Below, piece after piece: positions 1-64,000 of a stretch of 64,000 nucleotides of DNA. The position numbers and the translations under genes were made by a program. Location: positions 1 through 64,000 of IMG/VR virus record IMGVR_UViG_2663763407_000006; one strand, 5' to 3'. Every line of letters starts with the position of its first letter. Positions within the stretch are counted from its first letter, which is position 1. The notes beneath the pieces are model-generated. The model did no database searches. It saw only the letters and a program-made list of their open reading frames with translations, and was not told the DNA's origin. The stretch is from a virus (Duplodnaviria; Caudoviricetes).

Positions 1-216
1 TTACATCCACAACACGCCTTGATTTCCTTTAGGGTGGGGCGGTACAGCATTAATTATTCCCGGTTCCATTATCGTTTCAACGATAGTTTCATGGGTCTTA
101 AAGGTTTTACCGCAATTAATATTGGTGCACTGGTGATAGCGTTCTTTCGTTTCGTCACTAAGGTAACGGCTGGATCTCGCGTGTGCTGCAAATTTACAAC
201 GTGGGCAATGCATCAT
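1..216 (-). CDS. ogr: Ogr/Delta zinc-finger late transcription activator
   Basis: MMHCPRC...AHARSSR...ERYHQCTNINCGKTF motif; start reassigned to ATG at 216. Confidence 0.93.
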   Translation of the reverse strand: MMHCPRCKFAAHARSSRYLSDETKERYHQCTNINCGKTFKTHETIVETIMEPGIINAVPPHPKGNQGVLWM

Positions 217-304
217 ATTTACCTCCGAAACTGCATATTCAGTAATTATGCTGATCTTATCACCAGCGTTCGCATTTGTGAAATAAATATCAATTAGTTG
301 AATT

Positions 305-1474
305 TTACTGCTCGATAGCCTCGTATGCCACATCCGACAACAATACTTCGAGAGACAGTTGTGTGGTGTAGCCGCTGTTACTCAGGCTGTGCGTCACCTT
401 GCTGATTATCCAGCTCTGTTGGTCTATCACCGATTTAAAACCGTTGACCGCGACAGGGGTTTCAGGAAATAAATCAGCGCGGCCCATGGCTAAGGTGATA
501 GAAAACTCCGCAACACCGCGCTGTAACTTCTCCCATTTAGATTGAGCTGCGCGCATAGCGGCTTTTTGCGTGGCGTAAACCGTGGTGATAGCAAAAATGT
601 TATCTTCTGACCCTACCAGATAATCCCCTTGTTTTTCCTCCACCGGCTTTTTCACTGCGGCCGCTTTGGTGCGGGTCGGTTTGGCTTTGGGGTGTTCCAG
701 TGCGCGGAGCTGCTTAAACTTTGGCTTACGCTGCAACTTAACCTTTTTCGTCTTGGCCGGTTTGGGGTCTTTGGTGTGCAACCAACTGGCACTCACGCCG
801 GTATAGGCTCCCCGGTCAGCAATACTAAAGCTGTGCTGGTCGCCATCTTGCCGGGTGATCGTCATCTGCGGAATGGGTTTCCCGCTGGCAGTAACACCAC
901 TGCCCGGCTTGATAAATAACAAGCGTCCGGCTTTTACGGCGGCCACCGCGCCATTCAGTGAAGCTAATCGGGTGATAAATTTGGCGTCAGTCTCTTGGGT
1001 CTGGTCGATATGAGAGATAGCGATATCATCCAGACCCTCGGCCAGCATGGCGGTGAGCTTGTTGCGCTCGGCCACTTGCGCCACCACTTTACCCAGCGTT
1101 GTCTCATGATAAGAGACTTCACGGCGGGTATTGAGCGAGCCGCGAAAATCAGCACTGCGGGCGCGAATGGTCAGCGTATCCGGTGCGCCGTGATGCTCGA
1201 CCTCATCCACGGTAAAATCACCCTTACCAATCAGCGCCGACCCTTTCCAGCCCAAGAACACCGACAACACCGCGCCGCGTTCTGGCAAGGTGAGCTGGCC
1301 GTCTGCGTCATCCAGCTCAATATCGAGCTGGTCAGCTTCAAAGCCGCGGTTATCGGTCAGGCTCAGGGACAACAACCGGGGGCGAATATTCTGCGTGATA
1401 TCTTTAGAGTTAATGGTCAGCATAAAGTCCGGGGCCATATCCGCCCCGGCCGGTAGAGACATGCCGGTCATCAT
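305..1474 (-). CDS. D: Tail/baseplate hub protein gpD
   Basis: LTDNRGFEADQLDIELDD and GDFTVDEVEHHGAPD motifs; P2 synteny. Confidence 0.95.
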   Translation of the reverse strand: MMTGMSLPAGADMAPDFMLTINSKDITQNIRPRLLSLSLTDNRGFEADQLDIELDDADGQLTLPERGAVLSVFLGWKGSALIGKGDFTVDEVEHHGAPDTLTIRARSADFRGSLNTRREVSYHETTLGKVVAQVAERNKLTAMLAEGLDDIAISHIDQTQETDAKFITRLASLNGAVAAVKAGRLLFIKPGSGVTASGKPIPQMTITRQDGDQHSFSIADRGAYTGVSASWLHTKDPKPAKTKKVKLQRKPKFKQLRALEHPKAKPTRTKAAAVKKPVEEKQGDYLVGSEDNIFAITTVYATQKAAMRAAQSKWEKLQRGVAEFSITLAMGRADLFPETPVAVNGFKSVIDQQSWIISKVTHSLSNSGYTTQLSLEVLLSDVAYEAIEQ

Positions 1475-1956
1475 GAGAATAACCCCCCGATAGCCGCCTG
1501 CGCTTTGCCGGTTATGGCCGTCACCTTACCTAGCAACTCGTCAGCCTGTTGTTGCAGGTCGCCGAACATGGCCGTTAACGACTCATCAACCCGCAACAGA
1601 TTGAGGGTGAACTCAATGCGCCGGGCGCTGCCATCTGCAAAAAATAGCGCGCCGGTCTGACTCAGGCTTTCAATCACGAACATGCCATAAATCATGCCAC
1701 TGCCCTCAACCAGAGGCCAAGCCTTGCCTTGGTCAGCCATGGCCTCAAGGGTCAGTAATGACAGGCGGCCACCGGTCAGCTCCGGCAACAACACCCCGGA
1801 CAAGGTGATTTTTTCGCTATCGACGCCAAGAAACTGCGCGGATGGCCGCAAGCCTACCCGGCTGTTAGTGGGCCAACGATAATCAATATTGCGCCCCATG
1901 CTTTGATAAGGCGTGGTCTGGCGCATAAAAACAAATAAACCCAGTGATAACATCAT
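1471..1956 (-). CDS. U: Tail protein gpU
   Basis: MMLSLGLFVF...ITLSGVLLPELTGG; synteny. Confidence 0.93.
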   Translation of the reverse strand: MMLSLGLFVFMRQTTPYQSMGRNIDYRWPTNSRVGLRPSAQFLGVDSEKITLSGVLLPELTGGRLSLLTLEAMADQGKAWPLVEGSGMIYGMFVIESLSQTGALFFADGSARRIEFTLNLLRVDESLTAMFGDLQQQADELLGKVTAITGKAQAAIGGLFS

Positions 1957-1958
1957 GA

Positions 1959-4388
1959 TTAATTCTCCATCTGGCCGCGCTGGCGGGCGCGTTTATCGCG
2001 TTCATTCTTAGCTAGGGCATCGGTCATCATTCGCTCGGCATCCTGTCGGCTCATACCCGGTGGAATCGTTATCTTGATATCGTTGGTGGTCACACTGCTA
2101 TCCACAATGGTGGTGCCAGCATTCGCAGTCACCGGCTGATAGCCGCCGTACAACACACCGCCACTGGGTGAGTATCCGCCCGCGTAAGGGTTATCTTTCG
2201 GGACGTTATCGGCCAGCCCGGTAGATTTGGTATCGATAATGCCGAGCTTTTCCAGTACCCAGTCAATACCACTGCGCAGGGTGTTCAGCGCATCCATGGG
2301 CAGACTGAGCGCTGCCGCCAGCCCTTCGCCGAATAACTTGCCCGCATTGGTGGCTACGTCCAAGGTTTCCTGTGTGGCTTTCACCGGTTTAATCAGGTCA
2401 GCGAACCAGTTCGAAAGCTGTTTCACCTTGTCACTAAACCAGTTAAACACCGGTTTAAGCGGCTCAAAGGCGGCACTGATTGGCCCCATGGCGGCGGTAA
2501 AGCCCTCGGCCACGCCAGCAATAAAGGCGCTGATAGGCTCCCAGTATTTACGGATAAGCAGACCACCGGCCACAATGGCCGCGACCACGGCCACTATCGG
2601 CCATGTTAGCGCCGTGAGTGCGGCGGCAATGGTTCCGGCCATCAGGGAAAAACCGGTACTCAACAGACCGGCTCCCGCTAACAGCAGGTTAAACCCAGCC
2701 ATGACCGGCCATGCAATCAGACCCAGTGCACCCAGTCCGGCGACCAGTGCTAATGCCGCGCCGGTGACTTTGGTAATGGTGCCGACCAGCTCAGGGTTTT
2801 TCTTGGCCCATGCCGCCACATTAATCAGCCAGTCGGTTGCGGTTAAGGTCAGTTTGCGCAGCGCGGAGTCTTGTTTCTCAAAGACTTCAATCTCTAAGTC
2901 TTCCCATGCCGAACTCAGGTTTTTCAGGTCGCCGTCGAGGTTATCCATTCTCACCGTGGCGATAGATTCTGCGGTGCCGCCCGCATTCATCAGCTTGCTT
3001 TGCTTCTCTGCCAGCTTGCCGTTACCGGCTGCTGCCACCAGTTTCACCGCGCCTTTCATTGCTTCTTCACCGAATATCACTTTCAGGTATTCGGCTTGTT
3101 GTGCAGTGCCTAACTTGTTCTTTTTAAACGAGCGGTTAATGTCTTTGAGGATTTTCTCCACCGGCAACATATTGCCTTTGCCGTCGCGGGTGGTTATTCC
3201 CAGTTCGCGCAAGGCTTCCGGCGCTTTACCGACCGGAGCCTGTAAGCGACTAAACACCGCACTGGTACTGGTTCCGGCCATACTGCCCTTGATGCCGTTA
3301 TCGGCCAGCACCCCGAGTAACGCGGTAGTGTCTTCGATACTGGCCCCGGCGGCCTCAGCAATCGGGGCGACATATTTCATCGCCTCGCCCAGCTCTAGCA
3401 GGTTGGTGTTTGAGCTGGTAAAGCCTTTCGCCATCACGTCTGACACGCGCTTAATCTGGTCTAACGGCAGGTTAAACGCCGACTGCATGTTGGTGACAAT
3501 ATCTGCCGCCTCGGCGATATCCACGCCGGACGCCAGCGACAGGTTAACTGTCGGCTCAGTGGCGGCCAGAATGGCGTCAGCGTCATAGCCGGAACGGGCC
3601 AGCGTGTCTTGGGTTCGTGCGACATCTGTCGGCGAAAAGGCGGTTGAACCGCCAATGTCACGCGCCTGTTGGCGAATGGCGGCCAGCTTGGCGTCGTTTT
3701 TATTCAGCCCTAAAATCGCCTGAGTGCCGGACATCTGGCTGTCAAACTCCATGCCCGGCGCCATCAGTTTCGCCGCGCCGTACAGCCCGGCAGTTGCCAC
3801 ACCCAAACTGGCGGCGCTGGTATTACGCACGGCACTGGTGGCGGCTTTGCCTTTCTGGTAACGATTGCTGATACGGTTGAGTTGCTCCTGTTTCAGGCTC
3901 AGGCGTTGCAGCTCTTGGCGCTGGCGACTCAGGGCAACAGTCGCCTCGGCGGCACTACTGCGTAACCGGCGTTGTTCACTGCTCAGGTTTTTGGTGGCAA
4001 TGCCGTCAGCGTTAAGCGCATCGCGCTGGCGCTGCACTGACTGGCGCAGCCCGTTATATTTGGTTTGCAGTTCAGCCGCCGCACGTTTGGCTCCCTCCAT
4101 CAGCCGGGCTTGTTGGGCGGTAGGTTTCTCGGTATTTTTAAAGGCGATAGCCAGTGCCGCCGCATCTTCTTTGGCTTTTTTCAATGCCTGCCCGGTGACG
4201 GCCAGTTGGGCGCTGGCCTTACGGAAACCGTCAATTTTCGCCGCCTGCGCATCAAGGGATTTGATGCTGCTTTGCGTGTTGCGAATGTCGCCAGTGAGGG
4301 ATTTACTGGCGGTTTGAATGGCTTTAAATGGGCGGGTAGCTTGGTCTACGGCTTTGAGCAATACCTGTAGCTGTAAGCTCTTACTCAT
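1959..4388 (-). CDS. T: Tail tape measure protein
   Basis: 809 aa Ala-rich helical protein with TP901-type core, after E/E'. Confidence 0.95.
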   Translation of the reverse strand: MSKSLQLQVLLKAVDQATRPFKAIQTASKSLTGDIRNTQSSIKSLDAQAAKIDGFRKASAQLAVTGQALKKAKEDAAALAIAFKNTEKPTAQQARLMEGAKRAAAELQTKYNGLRQSVQRQRDALNADGIATKNLSSEQRRLRSSAAEATVALSRQRQELQRLSLKQEQLNRISNRYQKGKAATSAVRNTSAASLGVATAGLYGAAKLMAPGMEFDSQMSGTQAILGLNKNDAKLAAIRQQARDIGGSTAFSPTDVARTQDTLARSGYDADAILAATEPTVNLSLASGVDIAEAADIVTNMQSAFNLPLDQIKRVSDVMAKGFTSSNTNLLELGEAMKYVAPIAEAAGASIEDTTALLGVLADNGIKGSMAGTSTSAVFSRLQAPVGKAPEALRELGITTRDGKGNMLPVEKILKDINRSFKKNKLGTAQQAEYLKVIFGEEAMKGAVKLVAAAGNGKLAEKQSKLMNAGGTAESIATVRMDNLDGDLKNLSSAWEDLEIEVFEKQDSALRKLTLTATDWLINVAAWAKKNPELVGTITKVTGAALALVAGLGALGLIAWPVMAGFNLLLAGAGLLSTGFSLMAGTIAAALTALTWPIVAVVAAIVAGGLLIRKYWEPISAFIAGVAEGFTAAMGPISAAFEPLKPVFNWFSDKVKQLSNWFADLIKPVKATQETLDVATNAGKLFGEGLAAALSLPMDALNTLRSGIDWVLEKLGIIDTKSTGLADNVPKDNPYAGGYSPSGGVLYGGYQPVTANAGTTIVDSSVTTNDIKITIPPGMSRQDAERMMTDALAKNERDKRARQRGQMEN

Positions 4389-4503
4389 GGTTTACGGCTC
4401 CACTTCGTAGCAGGGCTTTATGACGCCAGCGCACCAGTTCGGTGAGGCTCAACCCCCAAAGCTCTGACGGCGACCAGTGAAAAATGGCGGCAATATCCGC
4501 CAT
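4381..4503 (-). CDS. E': gpE' extension reached by -1 frameshift from E
   Basis: Reads MADIAAIFHWSPSELWGLSLTELVRWRHKALLRSGAVNHE; P2-type slippery TTTTTTG at 4557-4563 (minus strand). Confidence 0.88.
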   Translation of the reverse strand: MADIAAIFHWSPSELWGLSLTELVRWRHKALLRSGAVNHE

Positions 4504-4535
4504 CAGGTCATCCACTTCCAGTTTCGGGTCGAGCG

Positions 4536-4847
4536 TTACGCCCCCTGTTTCGGCGACAAAAAACCAATCACCTTACCCGCCAGTGCCACTAAATCCGGCA
4601 ACTCTAAACGGCCACATTCGGCGGCGGTCAGTGTCGGCGAGGTAATACGCGGTAGCACAACAATCAACGCATCGACATCAGAATGGGCCACATCTGACAA
4701 TCGCACCCCACGCAGTGACCCGGCATTAGGGCGGTAAACTTCAATTTCAGTAATCAGGGTATCACCACGTTTTAGCGGGGTTTCCAGTACCACCACATTC
4801 TCGTTAACCTCGGTGGCGGGTTCAGTTTTAGCAGTTACTTTTTTCAT
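4536..4847 (-). CDS. E: Tail assembly chaperone gpE
   Basis: PNAGSLRGVRL...VLPRITSPTLT...DLVALAGKVIGFLSP. Confidence 0.92.
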   Translation of the reverse strand: MKKVTAKTEPATEVNENVVVLETPLKRGDTLITEIEVYRPNAGSLRGVRLSDVAHSDVDALIVVLPRITSPTLTAAECGRLELPDLVALAGKVIGFLSPKQGA

Positions 4848-4900
4848 GGTTTTTCCAATTCAGTCAGGGAGGCCAGCGAGTTAACACTGGCCGTCAGGGG

Positions 4901-5416
4901 TTAGCGGCCAATGGCCTTGCGTTGGGCTTCCAGCAGGTCTACGCCGTTAACCATTTCAATCAGGTTAACCACGTCAATCTCCATCACTACCTTGCCGTCA
5001 ATGGTCAGCTTGTAATAAGTACACTGGGTGGATACCTTGGTTTCGGTGTCTTCCCCTTGTTTGGATTCGCCGCCATCAATCTCTTTATGACGGCCACGGA
5101 TTTCGACCTCTACCGCTGTGACCTCGCCGGTGTCGTCGCGCTGATAAGCCCCGGCAAAACGCAGCGGAACCGCGTCAACTTTTGGCGTTCCCCATTGCTG
5201 CAACACCAGCTCGTCAATGCCGCCCATCGACCACTCCATGGAAAGCGCATCGTCATCCAGCCCCAAATCAATCGGCGCAACGCCATTCATCCCGCCGCCC
5301 CGGTAGTTCTCCAGCTTGCGGGTCAGTTTTGGCAGGGTAATGGACGAGACGATCCCCATGTAATCCCGGCCATCGTTAAACAGGTTCATCAATTTCAGCT
5401 TACGTGGCAGTGCCAT
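4901..5416 (-). CDS. FII: Tail tube protein
   Basis: MALPRKLK...LPKLTRKLENYRGGGMNG. Confidence 0.96.
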   Translation of the reverse strand: MALPRKLKLMNLFNDGRDYMGIVSSITLPKLTRKLENYRGGGMNGVAPIDLGLDDDALSMEWSMGGIDELVLQQWGTPKVDAVPLRFAGAYQRDDTGEVTAVEVEIRGRHKEIDGGESKQGEDTETKVSTQCTYYKLTIDGKVVMEIDVVNLIEMVNGVDLLEAQRKAIGR

Positions 5417-5429
5417 AAGTCAGGTTTCC

Positions 5430-6599
5430 TTAGCTGTTGACGGCAGCGGCAAAGTTCACCAGATATTTATCGGTGATACGCTGGCGCAGGGTGAGGTCTT
5501 CCAGTGGTGGCACTGGGGTGTAGTCGTAATCGATAAACAGCTTGCCCGCTTTCAGGGTGTCTTTATCGTTGGCGCTGTCGTCATACCAGCAAGTGCCATC
5601 AATAATCAGCCCGGCAGATTTCATTTCGCGAAATTTGGCATTGATGCTGCCAATCATGTCTTTAACCAGCGTCGGGTGCATCGGGCGGTCAATCGCCCAC
5701 AACTGCGCCTCGGCCATGGTGTCCGCCAGAATTTGTGCGGTGCGGGTGTAGTTTTCGAAAGCAAACAGTGGATCATCGGAGCAGGTGCGCGAACCCCAAA
5801 ACTTGAAACCGTCTTTGCGGATTAGCGTGGTCACACAGGCTTTGTTAAGTAAGTCAGCGTCAGTGCCGACGGTCTGCAAATCCCAGTAGACGCTGGCAGA
5901 GATACCGGTCACGCCATTCACCCCGACGTTAGACAGGGTTTTGTGCCAGCCGGTTTCTTGGTCAATCTTGGCACGCAGGCCCAGCGCGCGAGCGGTGGCA
6001 TAAGCAATATCGGTACTGTTGGCGGTGGTGTTCCAGCTCAGGAAGTCCGGCCAAATCAACATCAGCTCACGCTGGCTGAAATTCTCGCGGTACAACATCG
6101 CTTCTGAAATAGTCTTGCAGCCATAGGCGCTGATATAGCCAAAGGCGCGCAACTGCTGGCAGACGCTCGCCAGTGCGGTGGATACTTGCTGATTATCCAG
6201 CCCCGGCACACCAAGAATACGCGGGCGCACGCCGGTGACAGATTGCGCATCTAACAACGCTTTCATGCCAGTGTAGCGGCCGTTCTCATCAGCGCCGCCG
6301 ATAATATTAGACGTGGTTTCATCCTCATCTTTACCCGTAGCCACGCGAACAACAACCGTGACCGGGCGAGCCTGTTCCGCAATCGCCAGCAATGACGTGG
6401 CCAGTGTGCCTTTTTTACCTGCTTTACCGGCAGCGGTCAGCACGTCAGTAATCAGTACCGGGGTATCAAGGGGAAAGGTTGCCGCGTCGGCATCCTCGGC
6501 GGTGCAGACCATGCCGACAATGGCGGTGGAAATAGTGGAAATGACACGCGTCCCCTCGTTGATTTCGAGAACGCGGACGCCGTGATGGTAATCACCCAT
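5430..6599 (-). CDS. FI: Tail sheath protein
   Basis: YHHGVRVLEINEGTR...DYDYTPVPPLEDLTLRQRITD. Confidence 0.96.
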   Translation of the reverse strand: MGDYHHGVRVLEINEGTRVISTISTAIVGMVCTAEDADAATFPLDTPVLITDVLTAAGKAGKKGTLATSLLAIAEQARPVTVVVRVATGKDEDETTSNIIGGADENGRYTGMKALLDAQSVTGVRPRILGVPGLDNQQVSTALASVCQQLRAFGYISAYGCKTISEAMLYRENFSQRELMLIWPDFLSWNTTANSTDIAYATARALGLRAKIDQETGWHKTLSNVGVNGVTGISASVYWDLQTVGTDADLLNKACVTTLIRKDGFKFWGSRTCSDDPLFAFENYTRTAQILADTMAEAQLWAIDRPMHPTLVKDMIGSINAKFREMKSAGLIIDGTCWYDDSANDKDTLKAGKLFIDYDYTPVPPLEDLTLRQRITDKYLVNFAAAVNS

Positions 6600-6671
6600 G
6601 GGGTAACTCTCCGTTGGTTAAGGGTGAGAGTATGGTGACGGCTTACCGCGTGGGGGGCGATTGATAGGTGA

Positions 6672-6689
6672 TGTGTGGTGGCTGGTACA
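6672..6689 (-). promoter_or_regulatory. Ogr-binding site of late promoter pF
   Basis: TGT-N12-ACA (tgt gtggtggctggt aca) upstream of FI. Confidence 0.7.
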
Positions 6690-6807
6690 ACGAGAACATT
6701 GTAAATATGCTCAAATATTTAGCGCTTATTGACCATCAATATAACTGTTAGAATAATTAGCTTTTTATACAAAATTTTCACTTACATACAAACAGGTCGT
6801 CAAATAA

Positions 6808-8772
6808 ATGCTAGTAAGCCTGAAAGCACAGCACAACGCACAAAATAAATTCCGTCAAGACATTAACGGACTAAGAGCATGGGCAGTTATTGCTGTAGTT
6901 TTATATCATTTTGGTGTGCCGGGCTTCTCCGGTGGTTTTATCGGTGTTGATGTTTTTTTTGTTATTTCTGGTTTTTTAATGACAAAAATTATAGTTTCTG
7001 GAATCGAAGTGGGAGATTTCTCTCTTTTACGGTTTTACTTAGCCAGAGCAAGACGAATTATTCCTATGTTACTGGTGTTATGCCTATCATTAATCATTTT
7101 AGGATGGTTCTGGCTTCCAGAAAGCAATTATAAAACTCTAGCAACACATGTGCTCACTGCAATCTTATTTATATCTAATATTAAGTTTTGGCGAGAATCT
7201 GGATATTTTGACTCATCTTCACATGAGAAGTGGCTATTACATACATGGTCACTCTCAGTTGAATGGCAATTTTACATTATATTACCAGTTTTTATCTTAA
7301 TCGTATGGAACCTATTAAGTTACCGAGCAATGAAAACGTCATTGTTCATAGTTGGTTTTATTTCATTGTTCTTATCTTATTATGCATCATATCAATGGCC
7401 TGCTGCGGCATTCTATTTATTACCCACAAGAATTTGGGAAATGCTCGCAGGGGGATTAGTGTGGTGGTCAACAAGGAAAAACTCCCTATCCATTAATCTA
7501 TCTCGATTAACTGAGATCATTGGATTTATTTTTATAGTTTCGTCAATAATATTATTCGATTCATCTATGGTTTGGCCTGGGGTGTATGCGGCTTTGCCTG
7601 TACTGGGCGCAATGTTAGTACTTTCCGCTAAACGATCCGAATCATTATTCACTTCTAATAACCTTGTTCAAAGGCTTGGGACAAGCTCTTACTCTATATA
7701 TCTATGGCATTGGCCGATTGTTGTAGGATTAACTTATCTCGGTTTTCAGGGTAGTTATAAATGGGTGCTGCTAGGTATTATTGTCACAGTGTTATTAGGT
7801 GAGTTATCTCTTAAGTTAATAGAAAATCCAGCAAGAAAACTGTTTAGTAAATTCTCTATCACTTCAAACATAGTATACATGTCATTTGGAATTATTTTCA
7901 TTCTCATAATTTCGCTTGTAATAAAATACAATACTTTCGATCGTGGTATCAGAAGTAATGAAGAAACTATTCAACTTTACACAGAAATACAATCATTCCA
8001 TGTTATGCCCAAAAGAGATAACGGATATTGTTTTTATGATTTAAATAGTGAATCAAACCCCATTATTTCTGAAAGTAAATCAGTTTGTAAAATTGGCGAT
8101 AATTCTTTAAAATCTAAAGGATTACTTTTCGGTGATTCTTTTGCTGGTCAGTATGATCCTTTCATTGATAAGATAGGTAAAAAAGTTGGCTTTGCGGTTG
8201 ATTCAGTTTCAACTAACTGGTGTTTTCCTAGTTTGACTGATTCATTTAATGGCCCCAAGACACGCATAGCATATAAACAGTGCTTACTTAACAGAAAATA
8301 TCTAAAAGAGAATATTACCAAGTATGATTTCATTATACTTTCTGGAATATGGTCTGAACTGTATGAAAAAGGTTATAAACAAGATGTTATTAATGTCATT
8401 GAATATGCGAAATCGGAAAATGTTAAAGTGTACGTTATCGATTCACCCACTCAGTATGATGTAAATGTTTTCGCTAATTTCATGATTGCCGGAATGAATA
8501 ACTTGCCATTCAATTTAAAAGAACTCCCCCAAAACAATGATGTTAACAGAAAAAAAATGGCTGAAATTTTCTATAAAATGCATAATGACAGTATTATAAC
8601 GTTCATTCCTAGAGATGATATTTTCAATTCAACCGATACATATAGTTATAAAGGTATAGAGGTGCCATATTCTTTAGATGGATATCATATATCTATTGAT
8701 GGTGCATTAATGGCAGCAAGGAAATTTATCGAAAGCGGGGTTTACAAAAAGTACTTCCCTGAAAAAAATTAA
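6808..8772 (+). CDS. OafA-like acyltransferase-3 plus SGNH domain (probable O-antigen O-acetyltransferase), moron
   Basis: FRQDINGLRA, GFIGVDVFFVISGFL, HTWSLSVEWQFY, many TM helices; C-terminal GDSF...DGYH; AT-rich and opposite to the phage late genes. Confidence 0.9.
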   Translation: MLVSLKAQHNAQNKFRQDINGLRAWAVIAVVLYHFGVPGFSGGFIGVDVFFVISGFLMTKIIVSGIEVGDFSLLRFYLARARRIIPMLLVLCLSLIILGWFWLPESNYKTLATHVLTAILFISNIKFWRESGYFDSSSHEKWLLHTWSLSVEWQFYIILPVFILIVWNLLSYRAMKTSLFIVGFISLFLSYYASYQWPAAAFYLLPTRIWEMLAGGLVWWSTRKNSLSINLSRLTEIIGFIFIVSSIILFDSSMVWPGVYAALPVLGAMLVLSAKRSESLFTSNNLVQRLGTSSYSIYLWHWPIVVGLTYLGFQGSYKWVLLGIIVTVLLGELSLKLIENPARKLFSKFSITSNIVYMSFGIIFILIISLVIKYNTFDRGIRSNEETIQLYTEIQSFHVMPKRDNGYCFYDLNSESNPIISESKSVCKIGDNSLKSKGLLFGDSFAGQYDPFIDKIGKKVGFAVDSVSTNWCFPSLTDSFNGPKTRIAYKQCLLNRKYLKENITKYDFIILSGIWSELYEKGYKQDVINVIEYAKSENVKVYVIDSPTQYDVNVFANFMIAGMNNLPFNLKELPQNNDVNRKKMAEIFYKMHNDSIITFIPRDDIFNSTDTYSYKGIEVPYSLDGYHISIDGALMAARKFIESGVYKKYFPEKN

Positions 8773-8781
8773 TTATTTTAT

Positions 8782-8806
8782 AGCCGGGCGATTAAGCCCG
8801 GCTTTA
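8782..8806. terminator. Hairpin terminator between convergent genes
   Basis: agccgggc-gattaa-gcccggct. Confidence 0.65.
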
Positions 8807-8971
8807 TCAAATGGTTACATTTATAGGGAATGTTTTAATGAACTCTATATATCGCGTGTCATTTTCATCAATAGTTCCTAAATGATTGAATTCACTTTGT
8901 GATTGAATACTAGAAAAAACACTCTCAATCTCAGCTTCAGAACTATCAGTGAATGCAACAAATATATTCAC
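8807..8971 (-). CDS. 54-aa ORF in the tail-fibre assembly position
   Basis: GTG start with G-rich SD just after the H stop; MNIFVAFTDSSEAEIESVFSSIQSQSEFNHLGTIDENDTRYIEFIKTFPINVTI; below the ORF-track cut-off. Confidence 0.6.
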   Translation of the reverse strand: MNIFVAFTDSSEAEIESVFSSIQSQSEFNHLGTIDENDTRYIEFIKTFPINVTI

Positions 8972-8983
8972 CCCACACCCCCC

Positions 8984-10438
8984 TTAAAATGAGTAGCTGG
9001 ATATAAAAATGGAGCATAAAACCGCACCATTCATCGTTGTGTTAAGTATGTAGTACAACGCTTGAGGATCGTTTATATCAATTATATAATTACCTACAAC
9101 ATCCGAACCTGTACTAGCGGGAACTCCAAGCCTTACTTCTTGTGCGCCGCACATATTAGAATCACCACCAACTTGAACGGATGAATACGATATTGTTGTA
9201 CTTCCTCCACCTGCATATATTACCCCCCCAATTCTTACAGCGTTCTTGGGAATTATCACTGATACTGAAAGTCGCACAACTGCATTTGATGTTGATGAAG
9301 ATGTTGATATTGCGCTGACTCTCGGAAATGAAACATGTCTGCCAGTGAGCAAACAGACCTTAAATTTACCGGCCTCAATGGGTTGTACTCCTACAAGGGC
9401 TGACGCCGTGTAGTTGGGGGGCAAAACTCCAGCGCAGATTTCAGGTGCTGCTGATAATGTGGCATTAACAGCCAGCAATGCAGATGCATGAGTTATCGGG
9501 TTGTAAATAGCATACAGAGCAACAAACCCAATAACCGGCACTGTGCCAGTGTCCATTCCACCGGCACCACTGGCAGCAAGATTAATTATCTTATTGAAGT
9601 TACTTAATTTGTATTGTTCCCCACCTAATGCGGTTTGAACAATTATTTCATCAGCAGTAAATGTTGCGGTTACTGAGGCTGCTGTAACGCTCATTTTTGC
9701 ATTTCGGGATGCACCTACAACACCCGTCAATTGTCCCATCTGCAAATATTGCGAGTGTGGGTTTTCTGCTTTGCCGTGGTCATCCAATGCCTTGCCCGCA
9801 TTATCTGCTACTGTTTTAACCGCTTTCGGCGTAGCGGCTAGCACTTCGCTATTGCTGTCAATGGCACTGCTATATTTTGCAAAACCTTTGGCGGTTAACG
9901 ATGCATCCGGGTGATTGCGTGATTTTTCGTGATCAGCCAGCAACTTATCGGCGTACTGCTTAACCTCAATCACTTTATCATCAACATACTTACGCGTTGC
10001 CAGTACCACCGACGGGTCGATTTTCAGCGTGACAGCGGCCGTGCTGCTAACAATTAAAATTACCCGAATGGTTTGGGTGCGGCCGCTGCCCTCTTGCATC
10101 AGTGGCTTATAGGTTTCGGCGCAGTTGGCAATCGCAACCAAATCACCGTCTTTATCCAGCAAGCCAATTTCACGAATCCACCACCCGCCCTCGGCCTCGT
10201 GGATAACCTGCTCCGCAATAATCTGACTGGTGTTAATAGGGTCAATGGACAAGGTATTTAGGGCGGCGCGGCGCTGTTCATTCACCAGTTGGGTTTGTGC
10301 CGGGTTAGGGGTTGGCAGTGTTCCGCCGCCATCCCCGACCGCCATTTGGGTAATCTCTAAGCGGGTGCCGAGCGCGGTGGCATTCGCCAGCTTGGCCGCG
10401 CCAATGTTGGTCAGTAAAGCAAAGAATTTAGCTGTCAT
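8984..10438 (-). CDS. H: Tail fibre protein
   Basis: P2 gpH N-terminus (GWWIREIGL, EGSGRTQTIR), one fibre repeat (HPDASLTAKG...AATPKAVK), divergent AT-richer C-terminus. Confidence 0.92.
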   Translation of the reverse strand: MTAKFFALLTNIGAAKLANATALGTRLEITQMAVGDGGGTLPTPNPAQTQLVNEQRRAALNTLSIDPINTSQIIAEQVIHEAEGGWWIREIGLLDKDGDLVAIANCAETYKPLMQEGSGRTQTIRVILIVSSTAAVTLKIDPSVVLATRKYVDDKVIEVKQYADKLLADHEKSRNHPDASLTAKGFAKYSSAIDSNSEVLAATPKAVKTVADNAGKALDDHGKAENPHSQYLQMGQLTGVVGASRNAKMSVTAASVTATFTADEIIVQTALGGEQYKLSNFNKIINLAASGAGGMDTGTVPVIGFVALYAIYNPITHASALLAVNATLSAAPEICAGVLPPNYTASALVGVQPIEAGKFKVCLLTGRHVSFPRVSAISTSSSTSNAVVRLSVSVIIPKNAVRIGGVIYAGGGSTTISYSSVQVGGDSNMCGAQEVRLGVPASTGSDVVGNYIIDINDPQALYYILNTTMNGAVLCSIFISSYSF

Positions 10439-11043
10439 GGGTTCACTCTCAGGTCATCAATAATATGGACGGCGGCACTGGCGTAATCCTCGCCGGTCAC
10501 GGTTATGGTTTCGGGTAAATAGGGGTAAATGGTCAGCTCATCACCGCTGTAACTGGCAGCGGCCACAAACAGCGGGCCGCTACTGTCGAGATTGATAGAC
10601 AGGCCGACTAAGTGGCGGCTGCATGGCTTGGCGTCGTCTATCAGCCGCTCAAGCTCTTGATACATTTCTTCGGTAATGCCGGTTTCCAACACGCCTACAT
10701 CGAGGCGAAAGGTGCCGGGGGTTTCGTTGGTCTTCCACCACTCAATCACCTTGATGAGATAGCCCAGCGGCTCGACCACGCGACGAATCGCGCCAATGGT
10801 GCCTTTGTGTTTATGGACGTACTGCGAGGAGTTCACCACCGCGCGCTTAGTGGCTTCCGGCCACTTCTCATCCCAGCGATCCACTGACCACGCCCATGCC
10901 AAATAAGGCAACAATTCAAGCGGGCAGGTGTCGGCGTTCCACAGCTGGCGAATCGGAACCGGGGTGTTTTCCAGTTCAGCACAGGCGCGCGCGGCGGCCA
11001 CTTCCAGCGCCGAGGAACCGACAGGCAATAAACGGTCAGTCAT
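10435..11043 (-). CDS. I: Baseplate protein gpI
   Basis: LWNADTCPLELLPYLAWAWSVDRWD; start reassigned to MTDRLLP. Confidence 0.93.
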   Translation of the reverse strand: MTDRLLPVGSSALEVAAARACAELENTPVPIRQLWNADTCPLELLPYLAWAWSVDRWDEKWPEATKRAVVNSSQYVHKHKGTIGAIRRVVEPLGYLIKVIEWWKTNETPGTFRLDVGVLETGITEEMYQELERLIDDAKPCSRHLVGLSINLDSSGPLFVAAASYSGDELTIYPYLPETITVTGEDYASAAVHIIDDLRVNP

Positions 11044-11944
11044 CCGTCCCTCCGACAGTGATGGTGCTGCCGGTGCACCAAGCAGCTTGAGTTTTATCCA
11101 GCACCACGTCGGCCAACGGGGCATTAATTACTGCCCGCTGGACGCCCTCAACATGCAGCGCGGCATAGAGTGCTGACAGGCGAATGTCACGGCCGAGGCG
11201 GCGCTGTGCGGTGACAAAGGCAGTCAGTTTTTTCTCAGCGGCAATGCGTACCGGCTCCGCCTCCGGCCCCGGATGCAGATAGAGCACCGCGTCAATCTCA
11301 TAATCTTCAATCCGCGCAGATTGCACCGTCACCCGGTCAGCCACCGGCCGCGTGTTCTCATCATTCAGCGCGGCTTCCACCACCGCCAGCAGTTCGGCTG
11401 AGGCTTCGCCGTTGCCCTCACGCGATAACACCGTGACCGTGACACAAGCGGGTGTCGGGCTGATTGCCGAGGCATCAGCCACGCGGCCATCGGCACTTTT
11501 GGCGTGATATTCATAAGCACCTGTTGGCCCGGCGACGCTCAAGCCCTCAAAGGCTTGCGGGATACGCACCCGGAAATCACTGTCAGATTCCATCACCGCG
11601 TCAATCGGCGGCATGGCGGTGGGGTCTGCCGGGATAATCACCAGTCGCTCAACGTTGTTATTTGCGCCGAGCTGGTCTAAGTCACTGCCGACGGCATAAG
11701 CCACCATCACCGCGCGCGCCGCATCGTTAACGCGCTGGCGGAGAATAACCTCACGGTAGGCGTTTTCCTGCAACAGCTTGACCAGCGGCTCCGACTCCAG
11801 CGACAAGGTGCGGGCCACAGCGGCGCGCTGTTCCTCCGGATAAAGGGAAATTAGCGTAGCTTTGCGCTCGGCCAACAGGGTTTCATAATCCAGTTCTTCC
11901 ACCACAAACGGCGGCGGTAACAGGCTCAGGTCAATGGTTGCCAT
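11036..11944 (-). CDS. J: Baseplate assembly protein gpJ
   Basis: IDLSLLPPP...LSVAGPTGAYEYHA. Confidence 0.95.
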   Translation of the reverse strand: MATIDLSLLPPPFVVEELDYETLLAERKATLISLYPEEQRAAVARTLSLESEPLVKLLQENAYREVILRQRVNDAARAVMVAYAVGSDLDQLGANNNVERLVIIPADPTAMPPIDAVMESDSDFRVRIPQAFEGLSVAGPTGAYEYHAKSADGRVADASAISPTPACVTVTVLSREGNGEASAELLAVVEAALNDENTRPVADRVTVQSARIEDYEIDAVLYLHPGPEAEPVRIAAEKKLTAFVTAQRRLGRDIRLSALYAALHVEGVQRAVINAPLADVVLDKTQAAWCTGSTITVGGTDD

Positions 11945-11948
11945 AGGG

Positions 11949-12299
11949 TCAGCTCACAGGAATGGTTAAAGAAAGGGGAGCCGCGCTGTCTGTGCGGGTG
12001 CCGGTGATATCGACCACCATTTTTCCGTCAAAGGTGGTTTCAAATGTGATGCCAGTCAGTTTGACCCTTGGCTCCCAGCGCAAAATGGCACTGTAACTGG
12101 CGGCCATAATTTGCAGGCGCAGGGCCGGATTTTGTGGCTGGTCAATCAGCTCCGATAGCAGCGAACCATAAGCGCGGCGCATCACCCGCGAACCAACAGG
12201 GGTGATAAGAATGTCGGCGATTGACTGGCTGATGTGGTCAGCGTCGGTAATGGTCTGCCCGGCGTTGCGGCTCATGCCGAGATAGGTGGCAGTGGTCAT
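11949..12299 (-). CDS. W: Baseplate wedge gpW (gp25 family)
   Basis: HISQSIADILITPVGSRVMRRAYGS...WEPR. Confidence 0.94.
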   Translation of the reverse strand: MTTATYLGMSRNAGQTITDADHISQSIADILITPVGSRVMRRAYGSLLSELIDQPQNPALRLQIMAASYSAILRWEPRVKLTGITFETTFDGKMVVDITGTRTDSAAPLSLTIPVS

Positions 12300-12937
12300 T
12301 TAATTCCCTCCGTATAATCCCCACCACGCAAGACGCCGCCGTGGTCATGGTCATCAACCACCACACCATTGGATGAGAACTTGCCGCCGGAATGTTCAAT
12401 ATTGCCGCTCATCTGGCCGCCTTTCTTCACGTTCAACGTGCCGGTGGTCAGGTTGTGGGTGCATTCCACTTCGGGTGTATCCAGCAGGATTTTGACCGAG
12501 GCGGCACAGGTGATATGGGGGGCGGTAACATTCACCGATTCACTGGCATTGATAACCGCTGTTTTGACGCCATCAGCCAGCAACTCGCCGCTCTCAGGTT
12601 CATAGTGCAACGTGGCACCGTCAGGAAAGGCGATATACAGGCCATCCGCCGAGGCCGACGGCGGCGGGAAGTCATCAGAGAAAATGCCCGGCAGCACAAA
12701 GGCGGTATCCAGCTCGCCGCCGAGGGACAATATCAACACCTGCTCCCCCTCAGACGGTGCCCACCATGATCGCGATTGACCGGCGCGCAGCGTCAGCCAG
12801 TTTAACCAGCCGGTGGTATTGTCCCCCGTCGCTACCCGGCACAGGGCTTGGTCGAGATCGACCTCTGCCACCGTACCAATACGGATAAGGTTACGCAGCA
12901 GGCGCAGAATTTCAGTGATTTGAGTTTGTGTGTTCAT
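12296..12937 (-). CDS. V: Baseplate spike gpV
   Basis: RAGQSRSWWAPSEGEQV; C-terminal HDHGGV. Confidence 0.94.
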   Translation of the reverse strand: MNTQTQITEILRLLRNLIRIGTVAEVDLDQALCRVATGDNTTGWLNWLTLRAGQSRSWWAPSEGEQVLILSLGGELDTAFVLPGIFSDDFPPPSASADGLYIAFPDGATLHYEPESGELLADGVKTAVINASESVNVTAPHITCAASVKILLDTPEVECTHNLTTGTLNVKKGGQMSGNIEHSGGKFSSNGVVVDDHDHGGVLRGGDYTEGIK

Positions 12938-13010
12938 GCAGAAAGGATGCCGCCCAACAAGTCAGGCGGCAATTTGTGCGGGTTTGTTCATCGACAGGAC
13001 AACAGGAACG

Positions 13011-13460
13011 TTATTTTGACAGGCTTTCCATCACGGCATTTTCAACAATAGCGATATCTTGCTGACTGAAACCCAGCAACGGCCGCTCGTCATACTGCAC
13101 ATCTTTGCTGTGCACGTTCGGGCGATCACGCAGGCCAAAATGATGCACTGCCGCCATGCGTTCCACGCGTCCGGCAAACTCGACCACCGCCGCATCGGGG
13201 CTGCTGTTAGCTTTCATATAGCGCGCGGTGCGCAACTTGGCGAACATTTCTCGCTTAATCCGGCCTTTGGGTTTACGCAATGGTTGAGATTTACGCGCCG
13301 CATACGGAGTGCCGTCTGGCGCTTGCTGGCGTTTAATCCGTTGCTGTTGGCTGGCGCGCAGGCGTTTGGCAATAGTGACCGCCAGTGCCTTGCGCGCTTT
13401 GGGTGTCAGACTGGCAATCAGGCCGGTCAGTGCATCGTCAAAGGGTTTCAACTCATTCAT
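13011..13460 (-). CDS. S: Tail completion protein gpS
   Basis: QQQRIKRQQAPDGTPYAARK...RPLLG. Confidence 0.92.
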   Translation of the reverse strand: MNELKPFDDALTGLIASLTPKARKALAVTIAKRLRASQQQRIKRQQAPDGTPYAARKSQPLRKPKGRIKREMFAKLRTARYMKANSSPDAAVVEFAGRVERMAAVHHFGLRDRPNVHSKDVQYDERPLLGFSQQDIAIVENAVMESLSK

Positions 13461-13912
13461 TGGATCACTTCGCCATTAAAGTAGATGGCTGTTGGTCGTG
13501 TTGGCGCGCCCGGCCAAGTCGGCTCCAGCGCATGGTTAACATGCAATGCACCGTCTACCTCTTTCACAATAGCCCGCTCAGTCAGTTGCAAGTCGATACG
13601 GATATCACTCAGCACATCGCTAATGACATCAACCTTATGAATAAAGCCGCTGCGGCGCTTTTCTTCTGTCGCCATGATGTCCGGTTGATGCTCGCGCAGC
13701 CATGCCAGAATCGGCACAAAGAGGTAATCAACATCACTGGGGAAATCCTCAATAAACAGCGTCAGCGTATATTGATTTTCAAAAGACAGCGACGGGGCCA
13801 GCGTTGAGACAATTCGCCCGCCATCAACAAACATTTTCAGCCGCTCCGGGTTAGTCTGGAACAGTTGCAGACTGTCGGTTAAGGCTTGGCGTAACAGTTT
13901 TGGTTTTAACAT
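13457..13912 (-). CDS. R: Tail completion protein gpR
   Basis: MLKP..LR..L...SLSFENQYTL...WLREHQPD...LTER. Confidence 0.92.
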   Translation of the reverse strand: MLKPKLLRQALTDSLQLFQTNPERLKMFVDGGRIVSTLAPSLSFENQYTLTLFIEDFPSDVDYLFVPILAWLREHQPDIMATEEKRRSGFIHKVDVISDVLSDIRIDLQLTERAIVKEVDGALHVNHALEPTWPGAPTRPTAIYFNGEVIQ

Positions 13913-14165
13913 GGTGTTGTTCCTGACACTGTTTAACGGCTTCCACTTGCAGCCCGCAGGCCACCAGTGCGGTTTCTAACTGGCGGATATCGGCACTTAA
14001 ATCACCGTTAGCCGCCGGTGTGCTGCCCGGCAGCGGGCAACTGCTCACCGTCGGACAGCCAACGTAAATAATCGTTGGGGTTGGCGAACGCGGGGCGCTG
14101 GTGCAGCCGGATAACATCAGCAGGCAAAGCAGTAGCGAACCAATCACGCAGGACTTTATTTTCAT
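13851..14165 (-). CDS. lysC: Outer-membrane spanin (lipoprotein)
   Basis: Lipobox LSGC after a hydrophobic stretch; overlaps lysB. Confidence 0.8.
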   Translation of the reverse strand: MKIKSCVIGSLLLCLLMLSGCTSAPRSPTPTIIYVGCPTVSSCPLPGSTPAANGDLSADIRQLETALVACGLQVEAVKQCQEQHHVKTKTVTPSLNRQSATVPD

Positions 14166-14424
14166 TGAGTAACCTTTGAATTCTCTGTTCACGGGATAAT
14201 GACAAGGTGCTGGCATGGCTCAGTGATTGCCGTAATGCCCGCTCATTGTCTGCCTGTTGCCGGGCCTCATCTTGCAGGCGGGTGATCACGTTGTCCCGGC
14301 TCTCAATTCCGGCGGATAAGGTGCCAATAATCCGGTTGGCACTGTCGATATCGTGGCTCAGGCGGTTGGCATACCATCCCAGCGCAACCAGTAACGCGAC
14401 TATCACCATCATGACTATGCGCAT
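14008..14424 (-). CDS. lysB: Inner-membrane spanin
   Basis: N-terminal TM, coiled coil, LRDWFATALPADVIRL. Confidence 0.85.
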   Translation of the reverse strand: MRIVMMVIVALLVALGWYANRLSHDIDSANRIIGTLSAGIESRDNVITRLQDEARQQADNERALRQSLSHASTLSLSREQRIQRLLNENKVLRDWFATALPADVIRLHQRPAFANPNDYLRWLSDGEQLPAAGQHTGG

Positions 14425-14425
14425 A

Positions 14426-14932
14426 TCAGACCCCGCTCAGGCAGTGTGTTTGCTCGGTGGTGCGGCGACGCTCTAACCCTTTGGTTTTCACGCCATTGAC
14501 ATAGACCCAGCGCGGCAACTGATTGCAGGCGCTGCGCCAGTCGCCCTTGTTGACAAAAAAGGCCAGCGTCGAGCGGCAGGCCGCACCGGTGCCGACGTTA
14601 AAGGCAAACGACACTACCGCGTCATACACCGGTTGCGGCATAACAAGCGGCATACACACCGCTATTGCCCGCTCAACCCGCTGCACGTCAGCCACCAGAT
14701 TGACCGCCACCTGTCGCTCACTGATAACACTGCCCGGCTTCACCCCGGCGGTGTGACCGATGCCATTTGTCCAGACGTTGGCGCTGCATTGGTAGGCGTT
14801 GAGCTGGCAGCCCTCATAATCGGCAATCAGTTTTAGCCCGGTGGCCGATGTTTTTAAGGTTTGGTAGTTTGGCAAGGTGGCGGCCAGTGCCAGAATGACC
14901 CCGACCAGACAGCGCTTAACGATTGAGTTCAT
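14426..14932 (-). CDS. Endolysin (GH24 lysozyme, SAR-type N-terminus)
   Basis: EGC...WTNGIGHT...FAFNVG...GLERRR. Confidence 0.9.
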   Translation of the reverse strand: MNSIVKRCLVGVILALAATLPNYQTLKTSATGLKLIADYEGCQLNAYQCSANVWTNGIGHTAGVKPGSVISERQVAVNLVADVQRVERAIAVCMPLVMPQPVYDAVVSFAFNVGTGAACRSTLAFFVNKGDWRSACNQLPRWVYVNGVKTKGLERRRTTEQTHCLSGV

Positions 14933-15125
14933 CGAACACCTCCCGCCTGATAACCACTTCTTTCAGCAAGAAATAGCTCTTGCGCCGGTAGTACCAGTTG
15001 ATAAGACAGGTGGCAGCAGCGGCCACCGCCGCGACATAAAACGCGATATCTTGCGGACTCAGTGCGCCAATAAACGCCAGTACCAGCGCCAAGACATAGG
15101 CCAGCGCAGAGCTGATTTTCTCCAT
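14916..15125 (-). CDS. Holin (HP1-type)
   Basis: Small hydrophobic protein with NWYYRRK, upstream of the endolysin. Confidence 0.82.
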   Translation of the reverse strand: MEKISSALAYVLALVLAFIGALSPQDIAFYVAAVAAAATCLINWYYRRKSYFLLKEVVIRREVFDELNR

Positions 15126-15127
15126 TT

Positions 15128-15331
15128 TCAATCCCATAATTGAACGGTTTCACGTTGGGCCGCCGGGGCCATGTCGGGCAACGCCACCGGATAACCGTGG
15201 GGCAGAATGGCCCCCAGTTCCGACAGCCCCGGATTCGCGTCATAGACTTGCTCCAGCACATCCTGTGTGCGGCCATAATGCCGCCAGCACAGTGCGTCGA
15301 GCGTGTCGCCTTGCAACGCGTTGACCTGCAT
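15128..15331 (-). CDS. X: Tail protein gpX (LysM-like)
   Basis: QGDTLDALCWRHYG...ANPGL...VQLWD. Confidence 0.93.
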   Translation of the reverse strand: MQVNALQGDTLDALCWRHYGRTQDVLEQVYDANPGLSELGAILPHGYPVALPDMAPAAQRETVQLWD

Positions 15332-15804
15332 CAGATAAGGCCAATAATGTTGTGAGGCTTACCGGCAATATTGCGAATGCTAATCCGCGCATCACGCCAC
15401 AACTCATCAACCGTACTTTCAATGGCCTCCGCGCGTTTATCACCGCGCGCGCTGGCGTCATAGCCGCGATAACGCTCGGCCAGCAGCGCGGCCGTAATGG
15501 CACAGACCGCACTTTGGTACTCGGCCAACAGGATGCTTTCGCCGTCCAGTTGCTCGGCCTGCACCTCGGCCAGTGTTTTAAAACCATCCGCCATCTGGTC
15601 ACGGCGGTACTCGAACAGCTCGGCGTTGACCTCAGCAATAGCGCTCTTGATGGTGAAGCGCAGGCGCTCGGCGGTGACGGTTCCTTCAAGACGCAACAGC
15701 TCGCGCAGTTTTATCGGGTCAACCGCAGGCCAGAAAAAGGTATTTTCAATCACCGGTTCGGCCGTTTTGTCTGGCCGTGGCGCGGGGATAACAACAGTGG
15801 TCAT
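15331..15804 (-). CDS. L: Head completion protein gpL
   Basis: NTFFWPAVD...LLAERYRGYD...LWRDAR. Confidence 0.92.
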   Translation of the reverse strand: MTTVVIPAPRPDKTAEPVIENTFFWPAVDPIKLRELLRLEGTVTAERLRFTIKSAIAEVNAELFEYRRDQMADGFKTLAEVQAEQLDGESILLAEYQSAVCAITAALLAERYRGYDASARGDKRAEAIESTVDELWRDARISIRNIAGKPHNIIGLI

Positions 15805-15903
15805 GGCAACCTCAATATCAGAATGGGTGGGCGGTGGACGACGGCGTTAACAAGGTAAACCCTGTTGCGGCCATCGTGCCGCCCGGCTCGGGGAGCGTTC
15901 GGG

Positions 15904-16563
15904 TTAGCGGCTGGCGGCGTTCTTTAACTTCACGGCCAGTCGCTCAATGTCTTTTTTGACGCCACAACCGGTATGCAGTTGGAGTGCACGGTGAAGATGG
16001 GACAGGGCCAACTCGCCCCGACCACTGTCACGCAGCACATAGCCGGTGATTTTGTGCAGTTTGGCGCGCACTTGGTCGGGCATGTCTTCATCTTCCATCA
16101 GCTCAATGGTTTGCAGCAGAGGCTCAATATCAATCGGCTTACCGGTGGCATAGGCGCGCGCCGCAGCGTCCGCGACTTCCTCGGCAATCAGGTAGGCGGT
16201 AGAGCGGGTAAAGCGGTCAGTTGGCACTAACTGATAACGCAGGGCATAACGGGCGATATCCAGTGCGCCGGGAATATCCCCGGCATCCAGCCGCCAAATC
16301 ATAATGGTCATGACAATGGCGTCCTGCGCGCCTTTCCCCTCACTCAACACGCCAGAGATCCACGGCATGTACTCCGGCAATAACTGCCGCTTCAGCTCGG
16401 CTTTGCGCTCGTTTGAACGTACTTGTTTCAGCTTGCGCTTATCTTCATTGAGCTTGAGCAACATCAACTCGTAGCCGGTGGCGTGGCGCAGCGGGTTATC
16501 CCGCAGTTGTGAGGCAGCAATAGCCGACTGTTGGATAAAGTGGCGACGCGCAGGACTGGTCAT
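15904..16563 (-). CDS. M: Terminase small subunit gpM
   Basis: MTSPARRH...DMPDQVRAKLHK...GVKKDIERL. Confidence 0.94.
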   Translation of the reverse strand: MTSPARRHFIQQSAIAASQLRDNPLRHATGYELMLLKLNEDKRKLKQVRSNERKAELKRQLLPEYMPWISGVLSEGKGAQDAIVMTIMIWRLDAGDIPGALDIARYALRYQLVPTDRFTRSTAYLIAEEVADAAARAYATGKPIDIEPLLQTIELMEDEDMPDQVRAKLHKITGYVLRDSGRGELALSHLHRALQLHTGCGVKKDIERLAVKLKNAASR

Positions 16564-16566
16564 AAC

Positions 16567-17796
16567 TTATTTACTCCCTTTGGCGGCCGGTGCTTCTTCT
16601 GTGGTTTCCGGGGGAGTTTCAGTAGCGGTTTCCACTGTGGCATCCTCCGGGTTCGACGCCACTTTCACCGCTGCCATGATCGCCGCAGCCAGGCCGTCAT
16701 AGTTCGGGGCTTCCGATACCATCAATGCGGCCGCAGCCGGGGACGAGGTGCTGTCTTTTTTCGCCGGTAAGATTTCGATGTTTTCCACCAGACAGCCACA
16801 GGTGTAATCTTCCACGACATAATCCTGTTTAATGGACTCGTAGTTTTCGATGCGGTCACGCTTGGCGTTCTCATCGATATGGCGGCGGTGCGAGTCTTCC
16901 AGCCAGTAAATAGACAGGTTATCGAGGCGGGTTATCATGAATGCGTTAGCCGGGAAGAAAGGCACACGGATAGCCGGTAAATTGCCGATACGTTTCTGGC
17001 TAATAATCAAGTCAGCGGCGAGGGTTTCGCTGTTTTCCTGCTCTTTGTTGACGATGGGGAAATATTTATCCTGCATCAACTGGCGGCCAGTGATAACCAC
17101 CAGTTCAGGGTCTTCCTGATGCCATTCAGCAATCATGTTATTGGTGGCATCCATCACCAGCGCATCCAGATTGACGTAATCACCGCCATGGCCCACACGG
17201 ATTTTTTCTGACACAACCGCACCATCTTCACCGATGATGTTACTCATTACGCGGGTTGGCGCATTGGTGCGGTATTTTTGTAACCAGCCCGGCGCGATAT
17301 CCTGCAACAGCGGGTTGAGTGCGCGGTTAGAGGTTTTGGCGCGGTGAGTGCCATTGAAGCCTGCCATGATGCGGTCAAGTGCCTGCCGCTTGATAATGGC
17401 GTCGCGCAAACGGGTCTGGAAGTCCTGATAGCGCGCCCACAGGTCAAGGGTGTTATAGCGAATATGGAAATCGTAGTTCACCTGCTCACAGAAATACTTC
17501 TCACTGTCTAGTGAGGCAAACTCGGCAGTTTCGCGTTCGTCGCCACCGTCAGTATCGGTGGTGCTGGCAACCGAGCCATTGACACCAAGACCGACCTTTT
17601 CGGCGGTCAACTCCGATACCGGCACAATATTGATGCGGCTCAGAAATTCTGAGGACTCTTGCACGCGGGTCATGATGGTTTGCGTAACAGAGGGTTCGAC
17701 GCTGAATTTTTTATTCAGGTCGCCTGTTTCTACCCCGTTCAGCTCGGCTTGACGGGTTAGATAGGCATTAAATTTAAAACGGGTTGCTGGGCGCAT
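16567..17796 (-). CDS. N: Major capsid protein gpN with low-complexity C-terminal extension
   Basis: FSVEPSVTQT, QALDRIMAGFNG, NPLLQD...GWLQKYR. Confidence 0.96.
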   Translation of the reverse strand: MRPATRFKFNAYLTRQAELNGVETGDLNKKFSVEPSVTQTIMTRVQESSEFLSRINIVPVSELTAEKVGLGVNGSVASTTDTDGGDERETAEFASLDSEKYFCEQVNYDFHIRYNTLDLWARYQDFQTRLRDAIIKRQALDRIMAGFNGTHRAKTSNRALNPLLQDIAPGWLQKYRTNAPTRVMSNIIGEDGAVVSEKIRVGHGGDYVNLDALVMDATNNMIAEWHQEDPELVVITGRQLMQDKYFPIVNKEQENSETLAADLIISQKRIGNLPAIRVPFFPANAFMITRLDNLSIYWLEDSHRRHIDENAKRDRIENYESIKQDYVVEDYTCGCLVENIEILPAKKDSTSSPAAAALMVSEAPNYDGLAAAIMAAVKVASNPEDATVETATETPPETTEEAPAAKGSK

Positions 17797-17870
17797 AATA
17801 ATCCTGATTCAGTTAAATAATATGGGTGAAATAACCAGTGGGCCGCACAGCTGGCGGCCAGTGACCCCAA

Positions 17871-18725
17871 CTAGCAGTCGGTCAATACATCGTTTTGATT
17901 GTTACCGCCGGTGGATTCCGGGCGTTTGGTCTGGCTAAAGTTTTCAGTGATAGAAAGTTTGGTTTCGAGGGACGTAACCCCTTGTTTTCCCTTTTCGATG
18001 CTCTGTTTTAGCTCCACCACTTGGTCAGCAAATTGCTTCTCAATAGAGGTAAAACGGGCCTCAATGGTTTCTCCCTGTTCCTGCACATGCACTGCCACGG
18101 CATTCACTGCCTCATGCACATCATTAAAACGGGCGTCATCAGTTGCATGTTTGCGACTGAATACTGACTTCACCATGCTGAGTAAGGTGGCACCCGGTTC
18201 GGCCACGTCTTCAAATTCCAGTTGCACTTCAACCGCCGCAGAGAAAAAGTTATCCGGGTGAGACTTACGGGCGGCCAGTGGGTTGTGTTTGGCTTTGGCG
18301 CTGAATTCCAGCATTTCAGTGCCGAGGCTGGCGGGGTCATCAGTCACGGCCAGCCCGACCAGATAGGCTTTGCCGGTATTGGCAAAGTTCGGGCGGATCT
18401 CCATGGAGGTGTAGATTTTCTGGCGGTCTTTATTCATCAACACCAGCTCGTCAGTGGGGCTGATTTGGGCGAACAGTGCGCGCTTGCCGTTCAGCGCTGA
18501 ATCATCTTCAATGGTTTCCGCTTTCAGACCGATCACATCGCCATAGCGGCGGAAAGTGCTGTCCGGGGAGTAGCTTTTCAGATGTTCCAGATTGATGCGG
18601 CAACCGTAGACGCGCGGATCAAATGAATCTGCCATCTGGTTGATATCGTTGGCGTCAATCACTCGTCCGTCGCAAGTGTCACCCTCAACGCCGATACGAA
18701 AATACTTAGAAACTTTCTTAGCCAT
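17871..18725 (-). CDS. O: Capsid scaffold/protease gpO
   Basis: FRIGVEGDTCDGR, INLEH, YLVGLAVTDDPASLGTE. Confidence 0.95.
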   Translation of the reverse strand: MAKKVSKYFRIGVEGDTCDGRVIDANDINQMADSFDPRVYGCRINLEHLKSYSPDSTFRRYGDVIGLKAETIEDDSALNGKRALFAQISPTDELVLMNKDRQKIYTSMEIRPNFANTGKAYLVGLAVTDDPASLGTEMLEFSAKAKHNPLAARKSHPDNFFSAAVEVQLEFEDVAEPGATLLSMVKSVFSRKHATDDARFNDVHEAVNAVAVHVQEQGETIEARFTSIEKQFADQVVELKQSIEKGKQGVTSLETKLSITENFSQTKRPESTGGNNQNDVLTDC

Positions 18726-18810
18726 GAGCGGCTCCATTCAGTGTGATTATGGTTATTCGGTTCGGGGCTTAGTTTCCTGATGGATGGCGATGGCAACAAC
18801 GAAAGCCAGT

Positions 18811-18828
18811 TGTGACGGGGCTGGCACA
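18811..18828. promoter_or_regulatory. Ogr-binding site of the divergent late promoters pO/pP
   Basis: TGT-N12-ACA within gttgtg...cacaac between O and P. Confidence 0.75.
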
Positions 18829-18875
18829 ACAGCGAGGACGCGCAGAGGGTCGGGCTGGTCGCGTAGCCTAATGGC

Positions 18876-20648
18876 ATGAATACAACACCGAGCACCATCA
18901 TCAGCGACCCACGGCGACAGGCGGCTTTGCTTTACTGGCAGGGCTTCTCTGTGCGCCAAATCGCAGACCAGCTAGCCCTTAAATCGCCGACTGTGCAGAG
19001 CTGGAAGAAGCGCGACGGGTGGGACGCGATTGCGCCCATTTCCCGCGTGGAAACCAGCATGGAAGCGCGGTTGATTCAGCTCATCATGAAAGACGCCAAA
19101 GAGGGGCGGGATTTTAAAGAGATTGACCTGTTAGGCCGCCAGATTGAACGGCTGGCGCGGGTGAACCGCTATAGCCAGACCGGCAGCGAAGCGGATTTAA
19201 ATCCAAATGTGGCGAACCGCAACAAAGGGGAGCGCAAAATCCCGGATAAAAACCTGTTCAGTGAATCCGCGATTGAAAAACTGGAATCTATTTTTCACGA
19301 AAATATCTTTGATTATCAGCGTAATTGGTTTGAGGCCGGGCTAGCCCACCGTATCCGCAATATCCTGAAGTCGCGTCAGATTGGCGCTACCTTCTTCTTT
19401 GCCCGCGAAGCGCTGTTAGATGCCATCACCACCGGGCGTAACCAGATATTTTTGTCCGCCAGTAAGGCACAGGCGCACGTGTTCAAAAGCTACATTATCG
19501 ACTTTGCCCGCATGGTTGACGTTGACCTGAAAGGCGACCCGATGGTGTTACCGAACGGCGCGCGCCTGTTCTTCCTCGGCACTAACGTACGTACCGCGCA
19601 GAGCTACACCGGCAATCTCTATCTTGACGAATATTTCTGGATACCCAAGTTTCAGGAACTGCGCAAAGTCGCCAGCGGCATGTCATTACATAAAAAATGG
19701 CGTACCACCTATTTCTCCACGCCGTCGAGTCTGGCGCACAGTGCCTATCCGTTCTGGTCTGGTGAGCTGTTCAATAAAGGCCGCCGCAATAAATCCGACC
19801 ATATCCAACTGGATTTAAGCCATAGCCATTTGGCGCGTGGCGCGCTCTGTGATGATGGTCAGTGGCGGCAGATAGTGACGGTTGAAGATGCACTGGCGGG
19901 CGGCTGTAATCTGTTTGACCTTAACCAGCTCTCACTGGAATACAGCCCGGCAGAATATCAAAACCTGTTGATGTGCGAATTTGTCGACGATCAAGCGTCA
20001 GTGTTCCCGTTCGCCGAGTTACAGGCTTGCATGGTGGACAGTTTGGAAGAGTGGGAAGATTACAACCCGTATTCGTTGCGGCCGTTTGGGCATCGCCCGG
20101 TGTGGATTGGTTACGACCCGTCCGAGGCCAACGGCGGCGACAGTGCCGGGTGCGCGGTGATCGCACCGCCGATGGTGCCGGGCGGCAAGTTCCGCGTACT
20201 AGAGCGCCACCAGTGGAAAGGGATGGATTTTGAAGCGCAGGCCAAACATATCGAAGAGTTGACGCAGAAATATTGTGTGGAATATATCGGTATTGATGCG
20301 ACTACCGTCGGCCAAGGCGTTTTCCAGTTGGTGCGCCAGTTCTTCCCTGCCGCGCGGGAAATCAAATACACCCCTGAAATCAAAACCGCAATGGTGCTGA
20401 AAGCCAAGCACACCATCAATAACGGCCGTCTGGAATATGACACCGGCCACACCGATATCACCCAGTCATTTATGGCAATCCGCAAGACTATGACCGCCAG
20501 CGGTAAGAGTTCCACTTATGTCGCCAGCCGCAGTGAAGAAGCCAGCCACGCCGATGTGGCGTGGGCGATTATGCACGCCCTGTTAAATGAACCCCTTACC
20601 GCGACATATGGCGGTCACAGCCCTAACTTCTTGGAGTTTTACGGATGA
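18876..20648 (+). CDS. P: Terminase large subunit gpP
   Basis: N-terminal HTH, Walker A KSRQIGAT, Walker B LYLDE, nuclease WIGYDP...HAD. Confidence 0.96.
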   Translation: MNTTPSTIISDPRRQAALLYWQGFSVRQIADQLALKSPTVQSWKKRDGWDAIAPISRVETSMEARLIQLIMKDAKEGRDFKEIDLLGRQIERLARVNRYSQTGSEADLNPNVANRNKGERKIPDKNLFSESAIEKLESIFHENIFDYQRNWFEAGLAHRIRNILKSRQIGATFFFAREALLDAITTGRNQIFLSASKAQAHVFKSYIIDFARMVDVDLKGDPMVLPNGARLFFLGTNVRTAQSYTGNLYLDEYFWIPKFQELRKVASGMSLHKKWRTTYFSTPSSLAHSAYPFWSGELFNKGRRNKSDHIQLDLSHSHLARGALCDDGQWRQIVTVEDALAGGCNLFDLNQLSLEYSPAEYQNLLMCEFVDDQASVFPFAELQACMVDSLEEWEDYNPYSLRPFGHRPVWIGYDPSEANGGDSAGCAVIAPPMVPGGKFRVLERHQWKGMDFEAQAKHIEELTQKYCVEYIGIDATTVGQGVFQLVRQFFPAAREIKYTPEIKTAMVLKAKHTINNGRLEYDTGHTDITQSFMAIRKTMTASGKSSTYVASRSEEASHADVAWAIMHALLNEPLTATYGGHSPNFLEFYG

Positions 20649-21409
20649 AATCAATGATTTTTACTGCTGGTCAAGTTGACGGCCTGCGCGAACATTTCGA
20701 AAACTCGGCCTTTGACTATCAAAAGACGTGGTATCGGGTGGGGCAGACCGGCGTAGCCCGCAATCTCACCAAATCGCGGCAGATTGGGGCCGACTGGCTG
20801 GTCGCTTTTGAAGCGTTACTGGATGCCATCACCAGCGGCCGCAATCAGCATTTTTTAACCTGCACCAGACCAAGCGCCTTGAATACTCGCGCCTATATTG
20901 CCGAGTTTTGCCGGGTAGTTGGGGTAAACGTGCCCCCATTCTCGCCGAGTAACATGCTACTAGGTAATGGCGCACTTATCGCCTTTCACGGTGAATACAG
21001 TCACGCCGCCGCTCATGCCGGGAATGTGTACCTGGGTGAATATGCATGGGCTAAAAACCCACGTTCAATACTGCAAATGGCTAAGGGGATGGCAATGCAC
21101 AAAAATCATCGTTTAACACTCTATACCACGCCCTCCCGCTCACATACCGCGTTCAAGATTTGGAATGGATCACTGCGCCGCCCACGAAAAACAGTACCGG
21201 TTATTCACACCGATAACGGCGTTTACTGTGCTGATGGCGTATTTCGTCAATCGGTTACGGCTGATGATGCCATTCAGCAAGGTTGTACATTATGGGAAAA
21301 GGATTGGCGTAAATATTGGCTGGAAAAACACATGACAGCGGATGATTTCAGGTTCTTATATTTGTGCGATTGGTCACAAGCGGCAAACAATGCAGAGGAA
21401 GTGAAATGA
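20645..21409 (+). CDS. Truncated paralogue of the terminase ATPase domain
   Basis: Aligns by eye with the central gpP ATPase region (FDYQ, KSRQIG, EALLDAITSGRNQ, GNVYLGEY); ATGA overlaps with both P and Q. Confidence 0.85.
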   Translation: MKSMIFTAGQVDGLREHFENSAFDYQKTWYRVGQTGVARNLTKSRQIGADWLVAFEALLDAITSGRNQHFLTCTRPSALNTRAYIAEFCRVVGVNVPPFSPSNMLLGNGALIAFHGEYSHAAAHAGNVYLGEYAWAKNPRSILQMAKGMAMHKNHRLTLYTTPSRSHTAFKIWNGSLRRPRKTVPVIHTDNGVYCADGVFRQSVTADDAIQQGCTLWEKDWRKYWLEKHMTADDFRFLYLCDWSQAANNAEEVK

Positions 21410-22443
21410 GTAAGCGCAAAGGCCGCAAGGCATTAAGCCGCCCGGCAACCAATCACACCGCCAGCCAACAGCAGCCGGTTGAGGCGTTCACCTTTGGCGA
21501 ACCCTCCGCCGTTCTCGACAAGCGGGAAATACTGGATTACATCGAATGCACCGGCAACGGAAAATGGTATGACCCGCCGATTAGTTTTGACGGGCTGGCG
21601 CGCAGCTTCCGGGCGGCGGTGCATCACAGCTCGCCGCTGTATGTGAAGCGCAATATTCTGGCGAGTACCTTTATTCCACATTCGATGCTCAGTCAGCAAT
21701 CATTTAGCCGCTATGCACTGGATTATCTGGTGTTTGGCAATGCGTTTTTAGAGGTTCGCCGCAATCAACTTGGCGCGCCACTGCGACTCGACCCCAGCCC
21801 GGCCAAGTACACCCGCCGGGGGCTGGAAAAAAATTGCTATTGGTTTGTGCAGAACTGGAAAAATGAACACCTGTTTGAAGCTGGTAGCATTTTCCACCTG
21901 ATAGAACCCGATATCAATCAGGAACTTTATGGCCTGCCGGAATATCTCAGCGGCTTAAATTCGGCTTGGCTCAATGAAGCGGCCACACTGTTCCGCCGCA
22001 AGTATTACCAGAATGGCGCTCACGCGGGATACATCCTGTATATGACCGATGCGGCGCAAAGTAGCAGCGATATTGAGGCGATGCGTAAAGCGATGCGCGA
22101 CACCAAAGGGTTAGGCAATTTTCGCAACCTGTTTATGTACGCGCCCAACGGTAAAAAAGACGGCATCCAGATTTTACCGTTGAGCGAAGTCGCCACCAAA
22201 GATGACTTTTTTAATATCAAGAACGCCACCCGCGACGACCTGCTCAGTGTGCACCGGGTGCCACCGCAGATGATGGGGATTATTCCCAACAATACTGGCG
22301 GTTTCGGTGACGTGGCGAAAGCCTCACAAGTCTTTGTCCGCAATGAGTTAACGCCGTTGCAAGAACGATTGAAAGAGGTGAATGACTGGATAGGGCAAGA
22401 GGTGATCCGGTTCAAGCCTTATGAACTGATAAGCGAGGATTGA
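21406..22443 (+). CDS. Q: Portal protein gpQ
   Basis: AFTFGEP, HHSSPLYVKRN, INQELYGLPEY, HRVPPQMMG; start reassigned to MSKRK. Confidence 0.96.
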   Translation: MSKRKGRKALSRPATNHTASQQQPVEAFTFGEPSAVLDKREILDYIECTGNGKWYDPPISFDGLARSFRAAVHHSSPLYVKRNILASTFIPHSMLSQQSFSRYALDYLVFGNAFLEVRRNQLGAPLRLDPSPAKYTRRGLEKNCYWFVQNWKNEHLFEAGSIFHLIEPDINQELYGLPEYLSGLNSAWLNEAATLFRRKYYQNGAHAGYILYMTDAAQSSSDIEAMRKAMRDTKGLGNFRNLFMYAPNGKKDGIQILPLSEVATKDDFFNIKNATRDDLLSVHRVPPQMMGIIPNNTGGFGDVAKASQVFVRNELTPLQERLKEVNDWIGQEVIRFKPYELISED

Positions 22444-22444
22444 T

Positions 22445-22834
22445 ATGGGACGTAAAGCGCCAACACCACCGCCATATAACCCCGGCGATATTGTGAAGAG
22501 GCCCGCGCCACCGCCTCAGCCACCGCAAAAATGCGAAACGAAACGAGTAATAATTATGGAAACTCAAACTAACCAGAAAATCACAGCGCAACTGGCTGTT
22601 GATATTCTTAATCAAGCGTTGTCACTTGACCCGGATTGTATTACTGCGCTGGTATCGCATCGAATAGAGTGTAACGCGACGTTAGCCCATGACTCTGAGG
22701 TGATGTGTGGTATGTCTAAAGACAAATACATGACTGGCGCGCTTGGCGTTATCAACTCACTGGTTACAGACGGCTTTGTCGCTGCACTGTATACAGATGA
22801 AAAAAAGCTGGCAGCGTTTCAAGTTTGCAAATAG
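22445..22834 (+). CDS. Hypothetical protein with Pro-rich N-terminus
   Basis: ORF starts right after the Q stop with GAGG SD; followed by a terminator. Confidence 0.6.
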   Translation: MGRKAPTPPPYNPGDIVKRPAPPPQPPQKCETKRVIIMETQTNQKITAQLAVDILNQALSLDPDCITALVSHRIECNATLAHDSEVMCGMSKDKYMTGALGVINSLVTDGFVAALYTDEKKLAAFQVCK

Positions 22835-22858
22835 TTAATTGATATTTTTGAATATCAT

Positions 22859-22882
22859 AGCCGCCGAGCCGGGCGGCTTTTT
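22859..22882 (+). terminator. Intrinsic terminator
   Basis: agccgcc-gagccg-ggcggct-tttt. Confidence 0.75.
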
Positions 22883-23045
22883 CATGCCCGAAAAGTAGCG
22901 ATTCCAACACCTCGCGCCATACGCCACCAGACGCCCGTCACGCCATCACACCCCATGAACACGCATTGATTCCCAACTCAACCGAACGCAGCACCACGGC
23001 CCGCCCAAGATCGATAAATAAGGGTATCAAAACCCTTTGCGCGCA

Positions 23046-23064
23046 ATGCTATCCCCGCCACGCC
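23046..23064 (-). other. cos (19-nt cohesive end)
   Basis: Minus strand GGCGTGGCGGGGATAGCAT, near-identical to the P2/186 cohesive end, downstream of Q. Confidence 0.88.
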
Positions 23065-23240
23065 TGCGCGCTTTGCAGGTCGCTTTTCATGCACTTGCAT
23101 GATCCATTGAGATCCGCGCCGGAACTGGCGCTAACAGGGGAAATAGGGGAGGGGATCAACATGCGGAATCATGCACTATATGCATGCATGACCCAAATCA
23201 CGATGGGAGGCCACACATGCATTATTTTATGGGGGATTTA

Positions 23241-23435
23241 TCAGTGCGATTTTTTACCGTCGGCGTTATAGAAAATCTCATCATAATTTTGGCTCGTGAC
23301 TATCTGGCTGGTCAGGTCTGATATCAACGACATGGCGACAAGAAACTCGCTATTACTACACTGTGCAACTTGCGAAACTTCAGCAATAAACTGAATTCTT
23401 GATAGTGTTAATTCTATTTTATCAACGGGTTTCAA
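23241..23435 (-). CDS. tum: Tum-like SOS antirepressor (short form)
   Basis: RIQFIAEVS...C...VAMSLISDL resembles the 186 Tum N-terminal domain; AGGAG SD; LexA box upstream; 186 position. Confidence 0.7.
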   Translation of the reverse strand: MKPVDKIELTLSRIQFIAEVSQVAQCSNSEFLVAMSLISDLTSQIVTSQNYDEIFYNADGKKSH

Positions 23436-23453
23436 TGCAGGCTCCTTATTATA

Positions 23454-23469
23454 CTGTATTTATATACAG
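23454..23469. promoter_or_regulatory. LexA (SOS) box
   Basis: CTGTATTTATATACAG matches CTGT-N8-ACAG. Confidence 0.9.
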
Positions 23470-23572
23470 TATCGAGTAAAACAATATTCAGGTCAATACT
23501 GTATATGGCTGTTTAGTTAAATCAGATGCTTGTGACGCGCTATATGTTGTAAAAGTAATCCGCCGTGACGCG

Positions 23573-23959
23573 TCACAATGGTTTAACTGCACTAATTAAT
23601 AAGCTGTTGATACCTTTGGTTTGCCAACACGCCGCTTCACCCCGTAAACAACACCCATTTGGATCGCCCGGCAAGGTATCGCCACATTTGCCACAGCGTT
23701 GTTTACCCAGCTCGGCTTGTTGCTCTTTTAGTCGCTGGTTATCTTGTCGAATCAGCAGCGCGATATATTCCGGTAAATCGTAAGCTGGCCGGAACAGACG
23801 CCGGGCGGTCATGCCCTCGATTAGCATGGCGAACTCTTCTGGCTCCAGTCGGGCGCGAATTTCATTGATACCGGCGGATTTATCACGCTGGCGCTGTGCC
23901 TGTTTACGGGTAGTGGCGTCGGTTTTAGTCATGGTTTTCCTCTCAGGTAGATTAATCAT
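23573..23959 (-). CDS. Hypothetical protein with C-terminal Cys cluster
   Basis: Overlaps the A stop; CGKC...CC...C. Confidence 0.7.
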   Translation of the reverse strand: MINLPERKTMTKTDATTRKQAQRQRDKSAGINEIRARLEPEEFAMLIEGMTARRLFRPAYDLPEYIALLIRQDNQRLKEQQAELGKQRCGKCGDTLPGDPNGCCLRGEAACWQTKGINSLLISAVKPL

Positions 23960-26237
23960 CGAATTCCGGCCAGTCGAACAAGGCCGGATATTGAATAACT
24001 GTGTCGTTAAACGTCATTGAAGCCCCACGCGCTAACGATTCCAGCTCCCAACGTTGGGCGCTGATATCTTTCAACAGTAAATCGTTGCGGATTTGGGGGA
24101 TGCGCTGGCGTTCTTCGCGGGTTAAACGGGCGGATGGCGCAATAAGTCGGCCCTTGGTGGGGTCATAACTGCGTTGCATCTTGCTTATCGTTGGCTGTTT
24201 CTCTTTAACGCGGGCCACAATCGCCCTCACGGCGGCAGTGTCCGACCAGTCAATAACGGCGTCCGGTGGGTATTCCATCGCCGCCACAGGCGTTTTATCC
24301 TGCCCGTTGGGGTCATTTGGCGCTTGGGTGTTTCCACCTAACCCACAGTTATTGACAGAACTCCGAGGCGCGCCAGAGGCGCTTTTCAAAGTCAAAAGCT
24401 CAACGTCAACGGCACCAGCAACGATGCGCCATTGGGTTGTGCGGGTTTCATGAATATGGTCAGCGCCCAAGTGAGGCGCATAGATACCGACGACTTTCTG
24501 CACTTCTTCATCGTAGGCGTTGAGTTCATCGGCGACGCGCTTGGCTAACCGGACGGTCTGATTGCCGCAATTGGTGCCACCTTGCGCCATGATGTAGGCA
24601 GCAAAATCACCCTCATCAGCCGCATGGCGCACAGCTTCCACGGTTTCGTCGAAAGTCTCGGCCAGACTAATAGAACGGATACGGCGACACTCGCGATAGA
24701 CTCCCATGGAGGGAAGCCCAATCGGGCGAAACTGAGGGATGCGCCACGTTGCCGCCCACGCCGTCACCGCCGCAGCGGAATCGGTTAGCAGCTCACCGGT
24801 TTCATGGTCACGTTCACCCTCAAGTGCATAGCCGTCGATATTCTTGGCAATGTATTTAGCGATGTAGCCAGCGGCTCCGCCTTTGTTCATGTGCTTACAC
24901 TCAAAGCGATATTTAGCGGCACCGCGCTCGTCACCATCTTCTTTCAACGCATAGCGGCGCATGATGTCGATTACCTGCTGGCGCTGGCGGCGTTGGCAAA
25001 ACAGCATCATGTGCCAGTGCGGCGTACCGTCATGGTGTGGCTCAACTACGCGCATTCCGTAGACACTTAATTCGTTGTCTTTAAAGGCGGTGCGCATCTT
25101 GCTCCAAATCTTGCAGAGATAGCGCTGGCCGTCTTTGGGTGAATAGGCTTCATCATTCCACTTATGATTAAGCTGTACTTTCTCGTTGTCACCTTTCCCA
25201 ACAACGCGAGTCGGGTGATATTTGGACGGGGTGGTGATGGTCAGGAACATACCGACGTGCTTTTGCCCGGCAGCATATTTTTCCGTGAAAGCGATGGTGT
25301 TCATTAGCTCCATGCGGCGAATTTCTGGATTAGAAATACTCGCCATCACCTTATCAATCAGGTCGATGCGCTCACCGGTTTCAATATTTTCTAACTGGCA
25401 GCTTTTGAGATATTCCAAATTAGACTGGCGACGGGCGAACACTTCGCGGATAGCCTGCTTACTGGCATAAGAAGATGCTGAAATATCCCGGCTAACATTA
25501 CCGACAGCAATCAATAACGCTTCCCGCCAGCGGGTTCGCTGTGCTTTGAGTTTGCGCTCCCACCATTCAGGATTAACCAGACGTGATAGGCTGGCGATAG
25601 CAGAGGTGATATCTAACCGGCCTTTCAGGTATTTGCGCCAGTGCATCGGCGTGATATTAAAAGCGCGCGCCATTCTGGCAAGACCACCGAATATGCGTAC
25701 CTGTGTATCAGCCTGCAATAAAACGGCCCTGTCACCCTGATTAGCCTTAATGCATTCATCACAATGATGGTTGTACGCCACCATTAGCTCATCACCGATT
25801 TTGCGGGCAAAGCGGCGCAGCTCTTTATCATGCATACCCGCTAAGCTGGCATAGGTTGGGGCATCAGTGGAAAAGCTCATTGATGCACTGAGGCGCATAA
25901 CATTTTTGCTATTGACCACCTGAATACGCGGCCAGATACGCTGGTCAAAGACAAACACCAGCCATTTATTAGCATCGTTTAGCCCTTTATTGGCTAACAG
26001 GTATTGATAGCGAGAAATGAACTGGCTACGCAGGAAATGCGGCAGATTATGGATATTGGCTAAAACGGCTTGCCCCTGAATCAGTTGTTCACGGGTAAGC
26101 GGTCTTTGAATGCCGGGCAAGGTTTGGCGCGGTTTGCTGCCGGGATAGGCATAAGTAGGAACAGCAGCGCCGCTGCCCGGATAAGGCAACGGCGGAGTTG
26201 GGGTTATTCGTCCGCGTAGGTTATCAATGCTGGTCAT
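23952..26237 (-). CDS. A: Rolling-circle replication endonuclease gpA
   Basis: TITTPSKYH, VVEPHHDGTPHWH (HUH), YIAKYIAKNIDG. Confidence 0.96.
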   Translation of the reverse strand: MTSIDNLRGRITPTPPLPYPGSGAAVPTYAYPGSKPRQTLPGIQRPLTREQLIQGQAVLANIHNLPHFLRSQFISRYQYLLANKGLNDANKWLVFVFDQRIWPRIQVVNSKNVMRLSASMSFSTDAPTYASLAGMHDKELRRFARKIGDELMVAYNHHCDECIKANQGDRAVLLQADTQVRIFGGLARMARAFNITPMHWRKYLKGRLDITSAIASLSRLVNPEWWERKLKAQRTRWREALLIAVGNVSRDISASSYASKQAIREVFARRQSNLEYLKSCQLENIETGERIDLIDKVMASISNPEIRRMELMNTIAFTEKYAAGQKHVGMFLTITTPSKYHPTRVVGKGDNEKVQLNHKWNDEAYSPKDGQRYLCKIWSKMRTAFKDNELSVYGMRVVEPHHDGTPHWHMMLFCQRRQRQQVIDIMRRYALKEDGDERGAAKYRFECKHMNKGGAAGYIAKYIAKNIDGYALEGERDHETGELLTDSAAAVTAWAATWRIPQFRPIGLPSMGVYRECRRIRSISLAETFDETVEAVRHAADEGDFAAYIMAQGGTNCGNQTVRLAKRVADELNAYDEEVQKVVGIYAPHLGADHIHETRTTQWRIVAGAVDVELLTLKSASGAPRSSVNNCGLGGNTQAPNDPNGQDKTPVAAMEYPPDAVIDWSDTAAVRAIVARVKEKQPTISKMQRSYDPTKGRLIAPSARLTREERQRIPQIRNDLLLKDISAQRWELESLARGASMTFNDTVIQYPALFDWPEFDD
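24343..24371 (-). other. Replication origin (A nick site) inside gene A
   Basis: GCGCCTCGGAGTTCTGTCAATAACTGTGG matches the P2/186 ori. Confidence 0.85.
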
Positions 26238-26496
26238 AAGACTGCGTTAATATGTGCTCAGCGATTTGGTTAAGCAGCTCCGCCGCCTCTACGCCGTTCA
26301 ATTCTCGGTTTAGAATTTGATTAGCTATCTCATCCAGCCGAAATGAAACCAGTGCGGCCTGATTCTTTCTTTCATCCTTGCGAGCTTCATTTAGCATTAG
26401 CTCAATTGATTCAACTGATATCATTGTGATTGAACGGTCACTACCCGGCTTGGCGGGGTCTACGCCTACCCATATATTTTGAGCTGTATTCTGCAT
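26224..26496 (-). CDS. P2-family early protein (DUF2732-like)
   Basis: LNEARKDERKN...RLDEIA...EAAELL; position before A. Confidence 0.75.
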   Translation of the reverse strand: MQNTAQNIWVGVDPAKPGSDRSITMISVESIELMLNEARKDERKNQAALVSFRLDEIANQILNRELNGVEAAELLNQIAEHILTQSYDQH

Positions 26497-26561
26497 AGAT
26501 AATTCCTGCTTTTAGGCAATACGAAACCCGGCGAGTGAAACGCCATATATTGCGACCTTGG

Positions 26562-26873
26562 TTAATTAATAATATTCAGTGTGCAGTCATCATTACTGAC
26601 AAACGACGGCAGCGAACGAGTAAACTCAATTAAGTAGTTCAGCGTTTCAACAACAGATTCTCTTTCTGCAGGACTTAATTCTGAAAACTGCATATTCACA
26701 TGGCGACTTTTTAACCCGGCATGAAAACAAATTGTTTTACGCAAATGTGTCGGTGACTTATCAAAAGCCTCCTGAGTAACATTCTTTCTATTACGGAAAT
26801 GCGTTTCTTTTAATTCAGCAATACGAGCAATACCCGTCATTCTTAATTTTTCAGCTTCCGTTAATTGCAGCAT
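26562..26873 (-). CDS. P2 gpB-like replication accessory protein (short form)
   Basis: TICFHAGLKSRHVNMQFSELSPAERE resembles the gpB CFHAQLKQRH segment. Confidence 0.65.
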   Translation of the reverse strand: MLQLTEAEKLRMTGIARIAELKETHFRNRKNVTQEAFDKSPTHLRKTICFHAGLKSRHVNMQFSELSPAERESVVETLNYLIEFTRSLPSFVSNDDCTLNIIN

Positions 26874-26884
26874 ATAACCCCCAA

Positions 26885-27070
26885 TTAACGCCCGAACAGA
26901 CGGCGTAATATTGGCGTCTTCTTTTCAGAGGACAATTCTTGTAAAAGCGCCTTTTGATTACTTCCCGGCTTCCAGCGCTGGCCGTTCTTCAACTCCAGCA
27001 CACCGTGACCAAAATGGCGTAGGTTTACCGGGCTTTGCTGTTTTAACAATGGGGCAATAGAAATAATCAT
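26885..27070 (-). CDS. fil: Fil-like (186 CP77) protein
   Basis: SIAPLLKQQSP...HFGHG...GQRWKP. Confidence 0.75.
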   Translation of the reverse strand: MIISIAPLLKQQSPVNLRHFGHGVLELKNGQRWKPGSNQKALLQELSSEKKTPILRRLFGR

Positions 27071-27079
27071 AAAGACACC

Positions 27080-27589
27080 TCAACTCAAACCAGCGACAGC
27101 ACTCAAGCCGCTAATAACATCAACAGTTGAAGCAAGCGCAGGGGTTGATTGAATGCGCGCCTGCACTGTCAGGCCAATTAGTGACAGGTGGCGAATCGCA
27201 GTATTGACGCTATCCAGCAGAGCAGATTTGCTGAATGCTGTTTTGTGATTGCCTTGTACCGCAGCGGCAGCAATAGAACCCACGGCGGCAGTAGCATGTA
27301 GCGCATAAGTCGGGATATTGCCGGGGCAGGCTTCATTGACTGGCACAGATGGCATGCAATTGATTTGTGACAGCAGGCCGTCTAATAACGTTGGGTCTTC
27401 GGTCAGGTCGGTGATGCGTAACAGCTCGTCTACGGTCAAACGGTGCGGCTGGTCAGGATTCAATTTGTTACGCAGAACTTGCGCCGCTATTCCTGCGTTT
27501 GCTGCCAGCTCGACTAAGTTGTGTTTTAACGCAAACTGGCGGCAGGCGTTATCAAAGTGCGGATGTTTGGACACTGAAAAATCAAACAT
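27080..27589 (-). CDS. cII: 186-type CII activator
   Basis: MFDFSVSKHPHFDNACRQFA...LRNKLNPDQPHRLT. Confidence 0.92.
   Translation of the reverse strand: MFDFSVSKHPHFDNACRQFALKHNLVELAANAGIAAQVLRNKLNPDQPHRLTVDELLRITDLTEDPTLLDGLLSQINCMPSVPVNEACPGNIPTYALHATAAVGSIAAAAVQGNHKTAFSKSALLDSVNTAIRHLSLIGLTVQARIQSTPALASTVDVISGLSAVAGLS
27563..27589 (+). promoter_or_regulatory. CII-binding inverted repeat of pE
   Basis: ATGTTTG-N13-CAAACAT, half-site centres 20 bp apart as in 186; GACAAT -10 at about 27612. Confidence 0.75.
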
Positions 27590-27643
27590 GGCTTACTTCC
27601 TCACATATGCCGACAATTAGTTGGCAAATTTGAATATCGAACA

Positions 27644-27841
27644 TTACTGGTTTGCCGCTTCTTTAGTGAGAGCGATCATATTTACGAGAACCTTTTCCAT
27701 TTTGCGAACTTTCTGGCGGATAGGTAGACGACCATCTTTCACCATGCCACGGCAGGTTTCATAAGGGATTCCACTCAATTTTGAGAACTCAGTAAGTGAC
27801 AAATAGGGCGACGTAACTGTTATTGCAAGGTTCTGATTCAT
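27644..27841 (-). CDS. apl: Apl/Cox-like repressor and excisionase
   Basis: PYLSLTEFSKLSGIP...GRLPIR...VLVNM; divergent from cI. Confidence 0.85.
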   Translation of the reverse strand: MNQNLAITVTSPYLSLTEFSKLSGIPYETCRGMVKDGRLPIRQKVRKMEKVLVNMIALTKEAANQ

Positions 27842-27947
27842 AGGGCATCCTGTTTGATGGTGGTTAATATAGGTATTGGTGGGTATTTGCCATCAATTCA
27901 CGAATTAAACTATGCATATGCGAGTATGTAAAGGGGTTTTTACGAGC

Positions 27948-28523
27948 GTGGATGATAAAAAACTAAGCGGCGGGATTGCAGCAGTAGAAAGAATGATGCA
28001 AGCCTATGGTTTTAAAGTACAAAGAGAATTAGCGGCTTATCTAGGTGCAGGAACGGGAACAATCAGCACTTGGATCAAACGTGATTACTTTCCGGGCAAA
28101 GAGATTGTGCTCTGTGCTTTAGAAACAGGTGTTTCATTACATTGGCTTGCAACTGGTGAGGGTGAACCTCAGGAACCGGTTAAACCTGCCGCACATGAAA
28201 CCGCACAATCTATTGCTCATAAAAGCCTTGAAGATGGCTTGCTGATAGATGCATCCCCCATATTGCTAGATTCAGAGTTACTGCCCGTTCAGATTATTGA
28301 ACCTGAATTAATTTCGTTCCCTAATGAAAAACGTTATTTTCTGGTCGAACGTCAATTTAGAAATGTTGCTGACGGTCTTTGGTTGATTGAAAAAGCAGGT
28401 GTAACCTCGATTAGCAATATTGCTCGTTTACCGGGTGATGTATGGCGTATCAATGATGTCAATTGGCCGGTTAGTGAAGTCAATATTCTTGCAAAGGTAG
28501 TCGGTGAAATTAAAGGGTATTAG
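27948..28523 (+). CDS. cI: 186-type immunity repressor CI (start uncertain)
   Basis: AYGF...TISTWIKRDYFP...CALETGVSLHWLATGEG. Confidence 0.88.
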   Translation: MDDKKLSGGIAAVERMMQAYGFKVQRELAAYLGAGTGTISTWIKRDYFPGKEIVLCALETGVSLHWLATGEGEPQEPVKPAAHETAQSIAHKSLEDGLLIDASPILLDSELLPVQIIEPELISFPNEKRYFLVERQFRNVADGLWLIEKAGVTSISNIARLPGDVWRINDVNWPVSEVNILAKVVGEIKGY

Positions 28524-28586
28524 TGGGAATGAAGTTGAAGAATAATATTGTTATTTTATGCGATAAACTAAAATAGGTAATTAACT

Positions 28587-29639
28587 GTGGATATAATAAA
28601 AATTCAAGATCAAATAGATAAAAATAGAAAGACAGTCTCATTTGATAGCTATGATATAACTATCAAACAAGTTTATGATATGTTAGCCGAAGGTATTATA
28701 GATATATCACCAGAATATCAAAGGCATTTTATTTGGGATGAAACGAGACAATCACAACTTATTGAGTCAATTTTTCTCGGCATACCTGTTCCAAGCTTAT
28801 ACATGGCAACAAACAGGGATTCATCTTGGGACGTTGTTGATGGGGTTCAACGCCTATCGACTATTATCAACTTCATTGGAAGCGAAGATGAACCTGCTTT
28901 AGAGGGACATTATAATCAATTGACATTAGAAGGATTGGAAAAGTTAGATTCAATGAATGGACTTACTTTTGATGAAATGCCAAAGCAACTGCAGATTATG
29001 TTTCTAACTAGGTCTATAAAACTGACAGTATTAAATGATCGTAGTGATTTTTCTGTCAGATATGATCTCTTTGAAAGGTTAAATACTGGAGGGGTTATAC
29101 TACACCCGCAAGAAATCAGAAACTGTGTATATACGGGGGAATTTAATGATTTCATAAAGAAATGTGCAGAAAATGTTAACTTTAAGGCGGTAGTTAAGTT
29201 GACTGACAATGCTAAAAAGACAGGGAATCTCGAAGAGTTAGTTCTTAAGTTTTTTGCATATTATGAAAACTCGATTGGATTCACTCATAGTGTTAAAGGT
29301 TTTTTAAATGACTATATGGAGAATAAAACCACATCGTTTAAAAATAAAAAAAATCTTGAAAGTATCTTTACTGAAACCTTTGAGTTTTTGAATAATAGTC
29401 TCCCTAATGGAATCGTTCGAGGTAATAGAGTAAACATCACGCCAATAGTTCTTTATGAGGCTATTTCTGTCGGGACTGCAATGGCATTAAAAGTTAAGAA
29501 TAAAAATGATTTGAGTAAAGACAGATTGATTAAATTACTTAATAGTCCTGAATTGAAAAAACATACAACGGGAGCAACTAACTCTCGTAAGGCACTTACA
29601 ACTAGAAATGAAATAGTTAAGGGTGAGCTAATAAAATGA
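28587..29639 (+). CDS. DUF262 (GmrS/ParB-Srx-like) protein
   Basis: PEYQRHFIW, LIESIFLGIPVP, VVDGVQRL, LFERLNTGG; AT-rich. Confidence 0.9.
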   Translation: MDIIKIQDQIDKNRKTVSFDSYDITIKQVYDMLAEGIIDISPEYQRHFIWDETRQSQLIESIFLGIPVPSLYMATNRDSSWDVVDGVQRLSTIINFIGSEDEPALEGHYNQLTLEGLEKLDSMNGLTFDEMPKQLQIMFLTRSIKLTVLNDRSDFSVRYDLFERLNTGGVILHPQEIRNCVYTGEFNDFIKKCAENVNFKAVVKLTDNAKKTGNLEELVLKFFAYYENSIGFTHSVKGFLNDYMENKTTSFKNKKNLESIFTETFEFLNNSLPNGIVRGNRVNITPIVLYEAISVGTAMALKVKNKNDLSKDRLIKLLNSPELKKHTTGATNSRKALTTRNEIVKGELIK

Positions 29640-30340
29640 TTTTTACACCGCTGAGAGATTCTGCTCGAGTTAGATTTAATGACGTTATGATTTATATCAA
29701 CTATGTTGAATCTCTTGAGCCTACTGTAAATGGAGCCCATAATAATATAATACAAGAAACTCCCCCACAAGTAAAAATGTTTAGAGGGCTTTTTTACGTG
29801 CATATTTATTCTTATGTTGAAAAAACAGTGAATGACTTACTTATCAGAACAATTGCATCTATAAAAGAAAAAAACATATGTAATAAGCATTTTATTACTC
29901 AATTTAACTCCATATCACTCCACTCAAAAATGCAGTCATTTAAACAATCAAAAAACACGCTTTACTTAAGCAAAGCGTGCGATGTCTTTAGTGGAGTTGA
30001 GGGGGAGTCAGTATGTACAGTAGCAGAAACTGTATTTTCTGAGTTTTTACAAAATATATGGTATAAAACTATTGCTGAAGTTTTAGCTGCATTCGGTATT
30101 ACAAATTTCACAAGAACACCAATAGAAATAGCGACGATTGATGAAGTGGTTAATAAAAGAAATGCAGTTGCACATGGTAGGCTTTCAGCTGTAGAAGTAG
30201 GAGAAGCACACAACTGTTCTGTCCTCAGGGATAAAATGAATATTATCGATAATCTGGTAAACGAACTAATTGACACATTTGAGTTGTATGTAATAAACCT
30301 ACAATGTGTAAAAACTGAGTTTAGGGTTTTATATATATAA
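29636..30340 (+). CDS. HEPN-family ribonuclease
   Basis: RNAVAH (RxxxxH) near the C-terminus; ATGA overlap with the DUF262 gene. Confidence 0.8.
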   Translation: MIFTPLRDSARVRFNDVMIYINYVESLEPTVNGAHNNIIQETPPQVKMFRGLFYVHIYSYVEKTVNDLLIRTIASIKEKNICNKHFITQFNSISLHSKMQSFKQSKNTLYLSKACDVFSGVEGESVCTVAETVFSEFLQNIWYKTIAEVLAAFGITNFTRTPIEIATIDEVVNKRNAVAHGRLSAVEVGEAHNCSVLRDKMNIIDNLVNELIDTFELYVINLQCVKTEFRVLYI

Positions 30341-30367
30341 TATAAATCATTTTGTAAGGCATTTTAA

Positions 30368-31399
30368 ATGGCAGTACGGAAGTTACCCAACGGGAAGTGG
30401 GTCTGTGATTTTTACTCAGATGGCCGTGATAGTAAGCGGGTTAGGAAAACCTTTGTTACTCGCGGTGAGGCGTTGCGCTTTGAACGTGAACAATTAGCGC
30501 AACGTGGTGATCTGGATATTGACTACACACCGGCAGAGACTGCCGCACAGAGGTTAAAAACATTGGTCGGTCAGTGGTATGAACTCCACGGGCGCTCTTT
30601 GAGTGACGGCAAAGCAAGATTAGATAAACTCAATATCCTGTGTGATAACTTGGGCGATCCTGCTGTTGCTGATTTTGACCGGGAAGTGTTCGCCAAGTAC
30701 CGCAAGCAGCGTTTAGCCGGTGAGTTTAGTCGTAAGCCAAAACACGGAATCGTTAAACCGCCAAAAGAGGCAACGGTCAACCGTGAACATGCCTACCTAC
30801 GAGCTGTCTTTAATGAGTTGAAAAGGCTAGGACATTGGAATCATGCTAATCCGTTGGATGGTGTTAGGTTATTTCGTGAAAGCGAAAACGAATTAACTTT
30901 TCTTTATGAAGACGATATTAAACGTCTGCTGCATGAGTGTGACAGTTCCAGCAACAAAGATCTCGGTATCATCGTTCGTATCTGTCTGGCTACCGGCGCG
31001 CGCTGGAGTGAAGCGGAGCAACTAAGACAAGCTCAGGTGATGCCAAATAAAATTACTTATATCAACACCAAGAGTAAAAAGAACCGAACAGTCCCTATTT
31101 CTGCGGAACTGCATAAACTGATTCCAAAAATGAAAGGGCGCTTATTCGTCAATGCCTATGATGCATTCGGCCAAGCCATTGACAGGGCTAAATTGGAGTT
31201 ACCTACCGGCCAGTTAACCCACGTTCTACGCCATACTTTCGCCAGTCATTTTATGATGAACGGGGGTAATATATTAGTGCTACAACAAATCCTCGGGCAC
31301 TCCACTATCCAGATGACCATGCGCTATAGCCACTTTGCACCGGATCATTTAGAAGCTGCAGTGAGTTTGAATCCATATGATCGCATTTCGAGAAATTAA
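30368..31399 (+). CDS. int: Tyrosine integrase (186/HP1 type)
   Basis: TGARWSE, HVLRHTFASHF, LGH, Y in MRYSH. Confidence 0.96.
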   Translation: MAVRKLPNGKWVCDFYSDGRDSKRVRKTFVTRGEALRFEREQLAQRGDLDIDYTPAETAAQRLKTLVGQWYELHGRSLSDGKARLDKLNILCDNLGDPAVADFDREVFAKYRKQRLAGEFSRKPKHGIVKPPKEATVNREHAYLRAVFNELKRLGHWNHANPLDGVRLFRESENELTFLYEDDIKRLLHECDSSSNKDLGIIVRICLATGARWSEAEQLRQAQVMPNKITYINTKSKKNRTVPISAELHKLIPKMKGRLFVNAYDAFGQAIDRAKLELPTGQLTHVLRHTFASHFMMNGGNILVLQQILGHSTIQMTMRYSHFAPDHLEAAVSLNPYDRISRN

Positions 31400-31421
31400 T
31401 AACATGAGAATATAACGATGA

Positions 31422-31736
31422 ATGAAATGGTTGGAAATTTTTGTAATAACTGCGTCGAATGAACGAATTATGACGTTGTTGGAATATCTAGTTCTCGGGG
31501 TAATGCTGGCTGTGTTCTGTAGCAAGGTACGAGAAATCTGCCGGTTGCCAGAATATGCAGCCAGAATGAAGCCTGTTATTCCTGATTATGAATGGATCAC
31601 ATACGGGGAGCGGGTCAGTAATGAGGCATTACCATTAGCAGTTGGTTTGACCAATGGGGAGCAGATCAAAGTGACTCTGAGATATTTATCAATCCAATGG
31701 CGATTTAGCATTCGGGCGATAACACTGAAAAGTTAG
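31422..31736 (+). CDS. Possible hypothetical protein or gene remnant
   Basis: Open frame only, no motif. Confidence 0.3.
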   Translation: MKWLEIFVITASNERIMTLLEYLVLGVMLAVFCSKVREICRLPEYAARMKPVIPDYEWITYGERVSNEALPLAVGLTNGEQIKVTLRYLSIQWRFSIRAITLKS

Positions 31737-31826
31737 ACGCTGACAGAAACTTTTTAATTCATAAATACGCTCTCAGTCATTAAAGCTTGTGTAAAATAGT
31801 TAAAAAATAAGCAACGGAATCTAGTA

Positions 31827-32966
31827 ATGGCTAATAATAAAAGAGACGATTTCAGCGCCAAAACGATTAGAACTCTACAGGAGAGAGCCGGATGTCGATG
31901 CTCTATGCCTGGCTGTGGAGCAGTGACAATTGGCCCCAGTGAGGAGTCCTCAGAAAAATCTATTAATCTCGGCGTAGCAGCCCACATCTGTGCGGCAGCC
32001 CCTAAGGGGAAACGCTACGACCCAAATATGACTACTGAAGAACGGAGGCATATAGAAAACGGCATTTGGTTATGTGTATTGCATAGCGTTTTAATCGATC
32101 GAGATGTCATCAGTTACCCAGTAGAAGTGTTGCACGCCATGAAAATAGCTCATGAGGAAGCGATTAAGCTCGAAAATAGGTCAGGGCAAGGATTTCTTCA
32201 ACTTTCTGATTTTATTGCAATAGGTCCAGATATTGTAGGGCTTGGTGAACTACTGGGAAGTACCGGTAACAGTTGGTCCATTAGAATTGATCACTTCGTT
32301 ACTGGCGATATATTAAAGCTCATTAGTTTCATTGAGAGTTATGAAGAGCAGGAATTTTTGGATCGATACCTCATTATTAATGCACTCGGTGATGGTCGCC
32401 AGCTTGCCGCCGCACCTTCATGGCGTAAAGATGGAAAATCCATTGAGCTAAAATGCATAGTAAAGAACCGATTTCCACGTAAAAATGTAAACAATTTAGG
32501 CTCTACGCTTGCTACGAACGCCTCGAATGACATCTACTTCATTAATGGGAACTTAGCAGTCGTGAGTGGGATTAAAGCCTTACCTCAAAAAATTAGAACG
32601 ACTCTTTCCTTGATTCAGGGGGAGTCTCCATTTTTCCCTAAGGCTGGAACTCGTCTCAAAGAGTATTTTGACGAATTTGAGGATTCACCATGGCTTTTAC
32701 GCTGGATTAAACTTGAAGTCATAAGACAATCATGCATACCCCTCTACGATAAAATTAATAATACAGAGTCGACTCCACTTGAGTGCGTTACTAAAGTTAT
32801 CGACGTTGTGCCAATATCTAATACTAAAAAAGGTAACTGGTGTGAGATTAAGTTTAAGCTGGAAGTTGAAGGGATAGGGATTTGGGAAGAAATCCTTTCA
32901 ATTTGCGTACCGAAGGGGGATATACCTCCTAAACCTAAAGGTTGGGAGCTATTGGCGATTAAGTAA
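31827..32966 (+). CDS. HNH nuclease with C-terminal gpW/gp25-like domain
   Basis: CSMPGC...AAHI...ENGIWLCVLH; C-terminal segment aligns without gaps to this phage's gpW. Confidence 0.8.
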   Translation: MANNKRDDFSAKTIRTLQERAGCRCSMPGCGAVTIGPSEESSEKSINLGVAAHICAAAPKGKRYDPNMTTEERRHIENGIWLCVLHSVLIDRDVISYPVEVLHAMKIAHEEAIKLENRSGQGFLQLSDFIAIGPDIVGLGELLGSTGNSWSIRIDHFVTGDILKLISFIESYEEQEFLDRYLIINALGDGRQLAAAPSWRKDGKSIELKCIVKNRFPRKNVNNLGSTLATNASNDIYFINGNLAVVSGIKALPQKIRTTLSLIQGESPFFPKAGTRLKEYFDEFEDSPWLLRWIKLEVIRQSCIPLYDKINNTESTPLECVTKVIDVVPISNTKKGNWCEIKFKLEVEGIGIWEEILSICVPKGDIPPKPKGWELLAIK

Positions 32967-33062
32967 TGCAACTTAATCTCTCTACTCGGATTAATGTGAC
33001 TACCACCCCCACAACAACCCAAACTAACCCGCCATCGTGTTTGGTAACTTACTGATTTTACG

Positions 33063-33075
33063 TAAGTGATTGATT
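33063..33075 (-). promoter_or_regulatory. IHF site in the att arm
   Basis: AATCAATCACTTA matches WATCAANNNNTTR, next to the att core. Confidence 0.6.
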
Positions 33076-33095
33076 TCCATAATGCCGTGAGAGTT

Positions 33096-33149
33096 TTTAA
33101 AATCCCTCGGCTTATGGCTGTGCGGGTTCAAGTCCCGCCCCGGGCACCA
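33096..33149 (+). repeat. att core: 3' half of tRNA-Leu(UAA) (leuZ-like), not an intact tRNA
   Basis: Begins at the anticodon loop TTTAAAA, then variable arm, GGTTCAAGTCC and CCA; D-arm and 5' acceptor strand are absent. Confidence 0.9.
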
Positions 33150-33193
33150 TGGAAACAAATCTAAGTAAAACAAAGTAGTATGAGTATGTCGTT

Positions 33194-33216
33194 AACCGCC
33201 GAGAGGCGGTTTTTTT
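33194..33216 (+). terminator. Intrinsic terminator after the tRNA 3' end
   Basis: aaccgcc-gaga-ggcggtt-ttttt. Confidence 0.85.
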
Positions 33217-33231
33217 GTGCCTGAAATCTCA

Positions 33232-33265
33232 TTCCTAAGATGTTCCTAACATCATTTCCTAACAT
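33232..33265. repeat. Three TTCCTAA(C/G)AT direct repeats, probable integrase arm sites
   Basis: Copies at 33232, 33243 and 33256, just past the int stop. Confidence 0.55.
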
Positions 33266-33289
33266 GATTTCGGTTATCTGAATAAAAAT

Positions 33290-34306
33290 TCACTTTTTCT
33301 GACCGCCTACCACTGGCACAATTTCTGTTTTCCTATCATATCTTGCTGTTTGGGCTGTATTCTTGTGCCCTGAAATGGCTTGCTTCTCTGCGAGGGTTCC
33401 CTCTAAGTCTGATATTCCCTTGGCTTTTAAATCATGAAACGTGAAATCAAAGTCCAATTCGGAAAATGTTTTTGCGGCCAATAATTTTGCGTTGCGCCAC
33501 CGACTATTGAAACCATCTCTTGTGTAGCCATGCCCAGACCGCTGATGTAGTACATAAATACTGCTCACACCTGGAGCGATTTCTATTCCATCTGCAATTT
33601 TGATGGCCTGCTGTAATCTTTCCGTCCATGCCTTGATCTGTTTCTTTCCTGTTTTCCCTTGCTGTATAAATACCCCGGCATCTATTAGCTGTGACTTTTT
33701 TAAGGCGAGGATGTCTGCTTGCCGAGCGCAACAAAGATAGGCGAGTTCCATTGCCGCTTTTACAATCGGCGGAGCTACGTTGTAGAGAGCGCTATATTCA
33801 GCGTCAGTAATGTATCGTTCCCTGCTAACCTCTTTAAATTGCTTAACACCCTTGCATGGGTTGCCTTTTACCATTCCCCTCTCATAACCCCAACGATAAA
33901 CCCGCGATAGGAAAGTTTTCTCACGGTTTGCCTGTGTTCTACTGGCAACCCCGCGTCTATCCATATATTTCCTGATATGTTCAGGTTTTATGTTGTCTGG
34001 TTCCATTTTCCCGAAAACTGGTAATACTCTAAGTGAATATTTGCGGTAGTCTTTCTGCGTCTCAACAGCTAACTCATTAAAATCAACAGAGCGGAAAAAC
34101 TGTTCAATGAGTTTATTCAAGTTGGCTTTTTCTAATGGCTCATTATTTATTTTTTCGTAGCATGACCATACTTGAGAAATAGGTGCATCCAATGGGCATA
34201 GCGATATTGAGCCACCGCGGGCGGGGTGGAATTCATATTTCGATTTTCCACGATACACCCGAGGTGGTAATGCCGTGTCTGCGGCGTTCTTGCGTTTACC
34301 GGCCAC
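33290..34306 (-). CDS. int: Tyrosine integrase
   Basis: LCCARQAD, FHDLKAK, SGHK, ARYDR. Confidence 0.93.
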   Translation of the reverse strand: MAGKRKNAADTALPPRVYRGKSKYEFHPARGGSISLCPLDAPISQVWSCYEKINNEPLEKANLNKLIEQFFRSVDFNELAVETQKDYRKYSLRVLPVFGKMEPDNIKPEHIRKYMDRRGVASRTQANREKTFLSRVYRWGYERGMVKGNPCKGVKQFKEVSRERYITDAEYSALYNVAPPIVKAAMELAYLCCARQADILALKKSQLIDAGVFIQQGKTGKKQIKAWTERLQQAIKIADGIEIAPGVSSIYVLHQRSGHGYTRDGFNSRWRNAKLLAAKTFSELDFDFTFHDLKAKGISDLEGTLAEKQAISGHKNTAQTARYDRKTEIVPVVGGQKK

Positions 34307-34532
34307 TGTTCATGGCCTCGAAATTGGGTTCTTCTTTTTCTGGCTCTAGCGGCTTACCGCGTAAACTGATTGGATTCAAAAAATGGCCCCAAGTGGTTTT
34401 CGGGTGTCCGTCTGGGCGTCGGATAAAAAAGATCCCCGAGCGGCGTAAAGAGTCACATTGTTTGGTTTTGTAGTGATGACCGGTCAACTCAATCATCTCC
34501 TCTTTGGTGATTATGTCGTGGTCGTTTTTCAT
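34296..34532 (-). CDS. DUF4224-like probable excisionase
   Basis: IITKEEMIELTG...QC..L...GIFF..R.DG.P...EPNF; overlaps int. Confidence 0.78.
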   Translation of the reverse strand: MKNDHDIITKEEMIELTGHHYKTKQCDSLRRSGIFFIRRPDGHPKTTWGHFLNPISLRGKPLEPEKEEPNFEAMNSGR

Positions 34533-34695
34533 GGTCTTGCCCCTGTATCATTTGGGTTATTGCTCTGTCGGTAGCAGAACAGGCCCGCTGTATATCGTGG
34601 TCGGTGAGTTGTTGTTTCCGTACACTGGCTGATAATTTGCCGATCTTAATATCTAAGTCGGTTAATAGGCGTTTGCCCGGTTGCCATGGCTGCAT
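34489..34695 (-). CDS. Hypothetical phage protein
   Basis: ORF in the leftward early operon with AGGGA SD. Confidence 0.6.
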   Translation of the reverse strand: MQPWQPGKRLLTDLDIKIGKLSASVRKQQLTDHDIQRACSATDRAITQMIQGQDHEKRPRHNHQRGDD

Positions 34696-34744
34696 GGTGG
34701 TTTCCCTGGTGTTGGATTTCCACCATGCTAGCGGGGCAGGTTGA

Positions 34745-34927
34745 TTATTTCTGATTATGCAAAATCAATTTTTCGGGTGCTTTCTGCGGTGGGGTGCTGC
34801 TAATTCGAACATCTACCGGAAAATCGTAGTGAACATCACAACGGCGATCAGTGTGGATGGTGCCTGTTCGTCCATCGGGGAGTGTGATATAGGACTTTTC
34901 ACCGCGTTTGTGAGTACGCTTTAGCAT
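34745..34927 (-). CDS. Small protein, possibly CsrA-like fold
   Basis: GAGG SD; ML..T.K.GE...I...P.DV.I pattern. Confidence 0.55.
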   Translation of the reverse strand: MLKRTHKRGEKSYITLPDGRTGTIHTDRRCDVHYDFPVDVRISSTPPQKAPEKLILHNQK

Positions 34928-34972
34928 GGGTGTTGCCTCAGTAATGCCCCGTTGGTTTGGGGCGGGATGAAA

Positions 34973-35473
34973 TTAGCGAACCTGCAGGCTACGGCTACCG
35001 ATCTCGATATGCGCACCTTTAACATCAACACCATTCTCTATGGCTTCCTTAATGGCTTTTTTATCGGGCGCTACGGTGGTTTGCACTGTCACCAATTCAC
35101 TGGACAATAAGTCTTCATTGTCGATCACCACACTGGCCACACCTTTGCGTGCGGTGAATGTGTTATACGGCGTTTTAAGTGTGTTCATATCTGCGGCCAA
35201 TAAGCAGTTAAGGACGTACTGTTTGATCGATTTGGCCCGATTCTCGAATGACCTTTTCCGCTCAGCCAGACGTTTAGCTTCCTCATCACAGGTCTTTGCT
35301 TGCCCCTCAAGATTGCGAACAAAGACGTAGGTTGCATCCAGCTTATCCCCCAGGGCACCCTCTAACCCCTCAAGCGTATCGGCGATCATTTCTGGCGTGA
35401 GTTCCTCTGAGGACTCAACCAACTGTTGCAGTTTGAAAAGGTCTGCGGCTAATGCGATTGCTGTATTGCTCAT
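34973..35473 (-). CDS. Siphovirus Gp157-family protein
   Basis: DTLEGLEG...EAKRLAERK...PDKKAIKEAI..G..V.GAHIE. Confidence 0.85.
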   Translation of the reverse strand: MSNTAIALAADLFKLQQLVESSEELTPEMIADTLEGLEGALGDKLDATYVFVRNLEGQAKTCDEEAKRLAERKRSFENRAKSIKQYVLNCLLAADMNTLKTPYNTFTARKGVASVVIDNEDLLSSELVTVQTTVAPDKKAIKEAIENGVDVKGAHIEIGSRSLQVR

Positions 35474-37668
35474 AATGTCGGCTCCTGTGCGGTAAGTTCA
35501 GCAACCCGTTTTTCAGTTAAGCGGTGTAACGCCAGCAGGCGGGTTTTGAGGTAATTGGCGTGTTCGTGATCGGCTTTGGCTTCTGCATCTTTGCGGTGTA
35601 CATCAACTTCACGCGCAATGGTGCTGTAAACCTTGTTCACTTCGTTGGTGGTGACGGCGCTCGTAATGGTATTGCCTACTTTGGTTAACTTCTCATCCAG
35701 CTCTTTGCGCAGACGAACTGAGTCACCGGCTTTCTCACTTGCGTTCTTGATAGCAAACTCAGCGGCGTTATCAGTGCGGTATCCGAGATCATCAAAAAGA
35801 CCGAGGAATACATCAGCAGAGAAACCAAGTTGTGACAGTGCCTTTTTAGTCGCATCCGTTAGTGATTTTTTGGTGACTTCACTATCACAGGTGAGACCGT
35901 TTTTGGTGTTGTAGATATATGGGGTGCAACCATATGCAGGGATTTCGCCACGCTCACCACGCAGGGTGTAGATTAAGCGTATTTTAATGACATGATTGAT
36001 CTCAGTTAGATAGCCGCCAGATCCGTTGGGTATGACTTCTTTTATATAATTTCCATCAGCACCTTTGACTGACCGCATGATCGGTGCACCGTTATCAAAG
36101 CGTTCTTCTAAAATCTCCACCCGCCAGTTGATACCTTGTGGCCCAAGCAATTTTGTTGCTTGCATAACCATATAGGTGCCGTTAATCGACGTGCCACCAC
36201 CGTTATTTGAGAATGCTTTAGTAAAGCGTTCATCGGTTCTTTGCACCGAGCGCCACAGATTCATGTTGTCCTGCACATCTTGTGGCTGTGAAGATATATC
36301 CTCTTCAATGATGACGGCTCGCTGCTGAAATTCATCAGCAGTAACATCTACAGTAGGAATAGCGCTTTGCTGCGCCTCTTCAATAACCTCTGTCGGCTTC
36401 TCCTCAACTGAGGCATAAACGCTGTAACCCAACTGATCCAACGTCTCTTTAGCCTGTTGAGCTGCGTTATCAGTGATAGGTTCCAGTTCAGGGTTTTCCT
36501 GTTCTGTTTCAACAATTGGCGGTTTTGTTTCAGTTTCTGGCTCAGAATTGGCAACCAGCGCCAGTTTTGTTTCATTGTTTGCCGCTGGTTGCGGTTCACC
36601 ACCGGCTAGACCATCAATAGAGAACTTGCCATCACCCAGATTGGTTACTGCGGGTTGTGGGTTTTTAACGGCTAAACACTGAGTGATAAATTCCTTTCGT
36701 GCTGAGGCATCGGTCAGGAAGATAGGTTGCTTTTTACCCGCGCGGATCACTTCAAAGATGCTTTCACGTGGAATAGATAACACATTGTTGCGAACGCGAA
36801 AATCGGTTGACCATTTACGCCAGGCATCATCATTGTTATCCATCAGCTCTTTTGCTTGCTTCATCTCTGCCGACATGACATCCCAGCAGTTAAAATCAGC
36901 AGGCAATAAGGCGAGAGCGACTTCGAGATCGAGCGTTTTATATGTGTGCTCAAAGCTGCGTTTGATTGGCGCATCAGGAGCCGGCGTGTCAATACGGGCA
37001 ACTTTTTTAGTACCGGTTAACTCGTCACGATTGCTGGGTTCATTAACCCATTTTTCAGCAAAGCTACGTACTTCCCTGAATCCAGGTATTTTGGGGAATT
37101 TCTTATTTATCGCATCAATAAGATTTTTAATTGACTGCGGATACATCGCGCCAATTGCAGGAATACATGTGAGCGCCATGTATATCGAACTTATTTCCGG
37201 CTCAGCGTCGTCATCATTAATTAAGTCATACACAAGTGATAGCTCATGTGAATCAATGTCACGCGCACCGTACAACATTACGCTACCAACTTTAGCTCCA
37301 ATACCCAGTTTGTTGAAATCAACCGGAGTAGTAGTAGTAATGTCCTCACTTACCTCGCCGTTGTCTTCATTACCATCCTCAGGCAACGGTACAGCATTAG
37401 GCGTCCATACTTTGCCATCAAAGGTATTATCCTGTGCGAACTGCTCATCGAACTCACCAACAACCGGGCGCGGTTGCCCGACAGTATCCTCACAGATTTT
37501 CGGATCAGCAAAGTTATCACCGGCAGCGGGGTAGGCTTCCCATAATTTCCCGATGGCCAGTGCGGATGCCATTTTCTTATTTATGGCTTCCAGAGCTATA
37601 ACAAGCGGTATAGCCCCATTTTTGAGAGCCGCTTTTTTCGGCTCGAATAAACAAATAAATACAGTCAT
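35470..37668 (-). CDS. RecE N-terminal-like region fused to a Rad52/Sak-like annealing domain
   Basis: N-terminal PRPVVGEFDEQF and TLDLEVALAL; C-terminal ATKLLGPQGINW...KKSLTDATKKALSQLGFSADVF. Confidence 0.7.
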   Translation of the reverse strand: MTVFICLFEPKKAALKNGAIPLVIALEAINKKMASALAIGKLWEAYPAAGDNFADPKICEDTVGQPRPVVGEFDEQFAQDNTFDGKVWTPNAVPLPEDGNEDNGEVSEDITTTTPVDFNKLGIGAKVGSVMLYGARDIDSHELSLVYDLINDDDAEPEISSIYMALTCIPAIGAMYPQSIKNLIDAINKKFPKIPGFREVRSFAEKWVNEPSNRDELTGTKKVARIDTPAPDAPIKRSFEHTYKTLDLEVALALLPADFNCWDVMSAEMKQAKELMDNNDDAWRKWSTDFRVRNNVLSIPRESIFEVIRAGKKQPIFLTDASARKEFITQCLAVKNPQPAVTNLGDGKFSIDGLAGGEPQPAANNETKLALVANSEPETETKPPIVETEQENPELEPITDNAAQQAKETLDQLGYSVYASVEEKPTEVIEEAQQSAIPTVDVTADEFQQRAVIIEEDISSQPQDVQDNMNLWRSVQRTDERFTKAFSNNGGGTSINGTYMVMQATKLLGPQGINWRVEILEERFDNGAPIMRSVKGADGNYIKEVIPNGSGGYLTEINHVIKIRLIYTLRGERGEIPAYGCTPYIYNTKNGLTCDSEVTKKSLTDATKKALSQLGFSADVFLGLFDDLGYRTDNAAEFAIKNASEKAGDSVRLRKELDEKLTKVGNTITSAVTTNEVNKVYSTIAREVDVHRKDAEAKADHEHANYLKTRLLALHRLTEKRVAELTAQEPTL

Positions 37669-37723
37669 GTTGGTCTTGCCTCTTTGGTTTTTAAACGGAT
37701 CTTGGTCTTTGATGTATGACTAA

Positions 37724-38059
37724 TTAAAAAGGAATTTCGGTATCATCAGATACGTTCGATGGAGTGCTGTGCTCGATGCATAGCAACGCCTGAATCTGAT
37801 CATCAATTAGTGACTGCTTACGATATGACTCAGCCGCAATCTGTTCCTTTTTGCTATGGAGTGAATCGACATGCTTGCTGATGATTTCAAAAGGGTCGGG
37901 TTCGTCAAAAGGAATCGTAATTTCTCGGGTTTCGAGTAAAACATGCGCTGGCTCAACCTGTGACATGTCACAGGTGTACACGGTAAAGCGATCATCTTTT
38001 GATGTTGAATATGGATTGGTATGGATGTAGAGCTTGGTGGTTATCTGTAGTGCTGTCAT
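37724..38059 (-). CDS. Hypothetical phage protein
   Basis: AGGAG SD before MTALQ; ends IQALLCIEH...EIPF. Confidence 0.7.
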   Translation of the reverse strand: MTALQITTKLYIHTNPYSTSKDDRFTVYTCDMSQVEPAHVLLETREITIPFDEPDPFEIISKHVDSLHSKKEQIAAESYRKQSLIDDQIQALLCIEHSTPSNVSDDTEIPF

Positions 38060-38068
38060 AGCAACTCC

Positions 38069-38077
38069 TGATATACT
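38069..38077 (+). promoter_or_regulatory. Extended -10 promoter of the candidate sRNA
   Basis: TG-A-TATACT. Confidence 0.6.
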
Positions 38078-38083
38078 TATTTT

Positions 38084-38201
38084 AAGATTGATGGCGTAAG
38101 CCGTTGGTCTTGCCTCTGTTAACGGGTTGGTCCCCGTTAGCTTCCCGGTTAACTTTGGTCGGTGACCCGGGGTAAAGAAGCCCACTTCGGTGGGTTTTTT
38201 T
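38084..38201 (+). ncRNA. Candidate multi-target antisense sRNA (about 120 nt)
   Basis: GNRA hairpin, single-stranded seed, two hairpins with UUGGUC loops, C(UUCG)G terminator plus U tract; seed complementary to six sites in early transcripts. Confidence 0.72.
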
Positions 38202-38369
38202 ACGTCTGTAATTTGGTGCCCATTACGCCGGGCCAGCGGGTCAGATCTTCGGTCTTGCCTCACCACACTTTCCCGTCGTGGCTACGTTATTGGTTTGGGC
38301 TGCTGCACTGTGGTAATCATGCCGAGCCTTGGCGCGGGGTTCTCCTCCAATGCAACAACCCAAATTCTG

Positions 38370-38525
38370 TTATTGCCGTACTTTGACTACTTGATAATCA
38401 CGGCCAGTATTACGTGCGTAATCATCAGCTTCTTTGCGAGTTGGGTAAGTATTTCCGTTAGCCCACATTCCACAGTAGCGATATTGGATCTGGAATTTAC
38501 TCGCTTGCTTTTTAGTTGCTTTCAT
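38370..38525 (-). CDS. 51-aa first ORF of the pL operon
   Basis: GAGGG SD; MKATKKQASKFQIQYRYCGMWANG. Confidence 0.55.
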   Translation of the reverse strand: MKATKKQASKFQIQYRYCGMWANGNTYPTRKEADDYARNTGRDYQVVKVRQ

Positions 38526-38671
38526 AACTTCCCTCTTTTGCCGTCTTCCCGGCTGCCAGAACGTACTAAACCTAAACTTGCGAATCATCCGGTGTTTCGT
38601 ATGCCACCGGCAGCTACTTCGTGGGCGTCCTGCCTGTTCGCATCGGCTACTGTGCCGTGTTGATGAAAACA

Positions 38672-38713
38672 ATTAAACACTTTGGTTGTATTTATGTCAA
38701 CAACTTTGGTTGT
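38672..38713 (-). promoter_or_regulatory. pL promoter with OL operators
   Basis: TTGACA-17-TTTAAT; operator ACAACTTTGGTTGT at 38700-38713 and a partial copy at 38676-38689. Confidence 0.8.
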
Positions 38714-38882
38714 ATTTTATGGCGAATTGGTTTTATTTGTGTTTTCTTAGCTTTAGTTTGGTTATGCTTTTTTGAATTTTTTAGAGGTTAATCAAGTAAT
38801 GAAGGCTAAATTTAGGTAGGCGTTTATGACGTAGGGATTCATGTATGCGCCCCTCCAATGAGAAGGGGCAGGAAATGGATTA

Positions 38883-40040
38883 CTATTTTTTCTTGTTTCT
38901 GAAATTATCATCGTCCATACAGTAATTGTATGAATCCAAGATTAGCCCGGATAATCGTAAAATATTTTCAGGGCGATCTATTATAATTTGATTGCCTGGA
39001 GCTAGCTCAAGTCCCGCTCGCTCAACTTCTGCAATAGCTTTTTCATCTAATTCAATTGGTAAGATTATCGATGGTCGCTGTTTACTATCAAAATAGCGTA
39101 CAACCCAACGGTTTGATTTTCCTTGGCAAAGAATATTGTAATAACTGGCTGTGTCTTTTGCTGAAATATCAGCCTGTTCACCAAGTAATAGTTGAATATT
39201 ACTAAAAAATAACCTTTCGTTATGCGTAGTAACTATATTTGAATTTTCAGGATCCACGACTGACGCAGTTTCATCTATTTTTTTCAGCTCTGGTGCTAGT
39301 GCGACTTCAACATCTTTGTCTTTGTTGGAAGCCATTGATAGCCCAGAAACTACCATTGCACTAACAGCTCGTTCTACTGCCATTTTTACTAGTGGTGTAA
39401 TTGTGTCGAGAAACTTTTGGTTCAACTGTCGTTGTACGCTAGAGCGACTTGCAACATAGCGGACAAAATCAGCATCAACATTCCTTAAACTATCACTGAT
39501 AACATCAGTAAATGCTGATAAGTATATGCTTTCTTCAGCTAAGGTTCGAAGTGCTTCTGGTTGGAACTGGTCGTGACGGAATTGATATAGCTGATGAGCA
39601 TCAGAGTCCGATGCTTCATCTACATCAATCTGTAGGAATGGAGAGGCATCCATAATATTTCTTTGCTTAAGGTCGGTAAAGAAACGCCATTGGGTGCCAT
39701 TAGTTATAGCTGCAATAGTGACCTCAGGTGTCGCGTTAAAGTATCTAGAAAGCTGAGGGCAATGGTTATCAAGTTTCTGATTATAGCCCTTGGCCTCAAT
39801 AAACATGACAGGAACACCATGGCAAAATAGGGCATAGTCGACTCGTTCACCTACTTTAACACCAGGGAAATCAGCGCCATATTCTGCTTTAACTTTCGTT
39901 GGGTCATAAGAGTTAAAGCCAAGAATATCTAACATTGGCAATATTAATGCTTGTTTAGTCGTTTCTTCGGTAGAACAATGATGGCTTACTTTTTTTACGT
40001 GATCAGAGTGCGCTCTTAATTTCTCAGCGAATATCTTCAT
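38883..40040 (-). CDS. HsdR_N-type (PD-(D/E)xK) nuclease-domain protein in the rex position
   Basis: EETTKQALILP...VDYAL...FIEAK...TNG; no helicase motifs; downstream of cI. Confidence 0.8.
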   Translation of the reverse strand: MKIFAEKLRAHSDHVKKVSHHCSTEETTKQALILPMLDILGFNSYDPTKVKAEYGADFPGVKVGERVDYALFCHGVPVMFIEAKGYNQKLDNHCPQLSRYFNATPEVTIAAITNGTQWRFFTDLKQRNIMDASPFLQIDVDEASDSDAHQLYQFRHDQFQPEALRTLAEESIYLSAFTDVISDSLRNVDADFVRYVASRSSVQRQLNQKFLDTITPLVKMAVERAVSAMVVSGLSMASNKDKDVEVALAPELKKIDETASVVDPENSNIVTTHNERLFFSNIQLLLGEQADISAKDTASYYNILCQGKSNRWVVRYFDSKQRPSIILPIELDEKAIAEVERAGLELAPGNQIIIDRPENILRLSGLILDSYNYCMDDDNFRNKKK

Positions 40041-40107
40041 ATTTTCCTTTAACTCTTAGGTTGAGTGACACTCCTACCCTCATTGGACTACTTAGAAGTT
40101 AGAGCTA

Positions 40108-40821
40108 TCAATAATCCAGAACTGACCACCAAAACACGCGGCCAATAATTTCTACGGTTTCTCCGTCAGCATCTTCATCTGGGTGCTCGACTTTATTAAA
40201 GCTGCGGATACTTAGCTTATTTCCTGGCATACGATATAAAAGCTTAAGGCGTTTTAATCCGTCTTGATTGATTGCATATATTTTACCATCGATAATTTTT
40301 TTATTTGCACAATCAACAGCTACTGTCGTACCGTTTGGTAGAATCGGCTCCATGCTATTTCCATGGGCTGGAAAGCAAATAACATTCTCTTTCTGAGCAC
40401 CAACTCGTCGCAAGGTCGATTTCGAAAAGCGAAGTTTAAAACCATTGTAGTCTTGATCACAAAAGCTACCATCACCGGCAGCAAGTTCAATATCACGTAA
40501 GAATGGTACTTCGACCTCGTCTTCGTGAATTGGGCACTGACTATCCCAAGGTATAATATTCCCCCATTCATTCTCAGAAGGAATATTTGATTCCTGATTT
40601 ATTGTTTTAGTCGATTCCTTCATCGGCAAAATCCCTTCTCCAAGCCATTCCGGGCGTACCTGGAGTGCGCGGGAAATTTCCAGTAGCTTAGTGGTGCTCT
40701 GGCTTTTACCGGACGTTATTTTTTGAATAGCAGCTTGTGAAACTCCAGCCTTCTCAGCTAGCGCAGCCTGAGTTAGCCCAGATTCCTTCATGGCTACTTT
40801 CAATCTTTGTGCAAGTGTCAT
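40108..40821 (-). CDS. cI: CI repressor (HTH plus S24 autopeptidase)
   Basis: HTH LTQAALAEKAGVSQAAIQKI; AAG cleavage site, GNSMEP, LKLL. Confidence 0.93.
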   Translation of the reverse strand: MTLAQRLKVAMKESGLTQAALAEKAGVSQAAIQKITSGKSQSTTKLLEISRALQVRPEWLGEGILPMKESTKTINQESNIPSENEWGNIIPWDSQCPIHEDEVEVPFLRDIELAAGDGSFCDQDYNGFKLRFSKSTLRRVGAQKENVICFPAHGNSMEPILPNGTTVAVDCANKKIIDGKIYAINQDGLKRLKLLYRMPGNKLSIRSFNKVEHPDEDADGETVEIIGRVFWWSVLDY

Positions 40822-40838
40822 TCCCATCCTCGCAAAAT

Positions 40839-40929
40839 ACAACCTTAGTTATACTCGGTCAAATCACTATTGTTGTTGCTTAAAAACAACCTTGGTTGTA
40901 TATTTGCAGTTAAATACAACAAAGGTGAT
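40839..40929. promoter_or_regulatory. OR region: four 14-bp 434-like operators
   Basis: ACAAC-N4-GTTGT variants at 40839, 40863, 40886 (perfect) and 40916. Confidence 0.78.
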
Positions 40930-40933
40930 TGAA

Positions 40934-41200
40934 ATGGATAATGTAATTAAGACGGCAATTAAAATTGTTGGCACTCAAAAGAGACTAGCAGAGGCGTGCG
41001 GCGTTACTCAGGCGGCCGTTCAAAAATGGTTATGCGGCAAAGCAAAGGTAGCCCCGAGAAATGTTAAATTTCTCGTTGAAGCTACCAATGGTGAGGTACA
41101 AGCGCATCAAGTTCGCCCTGATTTACCAGACTTATTTCCGCATCCTCATCCGCATCCAGAGCCTGAAGCTAGCCTAACCCAATCCCACTCACAAATCTGA
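40934..41200 (+). CDS. cro: Cro/YdaS-like repressor
   Basis: GTQKRLAEACGVTQAAVQKW...RPDLPDLFP; start reassigned. Confidence 0.85.
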   Translation: MDNVIKTAIKIVGTQKRLAEACGVTQAAVQKWLCGKAKVAPRNVKFLVEATNGEVQAHQVRPDLPDLFPHPHPHPEPEASLTQSHSQI

Positions 41201-41237
41201 TTATCAATAATCAATTTCCTGCGACAGGAGACGCAAC

Positions 41238-41702
41238 GTGGAACAAGAAATCAAAGCCCTTAAAGCCGAAGTTCAGGCGTGGGCGGCAGAGCGGGGGCAG
41301 GAGCATGTAGCTATCGAGATCAGCAGAATGTTTTTCTTGCTCAATATCAACACCGGTTCAGTTCGTCTCACTCCCATTGAAAACGGGCAGGGCGGCGCTG
41401 ATTGGAAGTCTATTAATAACAACCGGCAGCAGTTATTTCGCTGGCTGCGCGGGGATTCAAAAGCATCAATGCGCAAGGTCTTGGAATTATCACCGGTACT
41501 TAAAGCGGCACTCCCGGCAGAACGGCGGGCCAGGGTGAATGGCGAGACCGTGAATTATTTGGTTTCGATTGCTAGCCGAGAGTTTGCCGCAGCAATTAGC
41601 GCGGTTCTATTAGATGGCTGTGACATGTCACAAAGAATATCGGGCGCTGTTGCGGCACTTCACGCAATCAGACCACAACACCAACGGCTGACCACCGTAT
41701 AA
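41238..41702 (+). CDS. CII/YdaT-like regulator
   Basis: WAAERGQEHVA...NRQQLFRWL; AGGAG SD; follows cro. Confidence 0.75.
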   Translation: MEQEIKALKAEVQAWAAERGQEHVAIEISRMFFLLNINTGSVRLTPIENGQGGADWKSINNNRQQLFRWLRGDSKASMRKVLELSPVLKAALPAERRARVNGETVNYLVSIASREFAAAISAVLLDGCDMSQRISGAVAALHAIRPQHQRLTTV

Positions 41703-41718
41703 AACAGAGGCAAGACCA

Positions 41719-41943
41719 ATGCTTACATCTATCGACAAAATCACCTGGCGCAATGGATTCCGGCTTAACGGCCAACCGGCAAGTATGGCTGACATCGCCC
41801 CTATTTTTGCCGGGCGTCAGGTAGCCGCCTATAGCGTGTGGGAGCAGTACGAGCAGAAGAAAGCTGACCTGCGCGGGATGAACCTATCGCCTGACGATTA
41901 TCAGTCTGCCTGTCGGCAAATAGCCGCAGCGCTGGGGATCTGA
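41719..41943 (+). CDS. Hypothetical protein preceding the replication initiator
   Basis: ORF with GAGG SD; stops 2 nt before the O-like gene. Confidence 0.7.
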   Translation: MLTSIDKITWRNGFRLNGQPASMADIAPIFAGRQVAAYSVWEQYEQKKADLRGMNLSPDDYQSACRQIAAALGI

Positions 41944-41945
41944 CT

Positions 41946-42920
41946 ATGAGCATGAATCTAATGGCTAAGGCCATGAGTATCAAAGTCGGGAACCCGTTAC
42001 GTAAATTGGTACTGATAAAATTAGCCGACAATGCCAACGATCAGGGCGAGTGCTGGCCATCGGTTCCCTATATTGCTGAACAGTGTGAAATATCCGAACG
42101 CTCGGTACAGAATCATATCCAACAACTGGTAAAAAATGGGCTGGTTAGGATTGAAGAGCGTAAATCTGAAAATGGCTTAAATCGCTCAAATGTTTATCAC
42201 CTGCGCTTAAATTCCGCTGGTGCAAATGCTGCACCCTATGGTGAATCTCCTGCACCCTCTGGTGCAAACGGTGCACCGGTTAGTGGTGCAAATGCTGCAC
42301 CCAGAACCAGTCACTCTTTTGAATCAGTCATAGATCCCAATACACCCCTTACCCCTCAAGGGGGAACTGAAAATATTCTCGCTGACGCTGAAAGGGCGTT
42401 GGCGTATTACAACCAACTCACTCACACCCGATGTGAAGACCCAGGGCCATTTGAAATCTTGCTGACAACAACCAAATCGCGCAAAGCCTATGCGCTGGTT
42501 GATTTGCAGTTGGTGACCCATTGGGTGGTCAGCACATGGAAACCACGTAACGGCAAGTATGCCAAGCCTGCGAATATCTGCCGCGTGAATCGGTTCGATG
42601 GTTATCTGGCCGATGCCCGCGCATGGTCTGAGTCTGCAGGGCGGATTGATTGCGATGCAGTCATTGCTGCATACAACCGTGTGTTCAGCGATGTTTTGCC
42701 ACTGGCTGAAATCGATCAAGACCGTAAGCACGCTATCCGCGAATTACTCCAATACCTCAAAACCAAAGATCTTGAAGCGTTTCAGGGCTATTTCGAGGCG
42801 TTCCGCGAACAGGCTCCGGTGTTTTATTTCGGTGGTGATGATGGTTCCCACTGGCGCGCCAATTTTGATTATTTGATGAAACCGGACGTGTTGAGAAAAA
42901 CCCGCGATGGTGCGCTATGA
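41946..42920 (+). CDS. Replication initiator (O-like, N-terminal HTH)
   Basis: KLVLIKLADNANDQGECWPS; internal iterons; WRANFDYL. Confidence 0.88.
   Translation: MSMNLMAKAMSIKVGNPLRKLVLIKLADNANDQGECWPSVPYIAEQCEISERSVQNHIQQLVKNGLVRIEERKSENGLNRSNVYHLRLNSAGANAAPYGESPAPSGANGAPVSGANAAPRTSHSFESVIDPNTPLTPQGGTENILADAERALAYYNQLTHTRCEDPGPFEILLTTTKSRKAYALVDLQLVTHWVVSTWKPRNGKYAKPANICRVNRFDGYLADARAWSESAGRIDCDAVIAAYNRVFSDVLPLAEIDQDRKHAIRELLQYLKTKDLEAFQGYFEAFREQAPVFYFGGDDGSHWRANFDYLMKPDVLRKTRDGAL
42219..42301. repeat. Four 17-bp iterons (origin)
   Basis: GGTGCAAATGCTGCACC variants at 42219, 42240, 42261 and 42285. Confidence 0.8.
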
Positions 42921-44290
42921 AACCTCAAGAGTTAGAAGCGGCAATTCTATCCGGCCTGCTGTATGGCGGCTCAACCCCTGATGCGTTGGAGGTTATTGCC
43001 ACACTGCCGGAAGAGGCATTTAGCATCAGGATTTATCGTTCTGCCTATGCGGAAATTAAAAAGCAGGCACTGACCAAAGGGATGATCGATGTTCTGTTTG
43101 TCAGTGAGGCGCTGGGCGGTAGTAGTCTGGCTACGCTATCTGAAATTGTCCGTATGCCGGGCAACGTGGCGAACCTGAAAGGCTATGCCGCCCATGCCCG
43201 TAAGATTTGGTATAGCCGCACCATGACCGCATTATTTCAGACCGCGGCTGACGGCATCCGAGGGGCGAACAATCAGGAACAGCGCGATCAGGTGATACAG
43301 GGAGCGGTAACACAGCTAATTGATATGACGGCAGATAGCGGCGGCATTATCCCGGTGCATCTAAATGACTTATTGCCCGGCTATATGGACATGCTGGATA
43401 AGCGCATGAATGGTGAAATTGAGTCAATGAACCTGCAAAGCGGCATTGTCGAGCTGGATGCCATCACCGGTGGCTTTAACCCGCAGGACTTGGTGGTTAT
43501 CGCCGGGCGTCCGGGGATGGGTAAGACCGAGTTTGCGTTGAGAATTGTTGAGGGGGCCACACAGAACGGCGGCGGGGCGCTGATATTCAGTATGGAAATG
43601 GCTTCCCTACAGATGGTAGAGCGTTCCGTTGCCGGGGTCGGTAATTTGCCGGTGTCAAAATTGCGTGACCCTAAAACCTTATGTGACGAGGACTGGGCGC
43701 GCATTAACTCTGCACTACAGGCATTGAATGGCCGTGATATTTGGATTGTTGATGCCAGCGAACTAACCATCGATCAGATACGGGCTATCGCCGAAACACA
43801 CAAGCGCCGGTACCCGCAATTAAGAATGGTGATGGTTGATTATCTTGGCCTGATTACCAAACCCAAGGCGGAGCGTAATGACCTATCAGTCGGCATCATT
43901 TCACGCGGCTTAAAAACACTGGCCGGTCGGATAAACACCCCGATTTTTGCCCTTAGCCAGTTATCCCGAAAAGTGGATGAACGGCCACCGGGTAGCCGTA
44001 GGCCAATCAGTTCCGATCTCAGAGACTCCGGTTCAATCGAGCAGGATGCTGACAGCATCATTATGTTGTATCGAGAGGCGGTTTATAACGCCGATAGTCC
44101 GGCGGCCAGATTTGCCGAGGCCATTGTAACCAAAAACCGATTTGGTGAGCCCGGCACCGTTTATCAGGAATTTAAAAACGGCCACTTTCTGCCGGTGGAT
44201 CAACTAGTGGCAAAGGAAGCCAGCCGAATAGCAAAAGAGGCATCAAGGCCACCGACCAAAGAAAAACACTATTCAACACCTAAATTTTAA
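42917..44290 (+). CDS. DnaB-like replicative helicase
   Basis: AGRPGMGKT, FSMEM, VDYLGL, LSQLSR, DLRDSGSIEQDAD, KNRFG. Confidence 0.95.
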   Translation: MKPQELEAAILSGLLYGGSTPDALEVIATLPEEAFSIRIYRSAYAEIKKQALTKGMIDVLFVSEALGGSSLATLSEIVRMPGNVANLKGYAAHARKIWYSRTMTALFQTAADGIRGANNQEQRDQVIQGAVTQLIDMTADSGGIIPVHLNDLLPGYMDMLDKRMNGEIESMNLQSGIVELDAITGGFNPQDLVVIAGRPGMGKTEFALRIVEGATQNGGGALIFSMEMASLQMVERSVAGVGNLPVSKLRDPKTLCDEDWARINSALQALNGRDIWIVDASELTIDQIRAIAETHKRRYPQLRMVMVDYLGLITKPKAERNDLSVGIISRGLKTLAGRINTPIFALSQLSRKVDERPPGSRRPISSDLRDSGSIEQDADSIIMLYREAVYNADSPAARFAEAIVTKNRFGEPGTVYQEFKNGHFLPVDQLVAKEASRIAKEASRPPTKEKHYSTPKF

Positions 44291-44333
44291 CCGCGCCTGA
44301 CCAGCGTGTGAACTAACCCAAAGAGGCAAGACC

Positions 44334-44756
44334 ATGCATACAATCAATGAATACATCAATGAAAAACGTCCGGTTATTGACGATGGCTGCGACCACGGCC
44401 CGGCAATAATAGATCGTATCAATCAAGCAGCTCGCGCTCGTCTGCGTGTCCCATATGTTCCCGCACCAAAGCTGGATAAGGTGGCTGAACCTGTCATTGA
44501 ACATGGCGCCATGGTGAAAATCGGTAACCGTATTAGCTATGGTCGCCGCGTTATGACCGGCATTTATGAATTACAGCGCCTTGGCCGTTCCCCGCAACGT
44601 ATTTCAGTCATGCTAAAAATGCCGCTGGATAGAGTTGAGCACATTCTTAAAGCAGATACCCCGGTAAGACTGGAACTACTCAACAAAGTAAAGGCCGGGC
44701 CACTCCCCAGCGAACCCAACATCATGAAACGCCTGGCGGCTGAGTCGAGGGCGTAA
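44334..44756 (+). CDS. Hypothetical phage protein (possible HTH)
   Basis: GAGG SD; GRSPQRISVMLKMPLDRVEHIL. Confidence 0.7.
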   Translation: MHTINEYINEKRPVIDDGCDHGPAIIDRINQAARARLRVPYVPAPKLDKVAEPVIEHGAMVKIGNRISYGRRVMTGIYELQRLGRSPQRISVMLKMPLDRVEHILKADTPVRLELLNKVKAGPLPSEPNIMKRLAAESRA

Positions 44757-44758
44757 CC

Positions 44759-45010
44759 ATGGCCGGGCAATCGGATTATCTCCCACCCGGACTCCCGTAC
44801 AACATTTGCCTCTGGCCTCAGGAATACCAAGAAAAGCTAAATCTTGATTTGAGGGCCAGCGGCTTAATCAAAAATCTGTACGAGCGTAGAACCCACCGCG
44901 CCCACGTACTGGAAGCGATTGAACGGGTACCGGTGCATTATCGGGAGTTTTTTAAACAGCGCTTAAATTACTGGCGTGACCGTAGAGACCACAGAGGTGA
45001 GACCAAATGA
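44759..45010 (+). CDS. Hypothetical phage protein
   Basis: MAGQSDYLPPGLP; coupled to its neighbours. Confidence 0.7.
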   Translation: MAGQSDYLPPGLPYNICLWPQEYQEKLNLDLRASGLIKNLYERRTHRAHVLEAIERVPVHYREFFKQRLNYWRDRRDHRGETK

Positions 45011-45126
45011 ATATATCAACCGATGGCATGATCGCTGCAATTCGTTCAGCAGCCGAGAGAGTGGAACCGCGTGAAAGTGAGGTGCTAAATGGTAGTTTCA
45101 ACCAATTAAAAAGGGCTGATATGTAG
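45007..45126 (+). pseudogene. 39-aa ORF, probably a truncated gene at the cargo junction
   Basis: GAGGTG SD and ATGA coupling, but ends as the sequence turns AT-rich. Confidence 0.4.
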
Positions 45127-45327
45127 TGAAATACGACGAATACTGTTGAGTTGGCCGTGGGTTAACTGAGATTGATGGTTTAACGCTGTCGGGCATATCG
45201 TTAGGAGCTAAAGACCTAAATTGGCCGGTAAGAAAGTATTAATATTTCTAATGTTAGTATTGATTTTGTTTCTAAGTGTGTAAGTATGTGTTTTGAGATT
45301 TACACACAAAAATAGTATGGAGTTATT

Positions 45328-46659
45328 ATGCCAATCCCAGCACAGCTAATAGGTTGTTTCTTTTATCATTTTACCTCAATAGAAAATTTTAGGTCAATTT
45401 TAGAACATGGCTTTCTTAGCCCAAAAGAGAAAGAAAGAAAAGGTATAAATCATTTAGATGTAGCAAATAATGAAATACAAGAACGTAGACGAGCTATGAT
45501 TGTGTCATGTAACAGTCCAACGACTGTCCATGACTATGTTCCTTTTTATTTTGCTAAGCGTACATCAATGCTTGCATCAATTATAAATGATAGAAAAATA
45601 GACCAGAAAAATATTATTTATTTTGCATTACCAATTGAATTGTCAGAACATACTGGAATAGCATTTACAGACTCTTCTGCGAATAAAATTGAACCTCCAA
45701 ATTTCTTTAACTCCTCAAATGATTTAGAAAAATTATCTTGGGATATTATAAATAAGGATAAATGGAAAGTCGATTGTGAAGAACAACGAAATATAAGAAT
45801 GGCGGAATTTTTATATCCAACTAGCTTGGCATTCTCTCATGTTGCAAAAATGATAGTTTGGGATAATGAAATAAAAAACAAACTTGAGGATATTGCCGCA
45901 TCTCTCGATACCCACCTCCCATACATATCTACTTATGATCATAAGCAGCACTATTTTGTAGCTAACTGGAAAAATGAAAATGAGCCACCTGTATCTATAG
46001 TAACAGGGCCAGATTCACTATTTAAACTAGTAAATGAAATAATATATAAAATTAATGATATGACGAATCATTTGTCTCCTAAAAAATCCATATGTAAACT
46101 TGTAAGTGAGATTAGATCTGATTTTTGTTGTTTAAAGGAACTTGCAGATATTGATGGCATGCAGACAAGTAATAACATTCATCATGAGGATGTAGGGGCG
46201 CATAGTAGGAGTGTTGCAAAAAATATAGTCAATTCGGAGTTATATGCTAAATTAAGTAATGATAATAAAGCGTTACTAGAACTAGCTGCGTACTTGCATG
46301 ATATAGGAAAGGGGCCAAAGTCTAGGTGGGTAAATGAAGTTCAAGATGTTGATAACGAACACTGTTGCAAATCTTTGCCTATGCTCGAGCGAATTATCGT
46401 TGAAGAGCTAGGTTCGATTCCCGTAGATACGCTTCGTAAACTGATTACATTTGTTGTATATGATGACATAATCGGAGAAATTGTCGCCAAAGGAAGGAAG
46501 GAATCTGAGTTTTTCCGAGTAGTGAAAGATAAAGAGGATGTTGACATGATAATTGAACTAGGAAAAGCCGATATGGCGGCAATTAATCCGGCTTGGATCG
46601 ATATGCATTCTCAAGCAATCGAGAATGTACGTCAACGCGCCTATATTGCTATAGAGTAA
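45328..46659 (+). CDS. darT: DarT DNA ADP-ribosyltransferase fused to an HD domain
   Basis: FYHFTSIEN, HDYVPFYF, FTD, MAEFL; C-terminal AHS...YLHDIGKG...KAD. Confidence 0.85.
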   Translation: MPIPAQLIGCFFYHFTSIENFRSILEHGFLSPKEKERKGINHLDVANNEIQERRRAMIVSCNSPTTVHDYVPFYFAKRTSMLASIINDRKIDQKNIIYFALPIELSEHTGIAFTDSSANKIEPPNFFNSSNDLEKLSWDIINKDKWKVDCEEQRNIRMAEFLYPTSLAFSHVAKMIVWDNEIKNKLEDIAASLDTHLPYISTYDHKQHYFVANWKNENEPPVSIVTGPDSLFKLVNEIIYKINDMTNHLSPKKSICKLVSEIRSDFCCLKELADIDGMQTSNNIHHEDVGAHSRSVAKNIVNSELYAKLSNDNKALLELAAYLHDIGKGPKSRWVNEVQDVDNEHCCKSLPMLERIIVEELGSIPVDTLRKLITFVVYDDIIGEIVAKGRKESEFFRVVKDKEDVDMIIELGKADMAAINPAWIDMHSQAIENVRQRAYIAIE

Positions 46660-46669
46660 GGTTTTAATA

Positions 46670-47779
46670 ATGTTAACTTTTGTAGACGGTGACTTTTTTG
46701 ATTATGATGCTGACATTCGTATAAACACTGTTAACTGTGTCGGTGTTATGGGTGCTGGCGTAGCTTTAGCTTTTAAGCATAGATATCCGATGATGTATGA
46801 TGAATATGTGGATCAATGTAATAAAGGCCTAATCAAACCAGGAGTCCCTACAGTTTGGTCTCAGGAAGATTTGACATTAAAAAAAATAGAAATAATTAAT
46901 TTCCCTACGAAATCACATTGGAAGAAAAAGTCTGAATATACCTATATATCTGATGGGTTGGAATGGCTTTCAAACTATCTATTAGATAAAAAAGATAAGG
47001 TTGTCACATTACCTGCATTGGGATGTGGGCATGGAGGGCTTGAGTGGGAAAAGGTAAAAGAGATGATAATTAATTATCTTGACGGTTCTCCGTCGAATAT
47101 ATTAGTTTTTGAACCGAAAAGCTCAAAGCAAGCTGGTTCATTAAGTTTGGAGGGAAGAGTAAAAAATAAGAATGCTTCAAAAATAAAAGTATTAAAAAAA
47201 TTATCGAATGAATATCCGATGAAGCTTGCTGGATATACAGGGAAAGATTTATTTGTTTTTAACTATAAAAAACTTCCACAAGATTTTGATATAACACTTG
47301 TTATTAGTTCCAAACCAGATGAAGTGGAAATGAATATTATAAATAAAATTATTTATTTTTGCGCTAAAAATAACCTAAGTGTTTTGTTTGGGCCTACATT
47401 AATTGAAAAAAAAATAGCACTGAACCTTTCACGTAAAGGTAATGTAATAGGGGTTTTTCTTCCTACTAATATTTTCAATTCAGCTGATGAATTATCTGTG
47501 AAAGATTCTAATATAGTGCTGCTTTCTATTGGCGATCCATTAGTCTCTTTCGATAAAAAAGAATACTTACCATCAGTAATTAGTCGTATATATTTATCTA
47601 AATACACAATATTTACTACACCTAGGCTAGAGTGGTTAAAGAAAAGGGAAAATGACTTTTTGTCCTCTGACAGTAAGTTGTTATATATCGACTATGAGAA
47701 CTTGAAAGATGAAGATAGAAAATCGGTCGAGATACTTGGAGGCGTTCCTTTAAGTGTTGATGATATGACAATTTTTTAG
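46670..47779 (+). CDS. darG: DarG macrodomain antitoxin with a DprA/SLOG-like C-terminus
   Basis: NTVNCVGVMGAGVALAFK, INFPTK, PALGCGHGGL. Confidence 0.85.
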   Translation: MLTFVDGDFFDYDADIRINTVNCVGVMGAGVALAFKHRYPMMYDEYVDQCNKGLIKPGVPTVWSQEDLTLKKIEIINFPTKSHWKKKSEYTYISDGLEWLSNYLLDKKDKVVTLPALGCGHGGLEWEKVKEMIINYLDGSPSNILVFEPKSSKQAGSLSLEGRVKNKNASKIKVLKKLSNEYPMKLAGYTGKDLFVFNYKKLPQDFDITLVISSKPDEVEMNIINKIIYFCAKNNLSVLFGPTLIEKKIALNLSRKGNVIGVFLPTNIFNSADELSVKDSNIVLLSIGDPLVSFDKKEYLPSVISRIYLSKYTIFTTPRLEWLKKRENDFLSSDSKLLYIDYENLKDEDRKSVEILGGVPLSVDDMTIF

Positions 47780-47930
47780 AGAATTTTATTAGCTATAAAT
47801 ATATACTCACTATTCTATTATTTTTGAAATAGATAGCTAGAAAGTCTCTTCTCTGTAATACTAAATGTATCGGACTGAACACCCGATAACCTAAATATCG
47901 TGCTGCTGTGCCATACATCCGGGGGCGGAA

Positions 47931-48524
47931 ATGGCACAGTATAGTTTTACCAAATCAACAGGTGGGATCTTAGTACCGGCCACGCCGGATGCTGAGGATT
48001 TCGTTAAAAACACCAAGCTGGGGACTATTGTCACCGGCGAATTCAAACGTGTGCGTAATGCGCCGTTTCACCGTAAATTCTTCTCGTTACTCAACCTTGG
48101 TTTTGAATATTGGGAGCCAAAGGGCGGGGCGATATCACCATTTGAACTTAAATTTCTGCGTGGCTATGTAAGCCAACTTATTTCCTATGTGGGAAATGAG
48201 GGGGTTCTTCATGAGATAGCTGACGATTATCTGGCGCTGGTGGCCGGTAAACGTGCTGCAAACTTATCTACTGCAAAATCATTCCATGCTTTTCGCCGTT
48301 GGGTGACCGTTGAGTCTGGACATTATGATCTGTTCGAATTACCGGACGGCTCAACGCTGCGTGAACCTCGCTCTATTTCATTCGCGAAAATGGACGCGCT
48401 GGAATTCAACGATTTATACAAATCAGTGCTGAATGTGCTGTGGACTTTCATTCTCAGTAAATCATTCAGTCATCCATCCGAGGCGGAGAACGCTGCCAGT
48501 CAATTAATGAGCTACGCGGCTTAG
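47931..48524 (+). CDS. DUF1367-family (nin-region) protein
   Basis: RNAPFHRKFFSLL...PRSISFAKMD. Confidence 0.82.
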   Translation: MAQYSFTKSTGGILVPATPDAEDFVKNTKLGTIVTGEFKRVRNAPFHRKFFSLLNLGFEYWEPKGGAISPFELKFLRGYVSQLISYVGNEGVLHEIADDYLALVAGKRAANLSTAKSFHAFRRWVTVESGHYDLFELPDGSTLREPRSISFAKMDALEFNDLYKSVLNVLWTFILSKSFSHPSEAENAASQLMSYAA

Positions 48525-48532
48525 GGGGTGTC

Positions 48533-48817
48533 ATGGCTAATTTACGCAAAGAGGCTAGGGGCCGTGAGTGCCAAATCCGTATTCCGGGTGTATGCAATGG
48601 CAACCCTGAAACAGTGGTACTCACGCATTATCGGTTGGCAGGAACCTGCGGTACCGGAATTAAACCCTCAGATGAGCAGGCCGCGTGGGGCTGTAGTGCA
48701 TGCCATGACGAATGCGACCGCCGCACCCGGTTAATTGATGGTGACACTGCACGCCTATATCACGCCGAGGGCGTTATGCGCACGCAGGACACATTGAGAA
48801 AGGAGGGGAAGCTATGA
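48533..48817 (+). CDS. DUF1364/YbcO-like putative nuclease
   Basis: LRKEARGRECQIRIPGVC...CSACHD. Confidence 0.88.
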   Translation: MANLRKEARGRECQIRIPGVCNGNPETVVLTHYRLAGTCGTGIKPSDEQAAWGCSACHDECDRRTRLIDGDTARLYHAEGVMRTQDTLRKEGKL

Positions 48818-49314
48818 ATACTGGCGCATTACGTTTAAACCAAGAGCAAGAGGCATGGCTACAAACCTTACTATCGCAGTGGGGGGCGTGGGTATATACC
48901 GGCAGGCTTGAAAAACGGCAGAGCAGTATTATCGCTGAGTATATGGCAACCGTAGAACCGAGAGATTATCCCAATCGCCCAATTTGCAATGATGATGATG
49001 GTATGTTGATCCATAGTGTGGTTGATATTATTTATCACATCGATAGAAAGGCTTTCGGATTACTACTGAGCCGATATGTGCAAGGTTCCTCTGTTCGCGC
49101 GATATCAAAGTATTATCATGGAGTAGCGAATCCCAGAGCGATGGTGAGCCGCGCAGGGTTACCAGCGTTTAGGAAACCATCAGAAAAAACCTGTCGCCGA
49201 GAGGTTGAAGAAATATTAAACGCCACTGAGTGTTTATTATACCAACCGCTACAAGATGCGTTCATTTGTCGTGAAAATGAACGAAAAAGCAAGAAATATA
49301 GCAAAACGTGTTGA
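48814..49314 (+). CDS. Q: Late antiterminator Q
   Basis: WGAWVY.GRL...CNDDDG...TCRREV; position before pR' and lysis. Confidence 0.82.
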   Translation: MNTGALRLNQEQEAWLQTLLSQWGAWVYTGRLEKRQSSIIAEYMATVEPRDYPNRPICNDDDGMLIHSVVDIIYHIDRKAFGLLLSRYVQGSSVRAISKYYHGVANPRAMVSRAGLPAFRKPSEKTCRREVEEILNATECLLYQPLQDAFICRENERKSKKYSKTC

Positions 49315-49377
49315 CTTCGCGGGGTCAATGGGTCAGTATTTTACTGTACGTTGCTATATGTACGCGTAAATCTGATT

Positions 49378-49401
49378 AACCCGCCATTCGTGCGGGTTTT
49401 T
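49378..49401 (+). terminator. tR'-like terminator
   Basis: aacccgc-cattcgt-gcgggtt-ttt shortly after Q. Confidence 0.7.
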
Positions 49402-49418
49402 GCGTTTTTGCCCTCAAC

Positions 49419-49566
49419 AAAAAAACCGCCTGACCTTTTGAGTCAAGCGGCTATCATTTATCACTCGTTAGAAATGGGCGACCCCGATATGTATCAGCAT
49501 ATCAGGGCCATTACACCCATGTTTCCGGTCATGAGTATAACCAAGGCCCACCCTGCTAACGTCAGC
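49419..49566 (-). ncRNA. Candidate antisense RNA to the mom leader
   Basis: Minus-strand -10 TAGGAT (49573-49578), internal hairpin, terminator plus U7; mismatches are G:U pairs only on the minus strand. Confidence 0.5.
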
Positions 49567-49600
49567 GGTGGTATCCTAACGGAATACTGTATATATAACC

Positions 49601-50323
49601 ATGAAAAAGTTAAGTTACAAAAATGCATCCCGCGCCGTGGGTAAGCCTGAACCGGTGATTTATGATGGTGTAACGGTGGGGTTCGGATGTTCAGATCTGC
49701 ATGTCGCCACAATTCCTGTCTGGTTGGCCCGTCTGGTTATCATCAACTTTCATTACAGCAAACGCATAGTAAACAACTCATATTTGCACCTGGGTATTTT
49801 CTCCGGTCGCGATCTGGTTGGTGTTATGCAATGGGGCTATGCAATGAATCCCAGCAGTGGTGGGCGAGTCGTTGAGGGAACCGGCAACCGGCAATACATG
49901 GAACTAAACCGCCTGTGGGTGCATGACGACATGCTGACAAATACCGAATCGCGGGCGATCAGTTACGCACTCAAAACCATCAAATTGCTTCATCCCGGTG
50001 TTGAGTGGGTGCAGACGTTCGCTGATGAGCGGTGCGGGCGTTTCGGTGTGGTGTACCAGGCTAGCAATTTTGATTATGTGGGTAGCCATCAAAGCACGTT
50101 TTATGAATTAGATGGCGAGTGGTACCACAAGATTGCTTTAACCACTAAGGCCAGCAAAGCGGGTGCGCGTGGTTTACATTTGCAGGCCAATATTCACCGG
50201 GCGACAGCACATAAATTTACGCAGTTCCGCTATATCAAGTTTCTGAATAAACGAGCTAGAAAGCGGCTCAATACAAAGCTGTTTAAACCCCTCCCATATC
50301 CAAAGCCGGGAGGGAACAAGTAG
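49601..50323 (+). CDS. mom: Mu Mom-like adenine modification enzyme (GNAT)
   Basis: [46 protein letters not shown]. Confidence 0.92.
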
Positions 50324-50390
50324 AGCTGCCGGATGGTAGCTTTTTTTATTTCTACTACGCGCCCAACCCGCTGACCGGGAGGGGGAGATC

Positions 50391-50606
50391 ATGAAAATGA
50401 GCAATATCGCTTCTAATGCTTCCTACCTGGCGTCGGGTGGTAGTTTTATTTTTTGGGCTAAAGAACTGATTGCTGGCTTCACCCCTGATGAGTGGACGGT
50501 GATTGGCGTGCTTGGTTCGTTATTCTTTATGGCCCTGACATTCATGCTTAACGCTGGCGTCAAGATTTGGGATCGCCGCCACGGCTATAAACCGGATGGT
50601 GAGTGA
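50391..50606 (+). CDS. Holin (phage 21-like pinholin) with MKM dual start
   Basis: Two hydrophobic segments, TPDEWTVIGVLGSL. Confidence 0.82.
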   Translation: MKMSNIASNASYLASGGSFIFWAKELIAGFTPDEWTVIGVLGSLFFMALTFMLNAGVKIWDRRHGYKPDGE

Positions 50607-51136
50607 TGGCCTCGACAAAAAGCAAATTAAGCGCGGCTGTCCTGGCTCTGGTTATGGTTGCAGCACCGGCCACCATAATTCTTGATCAGCTTTTGGATGA
50701 GAAAGAGGGTAACCGGCTGGTTGCTTATCCAGATGGAAAGGGGATTTGGACTGTTTGCCGTGGTGCGACTCAAGTCGATGGCAAGCCGGTAGTGAAAGGG
50801 ATGAAGCTGTCAGCGGATAAGTGTGCTGCGGTGAATCAATTGGAGGCTGATAAGGCTATAAACTGGGTAAAGAAAAATGTCCGGGTACCGCTGACTGAAC
50901 CACAGATGGCCGGTATCGCGTCGTTTTGCCCCTATAACATCGGCCCAAGTAAATGTTTCACCTCCACCTTCTATAAAAAACTCAACGCTGGCGACCGTAA
51001 AGGTGCATGCGCTGAAATCAAACGCTGGGTATATGACGGCGGTAAGGATTGCAATATTCGCTCAAATAACTGTTACGGGCAGATAGAACGCCGAGCGCAG
51101 GAAAGCGAGCTGACTTGCTGGGGGCTGGATGAATAA
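50606..51136 (+). CDS. SAR endolysin (GH24)
   Basis: Hydrophobic N-terminus, EKEG...YPDGKGIWTVCRG. Confidence 0.9.
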   Translation: MASTKSKLSAAVLALVMVAAPATIILDQLLDEKEGNRLVAYPDGKGIWTVCRGATQVDGKPVVKGMKLSADKCAAVNQLEADKAINWVKKNVRVPLTEPQMAGIASFCPYNIGPSKCFTSTFYKKLNAGDRKGACAEIKRWVYDGGKDCNIRSNNCYGQIERRAQESELTCWGLDE

Positions 51137-51461
51137 GGCCATCGGATTAGTCATTGCAGTGCTGGTGGTTATTGTGTCGGCTCTGTTCTTTAACAGTTAC
51201 CGCCTCTCAAATCAGGTCGAAAAAACGGAAGCGGAGCTGGTGGCCGAGCAAGCCACAAACACGGTACTGGGTAACATCATTGATGCTTACGGTGCTAACG
51301 ATGCCGCCAACCGAGCTGCCACCACCCGACAACTCGAAAACGAGAGGAAGCTACGCAATGCCAGTGAATTACAGGTTGCACGGTTTAAAGCAGCAGCGGC
51401 GAGTGATGATTGTGCTATCAAGCCTATGTCTGGCGATGTCATTAACATCATGCGCGAATAA
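51129..51461 (+). CDS. Rz-like i-spanin
   Basis: N-terminal TM, coiled coil, DDCA. Confidence 0.8.
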   Translation: MNKAIGLVIAVLVVIVSALFFNSYRLSNQVEKTEAELVAEQATNTVLGNIIDAYGANDAANRAATTRQLENERKLRNASELQVARFKAAAASDDCAIKPMSGDVINIMRE

Positions 51462-51666
51462 GCCAACTAAATCGCTTGTTACCGAACCCGCACTATTATT
51501 GCCGCCAGAGTCAGCGCTTACCCCCTGTGAAGTTCCAGAGTTTACCGGTATTACCTGGGGGGATGGCGGATTGTACGCGATGGAATTAAAGCGGGAACTA
51601 CGAATCTGCAAAGGTCGGCTTGATGAGGTTATTGACTGGCGCCAGAACGTTGGGAGGAAAACATGA
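51406..51666 (+). CDS. Rz1-like o-spanin
   Basis: Lipobox LTSC, Pro-rich, overlaps Rz. Confidence 0.75.
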   Translation: MIVLSSLCLAMSLTSCANKPTKSLVTEPALLLPPESALTPCEVPEFTGITWGDGGLYAMELKRELRICKGRLDEVIDWRQNVGRKT

Positions 51667-51731
51667 TTGCAAATTGGGAAGCACTGCCACAACGGCTCTC
51701 AGTAGATACCCAATAACAGACAATCTATGCA

Positions 51732-52052
51732 ATGATAAGGAACGATTTAAGCTCAAGGTTGCAAGGCATGGCAAAGTTCATAAGGGACTACAAAGGGGCG
51801 TTTAGACGCAATGGGTATATCGGACTCGGGATAAGAGAATGGATATTCTTCACGCTGAAAAGTGCGCTGCTTTTTTTGGTACTTATTCTTGCTTTCACCG
51901 CTCTACAGTACGCCGCTATTTTCGGGACTCCTTTGTTTGACTATTTAACGGCTCCCGGTATTCGCATTTCCAGTATCTGCGGGATCCTCGCATCACTGAT
52001 AGTGAGCTTCGGACCAAGTGTGTTGTACAGCATTAGATACTGCGTCAGGTAA
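51732..52052 (+). CDS. Small membrane protein (moron position)
   Basis: Two hydrophobic segments; terminator at 52061-52082. Confidence 0.55.
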   Translation: MIRNDLSSRLQGMAKFIRDYKGAFRRNGYIGLGIREWIFFTLKSALLFLVLILAFTALQYAAIFGTPLFDYLTAPGIRISSICGILASLIVSFGPSVLYSIRYCVR

Positions 52053-52164
52053 TCATCACAAGCCGCCTCCGAGCGGTTTTTTATTGGATGCTATTTATAA
52101 AACTCTGCCAAGCTTCACCATAATGGCGCTTCACAAAGATTTATAACGACAAAAGGAATAGCGA

Positions 52165-52767
52165 ATGACCAAACCAGATTGGGAGGCCATCGAATCGGCG
52201 TACCGAGCTGGCTTGATGTCTATCCGAGAAATAGCATCACAACACGGCATCACTCACGGCGCTATTAACAAGCGAGCAAAGCGTGACGGCTGGGAGCGTG
52301 ACCTCAAGGCGAAGATAAAAGCCAAGGCAGATGCGCTGGTATCCAAACGCGAGGTATCCAGCAAGGTATCCACTGAAACGGCTACCAACGAGCGGATACT
52401 GATTGAGGCTAACGCAGAAGTCATTGCCAACGTTCGCATGGAGCATCGTGGCGATATTCGTCGTGCTAGGGCAATCACCAACGCTCTATTTGATGAGCTT
52501 GGAGCTGAGTGTGCTGATGTCGCTACTCTGGAAAAGCTCGGTGAGTTAATGTTCAACCCAGACGATAAGGGACAGGATCGCCTGAATGAGATTTATCATA
52601 AGGTCATCAGCATGCCGGATCGGGTTAAGTCGGTTAAGGCGCTTAGCGATGCATTGAAGAACCTCATCGGACTTGAGCGTCAGGCATACGACATCGACGG
52701 GCCGGAAGGCGACAACTCTGTTAAGAAACTTTCTGACCTGATGGATTCATTGTCTCAGGGGGCATAA
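52165..52767 (+). CDS. Terminase small subunit
   Basis: PDWEAIESAYRAG...HTH; upstream of TerL. Confidence 0.85.
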   Translation: MTKPDWEAIESAYRAGLMSIREIASQHGITHGAINKRAKRDGWERDLKAKIKAKADALVSKREVSSKVSTETATNERILIEANAEVIANVRMEHRGDIRRARAITNALFDELGAECADVATLEKLGELMFNPDDKGQDRLNEIYHKVISMPDRVKSVKALSDALKNLIGLERQAYDIDGPEGDNSVKKLSDLMDSLSQGA

Positions 52768-54254
52768 TGAGACCTGAGCACCTCAAGCTGCTGGCAGATA
52801 AAGACTGGCGGCTGAATAATCTTTACTGGATCACCGACAAAGAAGGTAAGCCGATACGCTTCAGGATGACGCCTGAGCAGCGCGAATACTTCGAAGGTAT
52901 CCATACTCGTAATATCATTCTTAAAGCTCGTCAGCTTGGCTTCACGACTGAGGTTTGCATTATTCAGTTAGATGCCGCGCTGTTTGAATCAGCTAAATGT
53001 GCGCTGATAGCCCACACACTGAATGACGCCAGGCGGCTGTTTCGCGAAAAGGTAAAATACGCCTACGACAAGTTGCCCGATGAAATCAAAGCAGCCAATC
53101 CGGCAAGTAATGATTCCGCTGGCGAGTTGGTGTTTAACAAAGGCGGCTCACTTTACGTCAGTACCTCATTTCGTGGCGGTACACTGCGTTACCTGCACGT
53201 TTCAGAGTTCGGCAAGATATGCGCCAAGTATCCTGACAAAGCGCGTGAGATTGTCACTGGCGCGTTTGAAGCGGTATCAACTGACTGCTTTACCACTATC
53301 GAAAGTACTGCTGAAGGCCGTGCTGGTTACTTTTTCGATTACTGCCAAACAGCAGAAAAAGCACAGCTTCAGGGAAAAAAACTTTCTAACCTCGATTGGA
53401 AGTTCTTCTTCTTCACCTGGTGGAGAAACCCGCAGTACGCAATTGACCCGGTTGAGGCTTTACCGCAGCGCCTAGTTGATTACTTTGCTGAGATGGAAGC
53501 CAAACACGGAGTTCATCTTAACGAGCGCCAGAAAGCATGGTACTACGCCAAAGAGAAGACGCTTGGCGACGATATGAAGCGGGAATATCCAACCATCCCC
53601 GCCGAAGCATTCCAACAATCAGTCGAAGGTGCTTACTACGCCAAACAGTTCCGCTGGCTCTATACCAATAAGCGGATCTGCAAATTACCTGATAACTCAC
53701 ACCTACCGGTTCATACGTTCTGGGATATCGGCGTGGGTGACTCAACGGCCATCTGGTTCGTGCGTGAAGTTGGCGAAGAGTTCCACATCATCGACTACTA
53801 CGAAAACTCCGGTGAAGGTCTACGGCACTATATGAAGGTGCTGAAAGACCGCGGCTATTCGTATGGCGACCACTGGGGTCCGCACGATATCGAAAACCGT
53901 GAATTCGGCTCTGATGCCAAGTCTCGCAAAGAACTGGCGCGGGAAGGCTATGAAATCGATGGGCAAATTTATTCCATGACATTCAAAGTGGTGCCGAAAA
54001 CTGGCGTTGATACCGGTATCGAGTCAGTGCGTGAAATTCTGCCTAAGTGTGTCTTTGATGATGAGAAATGTGCTGAAGGCATAACTCACCTCGAAGGCTA
54101 CCGGAAAGAATGGGACGACAAACGTGGTTGCTGGAAAGACAAACCACTTCACGATCACACCTCTCACGGCTCTGATGGGTTCCGTTACTTTGCTGTAGCG
54201 AAGAACAATAAGCGCCAAGAAGCATTCAGCATAAACATGAGAACCGCATTCTAA
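52767..54254 (+). CDS. Terminase large subunit
   Basis: ILKARQLGFTT, LHVSE, ESTAEG, WDIGVGD, SHGSDGFRY. Confidence 0.93.
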   Translation: MRPEHLKLLADKDWRLNNLYWITDKEGKPIRFRMTPEQREYFEGIHTRNIILKARQLGFTTEVCIIQLDAALFESAKCALIAHTLNDARRLFREKVKYAYDKLPDEIKAANPASNDSAGELVFNKGGSLYVSTSFRGGTLRYLHVSEFGKICAKYPDKAREIVTGAFEAVSTDCFTTIESTAEGRAGYFFDYCQTAEKAQLQGKKLSNLDWKFFFFTWWRNPQYAIDPVEALPQRLVDYFAEMEAKHGVHLNERQKAWYYAKEKTLGDDMKREYPTIPAEAFQQSVEGAYYAKQFRWLYTNKRICKLPDNSHLPVHTFWDIGVGDSTAIWFVREVGEEFHIIDYYENSGEGLRHYMKVLKDRGYSYGDHWGPHDIENREFGSDAKSRKELAREGYEIDGQIYSMTFKVVPKTGVDTGIESVREILPKCVFDDEKCAEGITHLEGYRKEWDDKRGCWKDKPLHDHTSHGSDGFRYFAVAKNNKRQEAFSINMRTAF

Positions 54255-55642
54255 TGGCTAATAACGACATTACATTTATCCGGCCTGAACATGGGGCCGC
54301 AAGCCCGTTATGGGAAACGGTTCGCGATGTTTGTCGTGGGCCAGATGCGGTTAAGCGTAGACGGCATAAATATCTGCCAAAGCTTGACCCGACAAACAAT
54401 AGTGAAGAGAACAACCGGCGCAATGATGACTATCTTCGCCGCGCTGTCTTTTATGCGATCACCGGTCATACCAAAAATGGGTTGATCGGGATGGCATTTC
54501 GTCGCGACCCCACTGTGACTATCGTCGATAAAATGGAATACCTGAAAACCAACGCCAATGGCGCAGGTATCAGCATTTATCAACAGGCGCAGTCAGTTCT
54601 TGAATCTGTATTAGAAGTTGCCAGAGAGGGGTTATACGTCGATTACAGCGCTGATATGAAAGGGGCCATCATTCTTAATTATCGCGCTGAGGACATTATC
54701 AACTGGCGAACTGAGCGGATAAATGGGCGCGATAAACTGGTTTTGGTCGTGCTGCGTGAGTGTGTTGAAGAACCAGATGGCTACGGCTTCAAGGATCGCA
54801 TTCAATACCGTGAGCTGGCGATGGACGGTGGTCGGTTCGTATGTCGCGTCTGGCGTAATGTCGGACCGAAAAAGAGCGGTGTTTATGACGTTGATAGCGA
54901 ATATTACCCAGTGATTCAGTTTGGCGGTTCATGGGATGAAATACCGTTCACCTTTGTTGGCGCGCAAAACAATGACCCGTCAATTGATGAATCACCTTTA
55001 TTGGCACTGACTGAAATCAATCTCGGCCATTACCGAAACTCAGCCGATTACGAGGATAGCCTGTTCTTTTGTGGGCAGGTGCAGCCGTGGATCAGTGGAT
55101 TAACCGAAGAGTGGCGCGACTGGCTGCAAAAGGCAGGGGTTGCTCTTGGTTCACGTTCGCCAATATTGTTGCCAAAGGACGGGGCTTCTGGGTTTAACCA
55201 AGCGCAGCCAAATATGATAGCCAAAGAGGGGATGGACTCCAAACGCGACTACATGATCTCTCTTGGCGCTCGATTGGTTGAGCAAAATAGCGCGGTAAAA
55301 ACAGCAACGCAGGCAACGGGCGACCAGGCGGCGTCTACCTCTGTTCTTGGCATCTGTTGTGCCAACGTTTCAGAGGCCTATACGCAAGCACTGCTTTGGT
55401 GTGCGAAATACATGGGGAATAAGGGAGCAGAGGTTGCGTATTCCATCAGCCAGGAATTTATTCAGCGCGTTGCCGACTCAGGGATGTTGGCTGCGATTGT
55501 TGCAGCTTGGCAGAGTGGCGCAATTCGTGATGCAGATATGATCCGGGCAATGCAAAAGCTGGATATTATCGACCCAGAATCAAATCCCAATGATGTTCTG
55601 GACGAATTGAAAAATCAGAGTCCCAGCCTGACAGGTGGCTAA
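54254..55642 (+). CDS. Portal protein (DUF4055-like)
   Basis: YLRRAVFY, AEDIINW, IPFTFVG, HYRNSADYE; synteny. Confidence 0.88.
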   Translation: MANNDITFIRPEHGAASPLWETVRDVCRGPDAVKRRRHKYLPKLDPTNNSEENNRRNDDYLRRAVFYAITGHTKNGLIGMAFRRDPTVTIVDKMEYLKTNANGAGISIYQQAQSVLESVLEVAREGLYVDYSADMKGAIILNYRAEDIINWRTERINGRDKLVLVVLRECVEEPDGYGFKDRIQYRELAMDGGRFVCRVWRNVGPKKSGVYDVDSEYYPVIQFGGSWDEIPFTFVGAQNNDPSIDESPLLALTEINLGHYRNSADYEDSLFFCGQVQPWISGLTEEWRDWLQKAGVALGSRSPILLPKDGASGFNQAQPNMIAKEGMDSKRDYMISLGARLVEQNSAVKTATQATGDQAASTSVLGICCANVSEAYTQALLWCAKYMGNKGAEVAYSISQEFIQRVADSGMLAAIVAAWQSGAIRDADMIRAMQKLDIIDPESNPNDVLDELKNQSPSLTGG

Positions 55643-56755
55643 ATGGCAACGATTAACGAAAGGCTACGTGATGAAGCAATAGCACATAGCCTGTTTCAAT
55701 CGCGTTATGGTGCTGGCGTTGCCCGTAAAATGGTTAAAGTGCTCAACGAGAGCGATGCTGAGCTATCTGCTCGTCTAATTGTGGCGCTTGATGAAGTCAA
55801 TCCGAATAGTGTCACAGTGAAGCGCTTAGAGAGCTTGCTAGCGAGTGTGCGCGAAGTGAACAAGCAAGCTGTTGATGCGATGTATGTCTCTCTGTCAGAC
55901 GAGCTGCTGGACTTTGCAAAGCATGAGGCAGGTTATCAGCTTGGTTTGTTTGACTCCTTATTGCCGGGGCCAGTTTTAAATCGGTTCCCGCTAGCATCAA
56001 TCACTCAAGAGCAGGTTTACGCCGCTGCAATGGCTCAACCGTTCCAGGGGCGATTGCTGCGAGACTGGGCTGAGAATATCGAAGCCGATCGGATGACACG
56101 CATTATCAATACGGTGAAAAACGGCTATCTGGCTGGCGATACGGTTGAACAGATGGCGCGGAAGGTACGCGGCACCAGAGCAAAAAACTATCAAGATGGC
56201 GCAATCGAGGCGGGCCGAAAGAATGTCACTGCGGTGGTGAAAACGGCCGTCACTCATATGGCTGCCGTGGCGAGGGATAAATTTGCTGATAACAACAGCA
56301 ATATCATTGATACCAAGCAATGGCTCAGTACCTTGGACAATAAAACTTCTCACGATTGCATCATCCGTGACCGCCTCAAATACACGTTGGAAGGTAAACC
56401 CATTGGTCACAAGGTTCCATATCTTCAGGGGCCAGGCCGCATTCATTTCTGTTGTCGCTCAATGGAAACCTTAATCACCAAATCATGGCGAGAAATGGGG
56501 ATTGATATTGATGAAATGGACGAAGGTACTCGCGCCAGCATGGATGGGCAGGTACCGGCAGGAACGACATACGGCGAGTGGCTACAGCGGCAATCTTACC
56601 GCCGACAGGTTCAGGTGCTGGGCGAGACTCGCGCTAGACTGATGAAAGATGGCGGTATGCGAACTGATGAATTTTTCACTGATAAAGGGGAGTGGCTGAC
56701 GTTACAGCAGCTTCGCGATATTGACGGTCGGGCATTCTCTGATGTAGGCCTGTAG
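55643..56755 (+). CDS. Minor head protein (Mu gpF/SPP1 gp7 family)
   Basis: WLSTLDNKTS..C...HFCCRS. Confidence 0.85.
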   Translation: MATINERLRDEAIAHSLFQSRYGAGVARKMVKVLNESDAELSARLIVALDEVNPNSVTVKRLESLLASVREVNKQAVDAMYVSLSDELLDFAKHEAGYQLGLFDSLLPGPVLNRFPLASITQEQVYAAAMAQPFQGRLLRDWAENIEADRMTRIINTVKNGYLAGDTVEQMARKVRGTRAKNYQDGAIEAGRKNVTAVVKTAVTHMAAVARDKFADNNSNIIDTKQWLSTLDNKTSHDCIIRDRLKYTLEGKPIGHKVPYLQGPGRIHFCCRSMETLITKSWREMGIDIDEMDEGTRASMDGQVPAGTTYGEWLQRQSYRRQVQVLGETRARLMKDGGMRTDEFFTDKGEWLTLQQLRDIDGRAFSDVGL

Positions 56756-56876
56756 GAAACTACGCTTTAACAATTACCGCCAACGGTAAAAAACTGAGTT
56801 ATCCAAAATCTGAGCCTCGCCATCGTGCGGGGCTTTTTAATGGGCTAGGCCCAGCAATAAATCCCAAGGGGACAGC

Positions 56877-57650
56877 ATGCTATTCCGAAATATCGCACGT
56901 AAATATTATGCCGAGGCAGGTGAAGGTGGCGAAGGTGGTGGCGGACCAGCCGCAACTATCACACCAGAGATTCAGGCATTGATTGATGCCAGGGTTAATG
57001 AATCTGTCACAGGACTCAAAACCAAAAATAGCGAATTACTCGGCAAGCTCAAAGAGCAAGGCGAGAGCCTAAAACGCTATGACGGTATCGACCCGGACGC
57101 GGTGAAAACCATCCTGCAACGATTTTCTGACGACGAAGAAGCCAAGCTGATCGCCGCTGGAAAGATTGATGAGGTACTGGATAAACGCACTGAGCGATTA
57201 CGGGCTGATGTTGATAAAAAACTCAAAGTTGCCAATGACCGCGCTGAGAAAGCCGAAAGTTTCAGCAAAAAATTCAGTGACCGGGTGCTTGGTGATGCCA
57301 TTCGCTCCGCCGCATTGAAAACTGGCGCATTGCCGGGTGCTGCTGACGACATCATCCTGCGCGCAAAAGGCGTATTTACTCTCAACGATGAAGGTGAGGC
57401 CGTCGCCGTTGATAAAGATGGTTCAGCCCTACTGGGAAAGGATGGAAAAACACCACTCACCCCGCACGAATGGGCTGAATCACTGAAAGATGTTGCTCCG
57501 CATCTCTGGCCGCAGGCTGAAGGCACCAACGCTGGCGGTCATAAGCAGAATGGCGGCGCACTCAAACGATCAGCAATGACCGCAGCCCAAAAGGCGGAAT
57601 TTATTCGTGCTAACGGGCAGCAGGCATTCTTAAAACTTCCGAAAGAATAA
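56877..57650 (+). CDS. Capsid scaffold protein
   Basis: Coiled-coil protein upstream of the capsid gene. Confidence 0.75.
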   Translation: MLFRNIARKYYAEAGEGGEGGGGPAATITPEIQALIDARVNESVTGLKTKNSELLGKLKEQGESLKRYDGIDPDAVKTILQRFSDDEEAKLIAAGKIDEVLDKRTERLRADVDKKLKVANDRAEKAESFSKKFSDRVLGDAIRSAALKTGALPGAADDIILRAKGVFTLNDEGEAVAVDKDGSALLGKDGKTPLTPHEWAESLKDVAPHLWPQAEGTNAGGHKQNGGALKRSAMTAAQKAEFIRANGQQAFLKLPKE

Positions 57651-57663
57651 GGATTTATAATTT

Positions 57664-58869
57664 ATGACCACAACCGTTAACTCTGACCTGATCATCTATA
57701 ACGATCTGGCTCAGACATCCTATCTTGAGCGCCGACAGGACAACCTTGACGTGTTCAACGCCTCTTCAAATGGTGCGATTGTGCTGGATAACGCCTTGAT
57801 TGAAGGGGATTTCCGTAAACGTGCTTTCTATCAGCTTGGTGGCAGCATCGAGCACCGTGATGTTGATTCAACCGGGAAAGTCACAGGTAAGAAAATTGGT
57901 GCCGGTGAATCAGTTGGCGTTAAGGCTCCGTGGAAATACGGCCCTTACCAGACGACTGAAGAGGCATTTAAACGTCGTGGCCGTGACGTGTCTGAATTCT
58001 CCGAAATTGTGGGCGTAGATGTCGCCGACGCTTCACTGGAGGGGTTCATCAAGTACGGCATTCAGGCGTTGAGCGCTTCCATCGGTGCTAACCCTGACAT
58101 GGTTGTAACTGCCAACATTGAAGTTGATGGCAAGAAAACCCTGACCAAAGGTATGCGCAAGTACGGTGATCGCTTTGGCCGTATTGCGCTGTTTGTTATG
58201 CACTCATCTACCTACTTTGACATCATTGATCAGGCGATTGCAGCCAAGATTTATGAGGAGGCTGGTGTTGTAGTGTATGGCGGTCAGCCTGGCACATTAG
58301 GTAAGCCGGTTCTGGTTACCGATACTGCGCCAATTGATGCCATCTTTGGGTTGTTGCCGAACGCGGTGGTTATTACCGAGTCGCAGGCTCCTGGCTTCCG
58401 GTCATACCCAATCAACGATGAGGAAAACCTCGGCGTTGGTTATCGCGCAGAAGGGACAATTAACATCGACTTGCTGGGCTATAGCTGGGATGAAACCAAC
58501 GGCGGCAAGAATCCGAGCTTGACCGAAATTGGCGCGACCAATAGCTGGAAAAAACATGCAACCAGCAACAAAGTTACCGCAGGCGTGATGATTAAGTTGA
58601 TTGCTGAAGATGTGGCGGCAACAGGTGTCACTCTGAATAAATCGACGACTTCATTGGTTGTTGGTGCAGATGAAACGCTTGTTGCTACTGTCGCTCCATC
58701 TGATGCTGCGAATAAAGCTGTTATCTGGACTTCATCCGCTGCTGCAAAAGCCACAGTTGATGCAAATGGTAAGGTGACTGCTGTTGCCGCAGGAAGCGCA
58801 ACTATTACCGCTAAGTGCGTGGACGGCAACTTCACTGCGACTTGCGTAGTGACTGTTACGGCTGCTTAA
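57664..58869 (+). CDS. Major capsid protein with C-terminal Ig-like (Big_2) domain
   Basis: VFNASSNGAI, TLGKPVLVTD; VTLNK...WTSS...ATVD..G.VTAV..G.ATIT. Confidence 0.88.
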   Translation: MTTTVNSDLIIYNDLAQTSYLERRQDNLDVFNASSNGAIVLDNALIEGDFRKRAFYQLGGSIEHRDVDSTGKVTGKKIGAGESVGVKAPWKYGPYQTTEEAFKRRGRDVSEFSEIVGVDVADASLEGFIKYGIQALSASIGANPDMVVTANIEVDGKKTLTKGMRKYGDRFGRIALFVMHSSTYFDIIDQAIAAKIYEEAGVVVYGGQPGTLGKPVLVTDTAPIDAIFGLLPNAVVITESQAPGFRSYPINDEENLGVGYRAEGTINIDLLGYSWDETNGGKNPSLTEIGATNSWKKHATSNKVTAGVMIKLIAEDVAATGVTLNKSTTSLVVGADETLVATVAPSDAANKAVIWTSSAAAKATVDANGKVTAVAAGSATITAKCVDGNFTATCVVTVTAA

Positions 58870-58916
58870 GTTGGATAACTATAGGGGCTTAGGCCCCTTT
58901 TCTATTGGAGGATAGG

Positions 58917-59399
58917 ATGTTAGTAACCGATCCAACCTCACCAGATTTTAACAGCTACGCATCATTCGAAGATTTAGTCGCGTTCGCTTTGGCGCGCGCA
59001 GTTAACTTACCTTCTGAAACAGAGTCATTACTGATTAAGGCGATGGACTACCTGAACGGGCTTAATTGGTATGGAAGCAGAACCAAACTAACTCAGCCAC
59101 TACCCTGGCCGAGATCAGGTATCACTTTCGATGGATTTAGTTACCCCTCGGCCAGTATTCCTCCACAATTGATTGCGGCCCAGTGCATGCTGGCCGTGGA
59201 AGCTATTGAGGGTGAGTTACTGGGTTCAAATAGAGAGGCGGCAATAAAGTCTGAGACTGTATCAGGGGCGGTATCTGTGACTTATGCTGTATCTGATGCT
59301 GAGTCATTTACTCCCAATTATCCGGCAGTGATGGCAATTCTACGTGGGTTCGTTGCGGGTAGCGGTTTTGCTATTAATGCCACCGCGAGGCGTCAATAA
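58917..59399 (+). CDS. Head-tail adaptor
   Basis: NSYAS...AMDYL...QPLPWPR; synteny. Confidence 0.75.
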   Translation: MLVTDPTSPDFNSYASFEDLVAFALARAVNLPSETESLLIKAMDYLNGLNWYGSRTKLTQPLPWPRSGITFDGFSYPSASIPPQLIAAQCMLAVEAIEGELLGSNREAAIKSETVSGAVSVTYAVSDAESFTPNYPAVMAILRGFVAGSGFAINATARRQ

Positions 59400-59749
59400 T
59401 GGCTATCAATTACCCACGAATGCGAGCGACAGCAACACGATTGATTACCGAAAATGGAGCGACCTACCAACTATCTCGCGGTGGTGGCGTCGAGTTCGTT
59501 GGAGGTGTTGAAGTTGAAATCCCTCTGGAAACATCCTCCATTGTTGGTGTTATTTCCAGTTACTCTCCCGGCGAGATTGATGGCACCTTAATCCAGAATG
59601 GTGATGTGAAAATGTCGGCTACGGCTGATGTGGAAATTCGCATCGGCGATCTGATTATGATTGATGGCAAAAAACATCGAGTCATTAAACCTAATCCAGT
59701 AAAACCCGCTGCACTGCTGATCTGCTACAAACCACAACTGAGGGCGTGA
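59399..59749 (+). CDS. Head closure protein
   Basis: IDGTLIQNGD; synteny. Confidence 0.7.
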   Translation: MAINYPRMRATATRLITENGATYQLSRGGGVEFVGGVEVEIPLETSSIVGVISSYSPGEIDGTLIQNGDVKMSATADVEIRIGDLIMIDGKKHRVIKPNPVKPAALLICYKPQLRA

Positions 59750-59750
59750 T

Positions 59751-60335
59751 ATGGCTGACAATTCCAGCTTCATGGCTTCAATTAATGCGTTTATTGAAAA
59801 GGGTAAGCGTAATCAGGAATTGGTGGTTCAAAAAGCAGGTATCAAAATTCTTAATCGGTTAGTCACGATGTCGCCGGTTGGAAATCCTGAGTTATGGGCT
59901 AACAACCACACCGCGAAGTCATATAACGATGCTGTTTTCGAACATAACGAAGAGCTGAAGAAAGATTCAGGCAACCTAACTAAAACAGGGCGACTGAAGA
60001 AACGGGCCAGGGTGACCGATAGCATGGACATTAAAGCGCCTGCTGGTTACACCGGCGGCCGCTTCCGTGGTAACTGGCAAGTTGGCTTAGATGCTCAGCC
60101 GGATGGCGAAACAGGGCGCATTGATAAAAGTGGCAATATGACACTGGCTGTGGGCAATTATATGCTTGAGCAGTTCAAGGTTGGCACCAAGGCCATCTAC
60201 TTCACTAACAATGTTCCCTACGCTTACCGGCTTGAGTTTGGTCATTCATCACAAGCCCCAAACGGGATGATCCGCATAACCGCCGAGGACGCTGTTAAAT
60301 ACTTCACTGAAGCAGCTAATGAGGTGAATAAGTGA
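59751..60335 (+). CDS. Tail completion/neck protein (HK97 gp10-like)
   Basis: SPVG...GRFRGNW...PYAYRLEFGHSSQAP. Confidence 0.78.
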   Translation: MADNSSFMASINAFIEKGKRNQELVVQKAGIKILNRLVTMSPVGNPELWANNHTAKSYNDAVFEHNEELKKDSGNLTKTGRLKKRARVTDSMDIKAPAGYTGGRFRGNWQVGLDAQPDGETGRIDKSGNMTLAVGNYMLEQFKVGTKAIYFTNNVPYAYRLEFGHSSQAPNGMIRITAEDAVKYFTEAANEVNK

Positions 60336-60739
60336 GTACTCAACGCATTGCCGCATTGCTGGAAAAACGTCTTGGCGAATGGGCGGCAATTAAAGGCATT
60401 CCGTTGGCTGCGGAGAACGTTAGCTTTGATGATACTGGCGATATGTATTTGCAATCGCATGTCATGCCAGCCACAACAGACGCTATCGATTTAGCGCAGG
60501 TATCCCGCGTATTCAAAGGCGTGTATCAGATTAATATCAATGCCAAAGCAGGCAGTGGTAAATCCAAATCTCATACTATTGCTACTGAATTGATAGATCT
60601 GTTCAACCTCAACACCGAGCTGACAGACGGAGTGGTAATCTGCTATATCAACAGCGTTCCCAGCCAATTCCCCGGCATAACTGACGACACCACATACACC
60701 ACGCCGATCAGCATGAGTTATCGCGCTGACGTTATCTAA
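60332..60739 (+). CDS. Tail terminator
   Basis: GVYQINI; synteny before the tube gene. Confidence 0.72.
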   Translation: MSTQRIAALLEKRLGEWAAIKGIPLAAENVSFDDTGDMYLQSHVMPATTDAIDLAQVSRVFKGVYQININAKAGSGKSKSHTIATELIDLFNLNTELTDGVVICYINSVPSQFPGITDDTTYTTPISMSYRADVI

Positions 60740-60805
60740 ACCGCAATCAATCCCACATCTACCGGCCTATGCCGGTTTTTTTATATCCAAAATCGGAGAA
60801 TTACC

Positions 60806-61726
60806 ATGGGCTTTGCTCTACCAAATGGCGCAGGTATTTACCTGGCTAAAACATATGAAACCGAAGTCGCGGTCACGGCAGTTTCCAATGCTGTTGATGC
60901 AGTTCTGACGGTAGTCACTGGGCATGACATTGCCGAGGGCGATATTGTGCAGCTAACCTCAGGCTGGGCCGCGTTGAATGATTTGGTTGCAAAAGTAACA
61001 GCATCCACCGCGACTACTTTAACGCTCGGCTCTATTAACACCTCGAACACCGATCGTTTCGCAGTGGGTGGTGGTGTGGGTACGGTTAAGAAGGTCGAAA
61101 GTTGGATTGAAATCCCGCAGATCACCGAGGTATCGAACAGCGGTGGTGATCAGCAGATGATTCAAATTCAGTTTCTTAGCGATACTCGTCAGCGCAATCT
61201 CAATACGTTTAAGGCGGCTCAATCTCAAACCCTGACGTTGGCGCATGACTCCAGCCTGCCTGTTTATCCGGTGCTACGTGCTGCGGATGAGTCAGAGCAA
61301 ACACTGGCAACCTACATGTATGTGCCTAAAGCCAAAGAGAACCGTTACTCGTCGGTGAAAGTGTCCTTTAACGATATTCCAACTACGGCGATCAACGCCA
61401 TTGAGACGGTAGCTGTGGTGCTTAACCTGCAATCGCAAGCGACGACTTTCTACAAGTCTAGTGCACCAGTGGCTGTTACCGGCGTTACGTTGAGCAAAAC
61501 CACGACGACTCTTGCTGTTGCTGCTACTGAAACCTTAACGGCCACTGTAGAACCAGCAAATGCAACAAACAAGTCTGGTACCTGGTCATCATCAGCACCA
61601 ACCAAAGCTACCGTTGACCCGGTAACAGGTGTTGTGACTGGCGTTGCTGCTGGCAGTGCCAACATCATTTACACCACCGCAGATGGCGCGAAAACCGCTA
61701 CTTGTGCCGTCACCGTAACCGCATAA
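60806..61726 (+). CDS. Major tail tube protein with C-terminal Ig-like domain
   Basis: ALPNG...WIEIPQI...GGDQQ; Big_2 tail. Confidence 0.87.
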   Translation: MGFALPNGAGIYLAKTYETEVAVTAVSNAVDAVLTVVTGHDIAEGDIVQLTSGWAALNDLVAKVTASTATTLTLGSINTSNTDRFAVGGGVGTVKKVESWIEIPQITEVSNSGGDQQMIQIQFLSDTRQRNLNTFKAAQSQTLTLAHDSSLPVYPVLRAADESEQTLATYMYVPKAKENRYSSVKVSFNDIPTTAINAIETVAVVLNLQSQATTFYKSSAPVAVTGVTLSKTTTTLAVAATETLTATVEPANATNKSGTWSSSAPTKATVDPVTGVVTGVAAGSANIIYTTADGAKTATCAVTVTA

Positions 61727-61738
61727 GGAACATGACTC

Positions 61739-62050
61739 ATGGCAGTAAAATTTACCCTGGTACCGTCGCCAACATTTAAAGCAGATGTGAAAATCCCTCG
61801 GGCCGGTCTGGATGACGGCGAGTTAACCTTTACGTTTAAGCATTTGCCACTGAATGAAGTATCAGATATCGAGAAAGCAGAAGGGCAGACGGGGTTAGAT
61901 TTCGCAGAAAAGATAATCGAAGGGTGGGCGCTTCCCGAAGCATTTAACCGCGAAAATCTGGAAGTGCTTGCTAATAACTACCCGAAAGCCATCGAGAATG
62001 TAATCAGTGCGTTTTATCGCGAACTGCTTGGTAACCGCGAAAAAAACTAA
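61739..62050 (+). CDS. Tail assembly chaperone (G-like)
   Basis: PTFKADVKIP...GW...REKN; slippery A AAA AAC at 62041-62047. Confidence 0.85.
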   Translation: MAVKFTLVPSPTFKADVKIPRAGLDDGELTFTFKHLPLNEVSDIEKAEGQTGLDFAEKIIEGWALPEAFNRENLEVLANNYPKAIENVISAFYRELLGNREKN

Positions 62051-62358
62051 CCTCGGTTGCCACCGCTCTCTACACCCCCGAACCCACCCGTGAAGAATTG
62101 GCAGGCAACGGCCTGACACCTGATGATTTCGACGATGTAATTATCGAGATATGGCCGGATGTTTGGCCTGCTTTCAATGTGATTAGAGCAATGTCCACGC
62201 AGTGGCGTACCGGCATGTCTGGGCCTACTGGGTTGGACTACGGCTGCCTGTCACAAGTCATGGATTGGGTGGGTGTAGAGAGCAAAGCAACCGTGTTTGA
62301 TGACATAAGGCACATGGAGAGCGTTGCGCTGTCCGTTATTCACAAGCGGAGCAAGTAA
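62044..62358 (+). CDS. Tail chaperone -1 frameshift extension (GT-like, DUF1799)
   Basis: The -1 frame is open from the slippery site; TQWRTGMSGPTGLDY. Confidence 0.8.
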   Translation, partial: KLTSVATALYTPEPTREELAGNGLTPDDFDDVIIEIWPDVWPAFNVIRAMSTQWRTGMSGPTGLDYGCLSQVMDWVGVESKATVFDDIRHMESVALSVIHKRSK

Positions 62359-64000
62359 ATGGCAGATATCGCAACAATCTCACTACGCGCGGATACGTCC
62401 AGCCTGGAACAAGGTGACAAGGCGTTAGACCACTTCGGGCAAACAGCGGAGAAGGCTACCAAACAAGCAGATGGCTTGAATGATGCCTTCAAAGCTGGCG
62501 CACAAAGTCAAAAGCAAAATAACGAGAGTCTGAAACAGCAACAGCAAGCACTTCAGGATTTATTGGCGAAAATTAATCCCGTCAATAATGCACTGAATAA
62601 GCTTGATGATATGCAGTTGCAGTTATCAAAGTTCCGCTCTCAGGGGATTGTTGATGACAGAACCTACCGTGAGTCTGCGGTTGCGATTGGACGTGCTCGA
62701 CAGGAGTTAACCGCAGCGGCTGAAGCCAGTACAAAGGCAGGAAGGGCGGCAGCAGAGCAAGCCGCAGCAGACCGCGCAGCCACAACGGCAAAAGAAAACT
62801 TCATCACTCGATTGCGTGAGCAAACTGAACTTCAGGGGAAAACAGCATCACAGGTTCAGGAGTATAAAGCCGCTCAATTAGGTATGACTCAACAAGCAGC
62901 ACCATTCATAGCGAAGCTGAAAGAACAAGAAGATGCCTGGAAGAAAGGTACTGTCTCTGCTGGTCAATATCGTATGGCTATGCGCCAATTACCCATGCAA
63001 TTCACGGATATCGCCACCTCAATCGCCGGTGGTATGCCGTTGTACATGATCGCCATTCAGCAAGGCGGCCAGATTAAAGATAGTTTTGGCGGTATTGGTA
63101 ATGCGCTTAAAGCTATGGCATCCCTGATCACTCCAACCACTATTCTGTTAGGTGGGGCAACGGCTGCTGTTGCAGCTATGGGGTATGCATACTTTCAAGC
63201 GGAGAAGCAAAATAGTGCCTTCAATAAGGCGATTATTACTACTGGGGGATATTCAGGTGTAACCGCCAGCCAACTGAAGGACATGGCTTATAACATCAGT
63301 CAGTCTGGCAGTGTTTATAGTGATACAGCGGAGGCTTTAACGAAGCTTACGGCGGCCGGTGTCAAGACATCGGTAAACCTCCAAGACGCAGGGAAGTCGA
63401 TTGTAGAATTCAGCCGATACTCCGGGCAATCAATTGACGATTTGGTAGGGCAGTTTGCTCGTTTATCTGATGACCCAGTTGGTGGTTCAGTCGCACTGAC
63501 TGAGAAGCTTCATTATCTGACTGCAGCGCAATATCAGCATATTGCCGCTCTTGCTGAGGAAGGGAACACAGCGCAAGCAGTGACGGCTGCTACTGAAGCT
63601 CTTAGCGGGGCAATGGCGCAAAGGGCTGCAGAGATAAAGAACTCTATGGGTACTTTGCCATCATTTTTTGATGAGATAGGTAAAAGCGCATCAAAAATGT
63701 GGGATGGGATCTGGGGACTTGGTCGCGACCCATCCGAGGCCGAGGCAAGAGCTAAGCTTGTTGCCAAAATAGGCTTTGCTGAAAATGACCCACGCCGCGC
63801 CAATGGTGGCTCACCTACAGTATCCAATGAAACGTTATCTCAGTGGAAAGCAGAGCTGGCATCACTGGATGCAGTTGAGAAAAAGCAGTCCAACATATCC
63901 CAAATAAACCAAGAAGCGATAAAGGCGCAGCAAGAGGTTAATAAGCTTATACAGCAGGGGCTGACCTCGGCAGAAAAAAGGGAAAAAGGGGAAAAGGAAT
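62359..64000 (+). CDS. Tail tape measure protein (runs off the window)
   Basis: Starts MADIATISL; LPMQFTDIATS...QQGGQIKDSFGG lambda-type motif. Confidence 0.92.
   Translation, partial: MADIATISLRADTSSLEQGDKALDHFGQTAEKATKQADGLNDAFKAGAQSQKQNNESLKQQQQALQDLLAKINPVNNALNKLDDMQLQLSKFRSQGIVDDRTYRESAVAIGRARQELTAAAEASTKAGRAAAEQAAADRAATTAKENFITRLREQTELQGKTASQVQEYKAAQLGMTQQAAPFIAKLKEQEDAWKKGTVSAGQYRMAMRQLPMQFTDIATSIAGGMPLYMIAIQQGGQIKDSFGGIGNALKAMASLITPTTILLGGATAAVAAMGYAYFQAEKQNSAFNKAIITTGGYSGVTASQLKDMAYNISQSGSVYSDTAEALTKLTAAGVKTSVNLQDAGKSIVEFSRYSGQSIDDLVGQFARLSDDPVGGSVALTEKLHYLTAAQYQHIAALAEEGNTAQAVTAATEALSGAMAQRAAEIKNSMGTLPSFFDEIGKSASKMWDGIWGLGRDPSEAEARAKLVAKIGFAENDPRRANGGSPTVSNETLSQWKAELASLDAVEKKQSNISQINQEAIKAQQEVNKLIQQGLTSAEKREKGEKE

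Follow-up and report, generated by a model that had tools for sequence, protein, structure and literature searches.

The Cap5 effector of CBASS carries an HNH nuclease with a regulatory SAVED domain behind it, is accompanied by a CD-NTase gene, and is called an 'activated tetramer' in the titles of its PDB entries. HNH domains of this kind also occur in HNH-APAZ of the SPARHA system and in HNH forms of Shedu and PDC-M68A. To our knowledge, the sensors by which bacteria detect phage structural proteins have folds with no relation to the virus. One study (10.64898/2026.01.04.697583) reports that Avs16 senses the tail tube protein, and lists the tail sheath and the baseplate hub among the components without a known sensor.

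The gene described here joins an HNH nuclease of this kind to two domains that resemble parts of a contractile tail. It lies in a window of 64,000 nucleotides, the whole stretch of DNA analysed (positions 1 to 64,000 of the IMG/VR virus record IMGVR_UViG_2663763407_000006), and is laid out as follows:

31827..32966, plus strand: the HNH-tube-gp25 gene, 379 amino acids, from the open reading frame list
31839..32183, plus strand: Cap5/SPARHA-type Zn-HNH nuclease domain with linker helix, residues 5-119 (PADLOC, PDB, VIA)
32190..32471, plus strand: predicted Hcp/tail-tube-like beta domain, residues 122-215 (VIA-align fold matches)
32490..32906, plus strand: gp25/gpW/TssE-superfamily (sheath-initiator) domain, residues 222-360 (VIA, Foldseek, BFVD, PF10934)
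32580..32675, plus strand: residues 252-283, the core PQ...LS...GE...G.R of the gp25-like domain and the segment singled out previously

An earlier, sequence-only reading had placed the open reading frame at exactly these coordinates, and had described its product as an HNH nuclease fused to a gpW/gp25-like domain. Both domains are present, and the fusion of an HNH nuclease to a gp25/gpW-superfamily domain is supported, but the reading overlooked the tube-like domain at residues 122-215, so that the 379-residue protein has three domains (Zn-HNH, Hcp/tail-tube-like and gp25-like) rather than two. Its N-terminus is conserved from residue 4 onward in 28 homologues; GenBank, by contrast with the ATG at 31827, annotates an internal start at M68. 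The AF2 model of the whole protein has a pLDDT of 85.1 and a pTM of 0.74, and for the tube-like and gp25-like module alone the values are 93.8 and, across both domains, 0.90. In the ESM Atlas, residues 120-379 reached a top feature score of 0.75, to an unnamed cluster.

The N-terminal Zn-HNH was recovered, as had been read from the letters, by PADLOC HNH effector models over residues 4-116 (PDC-M68A at E 4e-26, the CBASS effector endonuclease at 3e-19 and SAVED_HNH at 1e-16) and by a fold match to Cap5 (VIA against 7rwk_B: Z 14.2, rmsd 2.1, 105 residues aligned, 32% identity). The SduA model of PADLOC matches residues 4-113/114, which corresponds to the optional N-terminal HNH of Shedu. The best PDB match by sequence is 9om4_A (E 1.4e-16), an entry cited in the SPARHA Argonaute-HNH paper, and the Cap5 chains 8ysq, 7rwm and 7rwk match at E 3.7e-15 to 3.8e-10. 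All 28 homologues have H53, N78, C83, H86 and D91, and conservation reaches at least 90% at C25 and C30; the catalytic and zinc residues of a Cap5/SPARHA-type HNH are intact. The domain matches immune effectors only (PDC-M68A, CBASS endonuclease effectors, SAVED_HNH, the SduA N-terminus, 9om4_A and Cap5), and these sequence matches place it with the HNH domains of immune effectors, not with those associated with terminases.

The suggestion that the C-terminal region has a gp25 fold was borne out by VIA, by Foldseek against the PDB and by BFVD. Each of the 16 VIA rows for this domain is a sheath initiator or a member of the same family: pyocin R2 (6u5b_a, Z 9.0, 99/99 residues aligned), 2ia7_A (8.9), Pa193 (9b45_G, 8.5), AFP (6rao_H, 8.4), and further down TssE (6gj1_D, 6.3) and IraD (6od1_B, 6.0), with eleven baseplate sheath initiators at Z 9.0-7.4 over 99-113 aligned residues. 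Foldseek gave probabilities of 0.99-1.00, specifically 1.00 for 2ia7 (TMt 0.67) and 0.99 for T4 gp25 (5iw9_B), and BFVD returned 26 matches at E≤1e-3, with probability 1.00 and E down to 4e-5, of which the named ones are mostly gpW/gp25/DUF2634 or baseplate-wedge proteins. At the sequence level the Pfam family PF10934 (Sheath_initiator) matches 16 of the 28 homologues, with a best E of 1.7e-4 and all below the gathering score (32.9 bits, compared with printed scores of 16.5-25.6 bits); the query protein itself has no Pfam match at its C-terminus. The family profile matches five solved sheath-initiator or baseplate chains at E 2e-3 to 0.23, among them the sheath initiators 8env_H, 9b45_G and 9euf_L at 2e-3 to 4e-3. 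Within the core of residues 252-283, P253, L260, S261, G265, E266, G274 and R276 are invariant in the 28 homologues.

The resemblance had originally been argued from an ungapped alignment of this core to the baseplate protein gpW of the same prophage, which serves here as a comparator and is not part of the system:

11949..12299, minus strand: the prophage's own baseplate protein gpW (open reading frame)

Both aligned peptides are where they were said to be (32580-32675 and 12138-12233), and 8 of their 32 positions are identical. This count is no better than chance: 181 of 200 shuffles of gpW give at least 8 identities in some ungapped 32-residue window against the 379-residue protein, and we reject it as stand-alone evidence. 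When hhalign compares the family profile with that of P2-type gpW, the match is weak (E 0.042, probability 1.3%), yet residues 252-283 are paired with residues 16-59 of gpW in the register chosen by the earlier alignment. Because the profile alignment picks this register despite the chance-level identity, the inference of a gp25-like domain holds. The domain lies closer to the branch of PF10934 (XkdS/DUF2634) than to gpW of this phage, whose homologues carry PF04965 (GPW_gp25).

T4 gp25 docks on the wedge through an EPR motif, which follows the long helix. In 20 gpW sequences W75, E76, P77 and R78 are invariant, and here this W-E-P-R is reduced to an invariant P305 within the consensus C-I-P-Y, an equivalence judged from secondary structure and not from structural superposition. 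With W-E-P-R lost except for P305, the gp25-like domain has departed from a functional baseplate component and may have an unrelated binding partner.

For residues 122-215 the assignment to an Hcp/tail-tube-like beta-sandwich comes from fold matches; no sequence-profile match was found for this domain, and the Z-scores of 7.2-5.3, over 79-94 aligned residues, are middling by the tool's own scale. The VIA-align matches include the Milano baseplate (8fqc_U1, 7.2), Hcp1 (4hkh_A, 7.1), Hcp5 (7yw0_A, 7.0) and, lower, a contractile injection system chain (9gtp_a, 6.7), the Mu baseplate (9ki1_0, 6.4) and the lambda tube (6p3e_A, 5.3). Tail, Hcp or hub proteins account for 32 of the 34 rows, a tally that counts two Hcp1 fusion constructs, one of which is 4ksr; the two exceptions are 4qxz_B and 4ywn_A. 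The turn G188/G190/R191 (NALGDGR) within this predicted domain is invariant.

The two tail-like domains travel together. In the library, 152 representatives match the query at E≤1e-30; among 149 representatives, 91 have the HNH, tube-like and gp25-like domains and 32 have the tube-like and gp25-like domains without this HNH. A tube-like domain is present in 123 of the 124 proteins that bear a gp25-like domain, and the pair is a near-obligate module that travels as one unit. At least 80 extra residues are carried by 19 of the 32 HNH-less proteins, and the module is there fused not to HNH but to TIR (four proteins), an adenylate/guanylate cyclase (Guanylate_cyc, four), GGDEF, caspase or Metallophos domains (one each) or HTH (two), with an unidentified partner in the remaining six. 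For the cyclase-fused form P0175 in metagenome contigs, the module was found in one of 28 loci (L147, 2 kb), the others sharing the cyclase domain only. After L147 we also noted by eye a metallophosphatase-like open reading frame on the opposite strand. Full-length copies occur in Proteobacteria, Acidobacteriota, Myxococcota and one Paceibacterota genome.

The surroundings of the gene in this window are those of a P2-like prophage:

30368..31399, plus strand: P2-type tyrosine integrase directly upstream (Pfam Int_N 9e-30, Phage_integrase 1.5e-23; annotated as integrase in vB_YenM_31.17)
33099..33224, plus strand: attP-derived end of the P2-like prophage (match to OM140653.1)
about 33118-33150: putative tRNA 3' fragment, from a by-eye reading of the sequence
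33194-33211: terminator-like hairpin within the attP-derived end

The last 126 nt of the phage record OM140653.1 match 33099..33224 at 99.2%, and the ends of that record are joined head to tail here, with record position 1 adjoining the HNH gene; ARAGORN found no whole tRNA at the attP-derived end. The neighbours of the gene are int, a 104-residue open reading frame and attP, and it is transcribed in the same direction as int, outside the late operons. Comparison with the Yersinia phage vB_YenM_31.17 bears out the earlier description of the gene as cargo between int and att: the prophage is a P2-like one of Yersinia, and the cargo gene lies between its int and attP. P2 phages have cargo hotspots, and the PARIS system consists of an ATPase and a DUF4435 protein. 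The slot between cI and int holds DUF262/NsnA-like and HEPN genes here and, in a related phage, an ATPase and a second gene; a viral contig of 99% identity carries DUF4435 as the homologous open reading frame.

We also compared the loci of homologues. Of 47 genome loci matching at least 300 residues, 38 were retained after leaving out five on short contigs (L010, L020, L023, L031, L041), two partial matches (L044, L046) and two without the focal open reading frame (L022, L025), focal frames being called with a simple ORF caller. Any given flanking gene family is found in at most three of these 38 loci. Neither the position between int and attP nor the 38 loci, across which no tail gene is conserved, correspond to the genomic context of a sheath initiator. 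Among the commonest flanking families listed are integrases, IS and Tn3 transposases, Wadjet, Dsr1, a type IIG restriction enzyme, a CBASS cyclase and SLATT; the tallies cover the 25 commonest families. The CBASS cyclase model is matched by one of the 126 flanking proteins scanned. The 63 viral-contig loci include 13 that are full-length, several of these at contig ends; integrases make up 5 of the 50 neighbouring open reading frames scanned from 12 of the 13. L086, a duplicate of L085, was left out. Some carriers of the gene are themselves contractile-tailed myophages of the P2-like kind that encode a tube, a sheath and gpW, and in some viral contigs the gene adjoins gpD, gpU, tube or sheath genes.

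Defence is the best-supported reading of these observations, because an HNH of the immune type, a C-terminal module that swaps effectors, the lack of a conserved partner and a location on mobile elements all agree with it. Specifically, we propose, with a probability of roughly 60%, that the gene encodes a single-gene, phage-borne anti-phage protein in which an HNH effector is joined to a two-domain, baseplate-derived sensor, and that it probably acts by abortive infection. The effector would be the Cap5/SPARHA-type nuclease and the sensor a rigid pair taken over from the baseplate core of a contractile tail, tube/Hcp-like first and gp25-like second. If the module retains its ancestral protein binding, it could capture tube, sheath or baseplate subunits of a foreign contractile-tailed phage late in infection; capture would lead to clustering, which would activate the HNH domains in the way that oligomerisation activates Cap5, and the nuclease would then cut DNA and abort the infection. 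This sequence of events we consider to have somewhat less than an even chance of being right, and that the trigger would be a tail protein is something we infer. More tentative still is a specific version of it, in which the module would be a decoy baseplate core that mimics the tube- and sheath-initiator pair, so that assembly of the invader's tube and sheath on the module would itself cluster and fire the enzyme. If that were true, the protein would be an immune receptor assembled from structural components of viruses, able to recognise an entire class of phages through the assembly reaction of these phages themselves; it would also be the first sensor known for components of the sheath or baseplate. 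Since carriers possess contractile tails, any tail sensing must spare self: in a myophage, a general tail sensor would fire at prophage induction unless it were self-discriminating or silenced.

That last consideration also favours the closest alternative, a defence protein whose module senses no tail protein, responding instead to another phage product, to a guarded host protein as in IraD-RssB, or to a small-molecule signal in the position of SAVED. IraD, which appears among the fold matches of the gp25-like domain (6od1_B, Z 6.0), is an example of this fold recruited to a partner outside the tail. The gp25-like domain has lost gpW's W-E-P-R motif, the module occupies the exact position that SAVED has in Cap5, and a ligand might bind at the strongly conserved turn G188/G190/R191. 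On the other hand, two tail-derived folds are kept paired (123/124) in an orientation that is confidently predicted (pTM 0.90), and it is easier to explain such joint retention in a fixed orientation if the ancestral tube- and sheath-facing surfaces still matter. The small-molecule variant is further weakened because the module is fused directly to cyclases and GGDEF, which would place it upstream of signal production and not as a receiver, and by the single CBASS cyclase match among the 126 flanking proteins. We regard a non-tail trigger as unlikely, if worth keeping in mind.

An alternative without defence is that the nuclease serves the carrier's own lytic cycle, docked to or timed by its own tail assembly, for example in late host DNA degradation or as a virion-borne enzyme. 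P2-like phages that make the matching tail parts do encode it, sometimes beside gpD, gpU, tube or sheath genes, but most of the 38 genome loci have no conserved tail genes and their flanks vary, the same module is fused elsewhere to TIR, caspase, cyclases and HTH, the HNH appears to be of the immune-effector and not the terminase-associated type, and the gene here is transcribed with int, between int and attP and outside the late operons. This makes a lytic role improbable.

HNH toxins are known to occur fused to Hcp proteins, and with an Hcp-like fold at residues 122-215 and a TssE-like fold at 222-360 the protein might be taken for a secreted toxin of a T6SS or an extracellular contractile injection system, that is, an 'evolved Hcp' with an HNH DNase. 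However, the nuclease is N-terminal, the reverse of an evolved Hcp with its N-terminal Hcp and C-terminal toxin, the Hcp-like part has about 95 residues compared with 120-170 in the matched Hcp chains, no immunity, T6SS or CIS gene is conserved nearby in the 38 loci, the alternative partners HTH, cyclases and GGDEF are not toxins, and the HNH matches intracellular immune effectors, so that we give this very little weight. Least of all do we credit a chance resemblance to gp25 over an unrelated C-terminal fold, which the shuffles that equal the 8/32 identity (181/200), the hhalign probability of 1.3% and the query's want of a Pfam match there would allow, but which is countered by PF10934 in 16 of 28 homologues, the profile matches to five solved chains (E 2e-3 to 0.23), the Z-scores of 9.0-7.4 to eleven sheath initiators and the 26 BFVD matches at E≤1e-3.

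The family is widespread and couples a baseplate-derived domain pair to many different immune effector domains. If the module recognises tail components, bacteria and temperate phages would have turned viral assembly interfaces into detectors, and the module would be a new portable sensor domain with a predicted specificity for contractile-tailed phages; even with another trigger it would be a new input domain of conflict systems. A literature search that covered titles and the first part of abstracts, with few subscription journals, found no description of a tube-like plus gp25-like sensor, and gp25 is not mentioned in the preprints whose text it covered; an earlier description is possible.

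The known systems each share a part of this arrangement. Cap5 has the same kind of HNH in the same order, nuclease first and regulatory domain behind, and activation by oligomerisation is, by analogy, probably common to both proteins. It differs in having SAVED and a CD-NTase gene where we find the tube-like and gp25-like pair in a gene that stands alone: there is no Pfam match to SAVED, the PADLOC SAVED_HNH models cover residues 6-116 only, and no CD-NTase gene is adjacent here, nor is any neighbour conserved across the 38 loci, which rules out membership of a CBASS Cap5 system. SPARHA HNH-APAZ (9om4) gives the best sequence match to the HNH domain, and the models of the HNH forms of Shedu and PDC-M68A match residues 4-114, but these matches end at about residue 115, and APAZ, an Argonaute partner, DUF4263 and a PDC-M68 partner gene were looked for here and none was found. 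Shedu membership is ruled out, as the SduA model covers residues 4-113 only and Pfam gives no DUF4263; the T6SS 'evolved Hcp' proteins differ by the reversed domain order, the Hcp-like part of about 95 residues here and the absence of a conserved neighbour across the 38 loci.

On the side of the sensor, tail tube, Hcp and baseplate-hub domains would share the predicted beta-sandwich fold (Z 7.2-5.3), but the matched tube and Hcp chains have 120-170 residues instead of about 95, and sequence similarity to them is undetectable. The gp25/gpW/TssE/XkdS sheath initiators (PF04965, PF10934) share the fold and the core motif PQ..LS..GE....G.R in residues 222-360, whereas the domain here lies outside a tail cluster, is fused to a nuclease, has W-E-P-R reduced to P305 and scores below the Pfam cut-off. 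IraD, an E. coli anti-adaptor that binds RssB and regulates RpoS turnover, likewise puts the gp25 fold (6od1_B, Z 6.0) to use in binding a protein outside any tail, but as a single domain with no attached enzyme. Finally, the Avs families, DSR2 and CapRel also combine a sensor domain and a toxic effector in one protein; their sensor parts are STAND NTPases or have other folds of non-viral origin, whereas the proposed sensor here would be built of viral structural folds and is probably an anti-phage sensor of a kind not described before.

The HNH-fusion gene is carried by a P2-like prophage, within a provirus record of 76,439 bases whose first 64 kb make up the window. All DNA to the left of the gene in the window belongs to this prophage.

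Features of the window that place the HNH-fusion gene
305..1474, hub protein gpD of the P2-like prophage
4901..5416, tube protein FII of the same prophage
5430..6599, sheath protein FI (PF04984 in homologues)
11949..12299, minus strand, gpW
28587-30340, slot between repressor and integrase: a DUF262/GmrSD_N protein and a HEPN protein (PADLOC NsnA 1.9e-71, PD-T4-2_A 5.8e-51; RiboL-PSP 1.8e-16)
30368..31399, plus strand, P2-type tyrosine integrase upstream of the HNH gene (Pfam Int_N 9e-30, Phage_integrase 1.5e-23)
31422-31736, 104-aa ORF between integrase and HNH gene, matching no Pfam or PADLOC family
31827..32966, plus strand, HNH-fusion ORF, 379 aa
33290..34306, minus strand, second integrase, just past the attachment stretch

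The borders can be read from Yersinia phage vB_YenM_31.17 (OM140653.1, Peduoviridae): positions 31405-33098 share 96.3% identity with its first 1,679 bases, and 33099-33224 match its last 126 bases at 99.2%. In the phage genome the 126-base stretch thus links the HNH gene to the gpD end, and in the prophage it is the right-hand attachment site. The sequence-only reading had called the gene cargo between integrase and attachment site, and the ends of OM140653.1 place it exactly there. The 3' end of a tRNA is apparent by eye at about 33118-33150 inside this stretch; ARAGORN finds no whole tRNA within the window. A second prophage lies beyond, its end resembling that of Pectobacterium phage ZF40 (82.6% over 33096-33257, the P2-like element stopping at about 33224). 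Across 33096-34306 the two prophages stand in tandem, apparently at the same tRNA-derived attachment site. Part of the stretch with the 104-aa ORF (about 31530-31630) has 84-88% identity to short pieces, unannotated or annotated as IS3, in six E. coli records; instead of a gene, it may be a remnant.

In OM140653.1 the HNH gene (L001, the locus of that phage, 6609-7547) is annotated as a 'lysogenic conversion protein' of 312 aa whose start is the internal Met68, and several library proteins (P0123, P0151, P0152) also begin at query residue 68. Such a start would drop C25, C30 and the catalytic H53 (window 31827-32027). Because the N-terminus is conserved among homologues from residue 4 on, the 379-aa form is the likely product.

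Residues 4-116 match HNH domains of defence effectors only, whether compared with PADLOC, the PDB or by fold. The PADLOC matches are PDC-M68A (4e-26), CBASS 'Effector endonuclease' models (down to 2.7e-19), SAVED_HNH (1e-16) and the SduA N-terminus (3e-10). Among solved structures the sequence matches 9om4_A (1.4e-16), an entry cited in a paper on SPARHA Argonaute-HNH filaments (PMC12738770), and the Cap5 chains 8ysq, 7rwm and 7rwk; by fold, Cap5 7rwk_B aligns over 105 residues with Z 14.2, rmsd 2.1 and 32% identity. The alignment of 28 homologues shows H53, N78, C83, H86 and D91 without variation, while C25 and C30 reach at least 90% conservation, and with its catalytic and zinc residues thus retained the enzyme looks active. 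The N-terminal zinc HNH proposed from the sequence is confirmed.

The C-terminal domain (residues 222-360) is almost certainly gp25-like, on grounds other than those first offered. The original argument was a gapless alignment with the gpW of this phage, in which 8 of the 32 positions are identical. A profile of the family aligned with a profile of 20 P2-type gpW sequences pairs query residues 245-288 with gpW 16-59, the same register, though at a weak E of 0.042 and a probability of 1.3%. The pairwise match itself is within chance level, since 181 of 200 shuffles of gpW give at least 8 identities in some 32-residue window against the query, which rules it out as stand-alone evidence.

What carries the assignment are Pfam matches of homologues, profile matches and fold. 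Pfam gives no match for the query C-terminus; PF10934 (Sheath_initiator, formerly DUF2634) appears in 16 of the 28 homologues, always under the curated cut-off (best E 1.7e-4). Positions 224-301 of the 28-sequence profile match the solved sheath initiators E217 gp34 (8env_H, 2.1e-3) and Pa193 gp35 (9b45_G, 2.3e-3), a phi812 baseplate subunit (9euf_L, 3.8e-3), Pam3 gp21 (7yfz_X, 0.054) and a GPW/gp25 protein (9rce_C, 0.23). AlphaFold2 models the full-length query with pLDDT 85.1 and pTM 0.74, and residues 120-379 (45 sequences) with 93.8 and 0.90. When the latter model is searched against all structure representatives, all 16 rows on the C-terminal domain are sheath initiators or their kin, led by pyocin R2 6u5b_a (Z 9.0, 99/99 residues), Geobacter 2ia7_A (8.9), Pa193 9b45_G (8.5) and AFP 6rao_H (8.4), followed by six more baseplates (8.1-7.6), Pam3 (7.4), TssE 6gj1_D (6.3) and IraD 6od1_B (6.0); the full-length model gives the same picture. 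Foldseek agrees, with probability 1.00 and TMt 0.67 for 2ia7 and probability 0.99 for T4 gp25 (5iw9_B). Against predicted viral structures (BFVD) it returns 26 matches at E<=1e-3 with TMt up to 0.71, those with names being mostly gpW, gp25, DUF2634 or baseplate wedge proteins. Two BFVD entries, A0A6J7WX90 (514 aa, E 2.8e-5) and A0A6J5L2B6 (854 aa, E 9.5e-5), align with both domains behind the HNH over 281-289 columns; they are uncharacterised proteins of uncultured tailed phages and may be further phage-encoded fusions.

Between nuclease and gp25-like domain lies a part that the sequence-only reading missed; the architecture and probable defence role proposed by that reading hold. Judged from the model, residues 122-215 quite probably form a tail-tube/Hcp-like domain. 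The Z values, middling by the tool's own scale, are 7.2 for the Milano baseplate chain 8fqc_U1, 7.1 for Hcp1 4hkh_A, 7.0 for Bacteroides Hcp5, 6.7 for both Streptomyces CIS 9gtp_a and IglC, 6.4 for Mu baseplate 9ki1_0, 6.2 for the monocin tube, 5.9 for SPP1 Dit and 5.7-5.3 for the PVC, Pa193, PhiTE and lambda tubes. Tail-tube or Hcp-type proteins make up all but two (4qxz_B and 4ywn_A) of the 34 rows, a tally that includes two Hcp1 fusion constructs (7o42 is counted by title; 4ksr is presumably such a construct). Sequence profiles gave no support for this stretch. The pTM of 0.90 implies that the model holds the tube-like and gp25-like domains in a set orientation to each other.

That the two form one module is argued by their co-occurrence. 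A scan of 1.84 billion representative proteins found 7,375 at E<=1e-3 to the query, many via the HNH alone, and 152 at E<=1e-30. Three local HMMs built from the 28-homologue alignment were run on 149 of the best 150 (P0121-P0269; P0004 omitted): 91 have HNH, tube-like and gp25-like domains, 32 have the latter two without this HNH, 14 have HNH and tube-like domains (probably fragments), 11 have only the HNH and one only the gp25-like domain. The tube-like domain is thus present in 123 of the 124 of these proteins with a gp25-like domain. At least 80 extra residues are found in 19 of the 32 module proteins lacking this HNH, and for 13 of these Pfam identifies the partner, leaving six unnamed: TIR (P0187, P0213, P0225, P0233), adenylate/guanylate cyclase (P0162, P0175, P0179, P0243), GGDEF (P0182), caspase (P0199), calcineurin-like phosphoesterase (P0263) and HTH (P0157, P0186). 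Such an exchange of enzymes around an unchanging module is the pattern of defence and conflict systems, and the cyclase and HTH fusions put the module on the input side. The sole metagenome locus with the cyclase-fused form (L147) has an adjoining metallophosphatase-like ORF (1076-1900, minus strand), which by eye resembles cyclic-nucleotide phosphodiesterases.

The gene also works without a fixed partner, since at a distance of up to four genes no flanking family is shared by more than three of 38 analysed loci. A scan of one genome per species confirmed 272 relatives, and 47 of the best 80 loci match over at least 300 residues, in Beta-, Gamma- and Alphaproteobacteria, Acidobacteriota, Myxococcota and one Paceibacterota genome. 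The flanks, tallied for their commonest families, include mobile-element genes (phage integrases, transposases of the IS110 and Tn3 types, a resolvase and a conjugation protein); they also hold Wadjet JetC/JetD (two loci), Dsr1 (two), a type IIG restriction enzyme, PDC-S05, OloA, a CBASS cyclase and SLATT_4. Of the 63 loci in IMG/VR, 13 have the gene at full length, and several of these lie at the end of a contig; 50 neighbour ORFs from 12 of these 13 include five integrases, and single loci have P2-type tube, gpU, gpD or sheath genes beside the fusion gene. Temperate phages, contractile-tailed ones among them, are thus recurrent carriers of the family.

The HNH is of a type held silent until oligomerisation in other immune systems, with the constant two-domain module standing in place of Cap5's SAVED sensor; PDB titles call ligand-bound Cap5 an 'activated tetramer'. 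From the intact nuclease, the module in the place of SAVED, effector swapping, independence of neighbours and the position as phage cargo, we infer a single-protein abortive-infection system, with a probability of about 0.75. What the module senses is a more doubtful matter. Its ancestry suggests that it might recognise subunits of the tube, sheath or baseplate when a contractile-tailed phage invades, and that their binding would cluster the nuclease and fire it; we regard this as a tentative reading, with the balance somewhat against it. The W-E-P-R motif docks gp25 on the wedge and is invariant in gpW; only P305 remains in the HNH-fusion family, so the gp25-like domain has ceased to be a normal component of a baseplate, which counts against tail-sensing. 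IraD shows the gp25 fold reused for an unrelated partner, and this too counts against it, as does the fact that the phages carrying the gene produce tube, sheath and gpW themselves: a sensor of such subunits has to ignore self or do no harm when the prophage is induced.

The window holds other cargo as well. The DUF262/GmrSD_N and HEPN pair between repressor and integrase has a GC of 0.32-0.38; vB_YenM_31.17 instead has an ATPase and a second gene there, and a viral contig with 99% identity has DUF4435 as the homologous ORF, a pair which we take to be PARIS-like. This looks like an exchangeable defence slot, and because its contents differ between the two phages the integrase end is a cargo region. 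Elsewhere, a gene of low GC (0.32-0.35) between the sheath and tail-fibre genes (6808-8772), presumably the Z/fun position of P2, encodes a fusion of AT3 acyltransferase (3.4e-28) and SGNH (2e-21); as this architecture is typical of O-antigen acetylases, a serotype-converting gene is plausible. In the second prophage a low-GC stretch (45328-47779) is a DarTG-type toxin-antitoxin defence pair, in which DarT (PADLOC 1.2e-42), bearing an additional HD domain, precedes DarG (8.6e-55) with its macro domain.

A sensor that pairs a tube-like with a gp25-like domain is not described in the literature searched, which included few subscription journals, so that an earlier description is possible, nor in the passages of two recent preprints; one of these (10.64898/2026.01.04.697583) counts tail sheath and baseplate hub among the phage components for which a sensor is not yet known. 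In its probable mode of action the HNH fusion is like Cap5, SPARHA-HNH and other proteins that join a sensor to an effector. It does not belong to CBASS, SPARHA, Shedu or PDC-M68, since the defining non-HNH part of each is absent. To the gp25 superfamily it belongs by fold, whereas by context and motif it is not a baseplate protein. It is thus probably a single-protein sensor-effector defence, a known kind, in which the new element is a virus-derived sensor module of tube-like and gp25-like domains, apparently undescribed.

Follow-up and report, generated by a model that had tools for sequence, protein, structure and literature searches.

What does the plus strand encode where it faces the operon transcribed from pL, in the lambda-like Yersinia prophage carried by the 64,000-nt stretch of DNA analysed here (the window)? 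The first-pass annotation had placed there a small RNA (sRNA) that acts in trans and blocks the translation of early genes by pairing with their ribosome-binding sites (RBSs). Positions 38085–38201 of the plus strand are, according to structure prediction and comparison with relatives, the gene of a structured sRNA that faces the pL operon (Table 1). Four hairpins are predicted with a folding energy of −54.8 kcal/mol (z −5.51), a value equalled by none of 200 shuffled sequences, versus −35.8 kcal/mol (z −2.86) for the opposite strand. R1, a model built from the sRNA, finds a match in 78 of 80 related proviral loci, and the sRNA with its cognate tag, described below, is hosted by lambda-like phages of Yersinia, Morganella, Pectobacterium and E. 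coli. In RefSeq genomes of E. coli the sRNA is unannotated.

Among 55 distinct copies of the sRNA, 95.1% of 2428 alignment cells are able to pair, versus 40.6–50.4% in slid controls, and two-sided changes are present at 33 of the 45 pairs, a level that none of 500 shuffles reaches. The cells comprise 444 G:U and only 6 A:C combinations, which identifies the plus strand as the sRNA strand; pairing would drop to 77.1% with the minus strand as the RNA. The 5′ arm of hairpin 1 is variable among the relatives, its pairing being retained through G:U or A:U changes, and in hairpin 2 all nine stem pairs show two-sided changes, while the loop UUGGUC, a hexamer that the sRNA displays three times, is retained in most clades. 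The elements listed by the first-pass annotation (the −10, the GUAA hairpin, the seed, the hairpins, including a third one with a CUUUGGUCGG loop, and the terminator) are all in place, and its choice of the plus strand is borne out by the stronger fold and the G:U bias described above; the 55 distinct copies show the sRNA to be conserved, with compensatory changes.

Table 1. Features of the sRNA locus and of its candidate target sites; positions refer to the window, and energies are those of duplexes with the seed.
Feature	Position	Strand	Seed duplex (kcal/mol)	Remarks
Predicted sRNA promoter, −10, TGATATACT (TGaTATACT)	38069–38077	+		directly after the start codon (38057–38059) and SD of the divergent 111-aa gene
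Predicted sRNA, ~117 nt	38085–38201	+		5′ end predicted; own promoter and terminator
Hairpin 1, GGC-GUAA-GCC	38083–38112	+		GUAA loop; stem rich in G:U wobbles; the seed supplies the 3′ arm with its 5′ half; −15.0 kcal/mol when folded by itself
Seed, GUUGGUCUUGCCUCUGUU	38103–38120	+		complement of the RBS tag
Hairpin 2, TAACGGG-TTGGTC-CCCGTTA	38118–38141	+		loop UUGGUC; predicted fold
Hairpin 3, loop CUUUGGUCGGUGA	38143–38172	+		portion common to Salmonella IsrB (Rfam isrB alignment)
Intrinsic terminator, GCCCAC-UUCG-GUGGGU	38174–38201	+		UUCG loop, then U7; predicted fold
Target 1, excisionase gene (34296–34532; phrog_1266), RBS and start	34532–34546	−	−28.2	14/15 and one G:U; abuts ATG
Target 2, 732-aa exonuclease gene (35470–37668; phrog_2489), RBS	37669–37683	−	−29.5	15/15; abuts ATG
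Target 3, 74-aa gene (41719–41943; phrog_2465), RBS and start	41703–41719	+	−34.5	17/17; overlaps ATG; lowest energy among 2228 ATG contexts
Target 4, 140-aa gene (44334–44756), RBS and start	44322–44334	+	−27.2	13/13
Target 5, short ORF from 45007, RBS	44991–45006	+	−27.2	16 nt, two G:U
Weak candidate target, 60-aa ORF (34745–34927), RBS	34927–34939	−	−21.7	two mismatches; target status uncertain
Startless tag copy	38249–38261	−	−24.3	one G:U; borne by the pL transcript ahead of its part antisense to the sRNA
Hairpin ACGG-CUGACCA-CCGU	41684–41698	+		just upstream of target 3
Hairpin CGCGC-CUGACCA-GCGUG	44292–44308	+		upstream of target 4
111-aa gene (phrog_2479)	37724–38059	−		always adjoins the sRNA gene
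Probable pL promoter, TTGACA, 17 nt, TTTAAT	38672–38700	−		found by eye; not flagged by the consensus scan

A −10-like hexamer (TATACT, TATAAT or TAAAAT) occupies a fixed place in every clade, amid flanks that differ, and the RBS of the neighbouring 111-aa gene, the product of which belongs to no Pfam family, overlaps the sRNA promoter. The terminator stem differs in sequence in phage ZF40, with compensating changes. As its A tract pairs with the U tract, the terminator may also act on opposing transcripts, namely those from pL, which would cross the sRNA gene in antisense and to which the sRNA is complementary over its full length. A simple consensus scan for promoters and terminators flagged neither the sRNA promoter nor the plus-strand terminator, its only flag here being a terminator-like site on the minus strand (38194–38181). 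Three raw RNA runs with the same species label yielded 4, 0 and 1 partial reads, at 38573–38674, hence the prophage is absent from these runs, which have no bearing on its expression.

The 3′ part of the sRNA has a known relative. Positions 38114–38200 of the plus strand match positions 1–87 of the Rfam model isrB (RF01386) with 35.0 bits (E 9.4e-5), a marginal score that lies exactly at the curated cut-off of 35 bits, and the gathering scan of the whole window does not list this match. Close relatives of the sRNA score 38.4 bits, which passes the cut-off, and 34.8 and 29.4 bits, which fail it; IsrB of the Salmonella prophage Gifsy-2 attains 99.3 bits with RF01386 and 35.5 bits with R1. A search for isrB in 151 genomes of the order of the host, run with strict filters and with 27 candidates scored per genome, returned the starting genome only and is uninformative as to distribution. 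The novelty that the first-pass annotation had made dependent on Rfam is accordingly divided: the 3′ two-thirds (87 nt) belong to the known family, and the 5′ module is additional. On sequence grounds the sRNA is an enlarged IsrB relative, with an additional 5′ module of hairpin 1, seed and hairpin 2.

In both RNAs a CUUUGGUCGGU-loop hairpin is followed by an intrinsic terminator with a UUCG loop, a −10 hexamer lies just upstream, and the RNA opposes the leftward early operon of a lambdoid prophage near a recE/sbcA-type exonuclease gene. IsrB, of 88 or 94 nt, begins at about the point where the seed of the prophage sRNA ends, lacks both hairpin 1 and UUGGUCUUGCCUC, and abuts the exonuclease start, whereas the 111-aa gene intervenes in the case of the prophage sRNA. 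In Gifsy-2, TAGAAT is situated 6–12 nt ahead of the two points at which IsrB should begin, judging from its mapped lengths; the conserved −10 of the prophage sRNA precedes by about 35 nt the place required for an RNA of IsrB length, and predicts about 117 nt, with a hairpin and the seed in addition. No exact tag and a single, chance-like copy with one mismatch were found in the 20 kb of Gifsy-2 examined. Since IsrB has no seed and Gifsy-2 no tag, the core of the family (hairpin 3 and terminator) must have a role outside the model proposed below.

Two IsrB copies of Salmonella Typhimurium, IsrB-1 in Gifsy-2 and IsrB-2 in Gifsy-1, were detected by Northern blot and primer extension and are convergent with sbcA/recE, according to the accessible part of the original report (PMC2330248). 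In the available portions of later papers, expression of IsrB-1 in strain 4/74 is reported from RNA-seq (10.1101/787010) and IsrB is named among ProQ-associated prophage sRNAs (PMC5391140); within the accessible text of all three sources no function is assigned to it. The Rfam title of RF01386 mentions Hfq. By analogy with a distant homologue, the prophage sRNA is inferred to be transcribed. Two RNAs should be kept apart from this family: E. coli "IsrB" (AzuCR), as far as the available portion of its description goes, is another RNA of identical name, and svsR of the E. coli prophage NC-SV is, judging from the accessible part of its description, an unrelated RNA situated at the 3′ end of cI, co293-like, which acts on mal genes (PMC12803456).

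The seed, UUGGUCUUGCCUC, is matched by a complementary RBS tag, GAGGCAAGACC(AA)-AUG, which is carried by five early genes in both early operons, with a weaker sixth site. Written in full, UUGGUCUU[G]CCUCU of the seed complements the tag AGAGG[C]AAGACC(AA), which spans the Shine-Dalgarno (SD) sequence and the spacer, and every one of the 79 related copies of the sRNA that were examined contains the core GGUCUU[G/U]CCU. The five complementary sites of the first-pass annotation (targets 1–5 in Table 1) were all recovered. Its further site, at 38249–38261, does match, but cannot be placed in the pL leader proper, as it lies downstream of a 51-aa ORF (38370–38525) and has no start codon; 29 of 54 representative loci have one startless copy of this kind no more than 700 nt away towards pL. 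The position of the seed likewise stood, with the qualification that its 5′ half, GUUGGUCUU, forms one arm (the 3′ one) of hairpin 1 and only GCCUCUGUU is unpaired in the predicted fold.

Allowing up to two mismatches, the 13-mer tag motif occurs 10 times in the window versus 1.52 times expected, and none of 100 shuffles reaches 10. The predicted pairing strength also agrees with the first-pass reading: the seed duplexes of the five main targets range from −27.2 to −34.5 kcal/mol, compared with −6.9 to −20.3 kcal/mol for ten control start regions and a mean of −12.2 kcal/mol (sd 4.2) for all 2228 ATG contexts of the window. This comparison used the seed alone in place of a scan with the full-length sRNA; when the latter is set against every 30-nt window, the site at 41701 is ranked first (−42.0 kcal/mol) and is followed by GC-rich matches with large internal loops. 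In the same type of scan IsrB of Gifsy-2 gives no match of the RBS type. Target 3, the strongest, leads the replication block, the initiator starting at 41946 and the helicase at 42917. No tag of their own is carried by cro, the cII-like gene, int, the initiator or the helicase.

The tag is confined to the early region of the prophage in whole genomes. In phage ZF40 it occurs eight times versus 0.19 expected, always between 1.8 and 10.9 kb of the 48.5-kb genome, and six genes (gp03, gp05, gp07, gp13, gp16 and gp18) are tagged. In three host genomes the prophage contig accounts for 7 of 7, 5 of 6 and 6 of 9 tag copies, and a search with the pattern reversed gives none; outside the prophage the tag stays at about chance level (three copies in 4.9 Mb of one genome), which gives no indication of host targets. 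Exact-core contexts at most 6 nt from an ATG amount to 129 unique ones, versus none in reversed sequence.

A second sequence element accompanies the tagged starts. In the 60 nt upstream of them GACCA occurs 122 times versus 12.4 expected (9.9-fold), and its reverse complement not once. These boxes are found in hairpin loops in 74 of 106 cases upstream of tagged starts, compared with 145 of 918 elsewhere. In the window, the loop of the hairpin preceding target 3 is complementary to UGGUCGG in the loop of hairpin 3. It is also worth mentioning that the complement of the hairpin-3 loop, ACCGACCAAAG, is found five times with at most one mismatch versus 0.81 expected, one exact copy lying at 44251–44261.

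The covariation of seed and RBS, named in the first-pass annotation as a check, was found without exception in 79 loci: the 46 loci with G in the seed have only C-type start-proximal tags, and the 33 with U only A-type ones. On the tree of the sRNA, however, this matching represents only about two changes. The same pattern would also be expected if one protein read all copies of the tag or if recombination homogenised them, since the sRNA gene carries one more tag copy on its other strand. The substitutions within tags were counted again for single substitutions, with a reversed-sequence control, and comprise 16 that are G:U-compatible versus 5 mismatched. When up to three mismatches are allowed the figures are 56 versus 134, in a set mixed with chance matches, and 45 of the 134 non-G:U changes concern the final tag position, which an overlapping ATG shares. 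The G:U excess in the tags is modest and is lost in this wider set; about half of the substitutions would be G:U-compatible by chance if the SD guanines are unable to change. The ZF40-type seed has U opposite an SD G.

Structure, strand, conservation, complementarity, the matched alleles and the confinement of the tag to the early region are the basis of the reading preferred here, to which a probability of roughly 0.62 is given: the sRNA would be a trans-acting anti-RBS RNA, also antisense in cis to the pL transcript, with a working similar to that of the C4 and CI RNAs of phages. Genes of excision, recombination and replication would probably be kept in check jointly by one RNA. The block of early-gene translation proposed at the outset is consistent with the strand, the conservation, the covariation and the energies, and is weakened by the small number of allele switches; the locking of half of the seed in predicted hairpin 1 would also count against action in trans.

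Repression, the order of the pairing steps and the timing are inferred as follows. The tag is placed on the first cistron of several early blocks, i.e., xis (followed by int), the exonuclease gene (followed by that of Gp157), the 74-aa gene (followed by the initiator and helicase genes) and two small rightward genes. The first contact would be made by the free anti-SD stretch GCCUCU, perhaps together with UUGGUC loops meeting the GACCA boxes or CUGACCA loops of the mRNA, and pairing would then spread into the wobble-rich hairpin 1 to give a duplex of 13–17 bp over the RBS. Such a duplex would block initiation, and the downstream cistrons would be silenced via translational coupling. The five untagged genes named above would have to be controlled by this route, which counts against the reading. 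Because the pL transcript is complementary to the whole sRNA and often has a startless tag, strong pL transcription upon induction should titrate or destroy the sRNA. In the lysogen the sRNA may therefore be pictured as a threshold, or a safety catch, that guards against leaky expression of early genes.

A more far-reaching version, which should be regarded as tentative and less likely than not, takes the matched alleles (G in the seed with C in the tag, or U with A) as RNA immunity specificities that exist beside CI. Incoming phages of the same allele would be silenced in their excision, recombination and replication blocks whatever the type of their repressor, a switch at all 6–9 sites of a genome would be the means of escape, and hairpin 3 would serve as a docking module kissing the CUGACCA-type loops.

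Action in cis only is an alternative that seems rather unlikely, albeit the best of those opposed to the trans-acting RNA. As a convergent antisense RNA whose terminator works in both directions, it would attenuate or process the pL transcripts through collision, RNase III cleavage or termination, in the way that OOP of lambda acts on cII; the pL transcript would carry one more standard RBS cassette, and the RBS matches would be a by-product. The full-length complementarity noted above agrees with this, as does the terminator, which resembles a minus-strand terminator as well and is found by R1 on both strands in 15 loci. So does Salmonella IsrB, which has the same position and orientation and no seed, and which the accessible part of the original report lists among the sRNAs that are cis-antisense to flanking genes they overlap (PMC2330248). 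Yet the tag copy beneath the sRNA gene is startless in both the window and ZF40 and has been kept exactly, and the arm of hairpin 1 opposite the seed changes only where plus-strand pairing survives. Moreover, the C-to-U change in the ZF40 seed weakens the SD of the opposite strand while target pairing is retained. A cis-only RNA would have no role for the additional UUGGUC loops, nor for GACCA boxes upstream of distant targets, and an RBS match of 13–17 nt without mismatch is hard to bar from acting in trans. Action in cis and action in trans can coexist.

That the tag is instead a translation cassette recognised by a protein or optimised for the ribosome, e.g., an operator of the T4 RegA kind, with the sRNA unrelated to its function, appears improbable. 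After a shift of specificity all copies, including the one beneath the sRNA gene, would change together, and the concerted change in few independent events is what any shared reader predicts; the GACCA boxes in conserved hairpin loops could be protein sites, and several conserved small proteins without known function are encoded in the region. No candidate protein was identified, however, and a cassette of this kind leaves unexplained why the complement of the tag resides in a conserved plus-strand hairpin with a free anti-SD behind a conserved −10, as well as the lean of 16 versus 5 towards G:U among single substitutions and the threefold UUGGUC of the sRNA. The coding interpretation, in which a 180-aa ORF (37724–38266) is an N-terminally extended version of the 111-aa gene, can be set aside almost entirely: the frame is indeed open from a GTG at 38266 and ZF40 gp08 is annotated over the homologous stretch, but homologues from Yersinia, Pectobacterium and others begin at the ATG at 38059, with similarity from residue 1, a 2-nt indel separates close relatives within the stretch, the variation tracks RNA pairing rather than codons, and the upstream part is wholly replaced in some relatives. 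The indel, the homologue starts at 38059 and the replaced upstream part rule out a leader peptide as well.

Among known phage RNAs, C4 of P1 and P7 is the closest in working to the trans-acting RNA preferred here. Short segments of C4 pair with the RBS region of a phage mRNA and restrain a function of the lytic cycle, and the specificity of P1 as against P7 resides in a small number of base changes matched between RNA and targets. The prophage sRNA shares the short segments complementary to lytic-gene RBSs and the matched alleles (G:C versus U:A), which is a likeness and not membership. C4 is cut from the transcript that carries its target and controls one operon (icd-ant). The prophage sRNA, by contrast, is encoded on the strand opposite the pL operon, where a conserved −10 marks a separate, convergent promoter, and it has matches at five to eight genes in both early operons. 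The CI RNA of P4, to which an RNA of N15 is related, is a small phage RNA processed from the leader in which it causes premature termination by pairing with repeated complementary boxes of the early transcript; the startless tags transcribed from pL recall these boxes, but the main sites of the prophage sRNA are RBSs. Neither a C4 match nor any sequence or Rfam relation to the P4 CI and N15 RNAs was found in the gathering scan of the 64-kb window or in a permissive scan of 37950–38350. The OOP RNA of lambda resembles the prophage sRNA in being a short convergent RNA within an early operon, with a promoter and a terminator to itself and full complementarity to the opposing transcript. It differs in overlapping the cII end and in lacking a shared RBS tag; no trans targets are known for it.

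No published description of this regulon was found in a literature search. For annotation, the finding means that in ZF40 the sRNA is covered by an over-long CDS, gp08. The idea is easily tested with the two natural alleles, which already form a compensatory pair (G in the seed and C in the tag, or U and A, respectively). IsrB has been detected since 2008, and if the reading is true, its enlarged form would gain a concrete job. The phage would then mark the lead cistrons of excision, recombination and replication with a private RBS tag and gate all of them with one RNA, which would constitute a second, post-transcriptional regulatory layer of lysogeny in lambda-like phages of the four genera named above.

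The window forms part of a 76-kb provirus record; genomes of Yersinia frederiksenii and Y. artesiana harbour its closest relatives, and the gene order around the candidate RNA is lambda-like. The putative pL promoter was picked out by eye; a consensus promoter scan did not flag it.

Layout of the candidate RNA locus and associated elements in the window
Feature	Position	Strand	Remarks
Integrase and excisionase genes	34296-34532 (excisionase)	-	leftmost of the layout
Gp157-family gene and 732-aa exonuclease gene	35470-37668 (exonuclease)	-	
111-aa gene	37724-38059	-	phrog_2479, no Pfam family; always adjoins the RNA gene; RBS inside the RNA promoter
Candidate RNA	38085-38201	+	between the 111-aa gene and the 51-aa ORF
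Present-or-absent module	~38215-38540		51-aa ORF and startless tag copy
51-aa ORF	38370-38525	-	
Small leader hairpin	38540-38553	-	
Putative pL promoter	38700-38672	-	TTGACA-17-TTTAAT
Nuclease gene			rex position, before the CI-like repressor
CI-like repressor	40108-40842	-	
CUGACCA-type hairpin	41684-41698		just upstream of target 3
Rightward genes			cII-like gene, 74-aa gene (41719-41943), initiator, helicase, small genes
CUGACCA-type hairpin	44292-44308		just upstream of target 4
isrJ match	56770-56836	+	RF01393, 54.7 bits (cut-off 37)

In five of the 17 close relatives (loci L005, L006, L007, L010 and L016) the module at ~38215-38540 is absent and the leader hairpin directly abuts the terminator. 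In the related locus L017, an unrelated, structured-looking insert just behind the terminator (~7650-7850 of the locus, minus strand) replaces the usual sequence; its start is vaguely reminiscent of group II introns, a class of elements known to insert behind terminators. The pL-side leaders of the window and of related loci carry one to three small hairpins that follow CUGACAG and have GAAAGA or GGAAGA as their loop, with compensating stem differences between loci (GCCGG/CCGGC, GCGG/CCGC, GCUGG/CCAGC) and irrespective of the C or A allele of the tag, the motif at the Shine-Dalgarno (SD) sequence and spacer of early genes; they resemble nut/boxB-type sites.

For the plus strand of the RNA gene the predicted fold has four hairpins and an energy of -54.8 kcal/mol (z -5.51, equalled in 0/200 shuffles); the minus strand reaches -35.8 kcal/mol (z -2.86). 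Among the 17 related proviral loci the 111-aa protein is only 74-81% identical, while the RNA stretch is near-identical; its few changes affect the 5' arm of hairpin 1 without breaking the pairing (A-U/G-U or U-G/C-G exchanges). The architecture is retained in Pectobacterium phage ZF40 and in a Morganella psychrotolerans prophage, with neighbour proteins 35% and 28% identical, respectively; there the stems of hairpins 1 and 2 and of the terminator differ, and the seed and the UUGGUC and CUUUGGUCGG loops are unchanged. Of the 80 loci fetched via the 74-aa gene, 78 gave a full-length plus-strand match to a covariance model made from nine copies, the two unmatched ones (L058, L079) having <1 kb of upstream sequence. 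Across 55 distinct copies (2428 cells in total) the paired fraction is 95.1% and 33 of 45 pairs have changed on both sides, a level matched by 0/500 shuffles (slid controls, 40.6-50.4%), in an alignment fitted to the covariance model and hence biased toward the structure. G:U cells outnumber A:C cells by 444 to 6, and pairing would be 77.1% were the RNA on the other strand. Both this excess and the fold energies bear out the plus-strand assignment proposed in the first-pass annotation. All clades have a -10-like hexamer at an equivalent position, immediately behind the 111-aa gene's start codon.

In the ZF40 record (JQ177065) the gp08 CDS, 4919-5407, is annotated across the RNA gene; judged by homology it should begin at ~5212 instead, with a predicted product of 97 aa. 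The U-allele form was matched in 10 of 5426 RefSeq E. coli genomes, with no annotated feature beneath the match. It also matches, at 73% over 114 nt, Stenotrophomonas phages BUCT708 and BUCT709 (OM816834, OM816835) under a 'hypothetical protein'; this host label is unexpected for an element otherwise found in Enterobacterales.

The Rfam comparison suggested in the first-pass annotation gave a marginal family match: in a permissive scan isrB (RF01386) scores 35.0 bits over 38114-38200, with the cut-off at 35, and the match was marked over the cut-off in a genome search, but a gathering-threshold scan of the 64-kb window does not list it. True IsrB of Gifsy-2 scores 99.3 bits with the Rfam model and 35.5 bits with the nine-copy covariance model. 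According to the accessible text of PMC2330248, isrB-1 (88 nt) and isrB-2 (94 nt) lie on the opposite strand in the interval separating sbcA from the next gene; Northern blots and primer extension revealed both RNAs, and starvation induces them. Expression of IsrB-1 in strain 4/74 was seen by RNA-seq (10.1101/787010, accessible text). Neither accessible text gives an IsrB target. Unlike the window RNA, Gifsy IsrB lacks hairpin 1 and the seed, starting approximately where the seed ends, and no repeated tag occurs within the initial 20 kb of Gifsy-2; judged by sequence, the window RNA is therefore best described as an enlarged IsrB relative, an IsrB core with a 5' seed module. The isrJ family, matched elsewhere in this Yersinia-type provirus, is another Salmonella-island sRNA family.

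We read the window RNA, with a probability of about 0.6, as a trans-acting anti-RBS RNA that would gate the first genes of the blocks for excision, recombination and replication and would also be antisense to the pL transcript. The RNA elements and all six complementary sites lie where they had first been placed, with two amendments: the copy at 38249, formerly assigned to the pL leader, is downstream of the 51-aa ORF and has no start codon, and the seed (38103-38120), correctly located, forms with its 5' half the 3' arm of hairpin 1. With up to two mismatches the 13-mer occurs 10 times in the window (1.52 expected; 10 reached in 0/100 shuffles). All copies are co-oriented with transcription, the mRNAs carrying GAGGCAAGACC(A)(A)(C)AUG. 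The complete ZF40 genome has eight copies of the core against 0.19 expected, all at 1.8-10.9 kb: gp03, gp05, gp07, gp13, gp16 and gp18 each have one directly adjoining their start, another lies under the RNA gene and the last is startless. In whole host genomes the exact copies fall in the prophage contig in 7/7 cases for Morganella and in 5/6 and 6/9 for Yersinia; the reversed pattern, used as a control, has 0 matches. Related loci provide 129 unique contexts with the exact 10-nt core ≤6 nt from an ATG, and none for the reversed sequence. Predicted seed-target duplexes reach -27.2 to -34.5 kcal/mol, compared with -6.9 to -20.3 for ten control starts, a mean of -12.2 (sd 4.2) for all 2228 ATG contexts, and -15.0 for hairpin 1. 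An RNA acting in cis only is the main rival to the trans-acting reading, and we consider it unlikely.

As a sign of RNA-RNA pairing, the seed-tag pattern is suggestive, not conclusive, since the other strand of the RNA gene contains one more copy of the motif, and anything that recognised all the copies would make them change together in this way. A protein reading the cassette, ranked after the cis-only RNA, is improbable. Pairing is favoured by the copy under the RNA gene, exact though startless in both the window and ZF40; by its position in a plus-strand hairpin whose partner arm varies freely with pairing kept; and by the ZF40-type seed, with U where others have C, a wobble opposite an SD G. 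Single-substitution tags also favour it, 16 being G:U-compatible and 5 not (the reversed control gave 5 chance one-mismatch matches), with about half expected to be compatible by chance because SD guanines are constrained anyway; at ≤3 mismatches the excess is gone (56 versus 134). That the stretch is coding is very improbable: homologues of the 111-aa protein all begin at ATG 38059, and a 2-nt indel lies inside the stretch among close relatives.

The seed/RBS covariation anticipated earlier was found, perfect in all 79 loci. At starts, AGGCAAGACC is the sole form in the 46 loci with seed ...UUGCCU... and AGGAAAGACC the sole form in the 33 with ...UUUCCU...; for the 74-aa gene the flank is likewise mirrored in the respective seed, the window having AACAGAGG and the group of locus L057 GUACCGAGG. 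A tree of the RNA without the seed column has about two allele changes, one involving a long-branch row, so the match is based on few events, each altering many sites at once, and is not conclusive for pairing.

In the 60 nt preceding tagged starts, GACCA occurs 122 times where 12.4 are expected, an enrichment of 9.9-fold (169 unique windows, orthologous and thus non-independent genes included); its reverse complement is absent from the same windows. Hairpin loops hold 74 of 106 upstream boxes, 54 as CUGACCA, compared with 145 of 918 elsewhere. ZF40 has two CUGACCA-type hairpins, the Morganella locus and Gifsy-2 none. CUGACCA pairs with UGGUCGG of the hairpin-3 loop (seven pairs, one wobble), and the RNA displays UUGGUC three times. 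This complementarity would fit docking between loops, as is known for antisense RNAs. In many related RNAs the 5' arm of hairpin 1, which pairs with UGGUC, contains GATC, a Dam site; the GAUCA:UGGUC pairing then has one wobble in place of the perfect GACCA of targets, and this may be only a means of making hairpin 1 less stable than the duplex with the target.

Literature searches, with most subscription journals and supplements outside their coverage, found no description of the regulon. On induction the pL transcript, being antisense to the trans-acting RNA, would titrate it. What appears to be new is an enlarged IsrB whose way of working would resemble that of the P1 C4 and P4 CI RNAs, and which would differ from them in having its own convergent promoter and a private RBS tag shared by several genes.
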